IMG/VR virus record: IMGVR_UViG_3300026257_000002
Location: 1 to 64,000 of that record
Direction: 5' to 3' (one strand)
Source of the DNA: a virus
Length of the DNA stretch: 64,000 nt
The notes under the pieces are model-generated. The model worked only from the letters and a program-made list of their open reading frames with translations. It ran no database searches and was not told the origin of the DNA. Shown here piece after piece: positions 1 to 64,000 of the stretch. A program made the translations under genes and the position numbers. Positions within the stretch are counted from its first letter, which is position 1. The number at the start of each line of letters is the position of its first letter.

Positions 1-679
1 GAGCCATCCCCAAAATATCTACTTCTTTCAATAACTGCTTTACTAATGGAGCATAGATTGTGGTTGGTGTAATCAACTCAGGTGCATCTTTAAGATAAAT
101 CTTCTGCCTCCATATCATATCATTAATTAAACTATATCCATTACTATGAACACCACTACTTTCTATACCAATAATCTTATCACCAGCTTTAATACGAGAT
201 CCATCAATTATCTTATCTTCTTCTACAACACCTGTACAGAATCCTGCTAGATCTAAGTCCCATATACCTGCAGCATTGGTAGGTTTAGGATGTTCAGCAG
301 TCTCTCCACCTAGAAGATCCATCTCAGATACCTCACATCCCTTAATAATACCATCTATTATATCAGACAAAATAACCTGTTCTAATTTACCTGTAGAAAT
401 ATAGTCCAGAAAATATAATGGTTTAGCACCACATGTAATTACATCATTAACACACATGGCAACAAGATCTATACCAATAGTTGTATAGTCATTAAGAATT
501 CTTGCTATATTAATTTTCGTTCCTACTCCATCAGCACCTGAAACTAATACAGGATTTTCATATTCTGATGGAACTTTCATCATTCCATTAAAACCACCAA
601 TGTTAGGTGCTTTCTCTTTAATCTTTTCTACAAAACTATTTCCTGCTTCAATATCTACACCAGAATCTTTATAATTCAT
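1..679 (-). CDS. purM: Phosphoribosylformylglycinamidine cyclo-ligase (AIR synthetase), 5' part; runs off the left edge
   Basis: Manual translation from ATG at 679: MNYKDSGVDIEAGNSFVEKIKEKAPNIGGFNG...LVSGADGVGTK...TIGIDLVAMCVNDV, typical PurM N-terminus; not in the ORF track because truncated. Confidence 0.93.
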   Translation of the reverse strand, partial: MNYKDSGVDIEAGNSFVEKIKEKAPNIGGFNGMMKVPSEYENPVLVSGADGVGTKINIARILNDYTTIGIDLVAMCVNDVITCGAKPLYFLDYISTGKLEQVILSDIIDGIIKGCEVSEMDLLGGETAEHPKPTNAAGIWDLDLAGFCTGVVEEDKIIDGSRIKAGDKIIGIESSGVHSNGYSLINDMIWRQKIYLKDAPELITPTTIYAPLVKQLLKEVDILGMA

Positions 680-1091
680 GATTAATCCACCATACTTGTT
701 TTTTCACTCTGTAACATTTAGTTGCGCCATACTTGGTTTTAATACCAGACTTCCTTCTCTCTTCACCTGCTTCTCTTCTGAGTTGAGAGGAGGTCTTTCT
801 ATTCTGAGCAGATTCAAAGTCTGGATACTGGCACTTCTCATTCCATATCTTTATTTGTTCAACCTTCCAGTTGATATAATAGATGCTAGGAACACACTTA
901 GGATTCCAACCATGAAACCCATGATCACCACTAGGAACATCAAAAGCACCGTCAGATATATCAGGTGACCAATTACCTTTAGTCCTAACAAAAAACCTTT
1001 CATCTTCTGAAAGTCCTGTTCTATAACCTAAATGATGTTTCAATACATTCTCTGTGAAATGGTCATCTGGAACATCCCATGTTTCATCCAT
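669..1091 (-). CDS. Hypothetical protein (140 aa)
   Basis: ORF track; stop overlaps the purM start and start overlaps the upstream stop (TAATG). Confidence 0.6.
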   Translation of the reverse strand: MDETWDVPDDHFTENVLKHHLGYRTGLSEDERFFVRTKGNWSPDISDGAFDVPSGDHGFHGWNPKCVPSIYYINWKVEQIKIWNEKCQYPDFESAQNRKTSSQLRREAGEERRKSGIKTKYGATKCYRVKKQVWWINHEL

Positions 1092-1267
1092 TAATTTTTA
1101 TCTTCCATAAAATCAGGACACAATAAAGCAGCAGATAATTCTTTAGCATGCATATTCTTCTCACACAACTTATTCATCCAGATCCTCTCTTCAAGAGTAA
1201 CACTTCCTTCAGATACAATGCGACAGCATATATCACTCAGTGCTATCCTATATTTGGTGCTTAACAT
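1091..1267 (-). CDS. Small hypothetical protein (58 aa, MLSTKYRIALSDICCRIVSEG...)
   Basis: Manual translation; below ORF-track cutoff; TAATG coupling to next gene. Confidence 0.65.
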   Translation of the reverse strand: MLSTKYRIALSDICCRIVSEGSVTLEERIWMNKLCEKNMHAKELSAALLCPDFMEDKN

Positions 1268-1283
1268 GTTCGATTACCTTTGG

Positions 1284-1544
1284 TTAAATTTCATTTCTTA
1301 CAGTTGCCTCCTGCTGTGCTTTAAGCCATCCTTGTCCTCTACTTATTGATTCTAGTCTAGCAGATTCAAACTCTTTTTCCCAATCATCTGTGCCCTCCCA
1401 GTCTTCTTTAAACTCTTCTGGCACATAAGCAAAACCAACTCTCCTGACTCTTCGACCTTTCCAATCTTTCCTATCTTGTGTGAATAAATGCCCACCTAAT
1501 TGAGAAGCAATCCATTCCATGGCCCTTTTCTGATATGGTTTCAT
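1284..1544 (-). CDS. Hypothetical protein (86 aa)
   Basis: ORF track; packed co-directionally. Confidence 0.6.
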   Translation of the reverse strand: MKPYQKRAMEWIASQLGGHLFTQDRKDWKGRRVRRVGFAYVPEEFKEDWEGTDDWEKEFESARLESISRGQGWLKAQQEATVRNEI

Positions 1545-1726
1545 TATTGGTCACCTTTAAGATACTCCTCGTATTCTTTTAACTGCTCTTCTGTCCAATC
1601 CTTTCTATATCCTGGTCCCAATGCTCCACGTAGAAGTGTAACACTAATACCATTAAAAGTTTTAACTTTTGTATTATTATACTCTCCTGGTTTTAGTGCC
1701 ATGTTCTTAAAATAGTATAGGGGCAA
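1544..1726 (-). CDS. Hypothetical protein (~52-60 aa)
   Basis: ORF track; TAATG coupling; likely start at MALKPGEY. Confidence 0.55.
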   Translation of the reverse strand: MPLYYFKNMALKPGEYNNTKVKTFNGISVTLLRGALGPGYRKDWTEEQLKEYEEYLKGDQ

Positions 1727-1750
1727 GAGTGTCCATAACCGTCTAGAAAA

Positions 1751-1879
1751 TTAGTGTAGTACATTTTTGATAACATTTTCAATATGTAAGTTCCCATGTA
1801 TATAAAGCATTATAGCAAATAAAGGAACAGAACTAAAAAGAACACCTAAAGATATTAACATCTTATATTCACTTTTCAT
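1751..1879 (-). CDS. Small membrane peptide (42 aa, MKSEYKMLISLGVLFSSVPLFAIMLY...)
   Basis: Manual translation; one hydrophobic segment; fills the gap downstream of ho1. Confidence 0.5.
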   Translation of the reverse strand: MKSEYKMLISLGVLFSSVPLFAIMLYIHGNLHIENVIKNVLH

Positions 1880-1899
1880 TGCATTGAACGATTTTGATT

Positions 1900-2568
1900 C
1901 TATTTAACAAAAGAGCACAACACCTTCAGTAATGCTTTAATTGCACTACCTTCAAGTTCTTCAAACATATACATGTTCAATCTAAATGCATAGTTTGCCT
2001 CTGCAATTAAAGCATTGATCTTAGATTGATCCACACCCATTGAATCTAAGGTCGCTCTATAATTAACCTTAAATTCCTTTGCATCAGGTACTCCAGGAAA
2101 TTCATAGAAGTTCAATCCCTTACCCACTGGTGGTTGTAGAACACGTTCCACAATCCCTTTCAATATCTGTCCACCTGATAAGTCACCAATATATCTGGTA
2201 TAATGATGTGCTATTAAAAGATATTCAGTATCATCTACCAACTCATTAATCCTATAACAATAGTGGTTACAAGCCTCTGAAGGTATCTGGTGATCCTTCC
2301 ATTCAGGACCATAATAATATTCAAGATCCTTTTCAAGTGCATCCTTACGTTCAAGTACAGGATAATGTATCTGCTTAACAAGAGGATCTTCTGTTTCTCT
2401 TATCTTATGTTCCATTGTATCATAAACATAATAGAAGTTTGTAATAAGTTTACGATACTCAGTAGGGTCTAATGCACCCCGAAGAAATGATGCAACAAAC
2501 TTAGTATTCTCTGCTGCTGAGTGTGACTTCTTAGTTCCTTCTTTTAATTGTTTCGCTAAATCAGTCAT
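1900..2568 (-). CDS. ho1: Heme oxygenase (cyanobacterial type), auxiliary metabolic gene
   Basis: LKEGTKKSHSAAEN (proximal His) and HHYTRYIGDLSGGQIL signature. Confidence 0.95.
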   Translation of the reverse strand: MTDLAKQLKEGTKKSHSAAENTKFVASFLRGALDPTEYRKLITNFYYVYDTMEHKIRETEDPLVKQIHYPVLERKDALEKDLEYYYGPEWKDHQIPSEACNHYCYRINELVDDTEYLLIAHHYTRYIGDLSGGQILKGIVERVLQPPVGKGLNFYEFPGVPDAKEFKVNYRATLDSMGVDQSKINALIAEANYAFRLNMYMFEELEGSAIKALLKVLCSFVK

Positions 2569-2789
2569 ATTCTTCTGGTCTCTACTTCAACTGCATCCAA
2601 AATGGTCATCAATGCTCTTGCATACATTCTATATCCACTGCCAACATATAGTTGACCAGCAAGCACAGATACAGTAGCAGCACCCCAGAAAATATAATAG
2701 AATCTGGATTTGACCTGGTGTCTTTTCTTTTCTTTTTTACTCATTAAAAGTTCCTCCATAATATCTTTGTTTGTTGTAGGTTTATCCAT
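2565..2789 (-). CDS. Hypothetical membrane protein (74 aa)
   Basis: ORF track; hydrophobic segment FYYIFWGAATVSVLAGQLYV; ATGA overlap with ho1. Confidence 0.6.
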   Translation of the reverse strand: MDKPTTNKDIMEELLMSKKEKKRHQVKSRFYYIFWGAATVSVLAGQLYVGSGYRMYARALMTILDAVEVETRRI

Positions 2790-2806
2790 GATTGTATTAT
2801 AGCATA

Positions 2807-3118
2807 TTACTCATTAGTCCAATCCTGGTAAGGTGGTTCATCCTCTAAAACATTATGTTTAAAGTGTTCTGTATCAAAATAAGATATAGGTAATTGATGT
2901 TCACCAAGATCATAGGATCCTTTCATTCTCTTCTTATACTCACGCTCATCTAACACTTCATTGATTAATATCTTCATCTCCCTCACATACTCAGGAGTCA
3001 TTATCCTACGAGGTTGAACAACCATAGGTTTAGTTGATGATGGTTTCTTTTTTCCCCTGAAATTAGGATCAGAAGGACCACTCATACCTTGTGTATCTAT
3101 TTTATCACTCATAATCAT
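2807..3118 (-). CDS. Hypothetical protein (103 aa)
   Basis: ORF track; ATGA overlap with upstream gene. Confidence 0.6.
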   Translation of the reverse strand: MIMSDKIDTQGMSGPSDPNFRGKKKPSSTKPMVVQPRRIMTPEYVREMKILINEVLDEREYKKRMKGSYDLGEHQLPISYFDTEHFKHNVLEDEPPYQDWTNE

Positions 3119-3354
3119 CTTTCAATAGACATATTTTTAATAACAATAAATCTATCTTTCTTCCAAGTTCCTGCTTGCTGAACCTCAAAAGTATCCTCAG
3201 AACTCCATCCAGACTCATAGAATGCTTCTGAAAGGTCTCCTAAGAGTTTTGTAGTAGAAGAACTGACTGGATATACCTTACCACCTCTCCAAGGGTCATC
3301 AGGACTATCTGGTGAATTCAATATTCTTTCTTCAGGTTCTAAATTTCCTAACAT
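3115..3354 (-). CDS. Hypothetical protein (79 aa)
   Basis: ORF track; directly downstream of purC. Confidence 0.6.
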   Translation of the reverse strand: MLGNLEPEERILNSPDSPDDPWRGGKVYPVSSSTTKLLGDLSEAFYESGWSSEDTFEVQQAGTWKKDRFIVIKNMSIER

Positions 3355-3356
3355 AA

Positions 3357-4064
3357 TTAAACAAACTGCAGTAATTTCTGTAGTATATATTTGTATGCTT
3401 CTACTATATCACCTTCGTCCTTTCTAAACAAGTCCTTATCAAATCTCTCTCTAGTTCCTTTCTTCCATAATCTCATACTATCAGGGCTAATTTCATCAGC
3501 AAGTAGAAGATGACCCGAAGTCTTCTCATGTCCAAATTCTAGTTTGAAGTCAACAAGAGTAATATCCAACTTATTGAAAAGATCGATAAGAATGTCATTG
3601 ACCTTGAGAGCTTTGGATGCCATCAGGTCTGTGAGTATGGGAGTGTAACCCATCACATTCAGTCTATCTGGAGTCAGTAAAGGATCATTTTTCTCATCAT
3701 CTTTTAGATAGAACTCTACCAGTGGGTATGGAAACCTAATACCTTCTTTGACACAAGTTTCCCTCACTATACCACCTGCTGCCACGTTCCTGACTACTAC
3801 CTCAATGGGAACGATGTTTACCTTCTCACAGATCATCTTGTTATCACCAATCATATTGATATAGTGAGTTGGGATGTGCTCCTTGGCAAGTTGCTTAAAG
3901 ATAAGAGCAGAGATACTACAGCAAAGAGATCCTTTACCAAGTGGAAAATCTACTCTCCTACCGTTACCAGCAGTAACCTTATCATGAAATTCAATAATGA
4001 CTTTATCTGCTTCACCATCTACATCATAGACAGTCTTTACTTTTCCTTCTAAAATTTTATTCAT
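3357..4064 (-). CDS. purC: SAICAR synthetase
   Basis: EGKVKTVY, FHDKVTAGNG, IPIEVVVRNVAAG, LVDFKLEFG, LLADEISPDSMRLW, FDKDLFR motifs. Confidence 0.96.
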   Translation of the reverse strand: MNKILEGKVKTVYDVDGEADKVIIEFHDKVTAGNGRRVDFPLGKGSLCCSISALIFKQLAKEHIPTHYINMIGDNKMICEKVNIVPIEVVVRNVAAGGIVRETCVKEGIRFPYPLVEFYLKDDEKNDPLLTPDRLNVMGYTPILTDLMASKALKVNDILIDLFNKLDITLVDFKLEFGHEKTSGHLLLADEISPDSMRLWKKGTRERFDKDLFRKDEGDIVEAYKYILQKLLQFV

Positions 4065-4065
4065 A

Positions 4066-4152
4066 TCAATGATGTGGATTATAATAATGTACTATACTGA
4101 CAAGAAATATGATAAGGACCAATACAAAACAAAACCACGCTAAAAATGCCAT
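4066..4152 (-). CDS. Putative small membrane peptide (28 aa, MAFLAWFCFVLVLIIFLVSIVHYYNPHH)
   Basis: Manual translation; lies between the early promoter and purC. Confidence 0.4.
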   Translation of the reverse strand: MAFLAWFCFVLVLIIFLVSIVHYYNPHH

Positions 4153-4153
4153 T

Positions 4154-4176
4154 AAAAAAGAGGGTGTTTAACCCTC
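4154..4176 (-). terminator. Rho-independent terminator
   Basis: GAGGGT-TAAAC-ACCCTC hairpin followed by T6 on the minus strand. Confidence 0.75.
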
Positions 4177-4178
4177 AT

Positions 4179-4207
4179 AGTATACAATAAAAAAGCGCCG
4201 CCGTCAA
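4179..4207 (-). promoter_or_regulatory. Host sigma70-type (early) promoter
   Basis: TTGACG-17 nt-TATACT on the minus strand. Confidence 0.75.
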
Positions 4208-4214
4208 GGGATAT

Positions 4215-4442
4215 TTAATTATGCCCATCGTATGCAACAGAATCCTCTGGAAGTGGTGGTGCAGGAGTATTATCAGATATTACTTTCCACTCCTGAATAA
4301 GTCGCTCTACTTGTTTTCTATCCATTCCATCCAACTTTCGACAATTCTTCAGACACATAAGAATACACTTTTCATCACTCATAGGTGCTTTCTGTGTCCA
4401 ACCATTATTATCTAAATATGTTTCTGGTTTATCCTCATACAT
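4215..4442 (-). CDS. Hypothetical protein (75 aa)
   Basis: ORF track. Confidence 0.55.
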   Translation of the reverse strand: MYEDKPETYLDNNGWTQKAPMSDEKCILMCLKNCRKLDGMDRKQVERLIQEWKVISDNTPAPPLPEDSVAYDGHN

Positions 4443-4448
4443 CTTAGC

Positions 4449-4613
4449 TTACTGCCAATATTCGTCTAAAGCATCAAGTGATTTGTCAAGATACTTATTA
4501 GCACCAACGCATTCCCATTCACCCATCTCTCCACGGTCACACTTATCTCTTAACTCATTCTTAAGCTTAAGAAGTTTATGAGTCATATCAACTTTACTAA
4601 GTCTGCCGTTCAT
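4449..4613 (-). CDS. Small hypothetical protein (54 aa, MNGRLSKVDMTHKLLKLKNEL...)
   Basis: Manual translation; late-type CTAAATA at 4632-4638 upstream. Confidence 0.6.
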   Translation of the reverse strand: MNGRLSKVDMTHKLLKLKNELRDKCDRGEMGEWECVGANKYLDKSLDALDEYWQ

Positions 4614-4676
4614 AAGAACCCCCATTTTTGGTATTTAGGTGAGATTTATTGATTCTGTAAATATATTGTGTGCTAG

Positions 4677-4838
4677 TCATGACTTGTTTATAGTCCGTTT
4701 CTCCTTTGTGTTGTTGTAAATAATTACTCTACCGTTTTCATGAGTGAATACTAATTCATCATGATGCCCCCAGCAGAGCTCTTCATATATGGCATTCAAT
4801 CTCTCCATATCTTCATAAAGTTGATTGGGATTAGTCAT
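4677..4838 (-). CDS. Small hypothetical protein (53 aa, MTNPNQLYEDMERLNAIYEELCWGHHD...)
   Basis: Manual translation; sigma70 promoter directly upstream. Confidence 0.65.
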   Translation of the reverse strand: MTNPNQLYEDMERLNAIYEELCWGHHDELVFTHENGRVIIYNNTKEKRTINKS

Positions 4839-4877
4839 TAATAGTAGGGTGCTCCTTAATCAGAATCCTAATATGCC

Positions 4878-4906
4878 AGTATATAGTAAACCTTAAACCA
4901 GGTCAA
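4878..4906 (-). promoter_or_regulatory. Host sigma70-type (early) promoter
   Basis: TTGACC-17 nt-TATACT. Confidence 0.75.
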
Positions 4907-4914
4907 GCCCCGTG

Positions 4915-5940
4915 TCAGTCGAACTTGACAAAAAACGTGACTGTTAATACCTGCATCTGATTGAGTGTGCTGGAATTAACTGCAAAATTAATTCTATCTC
5001 CTGCAGAAAAACTCTTTGGATTGGAATAAAAAGTTTGAATAACTGAAGGATTGGATACCGTTGGACTAGTAAATGCTAATTCATAGTTAGAATCTTGTGT
5101 GCCATTGACAATAAGATGAAGATTTAAATCACCAACTGCCTGTTCGGCATGAAGTGTAGCAGCAACTACAGTGCCATCATGAGGCATTGTAACACCTTCT
5201 GTGTTATCTCCACCACCAGTATACTCCGAACCACCAAAGATCATCGTGGCATTAGTTCCAGGCAATCCAATCCTACCATTCAAACCACATGAGAATGGCA
5301 TAGAAAGACCACCAAGGACGTTTGCCGATGAAGTAGTTCCCGCCCATCCCTCATCAGCTGATATACTTCCTGAAACCGCTGCTCCAGTAGAATTTGTACT
5401 TAAATATTGTGATGTAAGTCCTGAGGAATCAAGGGCAAAATATGGTGTTGTAAGTCCTGAGGAATCAGTTGACAAATATGGTGTTGTAAGTCCTGAGGAA
5501 TCAGTTGACAAATATGTTGACGTTATATTTCCACTGATGCTAACTCCATCATCAGTAGTTTCAAATTTTGATGTGCCTGAATACCTAAGTTCTACAGATC
5601 CACCCTGAGTACATGTGATGTAAGGATCTTCTGATCCTTGCTTAGCTCTGAGAACCAAAAGATCACTCTTTACATTACTGGCAGTTGAAGATTGATAGAT
5701 CTCCAACTCTTGAGTAGCACCAAGTCTTAACTTTTCATCATCACCAAGGTTTACTTGATCGACAATTAATGTTGTCGTAGTAATATCAGTAGTGACTAAT
5801 GATGTTCCATCAAGAACTGTAGTATCACTTAGATCATTATAAGTAATATTCTTTCCAGTAGGAACATTAATTCCTTCTGTTGCCAAGAATGGTCCGTTTG
5901 CGGCTTTGTTTAATACTTCGTCTGCTCTTAGTCTTGACAT
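4915..5940 (-). CDS. Tail-fibre-like virion structural protein (341 aa)
   Basis: Thr/Ser/Gly-rich; LGDDEKLRLG..ELEIYQ and VELRYSGTSKFETTDDGVSISG motifs recalled from cyanophage fibre proteins; internal 12-aa repeats. Confidence 0.7.
   Translation of the reverse strand: MSRLRADEVLNKAANGPFLATEGINVPTGKNITYNDLSDTTVLDGTSLVTTDITTTTLIVDQVNLGDDEKLRLGATQELEIYQSSTASNVKSDLLVLRAKQGSEDPYITCTQGGSVELRYSGTSKFETTDDGVSISGNITSTYLSTDSSGLTTPYLSTDSSGLTTPYFALDSSGLTSQYLSTNSTGAAVSGSISADEGWAGTTSSANVLGGLSMPFSCGLNGRIGLPGTNATMIFGGSEYTGGGDNTEGVTMPHDGTVVAATLHAEQAVGDLNLHLIVNGTQDSNYELAFTSPTVSNPSVIQTFYSNPKSFSAGDRINFAVNSSTLNQMQVLTVTFFVKFD
5402..5516. repeat. 36-bp tandem repeat (~3.2 copies; two identical) encoding YLSTDSSGLTTP-like units
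   Basis: aaatatggtgttgtaagtcctgaggaatcagttgac at 5438 and 5474; diverged copy at 5402. Confidence 0.9.
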
Positions 5941-5944
5941 TTAT

Positions 5945-6175
5945 TTACCAAGTAGTGAGGGCAGTTCTTTTCCATGTATCAGTTCCTACACAAACATAAA
6001 GATAATTAGCATCCCAACAAACTTCACCCGCAGTTCCAGCATCACTTGAATTAGTAATAGTTCTGGCACCTAAAAGGGTTAACTTTTTACCAGATGCTAC
6101 TGTGATACCTTCAATCGCTTCAACAGCACCGTTCTCTGCGAAGTTACAAATTTCGTCTACTTTAATTCTTGACAT
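5945..6175 (-). CDS. Small fibre-associated protein (76 aa)
   Basis: GEVCWDANYLYVCVGTDTWKRTALTTW motif; N-terminus shared with neighbouring fibre genes. Confidence 0.7.
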   Translation of the reverse strand: MSRIKVDEICNFAENGAVEAIEGITVASGKKLTLLGARTITNSSDAGTAGEVCWDANYLYVCVGTDTWKRTALTTW

Positions 6176-6185
6176 AGTTTTTTAA

Positions 6186-6419
6186 TTATTTATTGAGTCT
6201 AGGGTATAACTGCCCGGTATCGAGACGATAAACAGGTCTAGCTGCTTCAATAGCACTAATAAGTCCTAATAAAGTATAATTATGAGGACTGTATGGAGTG
6301 GTAATTCTCGCAAGTCCAGTGATTGGATCAAAATTAATATCAGTAAGTGTAGTAGGAGTTGGACTAACCGCGAGTGTCGCAACTACCGATCCTGTTGTGA
6401 AATCGTTGTAATTTGCCAT
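6186..6419 (-). CDS. Hypothetical structural-island protein (77 aa)
   Basis: ORF track; coupled to the 778-aa gene; C-terminal GQLYPR. Confidence 0.6.
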   Translation of the reverse strand: MANYNDFTTGSVVATLAVSPTPTTLTDINFDPITGLARITTPYSPHNYTLLGLISAIEAARPVYRLDTGQLYPRLNK

Positions 6420-8755
6420 TAGGTTGTTCTAGCACAGAATAATAAACCATGTACAGAGTTGGCAGTAACTCCATCATATGTAGTTGCTGCATTAGTATAA
6501 CCAGCTCTGATAACTTCATATACTTCAGATGCACTAATAGTAATAGTATCACCTATAATAAAAGTTGTTGCTCCTGGAGTATAATTAAAATCAATTAAAA
6601 CAAAATCATTAGGCAAATAATATAGTGATGGCGAGACGTTATTTGCTAAAGGAAGTCCTTTTATTACTCTATCAAAGTTTGCGGAAGATGAAACTGATGG
6701 ACCAGTTGCAACAAAATCATTTATATTTGTATTATCATAACTCGTATCCCGAGTAGAGTCCCTTTGTTTATCGTAAACATGATCTCTATAGTAAACTATA
6801 GAATCCGCTACATCGTAGTAGTAACTACCAGTTGCTGACATAGCATTATCATAATAACGATTAGTAGTATATTTAGTTACTAGGGAAGTCCACTGGTCAG
6901 AGAGATCTCTAGAATATCCATAGAGTGCTTCACGGGCCATTTTGTAAGAACTATTGCTTTCTTCACCAGAAATATAACTTTGTCCAGTCATAGTTTCAAA
7001 GAAGATAGATTTTGTATTATTATTATATACAGTATAACTTCCTTGCCATACATAATCAAGATCCCAAACACTTTGACCATATCCAGTTCCTTTATGGATA
7101 CTAAATGTAAAGTATGGGGTATCAACACCATTAAGTACCTGAACAAAACTAATAACAGCAAAGTCAGTATCTTGTGGAGTTGTTGCTCGGTATGTAACAA
7201 TCTTCAGTGGATATGAATCTGGCGTTGCTGAACCAGTAAAACTATGGTTTACAGTATTGTCGTGTGAAATCCTACCAGTATAATCAGTAGCAGCGGGGGA
7301 CCAATCTAAATCTTCTTCCCCACCTCTCATTCCGTTATAAGTATTGGTTGAACTCTGAGGATCATAATTTAAGAAGTCAGGATCAATAAATGAATCTAAT
7401 GATAATTGATAATTATTTGCATCCGACAATTTAAATCTATAGAAAGTTGTCCCATAAGTTTTACCAGCATCATTTTCAATTCTAACAAGAAGTGTCTTAT
7501 TAGCATAATTTTTTAAATATGAGTTAGCAACTGAACCAATGTTAGTTGTTTTAATACTACAAATACCATCTCCCGCCCCTGCAACGGTTTCAGCAGTGTT
7601 GACTCCAAATGTAATATCATTTGCAGGTGACGTACCACCTATCTGATCACCTGGAATAACAAATGATTCATTATCAGACCATCCACTTGTATTGGAATCA
7701 AGAACTTCAATCCCGTAAATGTATGCATTGCCACCACCCCTTCTGTAAATCCGAAGATTTAAAGCTGATCTCGACCCGTCAAGAGGAACTTGATAATCAT
7801 AATATGGATATAGGTTACGGTCAGAACGAGTAGCATCAGGAGAACCGCCTATGTTGACGTTGTTACTAGGAAGAATATTAAAAGGAATACTATATGTAGC
7901 AGCAGTACCAGTCAAATAATAAGTTCCTTGTTCCCACCCTTCTGTATCCCAGCTTCGCCAGACATCAACAGTAGAACTTAACGACACATCATGATTAGGA
8001 AAAGCCCTGTGCGACAGAGCGTTATAATTAGTAGTATTAATTAATCTATTTGAATCATAAGCTCCAGTACTATCCTGAACATATACCTCTGATGTCGTAG
8101 AGGTCTCATAATTTACCCACTTTATGGTATCAGCCTGTCTTATATCATCAATAGTGGTCTGATCTGAGATGTTTCTGAGATAATGTCCTCGATTAAAATT
8201 AATAATATCAATCATATTGATACCATTGGTAGCATCTGACTGTGTGGTATGAAGATAAACACTATTCTCGTCAATTACACTTACATAAACAGTATCTCCA
8301 TTTGCTGCACCTGAATATAGCCATTGATCGTAATTAAGTCTATTATCAACTCCCTGATAGTATTTAAAACTATCACCAGTGGTAAATCCATGGTCGGTGA
8401 TCTCAATATAATCACTACTGGCATTACCAGTAGTGAAATACCATGCTCTCGTCAATTTAAATTCTTCATTAACAGTATCATCAATAATAAAATATCTGTG
8501 AGTTTTCTCAGCTTTCACAAAATCTGTTCCTGTCGGAACCGCTCCACCACAATAAGCCCAATCGGTATCCCATTGTTCCACATTCCATGGAGATGTCCCG
8601 GTAGGAGGATAACATGAAGTTACCATTCCATTTACTGCTGTACCACTATTCCACCCAAGGTACTCAAAGGTTTCTTCAAGGGCATCCAAAACACTACTGG
8701 ATGACCAACCAGCGTTTCCGCCGTAGACGTGAACTATGTTTTTATCTATTGCCAT
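6419..8755 (-). CDS. Large virion structural / tail-associated protein (778 aa)
   Basis: Long Tyr/Thr/Asn/Gly-rich ORF within a late-promoted structural island. Confidence 0.7.
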   Translation of the reverse strand: MAIDKNIVHVYGGNAGWSSSSVLDALEETFEYLGWNSGTAVNGMVTSCYPPTGTSPWNVEQWDTDWAYCGGAVPTGTDFVKAEKTHRYFIIDDTVNEEFKLTRAWYFTTGNASSDYIEITDHGFTTGDSFKYYQGVDNRLNYDQWLYSGAANGDTVYVSVIDENSVYLHTTQSDATNGINMIDIINFNRGHYLRNISDQTTIDDIRQADTIKWVNYETSTTSEVYVQDSTGAYDSNRLINTTNYNALSHRAFPNHDVSLSSTVDVWRSWDTEGWEQGTYYLTGTAATYSIPFNILPSNNVNIGGSPDATRSDRNLYPYYDYQVPLDGSRSALNLRIYRRGGGNAYIYGIEVLDSNTSGWSDNESFVIPGDQIGGTSPANDITFGVNTAETVAGAGDGICSIKTTNIGSVANSYLKNYANKTLLVRIENDAGKTYGTTFYRFKLSDANNYQLSLDSFIDPDFLNYDPQSSTNTYNGMRGGEEDLDWSPAATDYTGRISHDNTVNHSFTGSATPDSYPLKIVTYRATTPQDTDFAVISFVQVLNGVDTPYFTFSIHKGTGYGQSVWDLDYVWQGSYTVYNNNTKSIFFETMTGQSYISGEESNSSYKMAREALYGYSRDLSDQWTSLVTKYTTNRYYDNAMSATGSYYYDVADSIVYYRDHVYDKQRDSTRDTSYDNTNINDFVATGPSVSSSANFDRVIKGLPLANNVSPSLYYLPNDFVLIDFNYTPGATTFIIGDTITISASEVYEVIRAGYTNAATTYDGVTANSVHGLLFCARTT

Positions 8756-11272
8756 TTATGCCTCTAGTCTGATTAAGTTAAGGTTTAGTTGAATTGAATT
8801 AGTGCTTCCACTGCGATTTGTTACTGCTAGATACATTGTATCACTAGCACTTGGTGTATCAGCATTATATCCGATTACACCTGGAGATAACCAAATTACA
8901 TTTTGTCCTCTAGTCTCAGCAATAACTCCAGAACCAGCAGTAGGATCACTACCTTCGCTTCTATTAGCATCAGCTGTTCTAGAAGCATCATCAGTATAAA
9001 CTCTCACCCAAGCATCATAATCGGAGTCAATGTATAACAATATATATGCTTTTTGTGCTGTTATATTTAGGTTTTCCGTAGCATTATCAGCAAGTGATGC
9101 AGTAGTTCCAGTAACCACCGTCCTTGCCTGAAGACCTATAGATCCACCAGCAGCAACAGTGACAACTCCACCTGCATCAATTGATAAACCCGAACCAATT
9201 TTGACGCCACCTAATGTACCAGCAGCAGCAATTGGTAACGTATAACCACCAGGAACAGCAGCGATATTGCCACTAGCATCTAATGTGATTGTAGTACCAT
9301 CAGGAATAACACCACCCAATGTTGATGTTGTGGCAACAGGTAATGTATAAGCAGCAGGAATGGATGGTTTGTTAAGGATCTGTGCTAGTCCAGAAGTAGC
9401 ATCCCAATCTGATTGAACTGGAGCAGTGCTAGAAAGTGTTACTCTTTTGTTAGCAGAATCCCATGAAACGGTAGTATCACCACCACCAGCAAATTCAATC
9501 TGATCTGTTGTTCCTACTGAAGGATCAAGGTTCAGGAAGACATTATTTGATGTGGTATTAGTTCCATAAAGATCATACAGAACTGATGATCCACCACCTC
9601 CACCACCACCACCAGTGGAAAGAACTGTAAGAGTTCCAAGCATTGCTGCATGATTTCCACACTGATAGTAATATACACCGGCAGTAGTAGGAGTCCATGA
9701 AGTTGTTGCAGTACCTTCACCAGAAGCAGCAGGACTAGAAACACTAGATCCACCATCACTCACTCTGATATACAGAGGGTGATTTGCACTAACTGTATTG
9801 TTGAAAGTAATTGTATCACCTTCATATATTGTAATGCTAGGGTCGGCGGAACTTGAATAACTATTGCCACGATCACTACCAGTGATTAAATAATTTCCAT
9901 TCCCAACTTCTGCGTCAACATCTAGACTGTATGTAGTAGGAGTTGTTCCTACCTGAGCACTAATAGTTTTATTACCAGAATCATAAGAGAATGAAATGCC
10001 TAATGATGTTCCATTAAGGAGTGCCTGTGCTGCAGCATCTTTAGCATCGTCATCAGTATAAGATGAACCGCTACCTGCACTCTGTCTAAAGGTAATTGTA
10101 TTAGCATCAGTTAACTCAACTGTTAAACCATTAGCACCCACAAGGGAAATGTCATCATCTACTGTAGTGGTTACATTACCATCACCATCATGATTAGTTC
10201 CTCTTAGTCTAAGAGTAGTGCCTGATCCAGCACCAGTTTCTGCTGAAATATTATAAAGTCTACTATCAATGTGTAAGTTTTCAACATCTCTAAAGATCTC
10301 AACACCACCATGAATATTTCTAAGGAAGGTTACTGAGTCAGCAATTCCATCGGAATCATTAAGACTTAGTATACCAGTGTCCGTTCCTGTTAAAGCAATA
10401 GAATATGTAGTATTAGTGTTAGGAATAATATCACCAAGTTGTGCTATCTGATGCCAAGAATTACCAGCAGCATAGTACATGGTATTGTTGCTATCAGAGA
10501 ATGCGAAAGCACCATTATAGGTAGTGGCACTAGGGAAACTTGACAGCAGGTCATACCAGAAGGTGATTAAACTTGCTGTATCTGCAGCAGTAGTAATACT
10601 GTTTGCAGTAATATCATTTACACCAGTTAAATTATTACTACCATCAAGAACTAATGCAGAATTCTTTAATAGAGTTCCATCAGTACCATCAAACAAAGCA
10701 ACCGCACCATCTGTAGTTGTTGCCGGTGCTCCAACTGTTCCTGATAATGCTGAGGAGATTGTAATATCAGTTCCACTTCGGGCAACTGTGATATTAGATC
10801 CACCTAAGATTGAAAATATATCATTACTTGAATCAGTTCCTGTTAATGTAAGTTGTGCTCCATCAGTTACTGTTGATGCTACCAAATCATAGGTAGTGTT
10901 CTGATCACTTCCTGTTATTGTAATGACACCAGCATTTTCAGTAACAACTACTGTTCCAGAACCAGTAAATGAAACTTCATCTATCTGCCCAGTAGCATCA
11001 CCTGATCCAGTTAGTTTTAATTTAACATCATTTGCAGCTGCGGCAAGTGATGAAAATGAATAGGTGCTATTTGTATTACTAATAGTAACCCATTTAAGAC
11101 CAGATCCAGTAGATGATAATAGTTGGTTATCTAAACCCACACCAGTATCAATATTAATTTTAGCACCATCAAGATCAAGTGCTTCCCCAGCAGTAACTTT
11201 AAGACCTTCAGTAAAGGTTACTTTATCTGTTCCCGCTAAATTTACTAGTTCGTCAACTAATATTAGTGACAT
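8756..11272 (-). CDS. Tail-fibre-like protein (838 aa) with cupredoxin-like domain and LPxAxxxxLGGV repeats
   Basis: Thr/Gly/Ser-rich; NHPLYI...YYYQCGNHAAMLG; YTLPVATTSTLGGV / YTLPIAAAGTLGGVKIG; Gly7 linker. Confidence 0.75.
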   Translation of the reverse strand: MSLILVDELVNLAGTDKVTFTEGLKVTAGEALDLDGAKINIDTGVGLDNQLLSSTGSGLKWVTISNTNSTYSFSSLAAAANDVKLKLTGSGDATGQIDEVSFTGSGTVVVTENAGVITITGSDQNTTYDLVASTVTDGAQLTLTGTDSSNDIFSILGGSNITVARSGTDITISSALSGTVGAPATTTDGAVALFDGTDGTLLKNSALVLDGSNNLTGVNDITANSITTAADTASLITFWYDLLSSFPSATTYNGAFAFSDSNNTMYYAAGNSWHQIAQLGDIIPNTNTTYSIALTGTDTGILSLNDSDGIADSVTFLRNIHGGVEIFRDVENLHIDSRLYNISAETGAGSGTTLRLRGTNHDGDGNVTTTVDDDISLVGANGLTVELTDANTITFRQSAGSGSSYTDDDAKDAAAQALLNGTSLGISFSYDSGNKTISAQVGTTPTTYSLDVDAEVGNGNYLITGSDRGNSYSSSADPSITIYEGDTITFNNTVSANHPLYIRVSDGGSSVSSPAASGEGTATTSWTPTTAGVYYYQCGNHAAMLGTLTVLSTGGGGGGGGSSVLYDLYGTNTTSNNVFLNLDPSVGTTDQIEFAGGGDTTVSWDSANKRVTLSSTAPVQSDWDATSGLAQILNKPSIPAAYTLPVATTSTLGGVIPDGTTITLDASGNIAAVPGGYTLPIAAAGTLGGVKIGSGLSIDAGGVVTVAAGGSIGLQARTVVTGTTASLADNATENLNITAQKAYILLYIDSDYDAWVRVYTDDASRTADANRSEGSDPTAGSGVIAETRGQNVIWLSPGVIGYNADTPSASDTMYLAVTNRSGSTNSIQLNLNLIRLEA

Positions 11273-11302
11273 ATATATGTCCTGTTATACTTTCCTTCAA
11301 AG

Positions 11303-11310
11303 TATTTATA
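11303..11310 (-). promoter_or_regulatory. T4-type late promoter (gp55-dependent)
   Basis: Exact TATAAATA ~30 nt upstream of the 838-aa gene. Confidence 0.8.
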
Positions 11311-11316
11311 AACTTA

Positions 11317-11871
11317 CTATGGAACGAAAGAATACCATCCTGTAGCGATATACTTGAATTCACTTTTACTAATTATACCATGATGAAAGTGTGTCCATGA
11401 TGTAGGCCAAAGAACTACTCTTCCTGCTACTGCATCAGTAGTCAAATCATACTGAGGAAATCTAGTTCCGCCATCATCAGTGACAGTGTTGAGGTAAATC
11501 ATCCACACAATCACACGCTGAGCATCAGTTATGAATCCTGCTTCACAATGTGGTTGTGGATAACCACCACCAGGAAGATATTTCTGAAGATTATATCTAT
11601 TCTCTAATCCCCAATACCCTATGCTATCTAACTCAGGGTTCTTAATTTTATAATCTTTTAAACACTCAGATAAAGCACCATGTATCATGCAATCCACATC
11701 AGTCTCATTACTGAATTTATTATGAATATCCCAACTATCTTTTGCTTTGATATCAACTCCCTGACCTATAAGACCTCGCTGTATATTAGGTGTCTGATTA
11801 ATATACTGTATAATTTTACTGCATTCTTTTGATGTTAGAACATCATCATAAATTTCAATATATGTATTCAT
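11317..11871 (-). CDS. 2OG-Fe(II) oxygenase (prolyl-4-hydroxylase-like)
   Basis: HCE iron ligand motif, VWMIYLNTVTDDGGTRF, VVLWPTSWTHFHHG, KYIATGW; start reassigned to MNTYIE (11871). Confidence 0.88.
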   Translation of the reverse strand: MNTYIEIYDDVLTSKECSKIIQYINQTPNIQRGLIGQGVDIKAKDSWDIHNKFSNETDVDCMIHGALSECLKDYKIKNPELDSIGYWGLENRYNLQKYLPGGGYPQPHCEAGFITDAQRVIVWMIYLNTVTDDGGTRFPQYDLTTDAVAGRVVLWPTSWTHFHHGIISKSEFKYIATGWYSFVP

Positions 11872-11882
11872 ACTATTAAAAT

Positions 11883-11907
11883 AAAAAAAGTGGGGTAAAC
11901 ACCCCAC
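11883..11907 (-). terminator. Rho-independent terminator
   Basis: GTGGGGT-GTTT-ACCCCAC followed by T7. Confidence 0.85.
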
Positions 11908-11913
11908 AAATAA

Positions 11914-12231
11914 TTACGAGAATGTAATCACATCTTGGCCAAAGGAAGTAGGATAATCTACAGGACCAGCAGCACCATAACCATAATCAATAGTATCAGA
12001 AGTATCAGAAGTAGTAACTGTAAAGTTACTGACATCAGTCTTGGTAGCATCAGTAGCACTAGTACCACCAGAAACAATATCATTAGAAACAAAACCTCGC
12101 TTAATATCATTGATACTATCAAGGAGATGAATGAGTCTAGTAAGAAGAGTAGGTGAAGCGGTATCAACTACTGTGGCGAGAGCAGAACGAAGTTCTTTCT
12201 CGGCAGTAGCAAGATGTTCATAAGTAGTCAT
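11914..12231 (-). CDS. Hypothetical protein (~105 aa)
   Basis: ORF track 11914..12303; likely start MTTYEHL at 12231. Confidence 0.6.
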   Translation of the reverse strand: MTTYEHLATAEKELRSALATVVDTASPTLLTRLIHLLDSINDIKRGFVSNDIVSGGTSATDATKTDVSNFTVTTSDTSDTIDYGYGAAGPVDYPTSFGQDVITFS

Positions 12232-12326
12232 TTTTTCAATATAATTAGAAGGGACAAATGAAGTCTGATTATTAAACTTTAAATTAGTATTGTTAAGTGG
12301 CATCTTTTATAATGATTTACTATGTA

Positions 12327-12355
12327 ATGATAGCAGATTCAGGCAATGTTGTCAA
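12327..12355 (-). promoter_or_regulatory. sigma70-type promoter embedded in the 3' end of the upstream ORF
   Basis: TTGACA-17 nt-TATCAT. Confidence 0.6.
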
Positions 12356-12557
12356 GATCTTGTTCTAGTTGAGTCAAAACCACCTGATAGTCATCATCAG
12401 GATCACCAAAAAGTTGTAGTCCATTGACATCATAAAATTCATAAAGTCTTTTATAAAGATAAGGATAATCATCCTCAAGATTTATAAATCCATCAACAGC
12501 ATCATTTAGAAGTGCAATATCTTGAGGAAATTTACGAAGAATATTTTGATGATTCAT
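12339..12557 (-). CDS. Hypothetical acidic protein (72 aa)
   Basis: ORF track. Confidence 0.6.
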   Translation of the reverse strand: MNHQNILRKFPQDIALLNDAVDGFINLEDDYPYLYKRLYEFYDVNGLQLFGDPDDDYQVVLTQLEQDLDNIA

Positions 12558-12592
12558 TTCTATATGAAAAATACATTACTAATTATAATACA

Positions 12593-12841
12593 TTATTTTT
12601 CTTCAAAGTTAATCTTGCGTATTTTTCTCTGGCGGCGAGTTTCTTGATACGCTAAATCATCAGCACTAAATGTCGGAGAGATTGTCTCCTTCAGATTGCT
12701 GACAATTTCCACCAGTGACAAATTGTTCCCGCTGATACTGGTGCCACGGATGGACGTAAAATTCTCGCACCGGCAAGCCCGTGTCTTTGTTGGATGACTC
12801 TCCAATTTCTTCCCGCAACTTTTGCATCTGATGACTAACAT
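12593..12841 (-). CDS. Putative zinc-ribbon protein (82 aa)
   Basis: CKSC...CRC cysteine pattern. Confidence 0.6.
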   Translation of the reverse strand: MLVIRCKSCGKKLESHPTKTRACRCENFTSIRGTSISGNNLSLVEIVSNLKETISPTFSADDLAYQETRRQRKIRKINFEEK

Positions 12842-12917
12842 TTTCTAACATACCTCTCATATAAGCGAGTTCAAGTTTAATATCGTTGATATCTTCTTTG
12901 ATTTTTTCTGATTCCAT
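12666..12917 (-). CDS. Hypothetical coiled-coil protein (83 aa), overlapping the previous ORF in another frame
   Basis: ORF track; late-type CTAAATA at 12919-12925 just upstream. Confidence 0.45.
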   Translation of the reverse strand: MESEKIKEDINDIKLELAYMRGMLENVSHQMQKLREEIGESSNKDTGLPVREFYVHPWHQYQREQFVTGGNCQQSEGDNLSDI

Positions 12918-12942
12918 TTATTTAGTAAGAGGTTATGGACAA

Positions 12943-13014
12943 CTCCCAAGGCAGGATTTGAACCTGCGACCGAGTGATTAACAGTCACCTGCTCTGCCAC
13001 TGAGCTACTTGGGA
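12943..13014 (-). tRNA. trnN: tRNA-Asn (GTT)
   Basis: Cloverleaf: TCCCAAG/CTTGGGA acceptor stem, GGTGA-CTGTTAA-TCACT anticodon arm, GCAGG-TTCAAAT-CCTGC T arm; no encoded CCA. Confidence 0.96.
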
Positions 13015-13282
13015 ATAAAGGGGGGCTTCTCACCCCCCCTGAACTACTTGGGTAACAAGGCTAGTTTAACCCCGATCTCCCATTCAGGCAGTCACGAGTT
13101 CGCGAGTGCGGGAGAATGCTACGATGTTATTCGCAGCAGGTGTAGATGTTTTAGCATCTGTTGTTTGCTTATCCAAGCAGGTTTCAGTCACAATCGTAAT
13201 AACCCGTCTAAACCGTGGCACCCCCATGAATGGAGGTGAGGAGAGTCGAACTCCTGTCCGAGCCTATTCGTAAAGTCACCTA
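13015..13282 (-). ncRNA. ssrA: Circularly permuted (two-piece) tmRNA, marine cyanobacterial type; outer boundaries approximate
   Basis: Acceptor piece GGAC-AGGAG-TTCGACT-CTCCT-CACCTCC-A (ends 13231); 5-nt spacer TTCAT; coding piece starts GGGGGTG-CC-ACGGTTTAGACGGG (13225); G3.U70 pair; tag ORF 13134..13084 = ANNIVAFSRTRELVTA*; TCTCCC/GGGAGA helix; terminal GGGGGG/CCCCCC hairpin. Confidence 0.9.
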
Positions 13283-13300
13283 TTCCTCTTTGAAGAGGAA

Positions 13301-13372
13301 TGCCATCAGGAGGATTTGAACCACCGACCTTGGCTTTACAAAAGCCCTGCACTACCACTGTGCTATGATGGC
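13301..13372 (-). tRNA. trnT: tRNA-Thr (TGT)
   Basis: GCCATCA/TGATGGC acceptor stem; anticodon loop TTTGTAA; T loop TTCAAAT (T stem has one T.T mismatch); no CCA. Confidence 0.93.
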
Positions 13373-13374
13373 GA

Positions 13375-13448
13375 CGATTCAGGTTGGACTCGAACCAACG
13401 ACCGACTGCTTAGAAGGCAGTTGCTCTACTCCACTGAGCTACTGAACC
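13375..13448 (-). tRNA. trnR: tRNA-Arg (TCT)
   Basis: GGTTCAG/CTGAATC acceptor stem; CTGC-CTTCTAA-GCAG anticodon arm; TTCGAGT T loop; no CCA. Confidence 0.96.
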
Positions 13449-13452
13449 AAAG

Positions 13453-13534
13453 TGGGCAAGGTTGGATTTGAACCAACGTAGGCAGAGCCAAGGGATTTAC
13501 AGTCCCTCTCCTTTAACCACTCGGACACTTACCC
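13453..13534 (-). tRNA. trnY: tRNA-Tyr (GTA)
   Basis: GGGTAAG/CTTGCCC acceptor stem; AGGGA-CTGTAAA-TCCCT anticodon arm; long variable arm; no CCA. Confidence 0.96.
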
Positions 13535-13551
13535 TCAACGAGTTTTTCTAC

Positions 13552-13764
13552 TCATGTGTAGTATGCTTGAAAGTATTTAACAATACCATCAGAACGAACA
13601 TTACCCTGAGACACCCAATCATGGCAACACTGAGTGATGCTGTTCATACTATACATTGGTTCTTTATTTTTGTCAAGCACAGATCCAAAACGAGTGAGGA
13701 GAAGACTGTAAACTTTTTGCCTCAACTCCATACGGTCATCGCTATAACGCCAATCATCAATCAT
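13552..13764 (-). CDS. Hypothetical protein (70 aa)
   Basis: ORF track; contains the promoter of the RNA operon. Confidence 0.6.
   Translation of the reverse strand: MIDDWRYSDDRMELRQKVYSLLLTRFGSVLDKNKEPMYSMNSITQCCHDWVSQGNVRSDGIVKYFQAYYT
13648..13676 (-). promoter_or_regulatory. sigma70-type promoter, probably driving the tRNA/tmRNA operon
   Basis: TTGACA-17 nt-TATAGT, ~110 nt upstream of tRNA-Tyr. Confidence 0.7.
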
Positions 13765-13791
13765 CTACCTTCTCCAATCTTACAATGTAAT

Positions 13792-13995
13792 TTATTTGCC
13801 TGTAATCCAAACTTGTTCAGAACCACCACCCTTCCATGGAGAATGATTCTTTGTTGCTATTCTATACATTTTCTCATGCATAGTTTCTTCTTCCTTTTTC
13901 TCCTCAGATTTATCAGTAGCAATGGGCATACTATCTAAAGGATTAGGTGGGAACCAATCATCATTCGGAACAGGTGATTGTGCTGGATAAGTCAT
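13792..13995 (-). CDS. Hypothetical protein (67 aa)
   Basis: ORF track; ATGA overlap with upstream gene. Confidence 0.55.
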   Translation of the reverse strand: MTYPAQSPVPNDDWFPPNPLDSMPIATDKSEEKKEEETMHEKMYRIATKNHSPWKGGGSEQVWITGK

Positions 13996-14579
13996 GTGAA
14001 TACCATTTTTTTCGTATAATCATATGCATATTTATCACGATGACCCTTGATACCCCATCCTAACCAACGATAAGCAGGTCTCATATAATAAGATACAGTT
14101 TGTCCACTACCTTCAAAATAAGGAAGTTGTCTCTGGAAAATATTCTCATTAATCATATAACGAGTCTGACCTTCTAATGAACTAGGATCACACCCATAAT
14201 TTTTACAAAACTTTCCAAGATTATTATAACGACCAACAGTTGTCCATTGAATCAATCCATATCCACCTCTATGGCACTGATCATAAGGAACTCTAGCACC
14301 ACCCTCACATATATTAGCATGGAAATTAGATTCTGATTTAATGTTACCCATGATCGTTGCCAGGGCGTTACGATCTGTGATTTTGGTTTTTTCTTGGAGT
14401 TGTTCAAGGACATACTGTTCTTCTGGTGTGCATCCAGCACACTTCCAAGTAGGTTCACGAGAAATTGCTGGAATTTCTTTATCTACATCATGAACCTTCA
14501 GAGGAGACGAAGAGATAGTCGATGGAAGAAGAACAGTCAGACCAGCAACAATAATTGATGTTGAGAGCATTCGTTTCAT
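13992..14579 (-). CDS. Lysozyme-like cell-wall hydrolase (phage tail lysozyme-type domain) with N-terminal signal/TM segment
   Basis: ALATIMGNIKSESNF (catalytic-type Glu), GYGLIQWT, GQTRYMINE; start reassigned to MKRMLS (14579), downstream of promoter. Confidence 0.7.
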   Translation of the reverse strand: MKRMLSTSIIVAGLTVLLPSTISSSPLKVHDVDKEIPAISREPTWKCAGCTPEEQYVLEQLQEKTKITDRNALATIMGNIKSESNFHANICEGGARVPYDQCHRGGYGLIQWTTVGRYNNLGKFCKNYGCDPSSLEGQTRYMINENIFQRQLPYFEGSGQTVSYYMRPAYRWLGWGIKGHRDKYAYDYTKKMVFT

Positions 14580-14592
14580 TACAACAATGTGT

Positions 14593-14643
14593 ATCATACC
14601 ATCTATATAGATGGTTGTCAAGAGCCAAATAAATAAGTATAAT
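14593..14643. promoter_or_regulatory. Divergent back-to-back sigma70 promoters at the strand switch, with an 18-bp palindrome
   Basis: Minus: TTGACA(14621-14616)-17-TATGAT(14598-14593); plus: TTGTCA(14615-14620)-17-TATAAT(14638-14643); palindrome ACCATCTATATAGATGGT 14598-14615. Confidence 0.7.
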
Positions 14644-14665
14644 AGATGCTATACAGCAATTTCTC

Positions 14666-14833
14666 ATGAGATTTAACGAAACAGACATGAATCGTCTCCA
14701 TAAGGCATGTAAGGTATGTCAAGAACAAACTGGTTCAGAATATATGTGGGATGAGTATGAAGATCTCATTAGAAAGATTAAATGTTATTCGGAAGAATAC
14801 TGTCTTAAAGAGTCAGGAATTCATAACAATTAA
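14666..14833 (+). CDS. Small hypothetical protein (55 aa, MRFNETDMNRLHKACKVCQEQTGSEYMWDEY...)
   Basis: Manual translation; directly downstream of the plus-strand promoter. Confidence 0.65.
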   Translation: MRFNETDMNRLHKACKVCQEQTGSEYMWDEYEDLIRKIKCYSEEYCLKESGIHNN

Positions 14834-14908
14834 CAAGTAATATAGATAGTCTAGTTTAAAACACTACTATGAAAGTCTTTAATGACTGATGTAATTCATG
14901 TAAAATAG

Positions 14909-15100
14909 ATGTCAAAAAATTATGTAACCGAAGAACAATGCCAGGAGATGATTGATGCTGCAATACGAAAACATAATCGTAATGCTTCAATTGTCAGTAT
15001 TTGTGTTGGTTGGGTTGTTCTTGCACTTTTTGCTGATGGTCTTCTTCGACTTATTGGAGTGATACCTCCATTGTTCGTAGATTTAAATTTAACTCTGTAA
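14909..15100 (+). CDS. Small membrane protein (63 aa)
   Basis: ORF track; hydrophobic segment SIVSICVGWVVLALFADGLLRLIGVIP. Confidence 0.7.
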   Translation: MSKNYVTEEQCQEMIDAAIRKHNRNASIVSICVGWVVLALFADGLLRLIGVIPPLFVDLNLTL

Positions 15101-15136
15101 ATAAAGCACATACATAAGAAAAACAATCTTTTACTC

Positions 15137-15787
15137 ATGAAAATCTTTTTAGACACCGCTGACCTTAATGAAATCAAAAAAGCAGCAAGAACTGGTTTAG
15201 TTGATGGTGTCACTACAAACCCCACACTAATTAAAAAAAGTGGCAGGACTCTTCCTGACGTTGCTAAAGAACTGATTAATACATATCCACAATTTGAAAG
15301 TGTATCATGTGAGGTGGTTGCTGAGACTGCTGAAGAAATGATTGAACAAGCTCAACAGTTTATTCAATTAGGAAATGAAGCAATCACTATCAAACTACCA
15401 TGTACTATAGAAGGTTTGATTGCATGTAGAACACTCTCTGTGCTTGGTATTAAAACTAATGTCACATTAGTGTTCTCTGTAGCACAAGCAATCATGGCAG
15501 CAAAGGCAGGTGCTACTTATATCTCACCTTTCGTAGGACGCTGTAATGATAACTCATTCAGTGGTGTAGAACTTGTTCATGCTATCAGTAAAACTTATTG
15601 TGCTCAGGATGTAAAAACTCAAATTCTCGCAGCATCATTGAGAGATGTTCATCATGTATCACGGTGTTTTTCTTTTGGTGCCAGCGTTATTACAATGCCA
15701 CCTAAAGTATTCTGGGCAATGTATAATCATGTGCTTACTCGCGAAGGATTAGATCAATTCCAAAAAGACTGGGAAGAAGTACAATGA
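15137..15787 (+). CDS. talC: Transaldolase (TalC/MipB type), auxiliary metabolic gene
   Basis: MKIFLDTA, GVTTNPTLI, TIKLP (Schiff-base Lys), NVTLVFS, YISPFVGR, ILAASLR. Confidence 0.96.
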   Translation: MKIFLDTADLNEIKKAARTGLVDGVTTNPTLIKKSGRTLPDVAKELINTYPQFESVSCEVVAETAEEMIEQAQQFIQLGNEAITIKLPCTIEGLIACRTLSVLGIKTNVTLVFSVAQAIMAAKAGATYISPFVGRCNDNSFSGVELVHAISKTYCAQDVKTQILAASLRDVHHVSRCFSFGASVITMPPKVFWAMYNHVLTREGLDQFQKDWEEVQ

Positions 15788-15844
15788 TTCTATACAACAG
15801 GATCTAAATAGTACATTGAAAATACTAAACGAATACCATTACTA

Positions 15845-16030
15845 ATGTTACAGAAGATACTACTCTTCGCTTCACCCATAGTATCTGCTGCTACCATTGC
15901 TACAGTTATAACGGTTAATAGTTGGAAGAAAAAGAAACCACCAAAGATCAACATCACATGGGATGATGATGACGATGATGATTACACTGGTGGTCCTGGT
16001 GAAGGTCCATACTGGTGGTATACAAAATAA
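15845..16030 (+). CDS. Small membrane protein with Lys and Asp tracts (61 aa)
   Basis: ORF track; CTAAATA at 15804-15810 upstream. Confidence 0.6.
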   Translation: MLQKILLFASPIVSAATIATVITVNSWKKKKPPKINITWDDDDDDDYTGGPGEGPYWWYTK

Positions 16031-16056
16031 ATAAATAAAAAAAATGAGGAATAGTT

Positions 16057-16524
16057 ATGGGTGCTATGACACCGCCGAGCAGAAAGTCCTGCTACAACTT
16101 CAGAGTAACGGAGATCAATCGTGTTCTTGATGGTGATACTATTGATGTCACTATTGATCTTGGGTTTGATTTATACAAGAAAGAAAGAGTTAGAGTTGCA
16201 GGCGTTGATACGCCGGAGAAAAGGACTAGAAATTTAGAGGAGAAAAAACTTGGAATCGACGCAACCAACTGGCTCAAAGAGAAACTGGAGAGTACTATCG
16301 CTGGTGATGATGAGTTGTCTGTTAGGACTGAACTTGTTGGTGGGGTCGGTAAGTATGGGCGTCTTCTTGGTTGGTTATACATTGGGGACTCAGAATTGTC
16401 TCTCAACGAACAAATGATTGAAGAGGGATATGCTCACGCATACGATGGTGGCACCAAAGACATGAATCTTGAAGCACTTCGGGAGATTCGTAAGGCACAT
16501 GGTACTCTAATAGAAATAGAGTAA
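16057..16524 (+). CDS. Thermonuclease (staphylococcal nuclease-like)
   Basis: RVLDGDTIDV, RVRVAGVDTPE, GKYGRLLGWLY, LNEQMIEEGYA motifs. Confidence 0.9.
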   Translation: MGAMTPPSRKSCYNFRVTEINRVLDGDTIDVTIDLGFDLYKKERVRVAGVDTPEKRTRNLEEKKLGIDATNWLKEKLESTIAGDDELSVRTELVGGVGKYGRLLGWLYIGDSELSLNEQMIEEGYAHAYDGGTKDMNLEALREIRKAHGTLIEIE

Positions 16525-16579
16525 GTATTAATTACCGAAACCAAATGATAAATAGCTTCAGTCTTTAAATTATCGTGTA

Positions 16580-17077
16580 ATGAACAAAGCAATAATTGCT
16601 ATTGGAATGTTACTGATGACCACCAGTGCTGCACAGGCAGGTGGACTTGTTACTAAGCACGCTTCTTCAGTTCAATTGACGGTGGACGCGGCACGATCAA
16701 CAGCTTCAAGAATCGGATCTTCTTTCAGTATAAGTGGATCAAATATTGACACAACTGATGGAACGACGGCTAGTACAGTGTCTGCTGGTACAATAACTTC
16801 AGGCGTCTACACACCAGGAGTTATTGCAGCAACCCAAGACACAGCAGGTGCGGCTTTCAGTTTTACCCAGTCATACACTCAAGCTGATGCGGTTCCTACA
16901 AGTGCGGCGACTGTAGGTGCTAACCCTAACTTTAGTAGTGTTACATCATACACAGCTGGGGCCAAAGATACCTTGGCTGGAACTATTACCAGCGCAAATG
17001 TCATCGGCATAACGTCTGGTGGAGCCGGTACTACAGCAACAGGACAATTCGTCTCCGAAATTACTATAATTGATTAA
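16580..17077 (+). CDS. Secreted Thr/Ala/Gly/Ser-rich protein (165 aa)
   Basis: Signal-peptide-like MNKAIIAIGMLLMTTSAAQA; ATAAATA late promoter at 16548-16554. Confidence 0.75.
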   Translation: MNKAIIAIGMLLMTTSAAQAGGLVTKHASSVQLTVDAARSTASRIGSSFSISGSNIDTTDGTTASTVSAGTITSGVYTPGVIAATQDTAGAAFSFTQSYTQADAVPTSAATVGANPNFSSVTSYTAGAKDTLAGTITSANVIGITSGGAGTTATGQFVSEITIID

Positions 17078-17084
17078 GAGTGTC

Positions 17085-17501
17085 ATGAAGAAGTTAATTC
17101 TACTGGCATTTTTTCTGGGGTCTCCTGCTTTGGCAGTCCCCGTCGTTCCCAATTTTTCCCAAGGCTCGATGTCGAGCCACACAGAGACCACTCAAAAGAT
17201 AACTGAGACGATAAATAGCATGGATTATGCCACTGGTTATCAGTATTCTGCTACTGGTTCTGGTGTAACAGCATCTGGAAATCTTTCCCCAGGAACAGGT
17301 GCTTCTACTGTAACTATAGATGGAGTGACCTCATCATGGACGGGAATAACAGCAAAACCAACGTTCCAACAAACAAATCCAGGAGCAGCTTTCCAGTTCA
17401 CAGAAACTTACAGCGGCCCGGGTCTTCAAAATCATACAATTATTCAAAGGGAAACCGAAGTTACAAGCGTTACCGACACCACAAGTATCTTCTCGCAGTA
17501 G
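17085..17501 (+). CDS. Secreted Thr/Ser-rich protein (138 aa)
   Basis: Signal-peptide-like MKKLILLAFFLGSPALA; start reassigned to 17085. Confidence 0.75.
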   Translation: MKKLILLAFFLGSPALAVPVVPNFSQGSMSSHTETTQKITETINSMDYATGYQYSATGSGVTASGNLSPGTGASTVTIDGVTSSWTGITAKPTFQQTNPGAAFQFTETYSGPGLQNHTIIQRETEVTSVTDTTSIFSQ

Positions 17502-18265
17502 CATTATTATTTACTAATCCTTCTTATGCTGAAACTATTGGTGGTGTGTCTGCTACTGCTTCTCCGGTAGCTAATTCATCTGGCTCGGTAACAAATCAAG
17601 CCGTTCAAGTACTGCAGGGACCATATATTACAAACACATACGGAGGTGGTATACAATGTCAAGGGCCCACTCGCAACTTCTCACCCTATGTAACTGGAAC
17701 TGCATCTGCATCTAGACCATGGGAACCATATTATAATGATCCAGTATATGATGTCACCGATACAATGGGTGCCTTCGATGATGATGGTAATGTTATACCA
17801 GATGGACGTATTGATAATCCAGGTGATATTTTATTTCATAAAAGAACAAGAACTGGACAAAAAGATAACTATAGTATAGGTGTTGGTTTCTCCATGACAT
17901 GGAGCACACCTACAGATAAAAAATTACAAGAACTATGTAAAGAAGCAGCAACTACACAAATTGCATTACAGCAACAACTAACTGCCAACAAGAGGCTAGA
18001 TTTTGAGATAGCCCGTTTGAAAAATTGCGGGGAGCTAATGCAGAAAGGTATAATGTTTGCACCTGGTAGTAAGTATGCAAATGTGTGTGCTGATGTTGTA
18101 GTAATGAACAAGAACGCTACTACACCACACATTCACTCAATTCCACAACCTACTTCTTCGTCTTCGCCTTTACAGACTTCAACTTTGCAATCGCTTGATT
18201 CCGATCACGCTGTTCTGCTCGGCGGTCCCCTACAGATTGGACCTTCATCTTCTTCCCCCGAATAG
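17336..18265 (+). CDS. Secreted/membrane protein; true start uncertain
   Basis: Signal-like KYLLAVALLFTNPSYA then ETIGGVSATASPVANSSGSVTNQAVQV; paired Cys; C-terminal helical region. Confidence 0.7.
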   Translation: MDGNNSKTNVPTNKSRSSFPVHRNLQRPGSSKSYNYSKGNRSYKRYRHHKYLLAVALLFTNPSYAETIGGVSATASPVANSSGSVTNQAVQVLQGPYITNTYGGGIQCQGPTRNFSPYVTGTASASRPWEPYYNDPVYDVTDTMGAFDDDGNVIPDGRIDNPGDILFHKRTRTGQKDNYSIGVGFSMTWSTPTDKKLQELCKEAATTQIALQQQLTANKRLDFEIARLKNCGELMQKGIMFAPGSKYANVCADVVVMNKNATTPHIHSIPQPTSSSSPLQTSTLQSLDSDHAVLLGGPLQIGPSSSSPE

Positions 18266-18962
18266 TAGCAACCTTCTTTAGAACTTTCTTCACTGTAGGT
18301 TTGATTACCTTCAGAAGAATGTCAGCGAATGGTTTAGCGAGCAGTGCTGATGTAGTAGCAACTACAGCAATACCCCCAGTGGTGACCACAACACTAGCTG
18401 GGGGTAATCCATTTAATACTTGTGTAACTACAGGAACATCACCTACCTCTCGGATACATTCACCTCCAACTAACTTATATCCTAATATTTCTTTGCGTCC
18501 ACTATCAAACAGGAACCCCACGGGTTCTTTATTTAACTGTTCTTGAGTAGGACACTGAATGCTTGCTGGTGGAGCAGATGGTGGTGTCGATGGAGTTTCC
18601 TTTGATATATCTTTTGAATTATTTGGTTGCTCTCCTTTAACTTTAGGAGTTGGTGTCGGACCTTTAGTAAATTTTAATTGATTTTTATCATAATCAATTG
18701 GACTGAATGATGGAACACCTGCATCACAATAAGTGATTAGACCATTCTCATCATCCATACCAATAGTTTCAGAATCATCAATTTCATGAGCTTCTACACA
18801 ACCAGGAATATTAACGATAGGAATTCCTAATTCTACTGTTACCGGAGGTATAATAACATTAGTCCTTCCCACAACAGGAGTAGTCCAGATATCAATGGGT
18901 GGGATATCTAGTTGCCTGATATTTACTTTAATATCGATTGGTCTAATCTCAAGAATATCCAT
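18150..18962 (-). CDS. Pro-rich membrane-anchored hypothetical protein (270 aa)
   Basis: ORF track; hydrophobic VVVTTGGIAVVATTSALLA followed by a Lys-rich tail. Confidence 0.7.
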   Translation of the reverse strand: MDILEIRPIDIKVNIRQLDIPPIDIWTTPVVGRTNVIIPPVTVELGIPIVNIPGCVEAHEIDDSETIGMDDENGLITYCDAGVPSFSPIDYDKNQLKFTKGPTPTPKVKGEQPNNSKDISKETPSTPPSAPPASIQCPTQEQLNKEPVGFLFDSGRKEILGYKLVGGECIREVGDVPVVTQVLNGLPPASVVVTTGGIAVVATTSALLAKPFADILLKVIKPTVKKVLKKVATIRGKKMKVQSVGDRRAEQRDRNQAIAKLKSVKAKTKK

Positions 18963-18965
18963 TTG

Positions 18966-19202
18966 TCATGGGAAGTTAATCACAGAACCAGTTGAACTTG
19001 GCATCTCAGGCATCTCAGGCATAGCACCGTCGAGCATACCAGGAAGTGCTTCAGTCATTGCACCAGCAATAGCCTTCGCTACATTCTCCCTAGCATTTTC
19101 AATTAAAATATCCTTTTGAACATAAAGATAAACACCACCCCCTAGGACAGATAATGAAACTAGACCAGATAACAACGCGACACCGTTAATCAATTTTTGC
19201 AT
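18966..19202 (-). CDS. Small membrane protein (78 aa)
   Basis: Start reassigned to MQKLING; N-terminal TM segment. Confidence 0.7.
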   Translation of the reverse strand: MQKLINGVALLSGLVSLSVLGGGVYLYVQKDILIENARENVAKAIAGAMTEALPGMLDGAMPEMPEMPSSTGSVINFP

Positions 19203-19470
19203 CTTTCTTCTCCAACGTAGGTGATTCTTTTTCTTCCTTCTTTTTAGAAGGCATGACTCCAAAGGTAGCTAGAGTTCCAGTAAACACACTAGCTATAAAA
19301 GTTGGGTCAATATTTTTTTGAGGAATACCAGGAACAGTTACATAATTAAGAGTCAGAATTGCTGCTGACCATCCAAGAATAATAACTCGAACGAGAGTTG
19401 ATACACCCTCATCCGCCCACTCAAATTTATTTTCCTGTTTAGTTTCCCCTTTCTTTGGATTTAATTCCAT
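19186..19470 (-). CDS. Two-TM membrane protein (94 aa)
   Basis: VRVIILGWSAAILTLNYV and FIASVFTGTLATFGV segments. Confidence 0.7.
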   Translation of the reverse strand: MELNPKKGETKQENKFEWADEGVSTLVRVIILGWSAAILTLNYVTVPGIPQKNIDPTFIASVFTGTLATFGVMPSKKKEEKESPTLEKKDAKID

Positions 19471-19494
19471 AAGTAAAGAGTAAGGCTCTTTTAT

Positions 19495-20187
19495 TTATTT
19501 GATGTAACCTTTTTCTTCTAAAAACTGTCTAGTTAAAGGAGTTGGACTATACACTTCCCACATTTTACCAGTAGCACATGCTGCTAACGCATCCATTGTC
19601 ATTTTATCAGTATGTCCTGCCCACATTGCTTCACGTTCCCATGGAAGAACACTATCTGTATAAGTTCTTTTAGCAATCTCAGTCCACAACATAGGAACAT
19701 CTTCCTCTGGTTTGATGATAGCGATCATATTGTTATCAATGGTGCCTGCCATACAATCCTGTGCTGCATGCCATCCTTCATGACGCATAACCGACATTAG
19801 AGTACCTTGTTTACTCATATAATCTTCATTCAAGAAGAAGTTATTACCTACTGTATGATATACTCCACGATGTCCATGAGGAAAATACTTTTGATCTGCT
19901 AGAAATACATTAACTCCGACATGCTCAAGAGAAACAAGCATTGAGTTAAACTCATGAGCAATAATACCATAATTACTATCAGGATAACGATTACGGATAT
20001 CTCCAATACTGTAAATTTTTTCCACATTATCGGTACATTCCCTTAGTAACATACATCCCATAGCATCATAAGATTTCATTCCCTTAGTGATTTTATTTAC
20101 CCCTAGAGGTTCATTAATCGAAGATGTATGATGATCAGCAAGAACAGGAGTTGCTGTAAGAAGTAATGCTAATAGAAATTTATTCAT
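19495..20187 (-). CDS. Secreted zinc-metallopeptidase-like protein (230 aa)
   Basis: Signal-like MNKFLLALLLTATPVLA; HExxH motif RHEGWHAAQDC; downstream WEREA. Confidence 0.7.
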   Translation of the reverse strand: MNKFLLALLLTATPVLADHHTSSINEPLGVNKITKGMKSYDAMGCMLLRECTDNVEKIYSIGDIRNRYPDSNYGIIAHEFNSMLVSLEHVGVNVFLADQKYFPHGHRGVYHTVGNNFFLNEDYMSKQGTLMSVMRHEGWHAAQDCMAGTIDNNMIAIIKPEEDVPMLWTEIAKRTYTDSVLPWEREAMWAGHTDKMTMDALAACATGKMWEVYSPTPLTRQFLEEKGYIK

Positions 20188-20189
20188 AA

Positions 20190-20522
20190 TTAATTTTGAA
20201 AAGTTTTAATAAAATACTCAGCGTCAACTACCACCAAAGGTTTCTTGCCATTCTTTTTGATAACAACAATTGGTTCATAATTACCGCAATTCGATGCAGA
20301 CTGTTCGTATGCTTCCCAGATATTTAGTTTCTCTACATTTTTACATTCTATGCTATGTGGAAACTTTTGACGTGCTGCTCGCGCCATAATTAAATCTTCT
20401 CCACCAGCACCCATGCTACGAGACTCAATGTCTTCAGGATGAATGTCAAGTGCTTCAATAAGTTTATCTCTCACCCACTGTTGCAACCGTCTGCCTTTTG
20501 CTTTCGCAGACTGTGCCTTCAT
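20190..20522 (-). CDS. PD-(D/E)xK endonuclease, Holliday-junction-resolvase-like
   Basis: AKAKGRRLQ..., GGEDL, SIECK motifs. Confidence 0.7.
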   Translation of the reverse strand: MKAQSAKAKGRRLQQWVRDKLIEALDIHPEDIESRSMGAGGEDLIMARAARQKFPHSIECKNVEKLNIWEAYEQSASNCGNYEPIVVIKKNGKKPLVVVDAEYFIKTFQN

Positions 20523-20554
20523 AAAAAAATACCCCCATCATATGATGGAGGTAT
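20523..20554 (-). terminator. Rho-independent terminator overlapping a late promoter (CTAAATA, 20552-20558)
   Basis: ATACCTCCATCA-TA-TGATGGGGGTAT stem followed by a T tract. Confidence 0.75.
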
Positions 20555-20590
20555 TTAGACTACATCAGTGGGTATCCCACGGATCGGGTA

Positions 20591-20824
20591 TTAAATTCCT
20601 TGGTCTTTGGTTTGTTTGAAGAACTCTTGGAGGCTCGACTGGCAGTTGGGTGGTTCTGGATCCTTGATCCCTTTCTTCTTCTTCCAATCGTTGTGCATAG
20701 CTTGCATCATCCAACTCTGGGAAAGACTCCTCGGTCCATTCTTCAAACATTCTATCTGCATCGTACTCAAGACTTTCATGCCTTGATACTCTTCCCTCCA
20801 ACCATGCAAAGAATCTTCGATCAT
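20591..20824 (-). CDS. Hypothetical protein (77 aa)
   Basis: ATGA overlap with the nrdB stop. Confidence 0.7.
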   Translation of the reverse strand: MIEDSLHGWREEYQGMKVLSTMQIECLKNGPRSLSQSWMMQAMHNDWKKKKGIKDPEPPNCQSSLQEFFKQTKDQGI

Positions 20825-22005
20825 AACTGGAAACCAGCGAAAGTATCTTTCTTAACATCCTGCTTAATTCCTCCAACAATATAACTTTCATTTTCAGTTT
20901 CTTGTGGTGCTACCTGAAGACCCTTAGAGGAAATCCAATGTTCGGTCCATGGTAGTGGATTATTCTTAGCAGCAACATCATATACTGGTTTTAAACCAAT
21001 TGATTTCATGCGACGATTGGCGATCCACTCAACATACTGAGTCAGAAGTTTAGCATTCAAACCAATCATAGAACCTTCTTTAAACAGATAGTCTGCCCAG
21101 ACACGTTCTTCAGTTACCGCCGCCTCAAATGCTTGATAGACCCACTGCTCTTCTTCTTCAGCAATTCTAACCATGTCTGGGTCGTCTCCCTGACACCATT
21201 TATTAATAATGTTTTGTGTAAGAACAAGATGTTGGTTTTCATCTCTTGCGATGAGAGAGATAATTTTAGCGGATCCCTCCATAAGTTTAAGCTCTCCAAA
21301 AGCGAATGAACATGCGAACGAGACATAGAATCGAATTCCTTCAAGAATGTTGACATTGATTACAGCACGATAAAGTTTACGCTTAAGTTCATATAAATCA
21401 CATTCAGCAGCAGGAACTCCATCTAGGTTGTGTTGCCACATGTTACCACTACCATATGTCTGAGCATGATTAATGAATTCATCATATGCACCCGTAACTG
21501 TTTCGGCGCGTGATAGTATCATATCATCTTCCAAGATCGTGTCAAGCACTTCTGCTGGATCAGCGTAAACATTTTTGATGATGTAAGTATATGAACGACT
21601 ATGAATCATTTCCATAAAAGACCATGCTTCCATACATGATTCAAGTTCAGGTAACGAACAGTATGGTAAGAAAGCCATACCAGGAGCACGACCCTGAACT
21701 GAATCAAGCATAATCTGATACTTTAGATTAGAAGTAAAGATATGTTTTTGCTCTGGACGCAATGATTGATAATCACCACGATCTTTTTGCAGAGAAACCT
21801 CCTCAGGTCTCCAGAAGTATCCAAGTTGCGACTGAGTAAGTTTATCAAACACTGGATACTTAAAGTTATCATAACGTTGAACACCAAGGGGAGCACCAAA
21901 GAACATTGGTTGTTTCTTAGTATCAACATTATCCCTATTAAATACAGTCATACCACGAACTGTAGTATCTTCTTCCGATCTCACTCTAAAGTTTACATGA
22001 CTCAC
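20821..22005 (-). CDS. nrdB: Ribonucleotide reductase class Ia beta subunit
   Basis: FWRPEEVSL, EMIHSRSY, LEGIRFYVSF, IARDENQH, QVAPQETE. Confidence 0.97.
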   Translation of the reverse strand: MSHVNFRVRSEEDTTVRGMTVFNRDNVDTKKQPMFFGAPLGVQRYDNFKYPVFDKLTQSQLGYFWRPEEVSLQKDRGDYQSLRPEQKHIFTSNLKYQIMLDSVQGRAPGMAFLPYCSLPELESCMEAWSFMEMIHSRSYTYIIKNVYADPAEVLDTILEDDMILSRAETVTGAYDEFINHAQTYGSGNMWQHNLDGVPAAECDLYELKRKLYRAVINVNILEGIRFYVSFACSFAFGELKLMEGSAKIISLIARDENQHLVLTQNIINKWCQGDDPDMVRIAEEEEQWVYQAFEAAVTEERVWADYLFKEGSMIGLNAKLLTQYVEWIANRRMKSIGLKPVYDVAAKNNPLPWTEHWISSKGLQVAPQETENESYIVGGIKQDVKKDTFAGFQL

Positions 22006-24292
22006 AGTCTTCCTCCTCGGTGTTTTCTATACTTAAAATTAAACTTTCTAAACTCTTCTTCACATCTTCTTGATATTCATCAGTCTTAATGTCATATGTA
22101 TTCTGATAATAAGAAGTCTTCCAACCATACTTATAAGTACTGAGGAAGTCTTGTGCCATTACTGAAACTGGAACCTCATTATTATCAAACTTTTCTGGAT
22201 TATAAGACCAGTTACCACTAATTCCTTGATCGAAGAACTTTTGCATAACAGCAACAATCTTAATATATCCAGCATTGGATGCCATATCCCATAAGAGTGT
22301 GTAGTTATTCTTTAGTGTAGCATACTGAGGAACAATTTGCTTAAGAACCCCCTTCTTTGATTTTTTAACGGACAAGTATGCTCTAGGAGGTTCGATTCCG
22401 TTTGTGGCATTTGACACAACGGAACTGCTCTCCGAAGGCATTTGTGCGGACAATGTTGAGTGCCGTAAACCGTGTTCCAAGATAGATGCCCTAAGAGATT
22501 CCCAGTCATAATTGTATTCCGGTGATACTATACCATCAACATCATTCTTATATGTATCAATCGGAAGGATGCCATCTGCATACTTTGTGTGGACGAATGC
22601 CTCACAATGTCCTTTCTCCTTAGCAACTTCATTAGAAGATTTCAAAAGGAAGTATTGGAAAGCTTCAGACAAATCATGAACTACTTTCCATGCTGCTGGA
22701 TCGTCATAGTGCTCGCCATTACGAGCAAGGTAATGTGCTAAACCAATAAACCCTACTCCCAATGATCTCCTCGCCTTTGTAGAGCGTTCTGCAGCTGCTA
22801 CAGGATATTTTTGATAGTCTATTACTTCCTCTAAACTACGAACAGAAAGATCACATAGTTCTTCCATCTCAGAAAGTTTGTAAATCTTACCTATATTAAT
22901 AGCAGAAAGAATACAAAGAGCAATCTCACCATCAGAATCATCGATGTGAGTAAGTGGTTTAGTTGGAAGAGTGATCTCCTGACAGAGATTACTCATATAA
23001 ACTTTATCTTTGAATGAAGAATGTGAATTACAGTGATCTATATTCATAATATAAATCCTTCCAGTCTCTGCTCTTTCCTTAAGAAGATTAAGAATTAATT
23101 CTTGAGCATTAATTGTTGTTCTTGGGATTGACTCGTCTGACTCATATGAGCAGTATAAACTATCAAAAGAGTCGGTCCCAAAATTCTCATAAAGGTCAGG
23201 AACATTATGAGGGGAAAAAAGGGAGATGTCCTTATTTTCGATAAAACGTTCATAGAATAATTTAGAAATTTGGATAGAATAATCTAATTTGCGAACACGG
23301 TTATCTTCAGTTCCTTTATTATTCTTAAGGACAAGAATATCTTCTATTTCTTGATGCCAGATTGGGAAGTGGACAGTTGCTGATCCACCACGGATTCCAT
23401 TTTGAGTGCAGCATCTGACAGTTGACTCAAACTTTTTGAGAAAAGGGACAACACCGGTATGCTGTACTTCTCCACCTCTGATTTTACTGTTGATGCCACG
23501 GATTCTACCTGCGTTGATACCGATTCCTGCACGTTGAGCAACATACTGACCAATCGCCATGTCACTAGAAAAGATGCTATCGAGGGTGTCATCAATATCA
23601 ACAAGCACACAGCTAGCAAATTGTCGGAGAGGGGTGCGCACCCCAGCCAAGATAGGTGTGGGAACGTTGATTTTGTGCTTGCTGATTGCGTTGTAGTATC
23701 TTCTAACATAATCTAACCTCTTCTCCTGTGGATATTCTGCAAAGATCGTAGCAGCAACTAATAAGTATGCATACTGAGGAGTTTCATAAATTGTATTTAA
23801 ACTCCTATCTTGAACGAGATACTTATCAACTACTTGACGAAGACCAGCATAAGTAAACAAATAGTCACGACCATGATCTATGTATGAATGAATTTTTTCC
23901 CATTCATCATCAGAATATTTAGTCACCAATTCAGCATCATAGATGCCACGACTAATACCTTCAATCAAATGTTCCTTAAGATCAGGAAATCCATGTTGCC
24001 AATCAGGTCCAAAAACTTGCTTATAAAGACCAAACAATAATAGACGTGCTGCTACAAATTGATAGTTTGGATTATCCAAAGAGATAAGGTCACTGGCAGA
24101 ACGCACCAGAATCTCTTGAATTTTATCTGTAGTAATGCCATCATAAAATTGAATACCAGAATTCATTTCTACTTGACTCGCAGATACTCCTGCAAGATGA
24201 TCACAAGCACATTCAACCATTGAATGAATCTTTTCCAGGTTCAGTGGTTCAATATTACCACTGCGCTTAACAACTTTGATACCGTTACTCAT
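21986..24292 (-). CDS. nrdA: Ribonucleotide reductase class Ia alpha subunit
   Basis: N-terminal ATP cone (VVKRSG), TPILAG, FASCVL, SNLCQEI, C-terminal CESCKL. Confidence 0.97.
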   Translation of the reverse strand: MSNGIKVVKRSGNIEPLNLEKIHSMVECACDHLAGVSASQVEMNSGIQFYDGITTDKIQEILVRSASDLISLDNPNYQFVAARLLLFGLYKQVFGPDWQHGFPDLKEHLIEGISRGIYDAELVTKYSDDEWEKIHSYIDHGRDYLFTYAGLRQVVDKYLVQDRSLNTIYETPQYAYLLVAATIFAEYPQEKRLDYVRRYYNAISKHKINVPTPILAGVRTPLRQFASCVLVDIDDTLDSIFSSDMAIGQYVAQRAGIGINAGRIRGINSKIRGGEVQHTGVVPFLKKFESTVRCCTQNGIRGGSATVHFPIWHQEIEDILVLKNNKGTEDNRVRKLDYSIQISKLFYERFIENKDISLFSPHNVPDLYENFGTDSFDSLYCSYESDESIPRTTINAQELILNLLKERAETGRIYIMNIDHCNSHSSFKDKVYMSNLCQEITLPTKPLTHIDDSDGEIALCILSAINIGKIYKLSEMEELCDLSVRSLEEVIDYQKYPVAAAERSTKARRSLGVGFIGLAHYLARNGEHYDDPAAWKVVHDLSEAFQYFLLKSSNEVAKEKGHCEAFVHTKYADGILPIDTYKNDVDGIVSPEYNYDWESLRASILEHGLRHSTLSAQMPSESSSVVSNATNGIEPPRAYLSVKKSKKGVLKQIVPQYATLKNNYTLLWDMASNAGYIKIVAVMQKFFDQGISGNWSYNPEKFDNNEVPVSVMAQDFLSTYKYGWKTSYYQNTYDIKTDEYQEDVKKSLESLILSIENTEEEDCESCKL

Positions 24293-25269
24293 ACTTTTTT
24301 CCAGGCGTTTAATTTAATGATTGCTTCTAGTCCTTGGTAGGTATTACATTCTACCAGATTTTGTACGTTGTGTCCAGACATCTTCATGTCATTGATATCC
24401 TTTTCAATTACGGTATTTGGCCAGATGACGATACTATTCCCAGATGAGATAAGTTTTTCATACTTGGCAACGATCTCTTTGTTGCGTGGTTCATTGTCCA
24501 AAACATAAATGAGATCACTGAACTCAGTGTCATCCAACGTAACATCAGATCCACACATGGCGATTGCATTTGATAAAAATAAGGAATCAAATGGTCCTTC
24601 GGTGACATATATTTTTTTAGTATTGTTTACTCTATCAAGTCCAAATAATTTAGGGAATGATTTATCTAAAATCGTTGTAATGTAACGAAGTTTAGTATTT
24701 TTATCTAATGACCTCCCCTGATGTCCAAACACCTTACCATCATTAGACAATAAGGGGATGACGATTCTAGATTCTTTTTGTTTATTGCTAAGTTTTGCCC
24801 AAGCATTGAAGTCTTCTGCGTAGTAAAAAATTGAGAATAAATTCTCTGGAATTTGACGTTGACTTAAGTATACTTTTGCGGGATGTTCTTTATTTAGAGT
24901 ATCTACTTTTTTAAGATCTGAGAATATATCTTTCTTAAATATTGGGGTGGGAATTTTAAAATCAGGCACTGCAGTATTAGATCCCTTGCCAGTTAGACCT
25001 TCTTTATATCTCTCCATAATATACTCATCATGAAGCATCGGAGATTGATCTTTTAAGAAATTTGTAAACGTTCTACCCATGCCACAATTATGGCATTTAA
25101 AAAAGTAATCATTACGTTTCCGATAAAAATAACCCCTAGTTTTATTACGGTGCTTCTGTGAGTCACCGCAGTAGGGGCATCTAAATGTATACAGATCTGA
25201 TTTCTTTTTAGCAAACTTTACAAGTTGAGGCGAGATAAGATTAATATACTTCGCATCAATAAAATTCAT
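24289..25269 (-). CDS. gp61: DNA primase (T4 gp61 homologue)
   Basis: Zn finger FRCPYCGDS...FKCHNCG; TOPRIM YVTEGPFDSLF, LDNEPRN, KDIND. Confidence 0.95.
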   Translation of the reverse strand: MNFIDAKYINLISPQLVKFAKKKSDLYTFRCPYCGDSQKHRNKTRGYFYRKRNDYFFKCHNCGMGRTFTNFLKDQSPMLHDEYIMERYKEGLTGKGSNTAVPDFKIPTPIFKKDIFSDLKKVDTLNKEHPAKVYLSQRQIPENLFSIFYYAEDFNAWAKLSNKQKESRIVIPLLSNDGKVFGHQGRSLDKNTKLRYITTILDKSFPKLFGLDRVNNTKKIYVTEGPFDSLFLSNAIAMCGSDVTLDDTEFSDLIYVLDNEPRNKEIVAKYEKLISSGNSIVIWPNTVIEKDINDMKMSGHNVQNLVECNTYQGLEAIIKLNAWKKV

Positions 25270-25288
25270 ATTATAGGGGCGAGTTGCT

Positions 25289-25675
25289 TCACCTCACTAT
25301 AGCAGGTTGCAGGTTCCCTGTCAAGGGTGCTGGCTGAGTAATATTCGCCATTATTCTCTGCCCCGGTACACTAACGAGGAAAGATATAACAGCAAGAGCA
25401 CCAAAAATACTCCACATCTTTTTTTCCATGACTCTAAGGCGATCATCAACCTTTCTGATATCCCTTTCACATCCTTGTTTGATTAGGGTTGCCTCACGAT
25501 CAAGAGCACGATGCATACTCTCAATCTTCTCAAACAAGACAGCATCTATTCTATCCTGCTTGTCAAGCTTCTCATCATGGACCGCCAACAACTGACCCAT
25601 CTTGACTGAATTGTCTTGTAGCGTTTCAACTACTTTTTCTAATCGTTCTAGTATAGCAGAATTAACGTCATCCAT
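25289..25675 (-). CDS. Coiled-coil protein with C-terminal TM segment (128 aa)
   Basis: ORF track; WSIFGALAVISFLVSV segment. Confidence 0.75.
   Translation of the reverse strand: MDDVNSAILERLEKVVETLQDNSVKMGQLLAVHDEKLDKQDRIDAVLFEKIESMHRALDREATLIKQGCERDIRKVDDRLRVMEKKMWSIFGALAVISFLVSVPGQRIMANITQPAPLTGNLQPAIVR
25296..25324 (-). promoter_or_regulatory. sigma70-type promoter for primase-nrdAB, embedded in the upstream CDS
   Basis: TTGACA-17 nt-TATAGT. Confidence 0.7.
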
Positions 25676-25681
25676 CCAACG

Positions 25682-26425
25682 TTATACAGATGATGGGTTG
25701 AACTGCATAATCTTAAGGAAGTCTTCCACACTCTTATTCATGAGGAAACGATACTGATCCTGAACGCCAGCATCAAGTGCTTCAAATGTAGCAACCATTC
25801 TCTTAGCAACATCAGTGTTAACTCTAAGTGAACGACCATCTTTAAACTGAACGAAACCTTCTACTTCTTGATTACCATAGGTAGATTCCTGTGCCAGTTT
25901 CATGAGAGTTCCAAGAACTTCTACACCAGGAGCCTGAGTTCCTACTGATTCTGATACTTGCTTCTGAAGTGCAGTAGATTTCTTAGCAGCTTTCTTTCTG
26001 AAGTCAGACAAACGTGCCTTCATCAGAGTGTCCATCTCTTTAGTCTTATTCTGCATTTTGCCTTTGGCATCCTGCGCTTTCTTCTGAACTTCTTTCTGCT
26101 TGTTTAGTTTCTTTTGTTGGGCAATCTGTTTCTGAGCACGCTCAGTCTCTGAAGGTGAATCCTTCTTATCATCTGCCTCAACGATGTGTTGTTCTTGTGC
26201 CATTTTTTTCTTTGCCTTCTTGTCTCGGTTGGTTAAAATTCTGTTTACAAGTTTACGACCTGCTTTTGTTCTACCATCATATTTTTTCTTTTTCTTACTG
26301 GCAGGAATACCAGGAGGTTCATGTGAAGGAGGTAGTGATAGATTAGCACCGGAACCAACAGAATTTGTTGGTTCTTCCCACATTTGATATCTCGCTTGTT
26401 GTAGAAGTTTTCTAATGTTTTTCAT
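25682..26425 (-). CDS. Lys-rich hypothetical protein (247 aa)
   Basis: ORF track; ATGA overlap. Confidence 0.75.
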   Translation of the reverse strand: MKNIRKLLQQARYQMWEEPTNSVGSGANLSLPPSHEPPGIPASKKKKKYDGRTKAGRKLVNRILTNRDKKAKKKMAQEQHIVEADDKKDSPSETERAQKQIAQQKKLNKQKEVQKKAQDAKGKMQNKTKEMDTLMKARLSDFRKKAAKKSTALQKQVSESVGTQAPGVEVLGTLMKLAQESTYGNQEVEGFVQFKDGRSLRVNTDVAKRMVATFEALDAGVQDQYRFLMNKSVEDFLKIMQFNPSSV

Positions 26426-26784
26426 ATTTTATTTAGTTCTTCTAGACATTTATGATCTGGTTCAACATATTCCAGGTAGTTTTGTGGCATCCTATTTAAG
26501 TATATCAGAAAAGATTTGAGAACCGGCCAACAATTTCTTTCAATTTTATAAAATAGCAAAGGAACTGTAGCATCATTAAAAACATTAAAAAGAATAATCA
26601 AATGATTTAAAATTAAATGATGTTTAAGTATGTCAGAATTTATATACTTTCGCATAAGTTTTTTGACATACTTAAATCTTTTTAAATCCTCATCAAATTC
26701 TTCTTTAGTTGTGCAGTGTGGATTGTTGTAATATTTAATCGCAAAGAAGGCATAGTTGTCTTCATTCAGTTCATCAAATCTCAT
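26422..26784 (-). CDS. Conserved T4-like phage hypothetical protein (120 aa)
   Basis: MRFDELNEDNY..FAIKYYNNP..EEFDEDLKRFKY pattern recalled from T4-like phages. Confidence 0.8.
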   Translation of the reverse strand: MRFDELNEDNYAFFAIKYYNNPHCTTKEEFDEDLKRFKYVKKLMRKYINSDILKHHLILNHLIILFNVFNDATVPLLFYKIERNCWPVLKSFLIYLNRMPQNYLEYVEPDHKCLEELNKI

Positions 26785-26791
26785 TTAATTA

Positions 26792-27583
26792 TTAGGTAAC
26801 AGTTAAGGTAGCAGCAGAGGAAACTACTTCAGCAGCACCAGAGTCGGTAGTAACTTTGACTCTGTACTGATATCCATTCTCACCTGCCTCACCAGCAGTG
26901 GTAGCAGCAGTGGTAAAGGTAGCAGCATTTGCACTAGAGATGTCATCAAAGGTTGCTCCACTATCTGTGCTGAGTTGCCATTGATACTCAAGTGTGCCCG
27001 CACCAGTAGAAACTGTAGCAGCAACTGTGAATGCTTGCGTATTAGGAGCAGCAACAGATGCACTAGCAGGTTGTGTACCAATTGTGATAACAGCAAGAGC
27101 ATCAGCAGCAATTCTATCATCAGTAAAGTCACCAGCAGTACCAGCAGCAACATTCAGGTGTGCCAAACACTCTGCTTTATGACGAGTTTCACCCTCAACA
27201 TCATAACTCTTATAGAGCCACCAACCAGGGCCCCAAATACCACGTCCTTTGTTTGTAGCAAGTGCTGCCTCAGTAGTGTCAGCAAAAATGAGTTCTCCAG
27301 GCAGACTATCACCACCTTTAATTACATAATCAGCGACTGCTTTAGGAGCAGTGCGACGAATTGCACCAGCAAGTGAATTGTCAGTAGCACCAGCATATGC
27401 TTTATGCAATTCAATTGCAGTTGTGCTGGTTACTTCTTTGACGAGGTATGATACACCGCCAAGAACAAGGATGTCTCCTACATCTACGTTATCTGCAGCG
27501 TTCTTTGTAACAGTAGCATCAGTTTGTGTGACTGCTACATTGTTAGCAAAGGTGGCGGCATCAATTTTTCCGAGAATTGCCAT
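26792..27583 (-). CDS. Virion protein with C-terminal Ig-like domain (possible capsid decoration, Hoc-like)
   Basis: ITIGTQPAS...LEYQWQLSTDSG...YQYRVKVT...SSAATLTVT Ig-like motif; TATAAATA upstream. Confidence 0.7.
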   Translation of the reverse strand: MAILGKIDAATFANNVAVTQTDATVTKNAADNVDVGDILVLGGVSYLVKEVTSTTAIELHKAYAGATDNSLAGAIRRTAPKAVADYVIKGGDSLPGELIFADTTEAALATNKGRGIWGPGWWLYKSYDVEGETRHKAECLAHLNVAAGTAGDFTDDRIAADALAVITIGTQPASASVAAPNTQAFTVAATVSTGAGTLEYQWQLSTDSGATFDDISSANAATFTTAATTAGEAGENGYQYRVKVTTDSGAAEVVSSAATLTVT

Positions 27584-27617
27584 TTGTCTCCCTAAAAGTT
27601 TTTTCTTAATCTTTGAT

Positions 27618-27647
27618 TATTTATAAAAAAAGGGGAGTATACTCCCC
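27618..27647 (-). terminator. Terminator followed by late promoter TATAAATA (27618-27625)
   Basis: GGGGAG-TATA-CTCCCC, T7 tract, then TATAAATA. Confidence 0.8.
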
Positions 27648-27674
27648 AATAAAATACCTAATTATTAACTGCTA

Positions 27675-27890
27675 TCAGTCTTCTTCGCGAGCTTTGATTG
27701 CTTTAGTAACAACCTCAAGAAGTTGATCATCCATATCAGTCTTAGTTAACTTAACTGCTTTAGCAAGAATAACAAGACAGATCTCAACCATCTTCTCACC
27801 AAGTTCTTCATTTTCTGGAATTTTATTAACAGCATCAGAAACAATTTTAGATGCAAGTGGAAGTAAAAAAGCCAACATAGTAAACCTCAT
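27675..27890 (-). CDS. Small hypothetical protein (~67-71 aa)
   Basis: ORF track. Confidence 0.7.
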   Translation of the reverse strand: MRFTMLAFLLPLASKIVSDAVNKIPENEELGEKMVEICLVILAKAVKLTKTDMDDQLLEVVTKAIKAREED

Positions 27891-27916
27891 TAGTAATGTA
27901 TACCGTATATATGTCT

Positions 27917-28741
27917 TTAATATTTTTTTATTTTCTTACTACCACTACATCCACATCCTTCATCTACCGTTTCCTCTGAATTACAGTCGGCAGTTCCATG
28001 CACAGCACACTTACTTCCTTCTTTTGAATTGTTACATTTTGCTTCTTCTAATCCCATTTCAGTTCTCCAATCAGAGAACTCTTCTTTCTTCACTGCCTTA
28101 CCAATTTCTTTACGACGTTTGGCAAGATACTTATCTGACTTATCCTTATCACCATCATTATCAATATCACCATCTTCCTTACCAACAGGATCAAGTGCTT
28201 CCATTAAATCCACCTTAGTAGAAACTTGCTTCACACCACCTTCAAATAATTTACCAGAGGAAAGTTTTGCTACCGTAGCATCCATCAGTGATGCTGAATA
28301 CTGATCTTCAACGGTCTTTTTATTTTCCACTTCTCCATAACACTCCTTTCCGGCAATACCATCAGTAGATCGTTTAATTAAAGAATCCGAATAACTATCG
28401 TTGTACATTTCTTTATGGGTACTTTTTCTTTTATTTATAGATGTGGACCACTCAGGTGTCTTATTCTTACCATATCTTTCTTTCTTCTGACCAGGAGTAA
28501 GATCCTGAAGATACTCTCTGTTCTCATCAGTGCCGAGTTCATGAACTTCACTAATATCGGAAATCCAACTCCTGAATGTTTTATGATTTTCATCTAAGCA
28601 GATGACATAGTTAGGTCCACGCCTAATAATAGTACCAACATGATCATTTCCATTACGAACTTTCATCCCCTCTGGGAAAATCTCATCATTATAATACTGT
28701 TCACGGGTGTAAACCTTTGAGTATTCTGAAAAGTTATACAT
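27917..28741 (-). CDS. Hypothetical protein (274 aa) with KOW/SH3-like N-terminal segment and a DxDxDG loop
   Basis: GTIIRRGPNYVICLD; DGDIDNDGDKDKSD; ATAAATA at 28764-28770. Confidence 0.7.
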   Translation of the reverse strand: MYNFSEYSKVYTREQYYNDEIFPEGMKVRNGNDHVGTIIRRGPNYVICLDENHKTFRSWISDISEVHELGTDENREYLQDLTPGQKKERYGKNKTPEWSTSINKRKSTHKEMYNDSYSDSLIKRSTDGIAGKECYGEVENKKTVEDQYSASLMDATVAKLSSGKLFEGGVKQVSTKVDLMEALDPVGKEDGDIDNDGDKDKSDKYLAKRRKEIGKAVKKEEFSDWRTEMGLEEAKCNNSKEGSKCAVHGTADCNSEETVDEGCGCSGSKKIKKY

Positions 28742-28769
28742 TAATAGTTAGATTCTATCTTACTATTTA

Positions 28770-29333
28770 TTATTTAAAATTGGCGGGAAGATTCTGTGCA
28801 ATTTCTCTCATTAAACTTCTGCAATCATTATCATTCAAAGAAGTAGGAATGCCTGATCGAAAAGTTTTAAAGTCTAACTTGTGTGCTGCTCTTCTCATTT
28901 TAGTTCCAGAGATAGTAAAAGTATCTCCATCAGCATCTCTGCTACCAGAAGATCTAATCTCAACCTTTCTGAACGAGAAGTCTTTACCATTATATTTGTG
29001 TAGGAATTGCATAGCAGAAACTCTATCAGAACCTACAAGGAATACCACCTCATCATATCCTGCCATCATAATATCCTGCAGGATAGCAACAGGATCTTTA
29101 GGACCAGAGAAGATTTTTCCTTTATGTTCAGGAAACATCTTATCCATATAATGTTTCTTCCTGTCGGGTGGAAGTGGGTTGTTACCTTTCTTATCTAAAG
29201 TCTGTGAAATATAAATGCGGTAGTCATTCCTCCCTGCTGCTTGTTTCACACCAGCAAAGTTTTCTTTATGTCCTGTGGTTGGTGGTTGAAATCTACCAAA
29301 TGTAAAGTAGCAAACCTTTCCGTCTAACGCCAT
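28770..29333 (-). CDS. Cytidylyltransferase-like (HIGH-motif) nucleotidyltransferase
   Basis: FTFGRFQPPTTGH (HxGH-like), FLVGSDR, ISGTKMR. Confidence 0.85.
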   Translation of the reverse strand: MALDGKVCYFTFGRFQPPTTGHKENFAGVKQAAGRNDYRIYISQTLDKKGNNPLPPDRKKHYMDKMFPEHKGKIFSGPKDPVAILQDIMMAGYDEVVFLVGSDRVSAMQFLHKYNGKDFSFRKVEIRSSGSRDADGDTFTISGTKMRRAAHKLDFKTFRSGIPTSLNDNDCRSLMREIAQNLPANFK

Positions 29334-30517
29334 TGTTTCTGTAAAGTGAAATTGTTGTACGCAAACTCAAGACGATTAACAAACTTAATCATGTCACCAT
29401 CCTTATGAAGGACATAACCCTCTGGGGTTGTGACCTTATATCCTTTATCAGTCTGAACAAATGTTCTGAACTCTTCTAAGTGATCTAGTTTATCTATAAC
29501 CATTTGTTTCACTTCCTGCATTTCTTTATATAATGCAAGCAATGCCTTGAACTTATAGACATTATTTACAAGGTAATTTTCACTCTGATAAACAAGATTA
29601 CGTTTCTTGATAAGGTTTGGAGCAGTCTTAATCCTGGCAAGTTCCTTTGTCATCTTGGCATGATAAAAATTACCCAGTGCATATAATGCTGCATCAACAT
29701 TACCAATACTACGAGCATTCTTAATCTCATCATTAAAGAACTGCTTCAGATAAGTTGAAATATGAAACTTGGCATCACCTGTACTACCACTGACATCAAC
29801 CAGTTCATCTAAAAAGTCTCCACAGATCACACACATACGCTCAATCTTGGTGATATAACTATTAAATTTTTGCATTTCTGATGATGAAAATCCAACCCTA
29901 TGCATTGGTGTATCATTCTTAACTACCAATGCTTCATTAGAACCTTCAATATCAGCACCAGCAAGTGCTTGCATTGATTGAAAATCTGTTCCTCTGTAAT
30001 GTGTATGAAAAACTATACCAATCTGAGAACGTCCTGCTGCCTGACCAATAGGATGATTTACTGGAATGCCATATGTAATAGTGTTAGGTCTGAATGTATA
30101 AAGTTGTTCTCCATTAATTGTTTCTTGCTTAAGAGTAGACTTTGTATATAAAAGATCACCCTGAAATATACCATTCATCTTCAATTTTGAAAAATACTTC
30201 AGAGAAAATTTTAATTTTTCTGCAAGGTCTCCTTCATAATATAAATCAACATCTTCTTCTGCATAACAAATTTTAGGAGTTTGGGCAAATACAGATTTAG
30301 TTCCAACAAAAAACATTCCACTGTTAGGATCTTTACCACAAATAAGTGATGGAGCACCGTCCCATTTGGTTTGCATAAAACCTTGGGACTCCTGATGACC
30401 CAGCATATTCCTTAACTCTTTCAAGAAAGAAACTGCAGCAGAACATCCTTCCGAACCATAGTTCAGCATTTCATCTTCAAGATGTTCTAGATGTTTTAGT
30501 TGGGTTACATTTGCCAT
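29324..30517 (-). CDS. Conserved T4-like protein with putative ATP-dependent ligase-type motifs (397 aa)
   Basis: TKWDG (KxDG), FQGDLLY, EGYVL, IKFVNR. Confidence 0.65.
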   Translation of the reverse strand: MANVTQLKHLEHLEDEMLNYGSEGCSAAVSFLKELRNMLGHQESQGFMQTKWDGAPSLICGKDPNSGMFFVGTKSVFAQTPKICYAEEDVDLYYEGDLAEKLKFSLKYFSKLKMNGIFQGDLLYTKSTLKQETINGEQLYTFRPNTITYGIPVNHPIGQAAGRSQIGIVFHTHYRGTDFQSMQALAGADIEGSNEALVVKNDTPMHRVGFSSSEMQKFNSYITKIERMCVICGDFLDELVDVSGSTGDAKFHISTYLKQFFNDEIKNARSIGNVDAALYALGNFYHAKMTKELARIKTAPNLIKKRNLVYQSENYLVNNVYKFKALLALYKEMQEVKQMVIDKLDHLEEFRTFVQTDKGYKVTTPEGYVLHKDGDMIKFVNRLEFAYNNFTLQKQWR

Positions 30518-31677
30518 TAGTCGTCGTATCCGTCTGAAGGAATGCTATAAACAGTTTCCATATTAAATTTATAACCAGACTGCAATTTATCTGGCCAAGG
30601 CAGACTCTTACCAGCTTCGTCACTGGCACCAGATGTATCGCGAATATTAAATTTCAACTCCATTGCTGGAGTACCCACAGTAATATCAATTCTTTGTCCA
30701 GTACCACTCTTACCTCCATAATGAACAACAACAGAATTCACACTAGTTGCTGCATCACATACTTGTTTGGTCATAGGAAAATTTTTAATATTATTTCCCT
30801 TCTCCATGTGAGTATAGTGATAACCATATCCAATAGATCCACGAATCATACTTTGTAATAGTGTTCTATTGAATTTTGGATTATCTACATTGCCACCACT
30901 CACAATTTTACCTAACTTTGCTTGATTGAATATTGCACAGAATCTTTCATTCTCAATACCAAAAGTTTCTAGAACTTTTTTACCAACATTATTTTTAATT
31001 TCACCACTTTCAATCTCACCCTTTGGAAATATTTTTTTAACACCAAGATTAGACATTGTTGTAGTACCACCCTTCTTAAGAGAAAGATAGATTTTTCTCT
31101 CTGCTTTTCCTTTACATTTTGTATGTAATGTCAGGTCAGTAACAATAGCACCAATATCATAATTAGATGCAGTAGCATTACCAATTTTCCACCCACTCCC
31201 TTCAAATACAATGGGTCTTTTTTTATTATCTGGACCTTCGTTGACCAACACGTAGGAACAATCATCAAGATTGTATGTTTTAATCAACTCTTTAATAAAA
31301 TCTTTATATGGATTTTTGGAATAGTCACCAGTTTCAATCCAATCATTCAAACCATTCTCTAACTGTGCCTCAAACAAATTACCTGTGTTTCTTGTACCAC
31401 GATTGCCCCTACTACCATCACCCCAACTAACTTTAAGTTTACTAATTTTTAATTTTCTTTTCAAATCTGGTATTGCTATCTCATCCTTTAATGCTCTTGA
31501 AAGTTTAGCGTTTGTTTTATTCTGACCATCAAATGCCAATGGGTTTTCTATCACACCATCATAATTTTCTTTAAGATAATTCCATAGACGAAGGGATTCT
31601 GCTGCAACAGATCCATCCATATGAGATACAGATTTTCCTGCGTCAGAAAAAGTTGATGGTATGAGATTATATGCCAT
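30517..31677 (-). CDS. Hypothetical protein, possibly PD-(D/E)xK nuclease-like (386 aa)
   Basis: GNLFE...TDLTL...IYLSLK pattern. Confidence 0.55.
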   Translation of the reverse strand: MAYNLIPSTFSDAGKSVSHMDGSVAAESLRLWNYLKENYDGVIENPLAFDGQNKTNAKLSRALKDEIAIPDLKRKLKISKLKVSWGDGSRGNRGTRNTGNLFEAQLENGLNDWIETGDYSKNPYKDFIKELIKTYNLDDCSYVLVNEGPDNKKRPIVFEGSGWKIGNATASNYDIGAIVTDLTLHTKCKGKAERKIYLSLKKGGTTTMSNLGVKKIFPKGEIESGEIKNNVGKKVLETFGIENERFCAIFNQAKLGKIVSGGNVDNPKFNRTLLQSMIRGSIGYGYHYTHMEKGNNIKNFPMTKQVCDAATSVNSVVVHYGGKSGTGQRIDITVGTPAMELKFNIRDTSGASDEAGKSLPWPDKLQSGYKFNMETVYSIPSDGYDD

Positions 31678-31697
31678 AAAAAAACCCCTATAGGGGT
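31678..31697 (-). terminator. Rho-independent terminator
   Basis: ACCCC-TATA-GGGGT followed by a T tract. Confidence 0.65.
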
Positions 31698-31740
31698 ATT
31701 TATATTAAAGATCTCTGGGGGTATTTATATTAAAGATCTC
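31693..31740 (-). repeat. 23-bp direct repeat (period 25) containing the mazG stop codon and late promoter TATAAATA
   Basis: ggggtatttatattaaagatctc at 31693-31715 and 31718-31740. Confidence 0.9.
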
Positions 31741-32134
31741 CTGCCTCACGTTTTTCAGATCGTTCAATACTAAATGAACCCTCAGGGTAACGAGCACTCA
31801 GTTTTTCAAAATTCATCTGAATAATTTCTTCAAGAGAAACATTGAGACCCATACATGCCTGAGCGACATACCACATGATATCTCCAAGTTCACGTTTAAG
31901 ATGAAACAGATTCTCTTCGTTTACTGGTTTACCCTGAAAGATAATCTTCTTAACGATCTCAGTAAACTCACCTGCTTCAGCAGACATACCTACAGCAGCA
32001 GTAAGTAATCGCTCACTAGGAAACTCCTGTCCTTCCAGTTCTTGAAGACGATAGATAAATGCTTCATAGTCCTTGCTTTGTTCTGATGTAACAGCGTCAA
32101 CAAACTCAATGTATTTCTGTGTGTCGATGGTCAT
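31730..32134 (-). CDS. mazG: MazG-like nucleotide pyrophosphohydrolase
   Basis: AAVGMSAEAGEFTEIVKK...KRELGDIMWYVAQ...NFEKLSARYP. Confidence 0.93.
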   Translation of the reverse strand: MTIDTQKYIEFVDAVTSEQSKDYEAFIYRLQELEGQEFPSERLLTAAVGMSAEAGEFTEIVKKIIFQGKPVNEENLFHLKRELGDIMWYVAQACMGLNVSLEEIIQMNFEKLSARYPEGSFSIERSEKREAGDL

Positions 32135-32137
32135 AGA

Positions 32138-33526
32138 TTAAAATTTAAATTCAGTTAACTTTGCCATAGATGATTTACTTTGAGATCTGGCAACCTCCTC
32201 AAAATTATACTCTTCCTGCCCTGAGTCAACAATGTCAACCTGAGCAGATTCCTCTACATCATACAACCTCATCTTCGCCCTGTCAATACCTATAACAAAT
32301 CTTTTATATGATGTAGTATCGTTATAACGATTTTTAAGTTGCTTAATCATGAGTTGATTAATTCCTTCAAGTTCTTCTGTGCTGATAAGAGCAAACATAA
32401 AGTCTGCAGTAGCAGGAAGTCCAAAAGACTCAGAGGTATCTGTAAGATCAATATCGCTAGCGCCATACCCAGAACGAGTAGTCTGAGTAGCCGAAACAAT
32501 AGGGACGTTATGTTCTGCAGCAAGTCCACGAAGTTCTTCTGCAATCGCTTTGATGTTAGTATAAGAATTTACAAGTGCTCCTTTATAACGTGATGATGCA
32601 CAGATGTTTAGATAATCAATAAAGATAATGTCTGGTTTAAAACTTTTCTTGAGTGAAAGTTCATTCAGAAGTGCCTTGAAGTGTCCACTGTGCGCTGACG
32701 CTGTAGGATATTCTTTAATGATAAGTTTGCCGTTGGTCTTCTGTGCCAGTCTAGTTACTTTGGAACTGAAGATTTGTTCTGGCAGTTCTTCAATGTCCTT
32801 GATGTTTACGTTGAGCAGATTCGCGTCAATGCGTTCTGCGATTTTTTCTTCCGCCATTTCCAACGTGATATATAAGACGTTTTTGCCTTGAAGGAGTGTC
32901 GCAGCGGCCATGTGACACATAAACAAAGACTTACCCACCCCAGTACCAGCAAGTGCGATGTTGAGAGTTTTGTTAGAAATACCACCCTTCGTAATTTTAT
33001 TGAAGAGAGACAGATCGAATGGGATTTTGTTTTCATTTCTATGATAGAACTCGTAGCGACTTTCATAATCTTCTATGTAGTCATGCCCAATGTGCTCATC
33101 GAATGAAACACCCAATGCTTCCTGAAGAATTGATGGGATCGCATCTTCATTTCTCTTCTCATCCTGACCATCAGCAATCTTAACACTCTCTAGTAGTGCT
33201 AAGTAAACTGCACGTTGCTTACACCACTTTTCAGTAGCGTCAAGGATCCAACGATCATCAACTTCAGTGTTATCGATGTCAGTAATTTTTACTTGCAGTT
33301 CCTTATAAGAATCTTCATTCAGATCCTTGCGATTATCAACTTCAATAGAAAGTACTTCCTTGGTTGGTGGTTGACCATAGTTAACTACAAACTCATTAAT
33401 AATATCAAACAGAATTTTATCAGAGTAATCATTAAAATATTCTGGTTTCACGTAAGGAATAACCTTACGCATATAACTCTCGTTAGTAACGAGATTTTTC
33501 AGTATAGTACTTTCAATTACTTCCAT
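32138..33526 (-). CDS. gp41: Replicative DNA helicase (T4 gp41)
   Basis: Walker A LAGTGVGKS, YITLEM, IFIDYL, SESFGLPATAD; start reassigned to MEVIES (TGATG coupling). Confidence 0.96.
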   Translation of the reverse strand: MEVIESTILKNLVTNESYMRKVIPYVKPEYFNDYSDKILFDIINEFVVNYGQPPTKEVLSIEVDNRKDLNEDSYKELQVKITDIDNTEVDDRWILDATEKWCKQRAVYLALLESVKIADGQDEKRNEDAIPSILQEALGVSFDEHIGHDYIEDYESRYEFYHRNENKIPFDLSLFNKITKGGISNKTLNIALAGTGVGKSLFMCHMAAATLLQGKNVLYITLEMAEEKIAERIDANLLNVNIKDIEELPEQIFSSKVTRLAQKTNGKLIIKEYPTASAHSGHFKALLNELSLKKSFKPDIIFIDYLNICASSRYKGALVNSYTNIKAIAEELRGLAAEHNVPIVSATQTTRSGYGASDIDLTDTSESFGLPATADFMFALISTEELEGINQLMIKQLKNRYNDTTSYKRFVIGIDRAKMRLYDVEESAQVDIVDSGQEEYNFEEVARSQSKSSMAKLTEFKF

Positions 33527-34539
33527 CAAGATCCATAGCAGAATTCTTTTTTGGCACATTCGTCAAGTTTTTGGAGGATTTCTTCAGTGAAGAACTTCTC
33601 TGGATCCTTGTAGATAGCAGAAGGATATACATTCCCATGCTCAGTCTTAACACGGTTACCAATACGTTCAAAGACTCCGTGCTGTTGACCCAGTTCCAAT
33701 AATCCGTAATACTTATCAAGTCCACGTTCGTCAAAAAATAACCTCGTTTCTACAATAGAATTTTCTTTAGTAAAGCGAGACTTATGTGCCTTCACTTTAA
33801 TAATGTTACCAACCTGCTCGGTGCCATCCTTCTCCTTCTTTTTAGAGAGAAACAGAATACTAGAAGCAGCATATTTAAGACCAGTGCCACCACCCATTTC
33901 CTTAGTAGGAACATAAGCACCAACAACTTCATAAGTGTGGTTAGTAACAATCAAAGGAATGCCTGCCTGACCCAACTTCAATGACAAAATTCTAAAGATA
34001 GACTTAATCACCTGAGCACGGGTCATGTCGCGGGTCTCCTTACCATCAGTGGCATCCTGCACTTCCTTGGAAGTAGACAGCATACCCAAAGAGTCTAGCA
34101 CAAAGAGGAGCGGTGGGCGATCCTCCTTCTTGAGTTTCATAAACTCATCAACAACCTTGATAGATTGTGTGCGAAACTCCTGAACTGTGGTTACAGGGAC
34201 AAGACCAACTCGCTTCACATCAATATCGCGAGTTGCCATCATATCCTTAGAGATAGCAGACTCCGACTCAAAGTAGATTACCTGACCTTCAGGATTCTGC
34301 TCAAGAAAGTTCTTTACGATTGAGAGGGCAAAGAAGGTTTTACCTGTACTGGACTCTCCTGCGAGGGCGGTGACTTTGTTTTGTGGGAGACCACCAAAAA
34401 TGCTCCCAGACACAAGAGCATTGAGGATGTAAGAGCCAGTGTCCACAAACGAATCACAATCCCCAGCGGCGATGCCTTCATCAACGATTGACGCAAATTC
34501 ATTATCTAACTCCTTGATAACGCTGTTTAAAAATGACAT
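33526..34539 (-). CDS. uvsX: RecA-like recombinase
   Basis: [33 protein letters not shown]. Confidence 0.96.
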
Positions 34540-34544
34540 AATAA

Positions 34545-37040
34545 TTATGAAAAGAAACTGCTTAGTGAGCCAGTGCGCTCATGCTTCCACCCAATACATT
34601 CTATCACAGATTTCAGAGGTTCCAAGAAAGACTTCTCAAATTGCATCTGATGATTAATATATTTTTCTAACTTAAATTCTTTAGGAAGCGTATTAAAGAA
34701 TGATATGATATTCTCACCAATAGGATTTGGTGTTTTAAGGTAGATAAATTTTACCTTTTCCCCTTCTTGAATAAGAGGAAACTTATTAGTAATTTTATAC
34801 TGCTTAAGATAGTGATTATACAATAATGCACCTCTGACAGCAATAGGTGTACCCTTCTTATAAATCTCCGAATAACTCCGGTATTTTTCAAGACCATTAC
34901 ATCCTCTTGGGAATGAGATATCTATGTAACTTTGCTGTTGTGTTTCACGTTTGATGTCACTGATATAATCAATCATGTCATCATTGGTTCCTTTAATCAT
35001 GATCTTATATGCTTCCAGAAGTTTGTCTCTGAAATATGCTGGTGTAGATGAACGTTGTGTCTCCAGTCCCATGATCTTCATCTTAGGTTCCTTATAACGA
35101 ACACCCTCACTATCCCAGACATTAAGAATGTATCTCTTCTTAGCAGTCCAGATGCCACGGTTAGCGATGTTCTCGCGTTTCATTACCATCTTCTGCTGGT
35201 ATGCATTTACATACGTCGCCAGTTCTTGGTAACAACTTTCAATATAAGTTTCAAGTTCCACCTTACAGATCTTATCAAGGAAGTTAACAACCTTCTCATC
35301 AGACGGCGTTCCTCCTTTGAATACGTTCTTAACAAGATCACCCAGATCAAGATAAATGGAGTCAGTGTCCACAGCAATGACATAATTTTTATCACCCGAT
35401 TTTAAAATTTTATTAAGATACTCATTCATCTTATTCTCAATCCATCTGATCGAGAGTTGTCCCGAAAGAGTAATTGCTTCAGCGTTCTCCAGTCGAAAAT
35501 ACCTGAAGTATTCATTACCAATAGCACCATAAGCAGAGTTCAATTGGATCTTACGTGCCATCTGAATATTATTATACTTGGCGATGTCCTTAACAAGTTG
35601 AGGATCTTTAGTATTTTCATACTCTTGCTTGGCAGCAAGCATCTTTTTCTTGTAAATTGTACGCTCAGTATAAATCTTTTCCATCAACTTGGGAAGGAAA
35701 CCCTGTTTCTTTGTAGTGAACAAAGTTCCGTTAGGACATAGAGTGACGCCATCCAAAGTGCTAGTATCAATCTCACCATTGAGTAGTTTATCCACGTTGA
35801 TGCCGCTCACACGGTCATCTAGAAGGGTCTCAGGAGAGATATTATACTGCATGATGAGGTGTGGATACAATGAGTTAAGGTCAAAGTTCACAACCCAATC
35901 ATAAATGCCAGGAACAGGTTCCTTTACATAAGCACCAGCATACTGCTGATCTTTAGTGCTCTCAGTCTTAGGGGGAATAATAATATTATCTTGTGTGAGA
36001 GCATCGTAAATGATATTGTCCCACATACGAACCTGATAGAATACATCCTCAAAGTTTACCTTAGCATCATATGCCATAGTAACAGCGAGTTCAATCAGTT
36101 TCATTTTATCTTCCAACATGTCTACGAGTTCAACGTCATGGATGTTATACTCAATAAACTTCTGCCAATCACTACGATAAAAATCCTGGAAGTTTTCAAA
36201 CTCAGAGTGATCCAGTTTCTTCTGTCCAAGTTCCACAAAAGCAATATGGTCTAGACGATAAGATTCTTGGTTAGTATAAGTAAATTTCTGATATAGATCA
36301 TAATAGTCAAGGGTAGCAACACCGATGATATCATAATAGATCTTCTCCTGACCCTTCATAAACAACTTACGCTCACGAACAGAGTTCCATGGCGACATAG
36401 ATCTCATGTGCTTAATACTCAGCATACGATCAATGCGTCGGCAAATGAATGGCATATCAAAGAACTTAACATTCCATCCAGTGATAATATCAGGAGTTTT
36501 TTGCACCCAATACTCTAAGAACTTGAAAAGCAGTTCACGTTCATTCTCGCAATAAACATAATGAACGTCATCACGGGAGTTTTTAAACTCACCACAACCC
36601 CAAGTAATAATCTTCTTACTAGTAAAGTCTTTTACAGTAATACAAAGAATTTCTTCTCGTGCTTCCTCAACACTAGGAAATCCATTCTCTGATGTGGTCT
36701 CAATATCAAGAGACATGATATTGAGTTGACTAAAATCATAATCAACTTCCTTGGGATACTTACTCAGGATATACTGATATAAGTATTTGGTATTGCCATA
36801 GATAGTAAAATTATCTACTGCCTCATAAGTATTAACAAACTCTTTAGCATCTTTAATGCTACCAAGTTGAATAGGTTCTACACAGTCACCATCAAGAGTT
36901 TTATATTTGGTTTGATTTTTTGATGAGACATAAAGAGTCGGAGAGAAGTCTTCACGACGCTCAACCCTTCCACCTCCACTAAAACCACGATACAAAACTG
37001 TATCATTGATGATAGCAACATTAGTATAGAAATCCATCAA
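34545..37040 (-). CDS. gp43: DNA polymerase family B (T4 gp43)
   Basis: DIETT exonuclease motif, [22 protein letters not shown]. Confidence 0.98.
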
Positions 37041-37291
37041 GCAGTAACATCACGATATAATTGTAGCAGACTATCCATAGGTTCAGTGATACTAATAATA
37101 TCAGTAGACCTAATAGGAACCTGCTTTTGATATGAATATGGAATAAAATTTTCTAAAGTAAAATCTGGAGCACATCCAGTTACTACTTTAGGGTTGATGA
37201 GCATACAATCAGTATCCTCGTCAGGACGTTCTTCAATCTCCGCTATCAGAAACGTCCCAATTTTCAACAACACAATCTTCACTGTCATCAC
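37037..37291 (-). CDS. Small Sm-like-fold hypothetical protein (84 aa)
   Basis: KIVLLKIGTFLIAEI...LINP...IISITEP..LLQLY pattern shared with three other ORFs. Confidence 0.65.
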   Translation of the reverse strand: MMTVKIVLLKIGTFLIAEIEERPDEDTDCMLINPKVVTGCAPDFTLENFIPYSYQKQVPIRSTDIISITEPMDSLLQLYRDVTA

Positions 37292-37595
37292 GAACTCCTA
37301 CGTTTTGAATGTAACTTTCTTTAATATTATCTTGAGGATCACAAATAGTGACTATCCAATCTTTGTTAATAAAATACTCCTCTGATTTAGAAGTAGCAAG
37401 CCATGGAATGAAACTTAAAACACTATCCGATGGTTCATTAGCACCCTCATTAAGAACTGCTTGCTGAACTACTGTAACACGAACTGGTTTGATTAATACT
37501 GTACTGATAGTTTCCTGAGTATCGCGGTCAACGATCTCCCGAATATCAGCGACAAGTTCCTCCCCAGACTTGAGGAGAACTAACTGAATAGACAT
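37233..37595 (-). CDS. Sm-like-fold hypothetical protein (120 aa)
   Basis: QLVLLKSGEELVADI...LIKP...FIPW...IVTICDP..IKESY. Confidence 0.75.
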   Translation of the reverse strand: MSIQLVLLKSGEELVADIREIVDRDTQETISTVLIKPVRVTVVQQAVLNEGANEPSDSVLSFIPWLATSKSEEYFINKDWIVTICDPQDNIKESYIQNVGVRDDSEDCVVENWDVSDSGD

Positions 37596-37617
37596 AAACT
37601 CCTAGAATTCAACTTTG

Positions 37618-37646
37618 ATTATAGCATGAGGTCAGTCGATTGACAA
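37618..37646 (-). promoter_or_regulatory. sigma70-type promoter for the gp43 operon
   Basis: TTGTCA-17 nt-TATAAT, overlapping the 3' end of the nucleotidyltransferase gene. Confidence 0.7.
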
Positions 37647-38342
37647 GCTGGCAACCTTAAGATTTCTTAAATGTGCTGACATTTTATCCAAATACCCACG
37701 GTTGCGTAGTTCCTTAAACACAAGGTTCTCTACAGCAAACTCACCACCACGTTGAATAGCAGATGATCTCATGTTACGCAGTTTCTCTTTCAACTTTTCA
37801 AATGCCTCACGGTCATCTGCCCTATTATCAATCAAGAAATCAATCTTCTCCATATAGTGTCTCACCTTATTAATGATATTAAGATCTGAAAGATCTACTT
37901 CCTGATATGTGGGACGACGCAACCATAGACTATTCATCAAGGAGAATACTCCTTGACCTGAGGGGGTGGGGTCTCTTCTATCTTGAGCGTAGAGTTCAAC
38001 ATCGTGTCCATAGATCTGAATATTATGGGTGAGAGTCCATAATTGCTTTTTGTCTCGTAAGTAATCATCAATGAGATCAGGACAATCGGCAATGTCTTCT
38101 TTGGAAACAATAAGATGGAGGTCCAGATCAGAATACTTAGTATAATTGTAATTGGCATTACCACCCACCAGAACTACATCAATTATAGCACTATTAGGAA
38201 CATTTGCAAACTCTGCCCACTCTTCTGCAATGCGAACTAGTCCCTGCATAACCTCAGGTTTCATTGCTTCACCAACCCAGATCTTAGGATTTAATTGCTG
38301 ATTATATCTTAGTGTAAGTTTTAAGTCTCTATATGTTTTCAT
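37632..38342 (-). CDS. DNA polymerase beta-superfamily nucleotidyltransferase (236 aa)
   Basis: DVVLVGGNANYNYTKYSDLDLHL (hG[GS]x9-13DxD) and third acidic residue in DVELY. Confidence 0.85.
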   Translation of the reverse strand: MKTYRDLKLTLRYNQQLNPKIWVGEAMKPEVMQGLVRIAEEWAEFANVPNSAIIDVVLVGGNANYNYTKYSDLDLHLIVSKEDIADCPDLIDDYLRDKKQLWTLTHNIQIYGHDVELYAQDRRDPTPSGQGVFSLMNSLWLRRPTYQEVDLSDLNIINKVRHYMEKIDFLIDNRADDREAFEKLKEKLRNMRSSAIQRGGEFAVENLVFKELRNRGYLDKMSAHLRNLKVASLSID

Positions 38343-38839
38343 GCGTCAAATACGAATAAGTCAAACTTAGCATCATCTGCTGTGGTAGAAGTTGGATTAG
38401 ATACTGTACCAATAAAAGTAGTACCATTAACCTTTTCCATATTAACAACTAGTGGATCTCCTCTACCACTACTACCGTCAGTAGAATAATGACCTTGTGC
38501 TAATAGAAGGTAACTAGCAGTATCACCATAGTCGTGAGCCATCGTAAAGGTGAACTGGAATGAACCATATCCAGCTGGAGAGTTTATAGCACCAAAGGTT
38601 GCAGTAATACCTGCACCAGTCCAAGTACCTGCTGGTGATGATCCGAAATCAGTAAAAGAAGCAGTTCCTTTATACCTAGGACCACCTGTACCTGCTGCAA
38701 CACCACCTGCTGTGCTACCATCAGAAACTTTCAGGGTACCTATTGTAGGATCATAAAAAAGATCGCCCACTTTCCCAACAAAAGTAGATGCACTAGAACC
38801 ACCAAGTTTTTCTAAAAATGCTCTGTATACTGACGCCAT
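38339..38839 (-). CDS. Fibre/adhesin-like protein with tropism-determinant-type N-terminal motif (166 aa)
   Basis: GDLFYDPTIGTLKVSDGSTAGG; TATAAATA at 38859-38866. Confidence 0.6.
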   Translation of the reverse strand: MASVYRAFLEKLGGSSASTFVGKVGDLFYDPTIGTLKVSDGSTAGGVAAGTGGPRYKGTASFTDFGSSPAGTWTGAGITATFGAINSPAGYGSFQFTFTMAHDYGDTASYLLLAQGHYSTDGSSGRGDPLVVNMEKVNGTTFIGTVSNPTSTTADDAKFDLFVFDA

Positions 38840-38866
38840 TGTTATATACTTTTTTAAATATTTATA

Positions 38867-38905
38867 AAAAAAAGAGGGTTGTCTGACTGTGACCAGGAAC
38901 CCTCT
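38867..38905 (-). terminator. Terminator downstream of hsp20
   Basis: AGAGGGTT...AACCCTCT stem followed by a long T tract. Confidence 0.8.
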
Positions 38906-38928
38906 GCGACGACGATATTCAATTTTAT

Positions 38929-39369
38929 TTAGGCAGCAGTTAACTGATAAGTTTTTTTCTTCTGGTGATCAGGAACAATTCTCTTCAATCTGATCGTTAG
39001 AAGACCATTATCAAGTTTAACACTCGTCACTTCAACATCATCAGCAATAGTTCTACTCCAGGTAAATGAACGTCTACCAATTCCCCTCTGTAAATATTCA
39101 TAATCAGGGTTATCAGTTTGAGGTTTCATACACTGAACAAACAATTTATTCGATTCAGTTTCAACTTTAATATCTTCTTTAGTGTAACCAGCAAGTGCCA
39201 GTTCTAATCTAAAGTCAACACTAGATTCTTTAATAAGATTATGCGGTGGATAATTTACATCCGAATCATGGACTGCAGCAAATCTCCTAATCCATTCATC
39301 CATACCAATACCATATCTTGATGCGTCATTCAATAGTGCATCAATGTCAGCAATGTTATACTTAACCAT
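38929..39369 (-). CDS. hsp20: Small heat-shock protein (IbpA-like)
   Basis: NYPPHNL, LELALAGY, YLQRGIGRRSF, LDNGLLTIRL; start MVKYN at 39369 with AAGGAG SD. Confidence 0.95.
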   Translation of the reverse strand: MVKYNIADIDALLNDASRYGIGMDEWIRRFAAVHDSDVNYPPHNLIKESSVDFRLELALAGYTKEDIKVETESNKLFVQCMKPQTDNPDYEYLQRGIGRRSFTWSRTIADDVEVTSVKLDNGLLTIRLKRIVPDHQKKKTYQLTAA

Positions 39370-39434
39370 GTGGTCTCTCCTTAAATAAGCGAGTAACGTT
39401 GTGTGGACCCCGAAGGCATCCACAAATATTTATA
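39370..39434 (-). promoter_or_regulatory. hsp20 5' UTR: late promoter, UUCG hairpin and ROSE-like SD-sequestering hairpin
   Basis: TATAAATA 39427-39434; GTGGA..CC-TTCG-GG..TCCAC; CTCGCTT-ATTT-AAGGAG (39393-39377). Confidence 0.65.
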
Positions 39435-39441
39435 GCACAAC

Positions 39442-39475
39442 AAAAAAAAGCAGATACAGTATAAACCGTATCTGC
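39442..39475 (-). terminator. Terminator downstream of regA
   Basis: GCAGATAC...GTATCTGC followed by T8. Confidence 0.85.
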
Positions 39476-39529
39476 CTATAAGGGTTTCCGACTTTTGTAG
39501 AGACCGCACGAAAAGAGTCTCAATCTTAT

Positions 39530-39970
39530 TTATGTTGCTGTATTTGGGTCTACTTTTTTCTTACCAATATTATATTTTGCCTCAAGCGTCCATTCAACTT
39601 TTTCTTTATATGCAATAACTTTAATCTGATTCAATGGTGATACATCCTCAATTTCTTCAGGCTTAAGTACACTAATTAATTCCCAATCAACTAAAAGTTG
39701 AGTGATACGATTACGACGCTGAACGTCATTCAATGTAAGATTAGATCTCTTACCATCAAGTGCAAATAATTCTTTAAAATGAACAATATAATACCTACCT
39801 TGCTTATGCAAGATATGGCAAGACTGATAGAGTTTCTTTTCTTTCCTAGACGCAACTCCAATCCTTGTCAAAGTCTCACGGACCTTGAGGAAATCATCAG
39901 GTTCATTAAGTAATACTTCCACCATATCGGTGGGTTCCCATGTTACTTCAATATCAGTTGATGTCGTCAT
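39530..39970 (-). CDS. regA: Translational repressor RegA
   Basis: DDFLKVRETLTRIGVAS, LYQSCHILHKQGRYYIVHFKELF. Confidence 0.97.
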   Translation of the reverse strand: MTTSTDIEVTWEPTDMVEVLLNEPDDFLKVRETLTRIGVASRKEKKLYQSCHILHKQGRYYIVHFKELFALDGKRSNLTLNDVQRRNRITQLLVDWELISVLKPEEIEDVSPLNQIKVIAYKEKVEWTLEAKYNIGKKKVDPNTAT

Positions 39971-40350
39971 TGTTTACCACCTTTACTCAATTTAAGTTTA
40001 ATACAATTTAGCTGTTCGTCAGAAAGAAGACTAAGAGCGGATCGTGCTTTCTCATTACTATAACCATAATAAGTTTTCACTATTTCCAGATCTGTAATTT
40101 TTTCTTTTTTTAACCACGGAGAAAATCTCCGTTTTGGTCTGACAATATTTAGCAAAAATTCATATTGTAGTTTTTTAGAAAGATGATGGTTAATATTAAC
40201 CTCATTCGCCACCATGATTGTATCTATAAACCCAGACAAACACTTGTTAACAATGAATGGTGGATATTCGTTTTTGTTCTCATCAGTCATGATGTTTTGT
40301 TTCTCATGATTGATGGAGTTCAACCAATGCTTTAGTTCAGTTTGAATCAT
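39967..40350 (-). CDS. gp62: Clamp loader small subunit (T4 gp62)
   Basis: YPPFIVNKCLS, KKLQYEFLL..VRPKRRFSPW, YYGYSNEKA. Confidence 0.92.
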   Translation of the reverse strand: MIQTELKHWLNSINHEKQNIMTDENKNEYPPFIVNKCLSGFIDTIMVANEVNINHHLSKKLQYEFLLNIVRPKRRFSPWLKKEKITDLEIVKTYYGYSNEKARSALSLLSDEQLNCIKLKLSKGGKQ

Positions 40351-40895
40351 CTTAGTTGGTAATATTGACTTTTATTATATCCACTGATTATAGAAGAATG
40401 AATATCCATTGCCATGGTAATTCTAACCTCAGAACTTGTGTTAGGAGAAACCCAGTGGTAGACAGAAGAAGAAAACATCATAAGTTCTCCTCTATGATTC
40501 TCATATTTTTCTCCCTCAAACCACGTACCAACTCCAGGATCTCCTCCTAGGAAAAGATTACTACATGTCCAATCTCTTAGTGGTGCTCCAGGTGCATTAG
40601 GGTTACGATGGCAATGTCTTGCAATGCCCTCACCTTCCCTAAAAGTATTTGCCCAGCATTGAATAAATTTTTTCCTCCCAACAATAATCCTCAACTTAGG
40701 AACAATAATTGATGAGACAACTTTATCATTGAGATAGTTGTGACACCAATGTCTTCCAGTTAAAGAATTGTCAGCAGTTCCATTATGAAGATCATCACCC
40801 AAAGACTTGACATGATCTTCAGTTTCCAAGATCCTATCGTAAATGGTATCACATTCTTCAATACTAAGAAAATTTGGAATCTTAAACAGGTTCAT
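40347..40895 (-). CDS. 2OG-Fe(II) oxygenase-like protein (182 aa)
   Basis: CWANTF...HCH, GELMMFSSSVYHWV, RITMAMD. Confidence 0.75.
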   Translation of the reverse strand: MNLFKIPNFLSIEECDTIYDRILETEDHVKSLGDDLHNGTADNSLTGRHWCHNYLNDKVVSSIIVPKLRIIVGRKKFIQCWANTFREGEGIARHCHRNPNAPGAPLRDWTCSNLFLGGDPGVGTWFEGEKYENHRGELMMFSSSVYHWVSPNTSSEVRITMAMDIHSSIISGYNKSQYYQLR

Positions 40896-40898
40896 AAT

Positions 40899-40919
40899 TA
40901 GTTAGTAATTAGTTAGTAA
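40899..40919. repeat. 11-bp tandem duplication of the dam 3' end
   Basis: Plus strand attagttagta-attagttagta; minus strand CTAACTAATTA-CTAACTAATTA-TG. Confidence 0.7.
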
Positions 40920-41729
40920 CAATTCAGCACGATCTTTTTGCTCATTCATATAATCTCCAGTAGAACGCATGGTATAAGTTAGATCATAAGAACATGCTAA
41001 CCATTCTTTAAAACGATCTTTAACCATTTGAATGGAGTTATATGATATCATGTGACGAGCAAGGTGGTTGTCACAATCAACAGCAAACTGATCATGATCG
41101 AAACGCTTATGCAAATCTCCCTTGTTACCATAGAGGTTATCTTTGATATCATAGGGAGGGTCAGAATATATAAAACAACGTATATCATCTGAAAGAAGTC
41201 CTTCATATGACCAATTCGTAATTTTCCAATTTTGAATTATTTCTGAGTATCCTTTTAGTTTCTCAATTCCTCGCATTGAGAAGTTGGAGTTAGATGCCTG
41301 CCTGCTAAAGGATGAGGACTCAGTGAGACCAGAAAAAGAGCACTTGTTAATAACGTAAAAAGCACAAGCGCGAGATAGATGGGATTGATCATAGTCATTA
41401 ACCAGTTGTTTTGATTCTAGAAATAAATTTTTTGCTGATATAGGTTCAGGATGTTGCTGTTTAAGTTTAACTAATTCAGCACATAGTTCCTCATTATAAT
41501 CTTGAAGAACTCTCCAAAAATTATAGAGAGGTTCATAAAGATCATTAACCCACACAGGAATATCTGGGTTTGCTTTAGTGAAGGCGATGGCAACACTACC
41601 ACCACCTAAAAATGTTTCCCGATACTCTTTAATGTCATCAGGGAAACGTGGTAGTATATACTTAGTGGCGCGAGACTTACCGCCAGGATATCTAAGTGGC
41701 GTCTTGAGAGACTTCAAAGTTTGGTTCAT
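40902..41729 (-). CDS. dam: DNA adenine methyltransferase (Dam/D12 class)
   Basis: LRYPGGKS, TFLGGGS, YSDPPY, ELLLTNY. Confidence 0.92.
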   Translation of the reverse strand: MNQTLKSLKTPLRYPGGKSRATKYILPRFPDDIKEYRETFLGGGSVAIAFTKANPDIPVWVNDLYEPLYNFWRVLQDYNEELCAELVKLKQQHPEPISAKNLFLESKQLVNDYDQSHLSRACAFYVINKCSFSGLTESSSFSRQASNSNFSMRGIEKLKGYSEIIQNWKITNWSYEGLLSDDIRCFIYSDPPYDIKDNLYGNKGDLHKRFDHDQFAVDCDNHLARHMISYNSIQMVKDRFKEWLACSYDLTYTMRSTGDYMNEQKDRAELLLTNY

Positions 41730-41877
41730 GATATTTAAGGTATTCCCAGAAGGTCATTTTAAGTTCTTTCTGTGTCATCCCACAATGAGCGGCAGCAGCA
41801 GGAAGATTCATAGAAGCATAGAAGAGACCTTCATGTGCTTCCTTCACATTTTGAGGTGTAGTTTTTTTTATTTCCAT
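41692..41877 (-). CDS. Small hypothetical protein (61 aa)
   Basis: ORF track; TAATG coupling. Confidence 0.65.
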   Translation of the reverse strand: MEIKKTTPQNVKEAHEGLFYASMNLPAAAAHCGMTQKELKMTFWEYLKYHEPNFEVSQDAT

Positions 41878-42167
41878 TAAAGAATCAATTTCTTCTTTTC
41901 AGGAGTTGCGATAGAAGAATACATTTGCTCATACTGAGAAACAATTTCTTCTGCTGCATCAGCCATATATACCACGAACTTAGTAGATATTGTGATTTCT
42001 TTTACTTCTTTACTAATCATCGGAGACCATGCTACGAATTGTAGTGTGCCCTGCTGTGTAGGAACACCTACAATTCCATTCTTTAGTGTAAGGTGATAGT
42101 CTGTGCTTTTGATTACTTCAGCAATCACATCCTCTCCAGAGGACATACGAATCAGTTTTACGTTCAT
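41877..42167 (-). CDS. Sm-like-fold hypothetical protein (96 aa)
   Basis: MNVKLIRMSSGEDVIAEV...FVAW; start reassigned (ATGA overlap with gp44 stop). Confidence 0.75.
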   Translation of the reverse strand: MNVKLIRMSSGEDVIAEVIKSTDYHLTLKNGIVGVPTQQGTLQFVAWSPMISKEVKEITISTKFVVYMADAAEEIVSQYEQMYSSIATPEKKKLIL

Positions 42168-43105
42168 TTGAATTGACACTCCATCATAATTTCGGTTAAA
42201 CATGCCAGGAGATTAATCTCCTGATCGGCAGCAAACGCTGCCTGGTATTGATATTTAGCGATTACTAAAACCGCTGCTGGAATAGTGGAAGGTGTGAGAA
42301 CATCATACATTGCTTCGTAGATACGATGGATAACCATATTAAAATCATTATCCAGATTAGCAACTACCCACTTGCGAACAACATTAAACTCTTTATTTTT
42401 CAGAGCATCCACAAGTCCTTTAAGATTGATATCAGTAATCTCAGCAAGAATACCAGTATCAATGCTACCAGTATTACCATACTTCTGAAGTTGGTTCAAT
42501 ACACGACGCCAATCTGGGAAGTGAGTTTGAATCAGTTCTGCAACAACCTTCGGATCATACTCAACATTTTCACCCTCAAGTATAGACCTGACACGGTTGA
42601 AAAATTGCCCCGCAACAGATGCCTTTTCTTTTCCTTTATAGGTGAAGTCAATGACTGAACATCTTGATTGGATGGGATCAATGATTTTGTTTTTGTAGTT
42701 GCAGGTGAAGATGAATCGGCAGTTGCTATGATACGCCTCAATAGAACTCCGTAAGAGGAGTTGTACATCGTTTCCTGTGTTATCTGCTTCATCAATAATG
42801 ATGACTTTGTGCTTACTTCCTTGAAGTGATACAGTCGTTGCAAAAGTTTTTGCTTGGTTCCGTACCGTATCTAGAAAGCGTCCTTCATCAGATCCATTAA
42901 TTACAATGTAAGATAGGTTTAATTCTTCACACAATGCCTTAGCGGCAGTAGTCTTACCAACACCAGGAGGACCAGCAAGCAGAAGGTTATTCAACTCACC
43001 AGCAGCAACCTGTTGCTTAAGATCACGTTTGATACTGTCAGGAAGAATACAATCGTCAATCTTACGAGGGCGATATTTCTCCACCCATAGATACTGGTCA
43101 TTCAT
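42164..43105 (-). CDS. gp44: Clamp loader large subunit (T4 gp44)
   Basis: WVEKYRP, GPPGVGKT, IIDEAD, SRC. Confidence 0.96.
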   Translation of the reverse strand: MNDQYLWVEKYRPRKIDDCILPDSIKRDLKQQVAAGELNNLLLAGPPGVGKTTAAKALCEELNLSYIVINGSDEGRFLDTVRNQAKTFATTVSLQGSKHKVIIIDEADNTGNDVQLLLRSSIEAYHSNCRFIFTCNYKNKIIDPIQSRCSVIDFTYKGKEKASVAGQFFNRVRSILEGENVEYDPKVVAELIQTHFPDWRRVLNQLQKYGNTGSIDTGILAEITDINLKGLVDALKNKEFNVVRKWVVANLDNDFNMVIHRIYEAMYDVLTPSTIPAAVLVIAKYQYQAAFAADQEINLLACLTEIMMECQFK

Positions 43106-43111
43106 AATAAT

Positions 43112-43336
43112 TTATTCAAAGATGGGATAGATGCGTTGCCGCTGTTGCTGCCGCCACATGATGCGTTGCCGCATTTCTTTCAGTTGATCTGGATCATTAC
43201 CATAATAACCCATATTCATGTAAACACAATCCATATAACGTAAATCATTACGTTCAGCATCAACGGTAAAAGTGTCACAATACTCTATAATTTCTTGAGG
43301 CACTTCTACTTTTTGATAGTTATAATCAATAATCAT
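43112..43336 (-). CDS. Hypothetical protein (74 aa)
   Basis: ORF track; sits between gp45 and gp44; short internal duplication RQRI..RQRI. Confidence 0.6.
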   Translation of the reverse strand: MIIDYNYQKVEVPQEIIEYCDTFTVDAERNDLRYMDCVYMNMGYYGNDPDQLKEMRQRIMWRQQQRQRIYPIFE

Positions 43337-43338
43337 AA

Positions 43339-44004
43339 TCAGTTTGAATCAGGTTCAAGAGCAATCCAATAAGTAACAGGAATGCTCTTATTAGTAAAAC
43401 AACTAATAAGACGCTTCGACATCACTACATCATAATCACCTTTGATAAGTTTCAAGTTCTCAACTTTCATATTGAGGACAAATTCATCATCAGTTTTTCC
43501 GACATTAATAGAAAAAGTATTTGATGTATCATTCTCTTTATCACGAACAACAACAGTAACATCAGTGCTATCACCAATCACAGAAAAATCTGGAAGTTGA
43601 TAAACAGCAGCAGCGCGAATAAGACTTTGAATATCTGATTCACTCAAAACAAATTTTACATCTTCAGATGGAACTTTGATGCCATGATCAGGAGCTTGCT
43701 TAATCAGACTTGAATCAGCAAAGAAATACTTCATAGAAGAACGATTGTTTTGTATTTTCACATAATGGTCGCTACCAAACTCCATGTCTGCGCCATGCAT
43801 CAATGACATACCACCAAGAAACTCATTAAGATCATAGATAGAAAAATTCTTAGGGAAAGTTTCTTCTACTTTTGCCTCAGCAAGAATGTTTTCTGCTACT
43901 GAAATAGTGCGAATAGTATTTCCAGACTTTACAGAAATAGACTGATTGATGCCAGAAAAGTTCTTGAGAAGATTGAAAGTATTTTGTGAGAGTTTCATAG
44001 TCAT
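43339..44004 (-). CDS. gp45: Sliding clamp (T4 gp45)
   Basis: MKLSQNTFNLLKNFSGINQS, FSIYDLNEFL, YWIALE. Confidence 0.95.
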   Translation of the reverse strand: MTMKLSQNTFNLLKNFSGINQSISVKSGNTIRTISVAENILAEAKVEETFPKNFSIYDLNEFLGGMSLMHGADMEFGSDHYVKIQNNRSSMKYFFADSSLIKQAPDHGIKVPSEDVKFVLSESDIQSLIRAAAVYQLPDFSVIGDSTDVTVVVRDKENDTSNTFSINVGKTDDEFVLNMKVENLKLIKGDYDVVMSKRLISCFTNKSIPVTYWIALEPDSN

Positions 44005-44330
44005 TGAGGATAAGGTTCGCCAGTGCGTTCATGTAGACCGGAGAAATGATATAGTAAAACGCAATAATGAATTGCTTTCAAGATATCCATTTTTGATTTA
44101 CCACCTTTCTTACCAAATCGGGAAAGATATTTAATAGCATTAGAACGGCAGAAAGGTTCTGCGTCTCCAATTGCATCCACTAAGTCAAGTGTCTGAGTCT
44201 TAGACTCTTGAGATGTATAGTGTGCTTTATATGTGCTTGAAAGATAATCCTGTACTTCACGAAGTGTTAGATCTTCTTCATACTTCCAAAAATTATTATT
44301 AGACATTCGGATAACTCCATCAGTCGCCAT
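44001..44330 (-). CDS. DUF3310 / T7 gp1.7-like protein
   Basis: HY...TLDL...FCRSNAIKYLSRFGKKGG..DILKAIHY. Confidence 0.7.
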   Translation of the reverse strand: MATDGVIRMSNNNFWKYEEDLTLREVQDYLSSTYKAHYTSQESKTQTLDLVDAIGDAEPFCRSNAIKYLSRFGKKGGKSKMDILKAIHYCVLLYHFSGLHERTGEPYPQ

Positions 44331-46047
44331 TGGTCAATTCCTCCATTTTACTAAAATTTTTCACTTTATCAAATTTGAGAACCCGGTCGAATTTCTCGAC
44401 CATGTGCTCTCGATGCGAGATAATAAACAAATTGAGATCATCCGTGAAATTCCTCAATATGAATGATAACTCATCAGTGCCTGTGTTGTCAAGTGAGCTG
44501 TCAAAAATCTCGTCCAGGACTAGTAGGTTGGTGTCTACGCTGTTCTTAAGCTTAGCAACAGACCTCCATGTTAGCATAAGTGCGATGTCAATGCGAGACT
44601 TCTCACCCTCTGAGAATGATGCATAACTGAAATCATCCCTATAACGAGACTTGATAGTCTCCTCAAAACTCTCACTGAGTGTGAAGTTCACAAAGAAATC
44701 CATCTGCTGTAGATACTGGTTGATGAGTTTATTCATCACTGGAAGATATCGTTTGATAATCCTAGTTTTAATACCAGTATCCTTCAGCAGGTTAGCAGCA
44801 ACGCTGTAGTAATCTTTATTCTCTTTATGAGCAGCAAGAATACTTTCATAACCCACACGCTGATCGTTAAGATTATTCAACTGTTCCTGCTGTTTACTAG
44901 AATCATTCTTAATATCTTGGATACTTGTAATTTCAGATTCTAATTCTTTGATCTGCTTATTCATATGATTGATGAGAGAATTATTCTTATCAATCACACT
45001 ATAATGTTTACGAATGTCATCAGAGACTTCTGTGTATTCAGAAATTTGTCCTTTGACTTCATCTATTTGTTGCTCTAATATTTCCCATGCATTTTTAGTC
45101 TCTTTAATAGTATCATTGTTTTGATCTATCTTATCAGTCTTGAATGTTTCAGAAAGATTTTGCTTGCAGGTGGGGCATTTATCATTTTTAAAATAAAAAA
45201 TATTTTCTTTTTCTAAGTTATTAATTTTAGTTTTAAATTTTACTTTAAATTCTTTTAAATTATCATACTTTTTTGAAAGTTTATCACCATCAAACAACAG
45301 GGACTGTCTTTCTTTAATATATTCATTAATATTATCATTTTCCTGAACTACACCATCACTTTGCGTAATGAGTTTACCAATTTTATCCTGCTTATAATCA
45401 ATCAGATTATCACTTTGCGTCTCAAGTTCCTTTATAAGTTCTTCTTGTGTCTCTATACGATGCTTTACTAGACCAAGATCATTTTCCGTGAGGCGAATAT
45501 CATCGTTTAATCGCTTCATACGATCTTTTAGATTAATATTCATGGTAGAGAACACTTGAATATCTAAAAGATCCTCAATAATTTCACGACGTGATGCTAT
45601 CGGCAGCTGCATGAATGGAATGAACGTAGAAGATCCTAGAACAACAATCTGTGTAAACGATTTATAGTTAAGTTTGAGGATCGTTTGTTCTAGGAACTTC
45701 TGCTGATCTCCAGCAGCAGCATCTTGGTTCAGCATTTCTCCATCAACATAAACCTCAAAGAGGTTAGGTTTCATACCACGGATAACTTTATACTTTTTAT
45801 TACCTTGAGAGAACTCAACTTCTATAAGACAATCCTTACCATTAATAGCATTAACAAGTTGAGGTTTGTTAATCTTACGAAAGGGTTTATTAAACAACAC
45901 AAATGTAAGAGCATCAAGTACAGTACTTTTACCAGAACCATTCCTTCCGATGATTATATTGTTAGTATAAGTATTGAGAGTTATCTCAGTAAAATTATTT
46001 CCACTAGATAAGAAATTTTTATAACGAATAGTTTCAAAACTGATCAT
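44320..46047 (-). CDS. gp46: SbcC/Rad50-like recombination exonuclease subunit (T4 gp46)
   Basis: YKNFLSSG, GRNGSGKST, CPTC zinc hook, FSEGE, LDEIFD; start reassigned to MISFET. Confidence 0.96.
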   Translation of the reverse strand: MISFETIRYKNFLSSGNNFTEITLNTYTNNIIIGRNGSGKSTVLDALTFVLFNKPFRKINKPQLVNAINGKDCLIEVEFSQGNKKYKVIRGMKPNLFEVYVDGEMLNQDAAAGDQQKFLEQTILKLNYKSFTQIVVLGSSTFIPFMQLPIASRREIIEDLLDIQVFSTMNINLKDRMKRLNDDIRLTENDLGLVKHRIETQEELIKELETQSDNLIDYKQDKIGKLITQSDGVVQENDNINEYIKERQSLLFDGDKLSKKYDNLKEFKVKFKTKINNLEKENIFYFKNDKCPTCKQNLSETFKTDKIDQNNDTIKETKNAWEILEQQIDEVKGQISEYTEVSDDIRKHYSVIDKNNSLINHMNKQIKELESEITSIQDIKNDSSKQQEQLNNLNDQRVGYESILAAHKENKDYYSVAANLLKDTGIKTRIIKRYLPVMNKLINQYLQQMDFFVNFTLSESFEETIKSRYRDDFSYASFSEGEKSRIDIALMLTWRSVAKLKNSVDTNLLVLDEIFDSSLDNTGTDELSFILRNFTDDLNLFIISHREHMVEKFDRVLKFDKVKNFSKMEELTNGD

Positions 46048-46303
46048 GGTGTGATGGTGGAATAATAAGTTCGTCTGGAGCAACAACAGTATATTTGTAA
46101 CCTGTGTTTTCACACATTTCAATCATGGATTTGCTATCCACCTCAACAGGACTCATTTTAGGAAAATCATCTGCTTCTAATAAAATAGCAAACCGTATTG
46201 CATCTTCTACTTCACTAAACAATAGTAATGTTCTTTCATTCCTACCGTTTGAAACAGCATACGCTCCTTCATTTTCTTTGTCTCGTAAACAGAGTATATA
46301 CAT
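46034..46303 (-). CDS. DUF3110-like protein (89 aa)
   Basis: EGAYAV...LLLFSEVEDAIRFAILLEADDFP pattern recalled from the cyanobacterial family. Confidence 0.65.
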   Translation of the reverse strand: MYILCLRDKENEGAYAVSNGRNERTLLLFSEVEDAIRFAILLEADDFPKMSPVEVDSKSMIEMCENTGYKYTVVAPDELIIPPSHHDQF

Positions 46304-47349
46304 TATACCACCTCCAGTGCCTCCACGTAAAGAGACTTCATAATCTCTTTCAATTTACCGCTGTCTAAATTAGTATTAAGTTCTTCAATATATTTTTCTA
46401 GAATAGTTAAGGTATCCTCATGTTCCAATTGAATGTCTTCATCCTCACTTTCCTCAGTAGAAAAATCTTCAATAATCTTAAGATCTAATGTGACATCTTG
46501 CAAAGAATTAATAAGATAATCAAACCCAGTGTAATCAGTTTTGTTTTCTACAACAACTTTTACTACAGTATTTTTATATTTATCAACATCTAAATCATAA
46601 TAATCATTCTTAGTATCATCATAGAATATTTTATGAAACATTTCATATGGATTTTTAATATACTGCAACTTTAAAGTTTCTGTATCAAAAATATAAAAAC
46701 CACGTTGATCGCCATAATCATTCCAATACATCTGATAAGAGTTTCCAAGATACTTGAAGTTCCCTTTCTTACTTTTGGTGTGAAAATGACCTGACATTAC
46801 CAGTTCAAATTTATCAAACTCATTAGTATTGCGACCGTGATTACAAATGTAAGTAGGATTAGTTTTAAATCCTTGCATCTCTAAATGTCCCAGAACTACT
46901 TCAGCATCTGTGTCACGTAGAATATTAACACTCTGCTCTTCGTTCTGATCACATATCCATGGCAAATAAACTACCTTACGCCCATCCAGAATGACCTCAG
47001 AGGGTTCTGAATATACATTCAGGTTAGAATACTCAAGAAGCAGTGCTTCAAGCGAGTTAATCTCTAGAGTGTTCTTATAGAAAGCATCATGATTACCAAC
47101 CATCATATCCATAGTAATACCCTTCTCCTCCAAAGGATTAAAGATATTTTTCCTCGCCCAATTAAGAGACCAGAAATCGATGTTACGACGGATATCAAAC
47201 ACATCACCCAAGTGGATAACGTGCTTAATTTTTTTCTTCTTTAATGTAGGAAAGAAAATATCATTATAAAATTTTAGAAAAAAATCATGATAATCTTGAT
47301 TGCCTTTCTTAAACCCAAAATGAGTATCAGTAATCAGGGCAACTTTCAT
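46303..47349 (-). CDS. gp47: SbcD/Mre11-like nuclease subunit (T4 gp47)
   Basis: ITDTHFG, HLGDVFD, GNHD, SGHFH. Confidence 0.96.
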   Translation of the reverse strand: MKVALITDTHFGFKKGNQDYHDFFLKFYNDIFFPTLKKKKIKHVIHLGDVFDIRRNIDFWSLNWARKNIFNPLEEKGITMDMMVGNHDAFYKNTLEINSLEALLLEYSNLNVYSEPSEVILDGRKVVYLPWICDQNEEQSVNILRDTDAEVVLGHLEMQGFKTNPTYICNHGRNTNEFDKFELVMSGHFHTKSKKGNFKYLGNSYQMYWNDYGDQRGFYIFDTETLKLQYIKNPYEMFHKIFYDDTKNDYYDLDVDKYKNTVVKVVVENKTDYTGFDYLINSLQDVTLDLKIIEDFSTEESEDEDIQLEHEDTLTILEKYIEELNTNLDSGKLKEIMKSLYVEALEVV

Positions 47350-47840
47350 TTTCTAGTTTTCTGCTCGATGTTTTGTTTGATACTATTGTATTCTGAAGGG
47401 GAGTAATTCAGTTCATTCTTATCAGCATGGAGAACTTCATCGTATCCAGAACGCTCAAGAATTTTGCTTTTAATTTCTAGTTGCTTCTTTTCTTTTTGAA
47501 TTCTTCTTAAGAATGCATAGTAAATAATCTGAGTAAAGTATGCAAAAGGATTGCCACGATTAGGATCAAAATTATCAATATACTGAACACAGTTCTCGAT
47601 ACCATCCGAGATCATATCCTCACGAAAAGGATAGTTAATGAAGTTGGGACGATACGACAGATGCTGTGCGATCTTCAAGAAGCACTCACCAATATAATTT
47701 GGTATTCTAGGACGATCCGTCTCTTCTGTCAAGGCTCTGTTAACTTTGACCTTATACTCAGAGAGTGCTGCAAGGAACTCTTTATTATCTACATAATGTT
47801 CTGGCTTCTTTTTAATTCTCATTTTAATACATGTATCCAA
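47346..47840 (-). CDS. gp55: Late-transcription sigma factor (T4 gp55); alternative start at 47822
   Basis: HYVDNKEFL, YIGECFLKIA, NPFAYFTQIIYYAFLRRIQKEKKQ. Confidence 0.95.
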   Translation of the reverse strand: MDTCIKMRIKKKPEHYVDNKEFLAALSEYKVKVNRALTEETDRPRIPNYIGECFLKIAQHLSYRPNFINYPFREDMISDGIENCVQYIDNFDPNRGNPFAYFTQIIYYAFLRRIQKEKKQLEIKSKILERSGYDEVLHADKNELNYSPSEYNSIKQNIEQKTRK

Positions 47841-47857
47841 TTACTATGTGTATTTAC

Positions 47858-47909
47858 ATTATAACACACTTCAACCGAGCTTGACAACATTGGATTTTAT
47901 CTGTAGAAT
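47858..47909. promoter_or_regulatory. Back-to-back sigma70 promoters upstream of gp55
   Basis: Minus: TTGTCA(47887-47882)-18-TATAAT(47863-47858); plus: TTGACA(47881-47886)-17-TAGAAT(47904-47909). Confidence 0.65.
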
Positions 47910-47941
47910 AACTCTGTAAGGGTTCAAGAGACAGAATATCT

Positions 47942-48352
47942 TTAGTATTTCTTGAATATTTCTTCAAAAAAGATTCTAGCATCCTTTACCGATGCGCGAT
48001 ATCCTTTGTATTTTTTTTGTGTAGATCTTCTTTTAATTTTTTTACTAAATTCTTTTTCACGATTACTAATCTCATTAACTGCTTTCTTATAATGAGAAAG
48101 TCCTGGTTCAATAAGTTCATTAATAGTTATAATTTTAGCATCCTTTATAAAAAAGAAATTGTCAGTTGTTGATTTGATCCACTTAGATAATTTTAATCCA
48201 GATGATTTTACATCTTCAAAGACTTCAAGGATACTCATATCCTCTAACAGTAAAGGATTGTTAACTATCAGACCTTCATCATGAACTTCAACAAAAGCGA
48301 CAATCTCTTCTCCAGTCATTAATTTAATTGTGGCGAAGAATTTATCATTCAT
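47942..48352 (-). CDS. Sm-like-fold hypothetical protein (136 aa)
   Basis: IKLMTGEEIVAFV...VNNP...LSKW...IITINE..LSHY. Confidence 0.75.
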   Translation of the reverse strand: MNDKFFATIKLMTGEEIVAFVEVHDEGLIVNNPLLLEDMSILEVFEDVKSSGLKLSKWIKSTTDNFFFIKDAKIITINELIEPGLSHYKKAVNEISNREKEFSKKIKRRSTQKKYKGYRASVKDARIFFEEIFKKY

Positions 48353-49821
48353 TTTTTTATGTTTACGGGGATGATTTCATAATTAAATTGCTCCTCATTG
48401 TAAACTTTAATTCTTTCCTTTAAATGATTGAGAGTATAGTTGATGTAACTTCCTCTGGAAAAATCATCTGCAATGTCATAAAGTACTGCTTGTGATTTAT
48501 TATCTCCTTTACGCAGAACCCTACCAATAGATTGTAGATTTCTAATTCTAGACTTGCTAGGAGAAGCAAAAATAATGTTATGTAGATTTTTAATATTGAT
48601 ACCAGTAGAAAAGGTTCCGTAGGAAGCAATGATAACGCAGTTATCATTTATTTCTGCTAACTGTCTAATATTCTCACGTTCAGATGCCTCCACACCACCA
48701 TGAACAAAGAATACTTTTTTGGTATCTCCTATAGTATTATTTATGAGATCAAAAAGTGGTTCACCATGCTTCTCGACATAGTTAAATAACACTAGAGTAT
48801 TTCCTTGAAGATCAGATACTAAATTTTTAACGAACACATTTCTCTTGTCATGTGTTACAATGTATTCTATCTCATCTTGATAGTTCGCAAACTTATACGA
48901 TTCATGTTTGAGAGCAAGAATTTTAATTTTAAGTTGCGTCAGTTGATCGCGTTGCATTAACTCAGTGGTGCTAGTAACTCTATCTGAGACACCAAACAAT
49001 CCTTCCAATACTAGACGATGTGTTTTAGTTCCATCCAAAGTTCCTGTAAAACCGATGCGATACTTTGCATCATGAAGTTTAGTCATAATACTGGTGAGAG
49101 ACTTTGCTTTGAATGTATGGCATTCGTCTCCAATCACCGCAGTATATGAATCAAAGTATTTCTTAGGAAGTTTATAGATTGACTGCCATGTAGTAATGAC
49201 TACAGGAGCATCAGATACTTTCGCTTCACCTTGATAGATCTTATGGCAATACTCTTCGGGGTTCCATCCATAGGATTCAAAGTCTTTAAATAACTGTGTG
49301 ACTAGTGATATACTAGGAACGATGATTAAAGTTTTAAGATTAGTAGCAGTGAAAAATCTAACTAGGGCATAGATCATAAAAGATTTGCCAGACCCTGTAG
49401 GTGATAGGATGATCTTTCTATAATTTCTTAGTGCTTTGAATACAGCATTATACTGATAGTCTCTGGGTTTAATCGCAGTTCCTTCAGTAAGATAATTCAG
49501 ATACTCCCTTACTGTCTCTGGCAGAATATCTGGATCGTAATCAGTAGGTTTACCATAATATTCATTGTCAATCAAAGAACAAGTATATTCTCTTTCATCT
49601 GCCCATTCAAAAAGATATGTAAGAAGTCCGATATAAAGTTGACCGTTACCAGGACTAAACAAACGAATTTTTCCATCCCACATTCTATTCTTAAATTGTG
49701 GCATGAATTTTGCATCAGGAACTTCAAAAGTAAAATACTCACTCAGTTCTTGTTTAATATATGGTTCACAATCGATTTGAAGATATACTTCATTTCTTTT
49801 ACCAATAACAATATCTGCCAT
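48349..49821 (-). CDS. uvsW: SF2 DNA helicase UvsW
   Basis: PRDYQ, SPTGSGKS, GDECH, GFTGT, QSIGRVLR. Confidence 0.96.
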   Translation of the reverse strand: MADIVIGKRNEVYLQIDCEPYIKQELSEYFTFEVPDAKFMPQFKNRMWDGKIRLFSPGNGQLYIGLLTYLFEWADEREYTCSLIDNEYYGKPTDYDPDILPETVREYLNYLTEGTAIKPRDYQYNAVFKALRNYRKIILSPTGSGKSFMIYALVRFFTATNLKTLIIVPSISLVTQLFKDFESYGWNPEEYCHKIYQGEAKVSDAPVVITTWQSIYKLPKKYFDSYTAVIGDECHTFKAKSLTSIMTKLHDAKYRIGFTGTLDGTKTHRLVLEGLFGVSDRVTSTTELMQRDQLTQLKIKILALKHESYKFANYQDEIEYIVTHDKRNVFVKNLVSDLQGNTLVLFNYVEKHGEPLFDLINNTIGDTKKVFFVHGGVEASERENIRQLAEINDNCVIIASYGTFSTGINIKNLHNIIFASPSKSRIRNLQSIGRVLRKGDNKSQAVLYDIADDFSRGSYINYTLNHLKERIKVYNEEQFNYEIIPVNIKK

Positions 49822-50249
49822 TACCTAATACCTTCAATAAATGATTTCCACTCAATGGCATTTTTAATTTGATATGATCGAGTGTTTATCATTCTGATAA
49901 CACTCTCAAGATATTCGATAATAATATCGTATATATCTATTTTTAATTGTAAATCCTTGATGTCAGGATCAGATTCAATATACATGGTCAAATCTGATTT
50001 GAGAAGTTTTAGGTCAAAAGGATTTTTCCTATAATCTTCTGGATCTCCTTTACCTGAATAATATTCAAACTTACGGCGAGTAAGTTGCTTTAAGTTTCCT
50101 ACTGCTTGTTTCTTTTTAAATCTATACTCTGAAAATATTTTAAAATATTTTGAATGTAGTTGTGGAATACTAAGTGAGGCATTGTCTAACTCAACAGGAT
50201 CAATTTTTGCATCCCGTTCCCACATCGCTTGGATTTCATCAAAAGTCAT
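49821..50249 (-). CDS. uvsY: Recombination mediator UvsY
   Basis: WERDAKID...IPQLHSKY...YYSGK...RSYQIKNAIEW. Confidence 0.92.
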   Translation of the reverse strand: MTFDEIQAMWERDAKIDPVELDNASLSIPQLHSKYFKIFSEYRFKKKQAVGNLKQLTRRKFEYYSGKGDPEDYRKNPFDLKLLKSDLTMYIESDPDIKDLQLKIDIYDIIIEYLESVIRMINTRSYQIKNAIEWKSFIEGIR

Positions 50250-50764
50250 TAACTAATCACTTTACCATCATACTTAATTCTATATATGAGATATTTAAAG
50301 GTGGCAGTTGCAGTGAGATATTCAACTCCAGTTTCAGTCGAATCAAATACTACGGGAGACAATGCTACAGGAAAAGCATTATCATATTCAATTAAAATCT
50401 TGGATTGCCAATTGCTATTTAAAACTTCTAATACTATCTGACCTTCAATAGGATCTTCATCAGTATCATATTCTTCTGCGAGACCGGTTTTTTTCAACCA
50501 CTTATGAATAGTAGCATAGTTAGACATATCCTCATCAATTAAAAATTTGATAGTAAGATCATCAAATTCAGTCTCCGTTCCTGCAATAGAATAGTCTCGG
50601 AAAGGATTGGGAATTGTGATGTCTGTGATTCTGATACCAGGAATATCTACTGCCTGACATAAAAATGATACTTTAGGAAATTTTAAAATTGATAATTTAA
50701 ATCCTTGAGGTGCCAGATAGTTTGCATTATCAATTTTATCAAGTAACCAATTTGCCTGGGTCAT
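50249..50764 (-). CDS. gp3: Tail completion / tube terminator protein (T4 gp3-like)
   Basis: NYLAPQGFKL, FLIDEDMSNY..IHKW, NAFPVAL, TATATFKY. Confidence 0.85.
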   Translation of the reverse strand: MTQANWLLDKIDNANYLAPQGFKLSILKFPKVSFLCQAVDIPGIRITDITIPNPFRDYSIAGTETEFDDLTIKFLIDEDMSNYATIHKWLKKTGLAEEYDTDEDPIEGQIVLEVLNSNWQSKILIEYDNAFPVALSPVVFDSTETGVEYLTATATFKYLIYRIKYDGKVIS

Positions 50765-50790
50765 TTTTTTATTTTTTAAATATTTAGGTC

Positions 50791-50979
50791 TTACTTATCC
50801 TCATTTCTCATATCATCATGCAACCTATCAGTAGCATCTTTTTTCATTTGTTCTTCTAATTTAGACTTAGAAGCTTTTATACCAGCAAGTCTTACCTCTA
50901 AAGATTCTTCCCATAAATTAAGCATCTTAAGTCTCCATTTTTTATGATCTTCTATACTCATTCTTTTACTGCAAATCAT
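50791..50979 (-). CDS. Small hypothetical protein (~55-62 aa)
   Basis: ORF track; CTAAATA at 51007-51013. Confidence 0.55.
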   Translation of the reverse strand: MICSKRMSIEDHKKWRLKMLNLWEESLEVRLAGIKASKSKLEEQMKKDATDRLHDDMRNEDK

Positions 50980-51015
50980 TTATTTTTAAACGCAGGTCTC
51001 CTCAAATATTTAGAT

Positions 51016-51040
51016 AAAAAAAAGACCCCTTATGGGGTCT
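51016..51040 (-). terminator. Rho-independent terminator
   Basis: AGACCCC-ATAA-GGGGTCT followed by a T tract. Confidence 0.8.
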
Positions 51041-51050
51041 GTTGTATTTT

Positions 51051-51242
51051 TTAGTCTAAAATTGTCCTGCAAACACGTTTACATGGTCCTTGTTTTAATG
51101 AATCGCATTCAATCAAACATTCATAATAATCATTTAATTTTTGATATTCTATTTCCGCTTGTTCTTTTTCAAAATGTTGCCATTCGGATAATTGACCTCT
51201 CGATAATAGGTTATGCATAACATCCTCGATAGATTTTTGCAA
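51051..51242 (-). CDS. Small Cys-containing hypothetical protein (63 aa)
   Basis: YYECLIEC...CKRVC. Confidence 0.6.
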   Translation of the reverse strand: MQKSIEDVMHNLLSRGQLSEWQHFEKEQAEIEYQKLNDYYECLIECDSLKQGPCKRVCRTILD

Positions 51243-51361
51243 ACTTCATGACAATGGAATAAGGTTCATGGTACTTCCTAATTCTATTACTATGTATGGA
51301 AATACGCACAAAATTTCAGTAGAATTTTAACAAAAAGAAATGCCTACGAGTTTATACTCAT

Positions 51362-51386
51362 AAAAAAAAGACCCCCTGAGGGGTCT
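51362..51386 (-). terminator. Terminator downstream of the major capsid gene
   Basis: AGACCCC-TCAG-GGGGTCT followed by a T tract. Confidence 0.85.
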
Positions 51387-51409
51387 TTATAAACCTGTGT
51401 GAGGTTATA

Positions 51410-52762
51410 TCACATGAGGTTGGTAACACGTACACGTCTGTAGTAAACGTTGGTGTTGACATTACCAGCAGCAACTGGATCGGAATCTGAAAGAGCAGTC
51501 TCGCCCTTAGAGAAGGGATTAAGAACCATGCCGTAGCGTGTCTTAAATCCGATTTTGGGCTGGAAGGTGTCAGGACCAATTGCACGAACCATCTGGAGAG
51601 GAACGTAAGGGCAATAGAACAGACCAGCATCATATGCTGATGTACCTTTATAACCAGCGATAAAGAACTGAGCAGCGTTAGCGCCCTCAGAAGGAAGTGC
51701 TGAATAAGGATCGATGTAAACGCGAATGCGACCGTTTAGCGTACCAACGAAGGTGCTGCCGGTGTCATCAACGTTAAGACCAGTATTAAGAGCAGGGTTG
51801 TAGTCAAGGACTCCAGCCATTGACAGAGCAGAAGCAACATCTGAAGAACAGATGAGCATGTTGCCCTTCCCTCTACGAGTCTCTTTCGCGATGGCGTTCA
51901 TTTCACGCTCAATTTGGAAGAGAAGACCCTTGAACTTCTCAACACTCCAACGTCCATTGGAGTCAACGTCGAGGTCGAAGGTTCCTTGTGATGCGGTGTT
52001 CTGCTGAGCACCAGGCTTGGCGGAACGGAAGACTGTGCGAACGACTTCTCTGTTGATTTCCGTAAGGATCTCAGCAGAAAGGATGTTAGCAAGTTCAGTC
52101 TCAGCGTCAAGACCGTGGATTGCCTTCAGGTCTTGGGCGAGTTCAATGCTGTACTCAGCTTTCAGAGCGCGGCTCTTAGCGGTAACAGCAATCTTCTCAA
52201 TGCTGAATGCCATTTCTGGGAATACGCTAGCAGCGGCTTCGCCAAGTGCTTCAGCAGTGGTTGTTGCCATTCCACCAGAAGAAGCATAAGTACCACTGTC
52301 GTTAAGAACAGCAGGGTTAGTTCCGCCTGGTGCAGTACCACCAGCAGAGTTGGTGGAGTTGTATCCAGTACCAGACCATGCCTGGTTGACTTCGTTGTAG
52401 AATGTCTCGTCGCCAGTCTGTGACTCGTAACGTGAGCGCATTGCGAAGATAAGTCCAGTAGGACCGTTCATGGGTTGAACGCCACAAATATCATAGGCGA
52501 TCAGGTTAGGCATTGAACGACGGATCAATGAGATCAGTACGGGGTCAAAACCTGCTACATTTCCACTTCCTGTGGTAGGTGAATTGATAGGACCAGCGTT
52601 TGTAGGCGCTTCGGTCAACATTCTCTCCTCACGGAGGAATTTTTCTTGGTTCTCCAGTAATTGTGAAGTAACGGCTTTCTTGTAACTATCTTTGATCTCA
52701 GGGAGATCGCCATGAGACAGAACAGGTGCCCACTTCTCTTGGAGTTGTTCGGTATTGAACAT
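51410..52762 (-). CDS. gp23: Major capsid protein (T4 gp23)
   Basis: EKWAPVL, DPVLISLIRRSMP, GVQPMNGPTG, SRALKAEYS, FYCPYVPL, KTRYG. Confidence 0.98.
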   Translation of the reverse strand: MFNTEQLQEKWAPVLSHGDLPEIKDSYKKAVTSQLLENQEKFLREERMLTEAPTNAGPINSPTTGSGNVAGFDPVLISLIRRSMPNLIAYDICGVQPMNGPTGLIFAMRSRYESQTGDETFYNEVNQAWSGTGYNSTNSAGGTAPGGTNPAVLNDSGTYASSGGMATTTAEALGEAAASVFPEMAFSIEKIAVTAKSRALKAEYSIELAQDLKAIHGLDAETELANILSAEILTEINREVVRTVFRSAKPGAQQNTASQGTFDLDVDSNGRWSVEKFKGLLFQIEREMNAIAKETRRGKGNMLICSSDVASALSMAGVLDYNPALNTGLNVDDTGSTFVGTLNGRIRVYIDPYSALPSEGANAAQFFIAGYKGTSAYDAGLFYCPYVPLQMVRAIGPDTFQPKIGFKTRYGMVLNPFSKGETALSDSDPVAAGNVNTNVYYRRVRVTNLM

Positions 52763-52802
52763 TAGGTGCTCCTAAAAGTTTTGTTAGTTGTGAACTATAA
52801 TT

Positions 52803-52810
52803 TATTTATA
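52803..52810 (-). promoter_or_regulatory. T4-type late promoter for gp23
   Basis: Exact TATAAATA 41 nt upstream of the ATG. Confidence 0.85.
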
Positions 52811-52821
52811 ATATAATTAAA

Positions 52822-53940
52822 TCACTTGCTATAACGAGCGATTGCGTTTACATAAGAAGCCATGTGAGCAGGAACTTCCTTCTCAACAACGGGCTCAGAT
52901 TCTTCTACGCTTTCGTTGACTTGAGCCTTGGGGAAATAGTTTTCCTTAATGGTCTCAATCTTGTCACGATATGTTTCCTCAGCAGTAAACTCTACACCCT
53001 CAGCAAGTGAGGAGAGTTTTTCTTTCTGAGTATCTGCTAAACCTTGGGATACTTCTACAACGATAGATTCTTTTACGAATTCTCCCAGAGCAGAGTTTAA
53101 TTCCACATTTTTTTCAATTTGTTCGTTGAGTTTTGTCTCCATCTCATCTAGTTTGTTAGTCATCCCCTCAACCATATTGTACTTCTCTTCAGGGATTTCC
53201 ATGTAGTGTTCATTGAACACACCCTTCAGAGCAGACATAAATGACTCAGCAATTTCGGTACGAATACCTTCATCAATTGCGAGTTTGTTATCGTTAATCC
53301 ATTGCTCTACAATATAATTCAAGAATGAGTCAACCTTAGTGGTCATCTCTTCCTTGATCACGTCAATTTGCTCATTTAACTGAGCAGCATACTTTTCTTC
53401 TAAACGTGTTGTTTCTTCTGTAATTTTAGAATTAACAGCAGCAGTGAAAATTGTTGTTGCCTTTTCTTTGAAACCTTCAGAAAGTTCTTCGCCATTGACA
53501 AGAGCGTCAATGTCAGCAGAAACATCAACTGTTTCTAGAACTTCTTTAGTTTCATCGACAGCCTCTTCTTTCTTAAGGGAAGGCTTTGCGTCTCCACCAC
53601 CACGACTGACACTCTTGCCAGACATATCCTTACCGCCTTCTAATTTAGGCATAGGATCTTGCTTGCCTTCGCCCGAGTTAACTGCAGTCTTAGACTTTTT
53701 AACTGGAGCAGCAGCCTTAGCACCAGAATTTTCAAATTTACCTGCATGACCTTCGGAAGATCCGGCAGCCATTGGTTCTACATTAGCAACTGCAACTTCA
53801 GCGCCTGATGCACTAGGAAGATTTGAACTTTCTGCTGGAGCTGCGCCAGCAGTTACAGCATTCTTCATTTCTGTAACGGTATCAGCATCAAAATTTTCTG
53901 ATGCGAAATCCTCAAATTTCTCGTTTAACGAATTAGCCAT
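52822..53940 (-). CDS. gp22: Prohead core scaffold (T4 gp22)
   Basis: DIDALVNGEELSEGFKEKATTIFTAAV, YLNYIVEQW-like segment, MASYVNAIAR. Confidence 0.92.
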   Translation of the reverse strand: MANSLNEKFEDFASENFDADTVTEMKNAVTAGAAPAESSNLPSASGAEVAVANVEPMAAGSSEGHAGKFENSGAKAAAPVKKSKTAVNSGEGKQDPMPKLEGGKDMSGKSVSRGGGDAKPSLKKEEAVDETKEVLETVDVSADIDALVNGEELSEGFKEKATTIFTAAVNSKITEETTRLEEKYAAQLNEQIDVIKEEMTTKVDSFLNYIVEQWINDNKLAIDEGIRTEIAESFMSALKGVFNEHYMEIPEEKYNMVEGMTNKLDEMETKLNEQIEKNVELNSALGEFVKESIVVEVSQGLADTQKEKLSSLAEGVEFTAEETYRDKIETIKENYFPKAQVNESVEESEPVVEKEVPAHMASYVNAIARYSK

Positions 53941-53993
53941 TTAAAATAACCCCGTATGGATACTTTTGATTTTCTATAACTTATTTATTAAAA

Positions 53994-54638
53994 TTACAAG
54001 TTAGAAAGCAGTCTTTCAAACCCCTCAAGGATTTTACCCTCAAGTTGATTGCGAGATACACTATCTAACTCTTCTTTAATTTTTTGAACCTCTGCTTCTT
54101 TAAATGCTCCGTTATTCCAAACCCACTCTTTTCCTTCCATAATTCCGTCAACAAAAGCGTCGGGAGCAGAAGGATCTGCTACGATATCGGCAGCAGTAGT
54201 AAGCATGAAATCATCACGGACATAGTTAGAACCATCTTTCGGTTCCAAACTACCTACACCTCTAGAAGAAACTCCAAGTTGTACACCTTCACGAAGAAGG
54301 TTTTTTGCAATCTGACCCATAGGGGTTTCAAGCAGTTTTGCCTTACCAATATAATTTGAACCATCTTGGTAAAGTTCCACAATCTTATGTGAAACACGAT
54401 CAAGGTTGATGGTAGGACCATCAGGATGACCTAGTTCACCGAGAGCACGGGACTTCTGTACAAAATTTTCATTGTAATTAGTTACTTCGCGCTGAAGAAT
54501 AGGCATGGGATATACACGACCATTACGATTTTTTAGATCGCCCTGGAGAAATACTCCCTGAATGTATGTATATTCTTTTCCGTCCTTCTCTTCAGTGAGG
54601 AGTTCAATATCCTCAATGTGCTCTACGATAAGTTTCAT
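53994..54638 (-). CDS. gp21: Prohead protease (T4 gp21)
   Basis: NRNGRVYP, ALGELGHP, GVSSRG, DIVADPSAPDAF. Confidence 0.96.
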   Translation of the reverse strand: MKLIVEHIEDIELLTEEKDGKEYTYIQGVFLQGDLKNRNGRVYPMPILQREVTNYNENFVQKSRALGELGHPDGPTINLDRVSHKIVELYQDGSNYIGKAKLLETPMGQIAKNLLREGVQLGVSSRGVGSLEPKDGSNYVRDDFMLTTAADIVADPSAPDAFVDGIMEGKEWVWNNGAFKEAEVQKIKEELDSVSRNQLEGKILEGFERLLSNL

Positions 54639-54877
54639 GGTTCTTCTGTGGGTTCGGGTTCTGTGGTAGGTTCTTCAGCAGATGCTTCTACTTCAGGAAC
54701 TTCAGACTCAACTTCAGGTTCTTCTTCAGTTGGGTTCATTAGTTGAGTGGAATACTCTTTTTTATAAGTATCCAATGCTTCAGATGCCTTGGCATAAAGC
54801 ACATCAATCACTTCATCAGATGCAACGGAGTTTTCTCCATTAACAATTTGATCAATCAATTCTTTAGTTACACTCAT
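54635..54877 (-). CDS. Small acidic prohead core protein (gp67/68-like by position)
   Basis: Glu/Pro-rich 80 aa between gp20 and gp21. Confidence 0.6.
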   Translation of the reverse strand: MSVTKELIDQIVNGENSVASDEVIDVLYAKASEALDTYKKEYSTQLMNPTEEEPEVESEVPEVEASAEEPTTEPEPTEEP

Positions 54878-54905
54878 AATAGTAAATATAATATTATAAT
54901 ATTAT

Positions 54906-56537
54906 TTAGTTTTCAACGTCTTTAGAAGTTTGTGCCTTCATAGGAGGTTTAGTTGATGTAGCAACTGGACCTCCTGCTGGTGGAACTGGAGCATTGGGAT
55001 CTTCCACTGGCATGACTGGAATATCCATGAGTTCACCAGATTTTTTCTCTGCTTCAATTTGCTTGCGGAGTTCTTCAATTTCAGATTCTTTTTGTTGTAA
55101 AATCTGACGTTTGACATAATCATTAGAGTAGTAAACACCCATGAAAGGTTGCATTCTTTCTACGAGGGTTAATCTTTCACCAATCATTTCAATGTCTTTA
55201 AGTTCAGTGAAATGGTTATCGAACAGGAAGTCATATTGAATATGCTGTTCCATCATCTCCCAATCATCTGTGGTGATAACACCTTTCAGAATGAGTTGGG
55301 TCTTCAACATATCATTGAAAAGATGTGCAAATTCTTTACGCAACCTTCCAACAAATTTTATAAACTTAAGTTCATCACGCAGGATCTCATTAGAACGTCC
55401 TAAACTAAATCCCTTTTCCTCGCCCACGCGAGATGGTGGGAGATTAAGCGATTTGTAGAGTTTCTTCAGGAAGTATTCAACGTCCTTCAGTTCTCCAAGG
55501 TTTTGAGCACCAGGAAGTGTGGTAATCTCTGTTCCTCTACCACCTTCGCGACGAGGTAACCAGAAATCTTCCAGCATACTCATGAATTTCTTATCATCAC
55601 GAATCTCACCAGTGCTGGCATCATATACCAGTTTATTTCTATAGCGAGACATAACCTCTCTAAGGTATTGCTCTGCCTTAACTTTTGGAAGATTGCCAAC
55701 ATCAATATAGAAAATTCTACGCTCTGGTGCGCGTGACATTCTGTAGATAACCAAAGAATCTTCAATCATTCTCAGTTGGTTAACTGCCTTCAATGCCTTA
55801 TGAAGATATGATAAAGGAAGATTATTATTCAGATCAAGCAAACCTGACGACACAAATGTAATTGCATCAGGAGAAATTTTTACGCCTAACTGATCGTTAC
55901 CTGCAATTGAAACAGTTGCTTTACTATTAAATACACCCTTGGGGTTATACAAATAGTATTCAGTAATATTTCCATAATCAACTTTTCCATTACTATCTGT
56001 AGCAGGCTTATCTTTCTTTTTAACCTCACGCATTTTTTTGATCTTTAGTGGATCAATATAGCGAAGTTCTTTAATGCCCTCAGTGGGTTTGTTTATATCA
56101 ATTACCTTATGATAATAAAGTCTGCCATCAATGTACCAACGCCTGAAAATGTGGTAGCATTTTTTGTCAAACTTAATTAGTCTTTTAAGTTCAGCAAATT
56201 CTTCTCGAATTCTCTTCTTGATTGAGTCACTTACTTCAAGATTAGAGAGTTCAATTTCTACTGGTGAATCATCACCATCAGCAACGATTGCTTCGTTGAC
56301 TACTTCATCAATCGCAGAATCTACTTCTGGATGTAATGATACCTCGCGATATTTTCTGATCTGCTCAAATTCATTTTTTGAGATGCCTTCAATATCGACA
56401 TATTGACCGTAATAACCTCCAGCAGAGATTGTTACGGTCCCATCATCGTTATTGGGAGCAACAGGAGATAATAACCCCTGCTGCTTCTTTTTCTTTTGAT
56501 TATCTTTGTCTAAAGAAAATCCGAATAACTCCGCCAT
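54906..56537 (-). CDS. gp20: Portal vertex protein (T4 gp20)
   Basis: RRWYIDGR, RAPERRIFYIDVG, EDFWLPRREGGRGTEI. Confidence 0.97.
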   Translation of the reverse strand: MAELFGFSLDKDNQKKKKQQGLLSPVAPNNDDGTVTISAGGYYGQYVDIEGISKNEFEQIRKYREVSLHPEVDSAIDEVVNEAIVADGDDSPVEIELSNLEVSDSIKKRIREEFAELKRLIKFDKKCYHIFRRWYIDGRLYYHKVIDINKPTEGIKELRYIDPLKIKKMREVKKKDKPATDSNGKVDYGNITEYYLYNPKGVFNSKATVSIAGNDQLGVKISPDAITFVSSGLLDLNNNLPLSYLHKALKAVNQLRMIEDSLVIYRMSRAPERRIFYIDVGNLPKVKAEQYLREVMSRYRNKLVYDASTGEIRDDKKFMSMLEDFWLPRREGGRGTEITTLPGAQNLGELKDVEYFLKKLYKSLNLPPSRVGEEKGFSLGRSNEILRDELKFIKFVGRLRKEFAHLFNDMLKTQLILKGVITTDDWEMMEQHIQYDFLFDNHFTELKDIEMIGERLTLVERMQPFMGVYYSNDYVKRQILQQKESEIEELRKQIEAEKKSGELMDIPVMPVEDPNAPVPPAGGPVATSTKPPMKAQTSKDVEN

Positions 56538-56572
56538 TGTATAAATGAACTACGTTTTACTGTAGTTATTTA

Positions 56573-57160
56573 TCACGTAATTGAACTTGCCCCTACGTCA
56601 TCAGTTTCCCACCAGTCATACTGGAATTCAACTGTATATTCAGCAACAGTATTATTATTGTCATATGACAAGTCAATCTGAGCGATATTGCTTGGGAAAG
56701 CGTTGTTGAACTTGTATGATCTTACGACGTTATGAGGATCATTAGGATCATCTCCAGAAGAAGTTCCTCTACCAAGTTGATCAACTTGTAAAGTAGAAGC
56801 GAATTCTGAAGTATATCCAGCACCGTCGTCATGCTTATTCAGACGATCCATCCACTTCTCAAAGTATCCTCTGAGTGTCATATCTTCGTCTGCCATTACG
56901 GTAACAGTCCATGATTCAAACGTCCTGTCTCCAGGAAGTTTGATAACTCTACCTCTGAAAGGAACTTCTACAGTTCCAACACTGCTGGCAGGGATACCAG
57001 CAGAACGACATAGGAATGAAAATTTGCCATCACCAGCTTTTACGTCTGAAGCATTATCAATAGAATTGATGTTTGCCTCAAGCTCTACTACGCTTACGCG
57101 GAATAGATTAGGACGAAGACCGTAACCAATTTTTCCTTTGAATGCAGTTAAGTTTGCCAT
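56573..57160 (-). CDS. gp19: Tail tube protein (T4 gp19)
   Basis: LRPNLFRV, VPFRGR..KLPGDRTFESWTVT, NAFPSNI..IDLSYD. Confidence 0.95.
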   Translation of the reverse strand: MANLTAFKGKIGYGLRPNLFRVSVVELEANINSIDNASDVKAGDGKFSFLCRSAGIPASSVGTVEVPFRGRVIKLPGDRTFESWTVTVMADEDMTLRGYFEKWMDRLNKHDDGAGYTSEFASTLQVDQLGRGTSSGDDPNDPHNVVRSYKFNNAFPSNIAQIDLSYDNNNTVAEYTVEFQYDWWETDDVGASSIT

Positions 57161-57195
57161 TGTTTGATTATCTCCTTATTTGTATTTATTGTTAA

Positions 57196-59166
57196 TCAAA
57201 CTCTACCAACTACTTCATCAAAACTAACACCAGTGCGGGTAGCAACAAATGTTAGAGTGATGTAGTTGATTGATCTTGAAGGCTTGATATAGATGTCAGC
57301 GACAAATTCATTTCTATCGATAACGTCAGGAGTGTTATTTGACTCATCAGCAACTACGAGGAAATCAGTCATGCCTCTTCTCGACTGAATGTCACGCATG
57401 TAGTTGTTTACTTGCGTAGCAAAGTTATTGCGAGTAGTTACATCATTTAACTCAAAGAGTACACTCTTAGAGAAGTCTTTGATTGTTCTCTCAAGAATGA
57501 GGAACAAACGACGGACATTAACGCGGTCGAAAGCAGAAGGACTGCGAAGAGCAGTTTTATCTCCATAAAGAACAATACCCTGACCAGGGAATGAAACGAT
57601 TGGATTTACACGCTTTCCATAAAGTTCATCTCTTTGTGCTTGATTAGGATTGTAAGCAATCTTAATAGCATTTCTTAAGTTACCTCTGTTAAAACCGGCA
57701 GGTGAGAACCATGCTTCGGCAGTTTCTGAAGCATTTACACAAAGACCAGCAACATCAGCATCGCAGGGGATCCAACGATATGAATCATTAAATCTGTCGT
57801 AGATATACTTATAGTTGTTAGCGAAAACAGCGTATGAAGAACTATCACTGATTGATTCAAAGAAATCTACAACGTTTGCTGTCTGAGTAGCAGCAGTAGC
57901 AGCACCAGATCCAATAACATCAGATTTTTGTGGTGAAACAATAGTAATACAATCTTTTCTAGTATTCGACAGATTGATTAAAGAATTTGCTTTAGCAAGA
58001 CTTGAAGGACCGGTGAGAATGTAATCAATCAACATGGTCTCAGTGTCGGAGAAGACATCGAGATATGTTTGAGTTTCGTTTCCTACATTGTAATTCTGAT
58101 AGTCAGTACCAGCAGACAATGTATAAGACTTAGGTCCATAAAGGTTGAAGTCGCTTGCTGGAGTAGCAGCATCAGACATATCTACACCACTTATCGCTCC
58201 ACTATCAGCATCTTCGTAAGCAGTTACATAGATATAATTTGAACGACCTTTGATAACGTCCTTGAAGAAGTTACCTTCCCCTTCTGTAGTCTTAGCACCA
58301 GGTGCTTTTGATACAAAAAGAATTTTTTCAATAATTGTATTTGATGTTCCGGTAACACCACCAGTTGCATCAATAACTGCGAAATGAATTTCATCATTAG
58401 CACCACCTCTCGCAGCAGCGTAAGGTGAAGTGCCGGGTCGAGGTGCAATTGCACTCCACTTAATTCCTGATCCTGATCCAGTTTCTGCAAGTGTTTGCTC
58501 ATCATACCAACCTGTTACTGATTGAACAGTTAGATCAGCACTTGCAGCACCAGCACCAGAAATGATGTCGTCCTTAGCGATTAAAGATTGTCCTGCGTCT
58601 AGAACAACTGCGATTGTTAAACCATTAGTAGAGATGGAATAAACATGACCTGTGTTTCCACCGACATCGATTGCAGCACCTACAGTAGGAGCAGTGTCGT
58701 GTTCAGCATCGAGTGTAATAATTTGATCCGCACCAGCATCAATTGATACAACCTGCAGTGCATTACCCCATGTTCCAGGAGTTTTGGCAGCAAATTTATA
58801 AGCTTGTGAACTCCCTTCAAAATTAGCTTCGTAGTCACCTAAGTTATCAATATTTACCGATGTTGTGCCATTGGAATTAGCATTAGTTAAATTTCCAGCA
58901 ACAGCACTAGAAATTCTTGCTGCTTGAAGATTGCCACCGTAGTTAAGAAACTCGGAAGCAGTAAACCAAAATTCGTAGTTGTCTGCGGTTGGCTTACCGA
59001 AAGTTGAAACGAGTTCTTTCTCGTTCGTAATTAATTTTGCAACGCCTACTTCGCCTTTCATGAAAGGACCAGCAATAGCGCCGATATTGGTAGTTGTTTC
59101 TTGGAGACGTGAATTAGTAAAATCGCGCTCCTGAACAAGAATACCTGGCGATGATTGAGATGCCAT
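57196..59166 (-). CDS. gp18: Tail sheath protein (T4 gp18)
   Basis: SPGILVQERD, WFSPAGFNRG, GDKT...FDRVNVRRLF, KPSRSINYI. Confidence 0.97.
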   Translation of the reverse strand: MASQSSPGILVQERDFTNSRLQETTTNIGAIAGPFMKGEVGVAKLITNEKELVSTFGKPTADNYEFWFTASEFLNYGGNLQAARISSAVAGNLTNANSNGTTSVNIDNLGDYEANFEGSSQAYKFAAKTPGTWGNALQVVSIDAGADQIITLDAEHDTAPTVGAAIDVGGNTGHVYSISTNGLTIAVVLDAGQSLIAKDDIISGAGAASADLTVQSVTGWYDEQTLAETGSGSGIKWSAIAPRPGTSPYAAARGGANDEIHFAVIDATGGVTGTSNTIIEKILFVSKAPGAKTTEGEGNFFKDVIKGRSNYIYVTAYEDADSGAISGVDMSDAATPASDFNLYGPKSYTLSAGTDYQNYNVGNETQTYLDVFSDTETMLIDYILTGPSSLAKANSLINLSNTRKDCITIVSPQKSDVIGSGAATAATQTANVVDFFESISDSSSYAVFANNYKYIYDRFNDSYRWIPCDADVAGLCVNASETAEAWFSPAGFNRGNLRNAIKIAYNPNQAQRDELYGKRVNPIVSFPGQGIVLYGDKTALRSPSAFDRVNVRRLFLILERTIKDFSKSVLFELNDVTTRNNFATQVNNYMRDIQSRRGMTDFLVVADESNNTPDVIDRNEFVADIYIKPSRSINYITLTFVATRTGVSFDEVVGRV

Positions 59167-59245
59167 CTTTTACCTCTAAAGTTCAGATTTTATTCTGTGA
59201 TTATTTATGAAATCCTATGTTTCAACCGGGGAAACAATGCATGAA

Positions 59246-59473
59246 CTACCAGTCAGGGTAACCTTCTTCAGTAAAACGAGATTTCTTTTTTCTAGTCTCT
59301 ACAACTCTTTTAACCGTGCAGTCTTTACATTCGTAAGAATATGCTGATAATGTTGATCTACTTTTCCTAGTTCTGTAAAAATCTGTAAGTAGGTCTTTGA
59401 CTTTATTGCAAGATCTACATCTCCTTTCTTTGAAAAGAAGATGCTCTAATTGAAATTCCTCTTCAAAGTCCAT
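59246..59473 (-). CDS. Small zinc-ribbon protein resembling the N-terminal part of EndoVII/HNH-type nucleases
   Basis: CRSC...FY...YECKDC. Confidence 0.65.
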   Translation of the reverse strand: MDFEEEFQLEHLLFKERRCRSCNKVKDLLTDFYRTRKSRSTLSAYSYECKDCTVKRVVETRKKKSRFTEEGYPDW

Positions 59474-59934
59474 TATTTTAAACGTTCAAATTCAAATAAT
59501 CCTTCACCCGGTTTTGTTCCCCAAACAAAGTTTCCTGTATCAACATCATACCCTGTATCAATAGAACGGTATGAAACTCCATTGAATTGTATAAAGGATT
59601 CAACTCTTGTTTTGTTTATGATACATTCATCCTTAATTAAACCTGTCCACCAATCATCATTATATTTCCATTCTAAAATGCAACTAGGTTTTCCAGTTTT
59701 TTGATTGACGGGGTGAGTGATTACAGTAACATCATCAATATATTCATATGTAATATGATAATGACGATATGAATCATTTTCAGTTTGATAATTATACCAT
59801 TGCTTTAACTCTAATATATTATCATCTAGTTTAGTATATAAAATATTAATTTGAGGCCATCTACTAGGATTTTCAAATGCCTGCATCCTATTAAGATAAT
59901 GCCCAGCAATCATTTCACCGAAGCAATTACTCAT
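59473..59934 (-). CDS. cpeT: CpeT/CpcT-like phycobiliprotein lyase
   Basis: GHYLNRMQAFENPSRWPQI...QWYNY...SYRH pattern; C-terminal SIDTGYD...VWG. Confidence 0.62.
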   Translation of the reverse strand: MSNCFGEMIAGHYLNRMQAFENPSRWPQINILYTKLDDNILELKQWYNYQTENDSYRHYHITYEYIDDVTVITHPVNQKTGKPSCILEWKYNDDWWTGLIKDECIINKTRVESFIQFNGVSYRSIDTGYDVDTGNFVWGTKPGEGLFEFERLK

Positions 59935-61604
59935 TATAGATGCGACCCCATATAAGTAAACTCTGATGATACATCACCATACTCATCTAAGAACCAACGA
60001 TCACCATCCTTATCTACAAAACTTTCCTGATCCTCTAGACCATCAGAAATAAATCCAAAGGGTGACATATCCTGTTCGATTTGATTTTTCTGCTCGTCAT
60101 AAATTCTTTGACGAACATCATTATCCGTCATCTCTTTGAAGTAATCTTGTACTGCTAACCAGCAGAAGATAACAAGACACATCGCAAGGTCATCATGACA
60201 TCCTTCTTCTGCTTCAAATGATTGACTTTTTTGAATGAATGTAGTTAACTCACTGATAGTATCGTAATCTGGGATTATAAGTTTATCATCTTCAATGAAA
60301 GTTTTTAAGTTTAGACATCCAACCTTCTTCACGGTCTTAGACATCTTTACACCCAACTGCGTTTTCTTTCCAGAAAATCCTGTGCCTACAATTTGCCCTG
60401 CTCGCCCTCTCATGGCACACATTAAAATATTGTCATACTCCAAATCAAAATGCATCATCGATGCTATCTGATCTCCAATATCATTTACTTCAGTTAAAAC
60501 ATATGCCCTATTATATCCATTCGCCATATCAGTGATGATGGATGGGAACATCATAGGTTTAATTTCGTTATTTTTATAACGTGCTACCAACCTGTAAGGG
60601 AACTTTGTGATGTCAAAAACCAAAAATGCACTGTAATCACTACCCACACCACGAGCAACGTCAACAGTAATAATATAATCATGTTCTTTTTGGGGATTTT
60701 CATATACTACTAAACCTTTTCCGTTATCGGCAATAGGATCATCATACACCATTGTTCGCAGTTTGCTTGCCGCAATTAACGTATCCACAGATCCAAGGAA
60801 CTCACACTCAAACTCTTGAGTGAACTGGCGTTGAGATGTGTTGGCAATCGTTTGCTCTTTCCAGTTGGCATCTCTACCAGGAACTTGACTCCAGTGTACT
60901 TCTGTAGTGATATATTCGTTCTTACCTCTCTCAGCATCATGCCAGAGTTTGTAGAACATGTTCATGCCGTTAGGCGTTGAGATAATAATAACCTTAGTAG
61001 ACTTACCTGAGGAGATCGTGGGATATACTGAGGAGAAAAACTGTTCGGCAATGTGAGTTGGAACGAACGCAAATTCGTCCAAGAAGATGATGTTGAATGA
61101 CATACCTCGGACAGCAGAACTAGAAGTAGATGCTGCCATAATCTTAGAACCATTCTCAAGTTCTAGAGATCCTTTATTCCACGCCACAATACCTTGCTGC
61201 ATCCACTTGGGAAGATTTTCATAGGCAAGTTGCAACCTTCCAAGAAGTTCTCTGGATGTGCTTAGTTTGTTTGCTAGGATACCGATGTTAACGTTATCAT
61301 TAAAGATACAATAATGTAGCAAGTAAGAAACCACAGTGGTACTCTTACCAGTCTGACGTGGTAGTTTAGCAATATTGAAACGGTTTGTATGAAACCTTTT
61401 AATCATGTCCTCCTGAAAGTCCCACATTTTAAATGGAACCAGACCTTCATCTAGAGAAACAATCTTGATATAATTTCTAGTAAAGTATACAGGATCATCA
61501 GCACACTTTAACCACTCCTGAACTTGATCTGGAGTGAAACTCATTTCCACATTCGCCGCTTTTAAATTAGGCGAACCTTTATAAATTTTATCAGCTTTAA
61601 TCAT
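59934..61604 (-). CDS. gp17: Terminase large subunit (T4 gp17)
   Basis: LPRQTGKS, LDEFAF, STPNG, QEFECEF, HDDLAMCL. Confidence 0.97.
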   Translation of the reverse strand: MIKADKIYKGSPNLKAANVEMSFTPDQVQEWLKCADDPVYFTRNYIKIVSLDEGLVPFKMWDFQEDMIKRFHTNRFNIAKLPRQTGKSTTVVSYLLHYCIFNDNVNIGILANKLSTSRELLGRLQLAYENLPKWMQQGIVAWNKGSLELENGSKIMAASTSSSAVRGMSFNIIFLDEFAFVPTHIAEQFFSSVYPTISSGKSTKVIIISTPNGMNMFYKLWHDAERGKNEYITTEVHWSQVPGRDANWKEQTIANTSQRQFTQEFECEFLGSVDTLIAASKLRTMVYDDPIADNGKGLVVYENPQKEHDYIITVDVARGVGSDYSAFLVFDITKFPYRLVARYKNNEIKPMMFPSIITDMANGYNRAYVLTEVNDIGDQIASMMHFDLEYDNILMCAMRGRAGQIVGTGFSGKKTQLGVKMSKTVKKVGCLNLKTFIEDDKLIIPDYDTISELTTFIQKSQSFEAEEGCHDDLAMCLVIFCWLAVQDYFKEMTDNDVRQRIYDEQKNQIEQDMSPFGFISDGLEDQESFVDKDGDRWFLDEYGDVSSEFTYMGSHL

Positions 61605-61613
61605 AATAATTTT

Positions 61614-61814
61614 TTACATCATTTCACCGAATAAATGTTTTTTATCATGTTCAATAGTTTTTCTTGTCATATCTAATATTTTTTGTAAATTCTCTGCTTT
61701 CTTCTTTAGCTCTTCTATTTCTTTGTTATGGTCCTCCTGTTTGGAGGCGTGATTGTCCTTCTTCTGTGAGTCCAAATTCTTTTGTGATAGTCCTCTCCAA
61801 CTGCTTAGAAGCAT
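61614..61814 (-). CDS. Hypothetical coiled-coil ORF (66 aa); start uncertain
   Basis: ORF track; ends 10 nt before gp17. Confidence 0.4.
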   Translation of the reverse strand: MLLSSWRGLSQKNLDSQKKDNHASKQEDHNKEIEELKKKAENLQKILDMTRKTIEHDKKHLFGEMM

Positions 61815-61869
61815 CCTTATCCGAACGTTTAGCTTCTAATAACTCTCTAAATTCTTTAAATTTTTTCAT
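61726..61869 (-). CDS. Small protein (47 aa, MKKFKEFRELLEAKRSD...) with capsid-targeting-like N-terminus
   Basis: Manual translation; ATAAATA at 61894-61900 upstream. Confidence 0.5.
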   Translation of the reverse strand: MKKFKEFRELLEAKRSDKDASKQLERTITKEFGLTEEGQSRLQTGGP

Positions 61870-61900
61870 ACTAGTTGGGAGGGTTTACTAATATATTTAT

Positions 61901-62161
61901 TTAATTTCCATATGCAATTAGTGTCGCCCATACCGAAGATCCGCCAGTAGAAGCTTCTACAACAGCACCAGGTTCTTTTTTGATTGCCATTCCTGCATTA
62001 GCAGGAATATAAACTGTTACTGGTGAAGCATTAGCAACAGTAACTTTGGCAGCATTAGAGTGAGTGTTTACTACCCAAAGAAGTGTTCCTGCTAAAGCAG
62101 CAGCATCAGCTAATGCAGCTGCTTGAATATCTTCTGCGGCAGTGAGAGGTTTGATGATCAT
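61901..62161 (-). CDS. Ala/Val-rich hypothetical (probable virion) protein (86 aa)
   Basis: ORF track; ATAAATA at 62180-62186. Confidence 0.7.
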   Translation of the reverse strand: MIIKPLTAAEDIQAAALADAAALAGTLLWVVNTHSNAAKVTVANASPVTVYIPANAGMAIKKEPGAVVEASTGGSSVWATLIAYGN

Positions 62162-62178
62162 TTGTCTATACTTTTTAG

Positions 62179-62595
62179 TTATTTATCTTCTAAATTATTT
62201 TTTGCCTTCTTCAACATCTTTGCTAGATCAGCAGTAGATCCAACAAACATAGTATTATTAACTGTCGTCGGACCTTTCTTTTCTTCTTGACCTAGATCTT
62301 TCATTTTCTTCTGAAGATCAGATAACTTATCAGTGATGTCAGCAACGTTCTTAATGCCCTGGAAGGCGACTTCGTATGCTCTTGGATGATTGCTACTCCT
62401 AGCAACGTCAAGCAACTCCTCAATGGCAACCTGACCCTTCTGAATGAGTTCATATAACTCACCACGGGCATACTTATAATCTGTTTCTATGTCAACACTA
62501 GTAACATCAACCTTTTCAAGTTTGGGTTGCTCCTCTTCATCCATAGGAGTGATGTTAAAAATATCCTCCATATTTTGCTGGAATTTATTGTCCAT
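62179..62595 (-). CDS. gp16: Terminase small subunit (T4 gp16)
   Basis: DYKYARGELY, HPRAYEVA, NNTMFVGSTADL. Confidence 0.92.
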   Translation of the reverse strand: MDNKFQQNMEDIFNITPMDEEEQPKLEKVDVTSVDIETDYKYARGELYELIQKGQVAIEELLDVARSSNHPRAYEVAFQGIKNVADITDKLSDLQKKMKDLGQEEKKGPTTVNNTMFVGSTADLAKMLKKAKNNLEDK

Positions 62596-63391
62596 GATAT
62601 ATTATACCTTCATTAAATCCAAAATCATCATCTGGTTGCAACAGAGCATCATCAGCAGCATTAATAACACCATCAGTGTTTTTATCTTCTAATGCTTTAG
62701 GAGTGACGTTATATTCAAGTGCCCTTTGATTAGTATCTTTATCACCAATAAGAGTAGTAGCAATAGATTTTCTAATGATATCATTAGCAGCAACAGGACC
62801 ATACATAAAGGTCTTGACGCTAAATCTTAGTGTGTAATAAATATATCTTCTGGTGGAGTAATCACCTTCATATTCATCAGTATAATCAATACTTTCTAAG
62901 ATGATTGGAATATCCCTCTTCTCATTCATTTCAGGAATGAGATCGATAGTCATAGTAAACTGTGGTTGAAAGAATGGTAAAATCTGTTCAACGATTTGAA
63001 GAGCATCATCTTGAGATTTTGCAATAGCATTAAGTTCAAATCCAATAGTATATGGAACAGGAAGATACTGTACCTTTATAGTTTCAGTCTTCCCATCACC
63101 CACTACTTTATTTCTTTGAATGGGTGGAACTTTTCTTCCTGTATCATACTGCAAAGATGTCATCTCAAATGATAACCTAGGCACAGTAACAGTTACCTTC
63201 TTATCAAGATTAGGAGATTGCTCAAGTCTTGCTAAAAATTTCTGAATAGGTCCATACGCTAAAGGAACCTTCTGCTGAGTGACTAGATCACCATTAGCAT
63301 CAGTTGTCTTTAATTGAATATTATTAAAGAGAGTACCAAAAGTGGTTACAGTCTTTCTAATAATTTGGTGATAAAAATAATTTCCTAACAT
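62585..63391 (-). CDS. gp15: Tail sheath stabiliser / completion protein (T4 gp15)
   Basis: YFYHQIIRKTV..FGTLFNNI, VPLAYGPIQKF, PRLSFEM, EQILPFFQP. Confidence 0.94.
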   Translation of the reverse strand: MLGNYFYHQIIRKTVTTFGTLFNNIQLKTTDANGDLVTQQKVPLAYGPIQKFLARLEQSPNLDKKVTVTVPRLSFEMTSLQYDTGRKVPPIQRNKVVGDGKTETIKVQYLPVPYTIGFELNAIAKSQDDALQIVEQILPFFQPQFTMTIDLIPEMNEKRDIPIILESIDYTDEYEGDYSTRRYIYYTLRFSVKTFMYGPVAANDIIRKSIATTLIGDKDTNQRALEYNVTPKALEDKNTDGVINAADDALLQPDDDFGFNEGIIYHGQ

Positions 63392-64000
63392 TAAAAGCTA
63401 CCAGTAAAATTGCCAAATTCGCCAAACGGATTTGCTTCCGTAAAATCAACAATGCCATCCGCTGCTGTTTCAAGTTCCCTATTTTCAGAGAAACTATCAG
63501 TCATATCGAGAGTATCAAAAGAACCTACGGTCCATCGTGCATCTGAATCTGCACCAACAATTTCTTCGTTTATGTCGAAATCGCCGTTCATATAAGCAAC
63601 TTTCAAAATCCTAGTGCTAGAATCATATTCAGCTACTTTACCAACAATGTTTCCGGGTGAAGAATCAATTGTAATAATTGGATTCCATCCGGTAATAGAC
63701 TCAATATTACCATCTCCATCGTAAGTGATATCTCCATATATGTATGATCCTGCAGGAGCATTAACAGCACTGACTACACCATCGGTGATCGCAGTTGTAG
63801 ATGAAGTAATGAATGTTCCAGTGGGAGAATACCAAAATGCATTGGGGGCAGTTTCGTATTTCTGACCAGCTGATGTGATAGTAATCGCACCAAGAACTCC
63901 ATTTGCATCAGCAACTGCGGTTGCAGCTGCATCAAATCTAGTTCCAGAAACTTTTTCATCTTCAGTGAAATGTCCACTTCCATTGAGGTTCAGTAGAATC
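63391..64000 (-). CDS. gp14: Neck protein (T4 gp14), 3' part; begins beyond the right edge
   Basis: Open frame from the window edge to TAA at 63391; C-terminal ENRELE..ADGIVDFTEANPFG; position upstream of gp15. Confidence 0.85.
   Translation of the reverse strand, partial: ILLNLNGSGHFTEDEKVSGTRFDAAATAVADANGVLGAITITSAGQKYETAPNAFWYSPTGTFITSSTTAITDGVVSAVNAPAGSYIYGDITYDGDGNIESITGWNPIITIDSSPGNIVGKVAEYDSSTRILKVAYMNGDFDINEEIVGADSDARWTVGSFDTLDMTDSFSENRELETAADGIVDFTEANPFGEFGNFTGSF

Follow-up and report, generated by a model that had tools for sequence, protein, structure and literature searches.

A permuted, two-piece tmRNA gene in the tRNA cluster of an uncultured marine cyanomyovirus

What is encoded by the 280 nt that separate tRNA-Thr from tRNA-Asn on the minus strand of a T4-like marine cyanomyovirus, and how did the virus come by it? 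The virus is uncultured: the window, by which we mean the whole 64,000-nt stretch of DNA analyzed here, is taken from a 132-kb IMG/VR virus record that is metagenome derived and 71% complete. The 20 kb around the element match Syn1, S-RIM44, S-PM2, and other phages at about 75 to 78% over nrdA/B, primase, and similar genes; among the products of nearby ORFs are a tail lysozyme and a 2OG-Fe(II) oxygenase, and cyanomyovirus genes lie on both sides of the element. Read along the minus strand, the cluster begins with tRNA-Tyr (GTA; 13452-13534; 59.6 bits on the Rfam tRNA model), continues with tRNA-Arg (TCT; 13373-13449; 68.9 bits) and with tRNA-Thr (TGT; 13301-13372), whose 3' end abuts the leader of the element, and resumes directly downstream of it with tRNA-Asn (GTT; 12942-13015; 71.8 bits), all four being ARAGORN calls.

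The element is a phage-borne permuted (two-piece) tmRNA gene, an identity confirmed by the agreement of two detectors and by covarying base pairs. The ARAGORN call, at 12993-13322 (minus strand), is a permuted tmRNA whose tag has 23 residues, and the Rfam model RF01851 (cyano_tmRNA; gathering score of 70) matches 13021-13309 on the same strand with 132 bits (E value of 1.3e-35) over model positions 1 to 288, i.e., its full length; the general permuted model, RF04321, gives 68.9 bits against a gathering score of 47. An earlier note, made from the letters of the sequence, had read the locus as a permuted two-piece tmRNA inside a tRNA operon and had named tmRNA covariance models and ARAGORN as the way to check it; both were positive, and together with the covariation they bear that reading out. 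The T arm, 3' acceptor strand, discriminator A, 5-nt spacer, and 5' acceptor strand with G3.U70 that it listed are all found in the sequence where it placed them, as are the P2 pairing, the tag frame, the UCUCCC/GGGAGA helix, and the terminal hairpin. Its boundary at 13282 has to be moved: because the leader hairpin at 13300-13283 is part of the model and belongs to the gene, the tmRNA gene starts at 13300, directly after tRNA-Thr.

In the permuted order, the T arm and the 3' strand of the acceptor stem come first on the minus strand (13255-13231), followed by the spacer (13230-13226) and by the sequence from 13225 onward. The acceptor piece (13231-13300, by model alignment) comprises the leader hairpin, the 5' strand of P2, the T arm (13255-13239, by sequence and model alignment), the 3' acceptor strand (13238-13232), and the discriminator A at 13231, and CCA is not encoded in it. 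After the spacer, which reads UUCAU in the sequence, comes the coding piece (13021-13225), defined by model alignment, covariation counts, and folding and made up of the 5' acceptor strand, a D-loop analogue, the 3' strand of P2, a PK1 stem, the tag frame, a downstream pseudoknot, and a terminal hairpin. The alanine identity features are present: the 5' acceptor strand (13225-13219) forms a 7-bp acceptor stem with the 3' strand, G3 (13223) pairs with U70 (13234), and the discriminator is A73 (13231).

Within the coding piece, the first stem of PK1 (13179-13175 with 13170-13166) was placed by model alignment; the second stem of PK1, which cannot be made out in the subclade of the window, seems to have been lost there. 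An AGAUG/CAUCU hairpin at 13144-13159 is specific to the phages and missing from the hosts in an alignment of 44 phage and 8 host sequences, and a second phage-type hairpin, predicted in the minimum free energy (MFE) fold at 13117-13138, contains the Ala-Ala-Asn-Asn-Ile-Val-Ala codons. The UCUCCC/GGGAGA helix (13115-13110 with 13081-13076, spanning 13076-13115), found by covariation and also in the MFE fold, encloses the stop codon and a tag-end hairpin (13105-13101 with 13096-13092). It is followed by the downstream pseudoknot (13042-13074), with stems of 13074-13069 paired with 13061-13056 and 13066-13062 paired with 13046-13042, and by a terminal G+C hairpin (13020-13039; model positions 273 to 288), after which come UUUAU and tRNA-Asn. 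This last hairpin is likely an inherited terminator or 3'-end stem; a terminator scan of the region made no call on it.

This structure is under selection. The 280-nt fold has a free energy of -100.2 kcal/mol (z = -4.05), and the MFE fold independently recovers the same helices. For the covariation count, the 44 phage and 8 host sequences were aligned against a structure consisting of the model plus the helix contributed by the earlier note. Pair cells are paired 88% of the time in these 52 sequences, compared with 45 to 54% when partners are slid, both sides have changed in a compensatory manner in 37 of 74 pairs, and the covariation score, 0.29, exceeds the 0.07 to 0.10 of the slid controls. 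Pairing of the acceptor stem and T arm is complete (100%), with compensatory changes, and G3.U70 is invariant (52/52). P2 (helices 2 and 3) is 89 to 93% paired, with 9 of its 17 pairs changing on both sides, and in the window it has two U.U mismatches that are seen in its subclade. In the downstream pseudoknot, both-side changes occur in all five pairs of the second stem and in two of the six pairs of the first. The helices around the tag behave likewise: AGAUG/CAUCU is replaced by AUCUG/CAGAU and by GACG/CGUC in other contigs; UCUCCC/GGGAGA is replaced elsewhere in the clade by UUGCCC/GGGCAA, UCUCAC/GUGAGA, and UCUCUC/GAGAGA; and in the hairpin at 13117-13138, the third bases of two codons covary as a perfect swap in 75 of 76 unique sequences.

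The same evidence bears on whether the stretch might instead be a small protein gene. The earlier note had stated that no ORF or tRNA explains the gap, and while the tmRNA identity stands, the absence of ORFs does not, as exemplified by a 47-aa ORF at 13084-13227 (minus strand) that has an ATG start, reaches from the spacer to the stop codon of the tag, and shares its reading frame. CDSs over this region are annotated as "hypothetical protein" in the GenBank records of Sf-FS3, S-SSM7, and S-CAM3, as would be expected if the ORF had a real product, but we give that reading almost no credence: the annotated extents differ between relatives, the variation tracks RNA pairing and not one long reading frame, and the stretch matches tmRNA models end to end. 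The annotated CDSs over the tmRNA in these three records are almost certainly spurious.

The closest known counterpart of this tmRNA gene is the two-piece tmRNA of the marine and freshwater picocyanobacteria (Synechococcus, Prochlorococcus, and Cyanobium; RF01851), with which it shares the order of acceptor piece, spacer, and coding piece, along with G3.U70, A73, the T loop, P2, the downstream pseudoknot, the terminal hairpin, and a tag core of Ala-Asn-Asn-Ile-Val-x-Phe-Ser-Arg. It differs from the host genes in lying within a phage tRNA cluster, in its score on RF01851 (132 bits, against 274 to 326 bits for host tmRNAs, which were recovered from 86 of 101 sampled picocyanobacterial genomes), and in having, upstream of the host-type resume codon, an additional block of 21 nt that forms a hairpin. 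Spacers in the aligned hosts range from about 5 to about 48 nt, so that the 5 nt of the window stand at the short end of the host range; 5 nt is also the commonest length in the phage clade.

Three picocyanobacterial genomes contain a second, weaker tmRNA-like match (G019:C8:15487-15781, G012:C11:308429-308665, and G042:C1:926930-927148, at 168, 94, and 66 bits, respectively), one of which lies 3 kb away from the main gene. At the 168- and 94-bit copies, ARAGORN made no call; for the 66-bit copy, it gave only an implausible tag. These matches may be remnants of island integration.

A pattern scan recovered the phage-type tag core in 110 IMG/VR contigs (an earlier scan of viral contigs with a T-arm pattern had returned mostly unrelated one-piece phage tmRNAs, and the tag-core pattern was used in its place), and ARAGORN called a permuted tmRNA in 106 related loci; the host-type tag core had no matches in viral contigs. 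On the host-built RF01851, phage copies score 109 to 143 bits. A maximum-likelihood tree, which covers eight hosts and the phage set gathered by the tag-core pattern, splits phage from picocyanobacterial tmRNAs with 100/100 support, and when it is rooted on the hosts, phage copies with a host-like tag end are basal. This topology fits a single capture from a host, followed by evolution inside phages. The nearest relatives of the window's gene are uncultured contigs, at 97% identity, and the clade extends to five groups of cultured or single-cell phages and is present in 16 GenBank phage records. None of these 16 records annotates the gene as a tmRNA, and most have a "hypothetical protein" over the stretch. 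Since 402 records match a 20-kb stretch of the window and only these 16 GenBank phage records carry the tmRNA, the gene is therefore dispensable for the group.

A host-like gene in a record that is metagenome derived and 71% complete could in principle be decaying host DNA, the attachment-site fragment left behind when a phage integrates into the tmRNA gene of its host, or an assembly chimera of host and phage, and there is precedent, in that integration commonly takes place at tmRNA genes, pieces of which can be carried by phages (PMC9004378). We regard such an origin as very improbable and as largely refuted. Both tmRNA pieces are full length, the same gene occupies matching positions in the tRNA clusters of cultured phage genomes, and the phage copies form a clade apart from all sampled hosts that evolves by compensatory changes. 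The attachment-site version specifically is contradicted by the full-length gene and by the lack of an integrase among the seven neighboring ORFs scanned. A working two-piece tmRNA gene, captured once by an ancestral cyanomyovirus from a picocyanobacterial host and evolving since within phages, is very probably the right account.

The tag of this phage lineage departs from those of its hosts. The reading frame called by ARAGORN (13084-13155) encodes 23 residues and a stop codon (13086-13084); it opens with an Ala codon and ends in Val-Thr-Ala, compared with Val-Ala-Ala in the hosts. All 34 host tags called by ARAGORN are one near-invariant tag, and every one of them ends in Val-Ala-Ala where the window ends in Thr-Ala. 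The core, Ala-Asn-Asn-Ile-Val-x-Phe-Ser-Arg, is retained in the phage tags; its position x, Arg or Ser in hosts, is Ala, and the sequences on both sides of the core differ from those of host tags. The C-terminal half is rewritten in the phage clade, whose tag differs from every host tag checked. Among 102 ARAGORN calls lying wholly inside their locus, there are 43 distinct tags; Thr-Ala closes the tag in 52 of these 102 loci and Ala-Ala in 37.

Further variation in tag length occurs within the clade. Among S-SSM7 and L019-type loci (alignment columns 273 to 296), one subclade has a 24-nt in-frame insertion with its own hairpin, giving a tag of 31 residues, and another has a different insertion of 18 to 24 nt at the same position of the tag. 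In the host tmRNAs (loci L155 to L188, e.g., L155:1496-1810 and L158:1491-1800), the resume codon and the codon after it pair with the Val-Arg or Val-Ser codons, and the base at the third position of the resume codon (G or U) covaries with the base that opens the Arg or Ser codon (C or A), as judged by eye and uncounted. RNA pairing may thus underlie the Arg/Ser difference that separates Synechococcus-type from Prochlorococcus-type tags.

Where translation would resume on the phage RNA depends on how the 21-nt block is read. The host-equivalent resume codon is GCG at 13134-13132, from which the tag would have 16 residues, and GCU at 13155-13153, at the stem/loop junction of the phage-specific hairpin (13144-13159), would add seven more. 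Across 76 unique sequences of the clade, the 21-nt block upstream of the tag core amounts to exactly seven in-frame codons, with no stop in frame 0, and GCU is preceded by an invariant A at position -4 and a pyrimidine at -5 (76/76); the other two candidate Ala codons do not have this context. In the Escherichia coli tmRNA, positions -4 and -5 matter for the choice of frame. Because of the fixed number of stop-free codons and the conserved upstream context, we lean, without great confidence, toward GCU at 13155-13153 as the resume codon. The candidate codon sits in a covarying hairpin, and part of the conservation of the region might be due to nothing more than RNA structure. Some of the seven-codon extensions read like a copy of the start of the tag, which suggests that the block arose by tandem duplication of it.

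Could the phage lineage have re-engineered its tag, the 21-nt block moving the resume point upstream and adding seven residues, and the replacement of the C-terminal half altering the fate of tagged products? The C-terminal half of the tag is the end recognized by proteases in model bacteria. We put this idea forward tentatively and consider it rather doubtful as it stands; if it is true, ribosomes would be freed and the stalled products would escape host proteases or go to a different one.

The tag also bears on the possibility that the phage RNA is mainly a decoy, which soaks up host SmpB or blocks host trans-translation and does not tag. No match to SmpB was found in the whole 132-kb record, which extends the earlier note's remark that none is in the window, and none was found in four complete relatives with the same tmRNA gene (Sf-FS3, S-CAM3, S-CAM1, and S-SSM7). 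The finding fits dependence of the phage tmRNA on host SmpB, and an RNA from a phage without SmpB must compete with the host tmRNA for that protein, as a decoy would. A decoy has been argued for in the case of the molecule of mycobacteriophage DS6A, which is little more than a tRNA-like domain, and a phage form of this kind is reported to inhibit tmRNA (PMC4131195, PMC11915505). A pure decoy, however, needs none of the coding piece, which is retained whole here; the tag frame remains open across the 43 distinct tags of the 102 loci, with a fixed length before the core and a stop at the end, and the helices around the tag covary. We therefore hold a decoy to be improbable, if less so than the other alternatives, and favor the working tmRNA.

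How would such an RNA be made? The sole strong promoter match of the region in a consensus scan is a sigma-70-like candidate (TTGACA-17 nt-TATAGT; 13648-13676, minus strand; 11 of 12 consensus positions, a pattern match only) about 114 nt upstream of the tRNA cluster. This candidate (13676-13648) falls inside a 70-aa ORF (13552-13764, minus strand) that has no Pfam match; either that ORF is not real or the promoter of the tRNA cluster lies inside a gene. The tmRNA would be cotranscribed with the phage tRNAs and its precursor cut by host tRNA-processing enzymes. tRNA-Thr abuts the 5' side of the tmRNA in about 50 of the 106 related loci, and the acceptor piece would begin where the 3' end of tRNA-Thr is processed. 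In 23 of the 106 loci, a complete tRNA (tRNA-Tyr in 15 and tRNA-Asn in 8; e.g., L019:2238-2665 and L192:1234-1645) lies in the spacer between the two tmRNA pieces; freeing this nested tRNA needs the same cuts that part the pieces, which indirectly supports processing of the tmRNA together with the phage tRNAs, as we infer for the window.

Sequencing runs bear on expression to a limited degree. Of the sampled words of the stretch, 50% or more were present in each of seven DNA runs and 4 to 8% in six RNA runs. RNA-library contigs of close relatives, which come from two studies, extend from tRNA-Thr across the acceptor piece and into the spacer, and these contigs are short and shallow and possibly represent DNA carry-over; those from four runs show neither ends, strand, nor processing.

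The remaining steps can be set out for a working tmRNA. RNase P would cleave before G1 at 13225, the 5-nt spacer would be trimmed after A73, CCA would be added, and the acceptor stem and P2 would hold the two pieces together. Host alanyl-tRNA synthetase would recognize G3.U70 and A73 and charge the RNA, which SmpB and EF-Tu of the host would bring to ribosomes stalled on broken mRNAs; translation would resume there within the tag frame, GCU 13155-13153 being the most likely codon, and add the phage-type tag. Host RNase E increases in the course of infection by cyanophages (PMC10989914), and the phage would probably benefit by keeping ribosomes free, and perhaps by recycling stalled products, while host mRNA decays and host transcription falls. 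Transcription, processing, charging, tagging, and benefit, including the earlier note's idea that the RNA helps the phage to withstand RNA degradation, are all inferred from the gene and its relatives.

Permuted tmRNAs of cyanophages are already known as a kind, and the window is a further example, from a phage-only lineage. The earlier note could not say whether the gene had been cataloged; relatives had in fact been listed, as Table S1 of Buchholz et al. 2022, who ran ARAGORN on 18,146 phage genomes and recovered 53 two-piece forms, mostly marine, names S-CAM1, S-CAM3, S-SSM7, S-SSM6a, S-CRM01, S-CBWM1, and AG-345-P14 (PMC9004378). Sf-FS3 does not appear in that table (PMC9004378). The tmRNAs of the cultured cyanomyoviruses Sf-FS3, S-SSM7/S-SSM6a, S-CAM1, and S-CAM3 and that of Marine virus AG-345-P14 belong to the same clade as the window and share its range of scores on RF01851 (109 to 143 bits), its seven-codon extension, and its position beside tRNA genes; Sf-FS3 is 86% identical to the window over the coding piece, and the tag end varies between members. 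As far as the cyanophage tmRNA literature was accessible, we found no analysis beyond the 2022 supplementary table and no description of the altered tag of this clade, i.e., its seven extra codons and rewritten C-terminal half.

Other phage tmRNAs resemble that of the window more distantly. Methylophilales phage Melnitz and Pelagibacter phages HTVC008M and Mosig are likewise lytic marine myophages with a permuted ssrA and no reported SmpB, and ribosome rescue and amino acid recycling early in infection were proposed for them (PMC9004378). Their tmRNAs are of the alphaproteobacterial type, however, some with a glutamine riboswitch, whereas neither this riboswitch nor any other Rfam family reaches its gathering threshold beside the tmRNA gene in the window. 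Mycobacteriophages of the Bxz1 group and Bacillus phage G also have a tmRNA without a phage SmpB, but theirs is a one-piece, unpermuted gene, with unrelated hosts and tags; Hudson et al. 2014 gave mycobacteriophages and phage G as the only phages with tmRNA (PMC4131195). The 2025 tmRNA database holds 79 phage sequences, and the accompanying paper describes one tRNA in a spacer, a tRNA-Ala in a nominally archaeal MAG, which it calls unique.

For phage annotation, the consequence is that public records need correcting, as the tmRNA is never annotated in the records checked and spurious protein calls lie over most copies. The phage clade also offers a natural set of tag variants built on one conserved RNA scaffold, usable for questions of tag proteolysis and resume-codon choice, and the remodeled tag and the tRNAs nested in relatives are the features that merit experimental attention. 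That abundant ocean viruses carry a ribosome-rescue RNA of their own suggests that stalled ribosomes limit phage production in picocyanobacteria.

Follow-up and report, generated by a model that had tools for sequence, protein, structure and literature searches.

A permuted tmRNA gene with a remodelled tag end in a T4-like cyanophage and its relatives

The sequence analyzed here (the window) is a stretch of 64,000 nucleotides covering positions 1 to 64,000 of the IMG/VR virus record IMGVR_UViG_3300026257_000002. The source record is 132.5 kb long, has a completeness estimate of 71% and derives from a T4-like cyanomyovirus, whose nearest GenBank relatives are Syn1 and S-RIM44 (approximately 77% identity over conserved genes). 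On the minus strand of the window, ARAGORN called a permuted tmRNA ('tmRNA*') at 12993-13322, and the same region matches the Rfam family cyano_tmRNA (RF01851) at 13021-13309 over the entire model (positions 1-288 out of 288; 132 bits against a gathering threshold of 70, E 1e-35). This match is far beyond chance. The general model tmRNA_permuted (RF04321) is also above threshold (68.9 bits and 47, respectively). The gene lies within an unbroken cluster of tRNA genes, all on the minus strand, and its acceptor piece begins directly after the end of tRNA-Thr at 13301 (Table 1).

The permuted order is confirmed by the arrangement of the parts: the acceptor 3' part comes first, with the acceptor 5' part and the coding part downstream of it and beyond TTCAT, a segment that is likely removed on maturation. 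CCA is not encoded in the acceptor piece. A G3.U70 pair, together with A73, is the identity signal for alanine, and among the parsed phage copies with correctly paired acceptor arms G3.U70 is always kept while the arms themselves covary. The fold of the coding piece has a z-score of -3.8 and reproduces the annotated helices. From this anatomy, the gene is predicted to encode a putative two-piece RNA that may be processed, aminoacylated and used in trans-translation with SmpB.

Table 1. Features of the tmRNA locus in the window
Feature	Position	Strand	Basis
Whole permuted (two-piece) tmRNA gene	13021..13309	-	Rfam RF01851; ARAGORN 12993-13322
Acceptor piece: 5' hairpin, one strand of the long helix, T arm, acceptor 3' strand, discriminator A	13231..13300	-	Sequence reading and Rfam
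T arm AGGAG-TTCGACT-CTCCT	13239-13255	-	Sequence reading
Acceptor 3' strand CACCTCC	13232-13238	-	Sequence reading
Discriminator A (A73)	13231	-	Sequence reading
Intervening segment TTCAT, 5 nt	13226..13230	-	Sequence reading
Acceptor 5' strand GGGGGTG, start of the coding piece; 7-bp pairing with CACCTCC gives G3.U70	13219..13225	-	Direct reading
D-loop analogue GGTTTAGAC, A at 13209	13206..13214	-	Sequence reading
Hairpin AGAUG-CUAAAA-CAUCU; the probable resume codon begins with the last base (G) of the 5' arm	13144..13159	-	Minimum-energy fold and covariation
Probable full tag frame, GCT (resume) to TGA, AKTSTPAANNIVAFSRTRELVTA	13084..13155	-	ARAGORN; host-homologous upstream context; 21-nt tandem duplication
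Tag as initially annotated, ANNIVAFSRTRELVTA-stop, from second copy of tag start to stop	13084..13134	-	Reverse-complement reading
Last two codons ACT GCC (Thr-Ala); GCN GCC (Ala-Ala) in hosts	13087..13092	-	Sequence and host comparison
Helix UCUCCC (13110-13115) / GGGAGA (13076-13081), enclosing hairpin UCGCG-AACU-CGUGA and the stop codon	13076..13115	-	Fold; same helix in Rfam consensus structure
3'-terminal G+C-rich hairpin of the coding piece, then UUUAU	13020..13039	-	Rfam and fold
tRNA cluster with the tmRNA: Tyr 13452-13534, Arg 13373-13449, Thr 13301-13372, tmRNA, Asn 12942-13015	12942..13534	-	ARAGORN; Rfam tRNA matches
Sigma-70-like promoter (candidate) TTGACA-17-TATAGT, 11/12, about 105 nt upstream of tRNA-Tyr	13648..13676	-	Consensus match only

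The sigma-70-like site upstream of the cluster is a candidate promoter of a joint tRNA/tmRNA transcript. The site (13648-13676, minus strand) falls within a 70-aa ORF on the same strand (13552-13764); this ORF is perhaps not a genuine gene, or else the promoter may be embedded in it.

The initial annotation of this locus had read a tag from the reverse complement of 13084-13134, and the reading is correct: GCG AAT AAC ATC GTA GCA TTC TCC CGC ACT CGC GAA CTC GTG ACT GCC TGA encodes ANNIVAFSRTRELVTA followed by a stop. It had also taken the first of these codons, at ANNIV, as the one on which translation resumes, which is probably seven codons too far downstream. ARAGORN starts the tag at the GCT at 13153-13155, seven codons upstream, and thereby adds AKTSTPA before ANNIV. 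The phage context before this upstream GCN, composed of the hairpin followed by AAACCnnnAnnT, aligns with the host pre-resume context at the same spacing of 10-11 nt. The A at position -4 to the upstream start is invariant in the 58 unique phage sequences; the bases at -4 and -5 are important for frame choice in E. coli. The seven-codon extension is uninterrupted and constant in length in all 58 of them, and between the phages S-CAM1 and S-CAM3 it differs only synonymously. At five loci the extension reads GCT AAT AAC ATC GAC ACC GCT before GCG AAC AAC ATC GT, that is, ANNIDTA followed by ANNIV. The 21-nt insert therefore reads as a tandem duplication of the tag start that added seven codons, with ANNIV as its second copy. 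Given the homologous host context, the invariant A at -4, the uninterrupted frame and this duplication, the resume codon is probably the GCT at 13153-13155, and the predicted tag is approximately 23 residues long (AKTSTPAANNIVAFSRTRELVTA).

With the resume codon at this position, the hairpin at 13144-13159 probably contains it, rather than lying upstream of it as had been proposed. The hairpin itself is real. It is present in essentially all phage copies, and its stem covaries among unique sequences (AGATG/CATCT in 28, ATCTG/CAGAT in 5 and the shifted register GATG/CATC in 8). The unusual D-loop analogue GGTTTAGAC, which had been singled out at the same time, is real as well: it occurs in 16 of 85 phage copies and in none of 96 hosts. 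The remaining phage copies carry GGTTTCGAC (60), GGCTTCGAC (5) and GGTTTTGAC (4), and the hosts carry GGTTTCGAC (92) or GGCTTCGAC (4). With a variable base that is C in 60, A in 16 and T in 4 of the 85 phage copies, GGTTTAGAC represents one of the minor polymorphic forms of the phage family. These counts, and those of the intervening segment given below, refer to the phage copies that could be parsed, leaving out 29 that could not.

Besides the Synechococcus phages Sf-FS3, S-CAM1, S-CAM3, S-SSM7 and S-SSM6a, the single-cell virus AG-345-P14 and an unrelated myovirus, S-CBWM1, carry similar genes, each with 109-143 bits to RF01851. The GenBank records of these cyanophages carry no tmRNA annotation, and small 'hypothetical protein' CDSs overlie several of the genes, which are thus un-annotated or mis-annotated. 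Two such CDSs lie inside the tmRNA genes of S-CAM3 (T040910_205; L002:1455-1595) and S-SSM7 (SSSM7_025; L004:1482-1700).

To extend the comparison, we enlarged the phage set by two scans of IMG/VR and scripted ARAGORN runs, to a total of at least 114 phage loci with at least 38 distinct tags. The census required the tag start ANNIVxFS(R), and this pattern gave the working set of loci. A pattern based on the T arm was rejected as too generic, since most of its matches were unrelated tmRNAs and many were probably att-site or host-like sequences. Tags of the pelagiphage type (...NIVDYTNVA) were seen among its IMG/VR matches. At the IMG/VR loci L019, L039, L080, L086 and L088, permuted tmRNAs encode tags like DNVNNIVDYTNVA and GNVNNIVDYTCVA, which end in -VA and are possibly of this pelagiphage type. 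Among the 114 phage loci listed, the tag ends in TA in 56 and in AA in 38, while the other 20 end in AV (5), TV (4), LV (4), LA (3), VA (2), PA (1) and CA (1). The altered end is therefore not a peculiarity of the window but a recurrent feature across the cyanophage tmRNA family.

As a host baseline, we scanned one genome per prokaryote species with a pattern that fixed only ANNIVxFSR and left the tag end free, and obtained a list of 112 cyanobacterial tmRNAs. Of these, 108 end in AA, three in VA and one in IA, and 85 end in ...Q(A/T)APVAA. Thr-Ala was found in none of the 112 host tmRNAs listed, which favours the initial observation that the phage tag departs from the host-type ...APVAA. In Synechococcus WH7803, an isolation host of such phages, the tag is ANNIVRFSRQAAPVAA, ending in ...APVAA. 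The Ala-Ala end is typical of the host family, though it lies outside the definition of the RNA family; the window tag has Thr-Ala in its place. The lone 'host' match with a phage-type tag (...TRELATA) was L275 (NYWG01000053.1; tag ANNIVAFSRTRELATA), from the MAG 'Verrucomicrobiales bacterium CPC23', and is almost certainly a cyanophage sequence mis-binned into the MAG of a heterotroph.

To trace the origin of the phage genes, we built a tree from the RNA without the variable half of the tag (62 distinct phage sequences and 93 host rows, approximately 270 columns; many forks are unresolved). All 62 phage sequences form a single clade (SH-aLRT 100, stem length 1.48), which is nested among the tmRNAs of marine Synechococcus and Prochlorococcus. 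At the base of this clade are phage copies that still have the host-like end ...QAAPVAA. Within the clade, at least seven changes between AA and non-AA ends are required, and at least eight for the penultimate residue, whereas no AA/non-AA switch is seen among the 93 host rows of the tree. S-CBWM1 and L232 were excluded from these counts. We did not trust the placement of S-CBWM1 inside the phage clade, as its branch length is 3.9; with no duplication and a spacer of 17 nt, independent capture is as likely as membership of the clade. The permuted tmRNA of this unrelated myovirus (L007:1458-1736) encodes the tag ANKIVAFHRQAVSCA (...VSCA), with an intervening segment of 17 nt and without the duplication of the tag start. 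It is probably a separate capture, again with an end other than Ala-Ala.

The intervening segment varies among the phage genes. It measures 5-9 nt in 61 of the 85 parsed phage copies, and 5-98 nt in hosts. In 23 of the 85 phage copies, a complete tRNA gene is nested between the discriminator A and the acceptor 5' strand (15 Tyr-GTA and 8 Asn-GTT), flanked by no more than 2-5 nt at each end. These copies include L128 (about 1269-1700), L144, L222, L234 and 19 more IMG/VR loci, and they span several tag types. No nested tRNA was found in the intervening segment of the 96 hosts. Excision of the nested tRNA would alone release both tmRNA pieces, and these copies thus show a neat route to splitting a permuted tmRNA precursor. 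A single such case, from a nominally archaeal MAG, has been described in the 2025 tmRNA database paper, where it is called a 'unique feature' (PMC11915505). The tRNA-Asn of the window (12942-13015), immediately 3' to the tmRNA, is nearly identical to the Asn gene nested in L234, with little beyond one compensatory pair in the T stem to separate the two. Since L234 and L150 also stand nearest to the group of the window on the tree, a tRNA, or a piece of the tmRNA, appears to have changed place between close relatives.

We then asked whether the tag is maintained as a peptide. In this tmRNA family a short frame runs from the putative Ala resume codon to a stop, and the encoded peptide is conserved. 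Over AANNIVAFSR, the entropy of the phage sequences at the three codon positions is 2.49, 2.88 and 7.67, respectively, with the third position dominant. Indels that separate the phage tag variants are of whole codons only. This third-position signature, the whole-codon indels and the synonymous changes are a clear signature of selection at the protein level and argue that the tag is translated. At the tag end, the residues around -2 are likewise maintained by synonymous codons. Leu at -4 is encoded by CTC, CTT, CTA and TTG; the codon at -3 specifies Ala or Val and always starts with G; position -1 is also Ala or Val, with last Ala codons GCC, GCT and GCA; and TGA, TAA and TAG are all used as stops. 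At -2, the variation in phages is concentrated at the first base of the codon (1.41, 0.61 and 0.34 for the three bases), and the order is reversed in hosts (0.29, 0.72 and 1.37). The residue at -2 is Thr in 19 of the 40 unique phage ends, Ala in 14, Leu in 4, Val in 2 and Pro in 1, and Thr itself is kept through both ACT and ACC. The tags of L204 and L135 are identical except for ACT versus GCT near the end. No truncated, frameshifted or charged-residue end was found among the aligned phage tags. The phage tag is therefore not decaying: it keeps the motif (D/E)-L-(A/V)-x-A, in which x is free and most often Thr.

Neither the window's record nor any of five complete genomes of tmRNA-bearing cyanophages yielded a gene for SmpB (PF01668) or ClpP (PF00574). 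With no SmpB gene found there, the phage RNA would have to use the SmpB, AlaRS, EF-Tu and proteases of the host. The motifs GYVG, ITRDV and GGRKH are kept in the ClpX of WH7803, where we take the residues numbered in E. coli to have their presumed counterparts. In E. coli ClpX, residues in these motifs contact the Ala-Ala-COO- of the ssrA tag, and replacing one or the other of the two terminal Ala residues raises KM while leaving Vmax nearly unchanged (PMC7652416). Also in E. coli, Ala-Ala is found in 91% of the 100 strongest C-terminal degrons and a change of the terminal Ala to Ser raises KM approximately 8-fold, but -LVA is as good as -LAA (PMC10862746). In Synechocystis, turnover is graded by the last three residues (LVA > AAV > ASV; PMC2860132). 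By analogy with the KM effects of Ala changes on the one hand, and with the strong -LVA tags on the other, a Thr-Ala end is expected to be a weaker rather than a dead ClpX degron, and this is plausible for the phage tag.

The explanation that we favour, and that we consider fairly probable, is that the gene encodes a functional two-piece phage tmRNA, captured once, in which the tag has been remodelled so that ribosome rescue is kept while the tagged products become poorer, or rerouted, substrates of ClpXP. An ancestor of the T4-like cyanophages would have taken the gene once from a marine picocyanobacterium. The tmRNA would be transcribed together with the phage tRNAs, and host tRNA-processing enzymes would cut the precursor into the acceptor piece and the coding piece. 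Host AlaRS could then charge it with alanine through G3.U70 and A73, and during infection host SmpB and EF-Tu would deliver it to ribosomes that have stalled on broken mRNAs. Translation would resume at the GCT of the hairpin (13153-13155) and append the approximately 23 residues of AKTSTPAANNIVAFSRTRELVTA. In the phage lineage, this tag would have been remodelled twice, through the seven-codon N-terminal extension that arose by tandem duplication and through the acquisition of a different C-terminal motif, (D/E)-L-(A/V)-(T/A)-A, whose penultimate residue is free and mostly Thr. As a result, ribosomes would be rescued and the tagged products would have a higher KM for host ClpXP or would be routed differently. 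The penultimate residue is the one that ClpX reads most strictly.

Several observations weigh against this explanation. One third of the phage copies listed keep -AA, hence -TA is not required. The -LVA tag, which has a beta-branched penultimate residue, is a strong degron in both E. coli and Synechocystis, and Thr may therefore cost little (PMC10862746, PMC2860132). Moreover, across the tag helix a U is the pairing partner of the A of ACU, GCU would yield G.U at this place, and RNA stability could contribute. This last point can be turned into an explanation of its own, in which ACU is favoured over GCU for the A-U pair across the helix of the tag 3' half and Thr is a by-product. In the predicted fold, two ACU codons would lie opposite one another (A-U, C x C, U-A); in the TRELATA, ...DELVTA and ...SELATA types, a U invariably precedes the local stem on its 5' side and faces the A of ACU; and the third base of the -2 codon is nearly invariant. 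However, the partner U occupies the third base of a codon (ACU, AUU, GCU), where a synonymous change to C would allow pairing with G without altering any residue, so that Thr is not dictated by the structure. U.G is tolerated in -AA members of the same tag type (L135, L074), and CCT, CTT and GTT are also found at -2. We regard a purely structural origin of Thr as improbable.

A further possibility is relaxed constraint: a short lytic cycle would need rescue only, the penultimate Ala would drift, mostly by the GCT-to-ACT transition, and -TA would have no adaptive meaning. The variation at -2 is indeed concentrated at the first base of the codon, many ends coexist (TA, AA, AV, TV, LV, LA, VA, PA) and a single transition separates the AA and TA forms in near-identical genes. 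In several bacteria, moreover, proteolysis of tmRNA-tagged products is dispensable, while rescue is not. Drift nevertheless fits poorly with a freedom that is confined to -2, since Ala/Val at -1, Ala/Val at -3 and Leu at -4 are kept through synonymous changes, and Thr itself is retained through ACT/ACC. Nor does it fit with the lack of any truncated, frameshifted or charged end, or with the rarity of GTT (Val), the other transition neighbour of GCT, which is seen in 2 of 40 ends as opposed to 19 for Thr, where equal transition rates predict otherwise. We therefore consider drift alone unlikely. Least probable of all, in our judgment, is a decoy that is not translated and mainly titrates host SmpB or blocks host trans-translation, like the tmRNA of mycobacteriophage DS6A. 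A competitor for host SmpB had been suggested in the initial annotation; no SmpB gene was found in the phage, which needs that of the host, and the D-loop analogue bases A and T are seen in phage copies only. A DS6A-type molecule composed only of the tRNA-like domain has been reported to inhibit tmRNA (PMC4131195, PMC11915505). Such SmpB-titrating mini-tmRNAs have a tRNA-like domain without a tag frame, whereas the window tmRNA has a full coding piece. The conservation of the coding piece, the stop and the frame, the third-position signature over at least 10 codons and the whole-codon indels are not needed by a decoy, and the codon signature argues that the tag is translated. A reading of the tag end as a PDZ-type C-terminal ligand was also considered and set aside.

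The window tmRNA shares most of its architecture with the two-piece tmRNA of marine picocyanobacteria (RF01851), including the gene order, the tRNA-like domain with G3.U70 and A73, the long helix between the pieces, the helix between the FSR codons and the post-stop region, the 3' hairpin and the tag core ANNIVxFSR. The phage form differs in the 21-nt duplication of the tag start and the hairpin around the resume codon; in the intervening segment, which is 5-9 nt long or holds a tRNA; in the remodelled 3' half of the tag and its helix, with -TA or another non-AA end as opposed to -APVAA in hosts; and in being borne by a phage in which no SmpB gene was found. Mycobacteriophages and Bacillus phage G are known carriers of tmRNA genes (PMC4131195), and 79 phage sequences are listed in the 2025 tmRNA database (PMC11915505). 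A survey of 18,146 phage genomes by Buchholz et al. (2022) reported 53 two-piece tmRNAs, 50 of them marine or aquatic, and named AG-345-P14, which is one of the relatives of the window; tag ends were not compared there with those of hosts (PMC9004378). In contrast to the window, the OM43 phage Melnitz carries a tmRNA of the alphaproteobacterial type, linked to a glutamine riboswitch (PMC9004378). We found no published comparison of phage and host tmRNA tag ends in the searchable literature.

Mycobacterial tmRNA tags end in -YALAA. Mycobacterium phage Bxz1 (L359:1501-1935) has a one-piece tmRNA in its tRNA cluster, with an acidic tag of 25 residues (ATDTDATVTDAEIEAFFAEEAAALV) that ends in ...EEAAALV, and is listed among the phages with ssrA (PMC4131195). 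It resembles the window in the phage tRNA cluster, the long acidic tag and the non-Ala-Ala end, but has the standard, unpermuted form of the gene, an unrelated tag and an actinobacterial host. With Bxz1 (...AAALV) and S-CBWM1 (...VSCA), non-canonical tag ends may be general in phage tmRNAs. The engineered ssrA variants LAA, LVA, AAV and ASV, which grade turnover by ClpXP, alter the same last positions as the natural phage variants; they are laboratory constructs, and among the variants for which the accessible text gives values none has a penultimate Thr. More tentatively, we can imagine, though we hold it doubtful, that phages with a tmRNA of their own rewrite the degron systematically: the distinct selected tag of cyanophages, composed of the seven-residue extension and (D/E)-L-(A/V)-T-A, would keep rescue while it removes the products from the queue for host ClpXP or passes them on to a different protease or adaptor, and the same strategy would have arisen independently in other phages (Bxz1 -ALV, S-CBWM1 -SCA). 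If this is true, control over the fate of trans-translation products would be a previously unrecognised layer of phage takeover.

Trans-translation has two outputs, the freeing of ribosomes and the destruction of their products, and the relative importance of the two has long been debated. The cyanophage genes offer a natural set of close relatives: the RNA machinery is constant, as is most of the tag, and the residue read most strictly by ClpX toggles repeatedly between Ala, Thr, Leu, Pro and Val, while the hosts remain constant. If Thr-Ala slows degradation, phages would tune the protein quality control of their hosts during the infection of abundant marine phototrophs.
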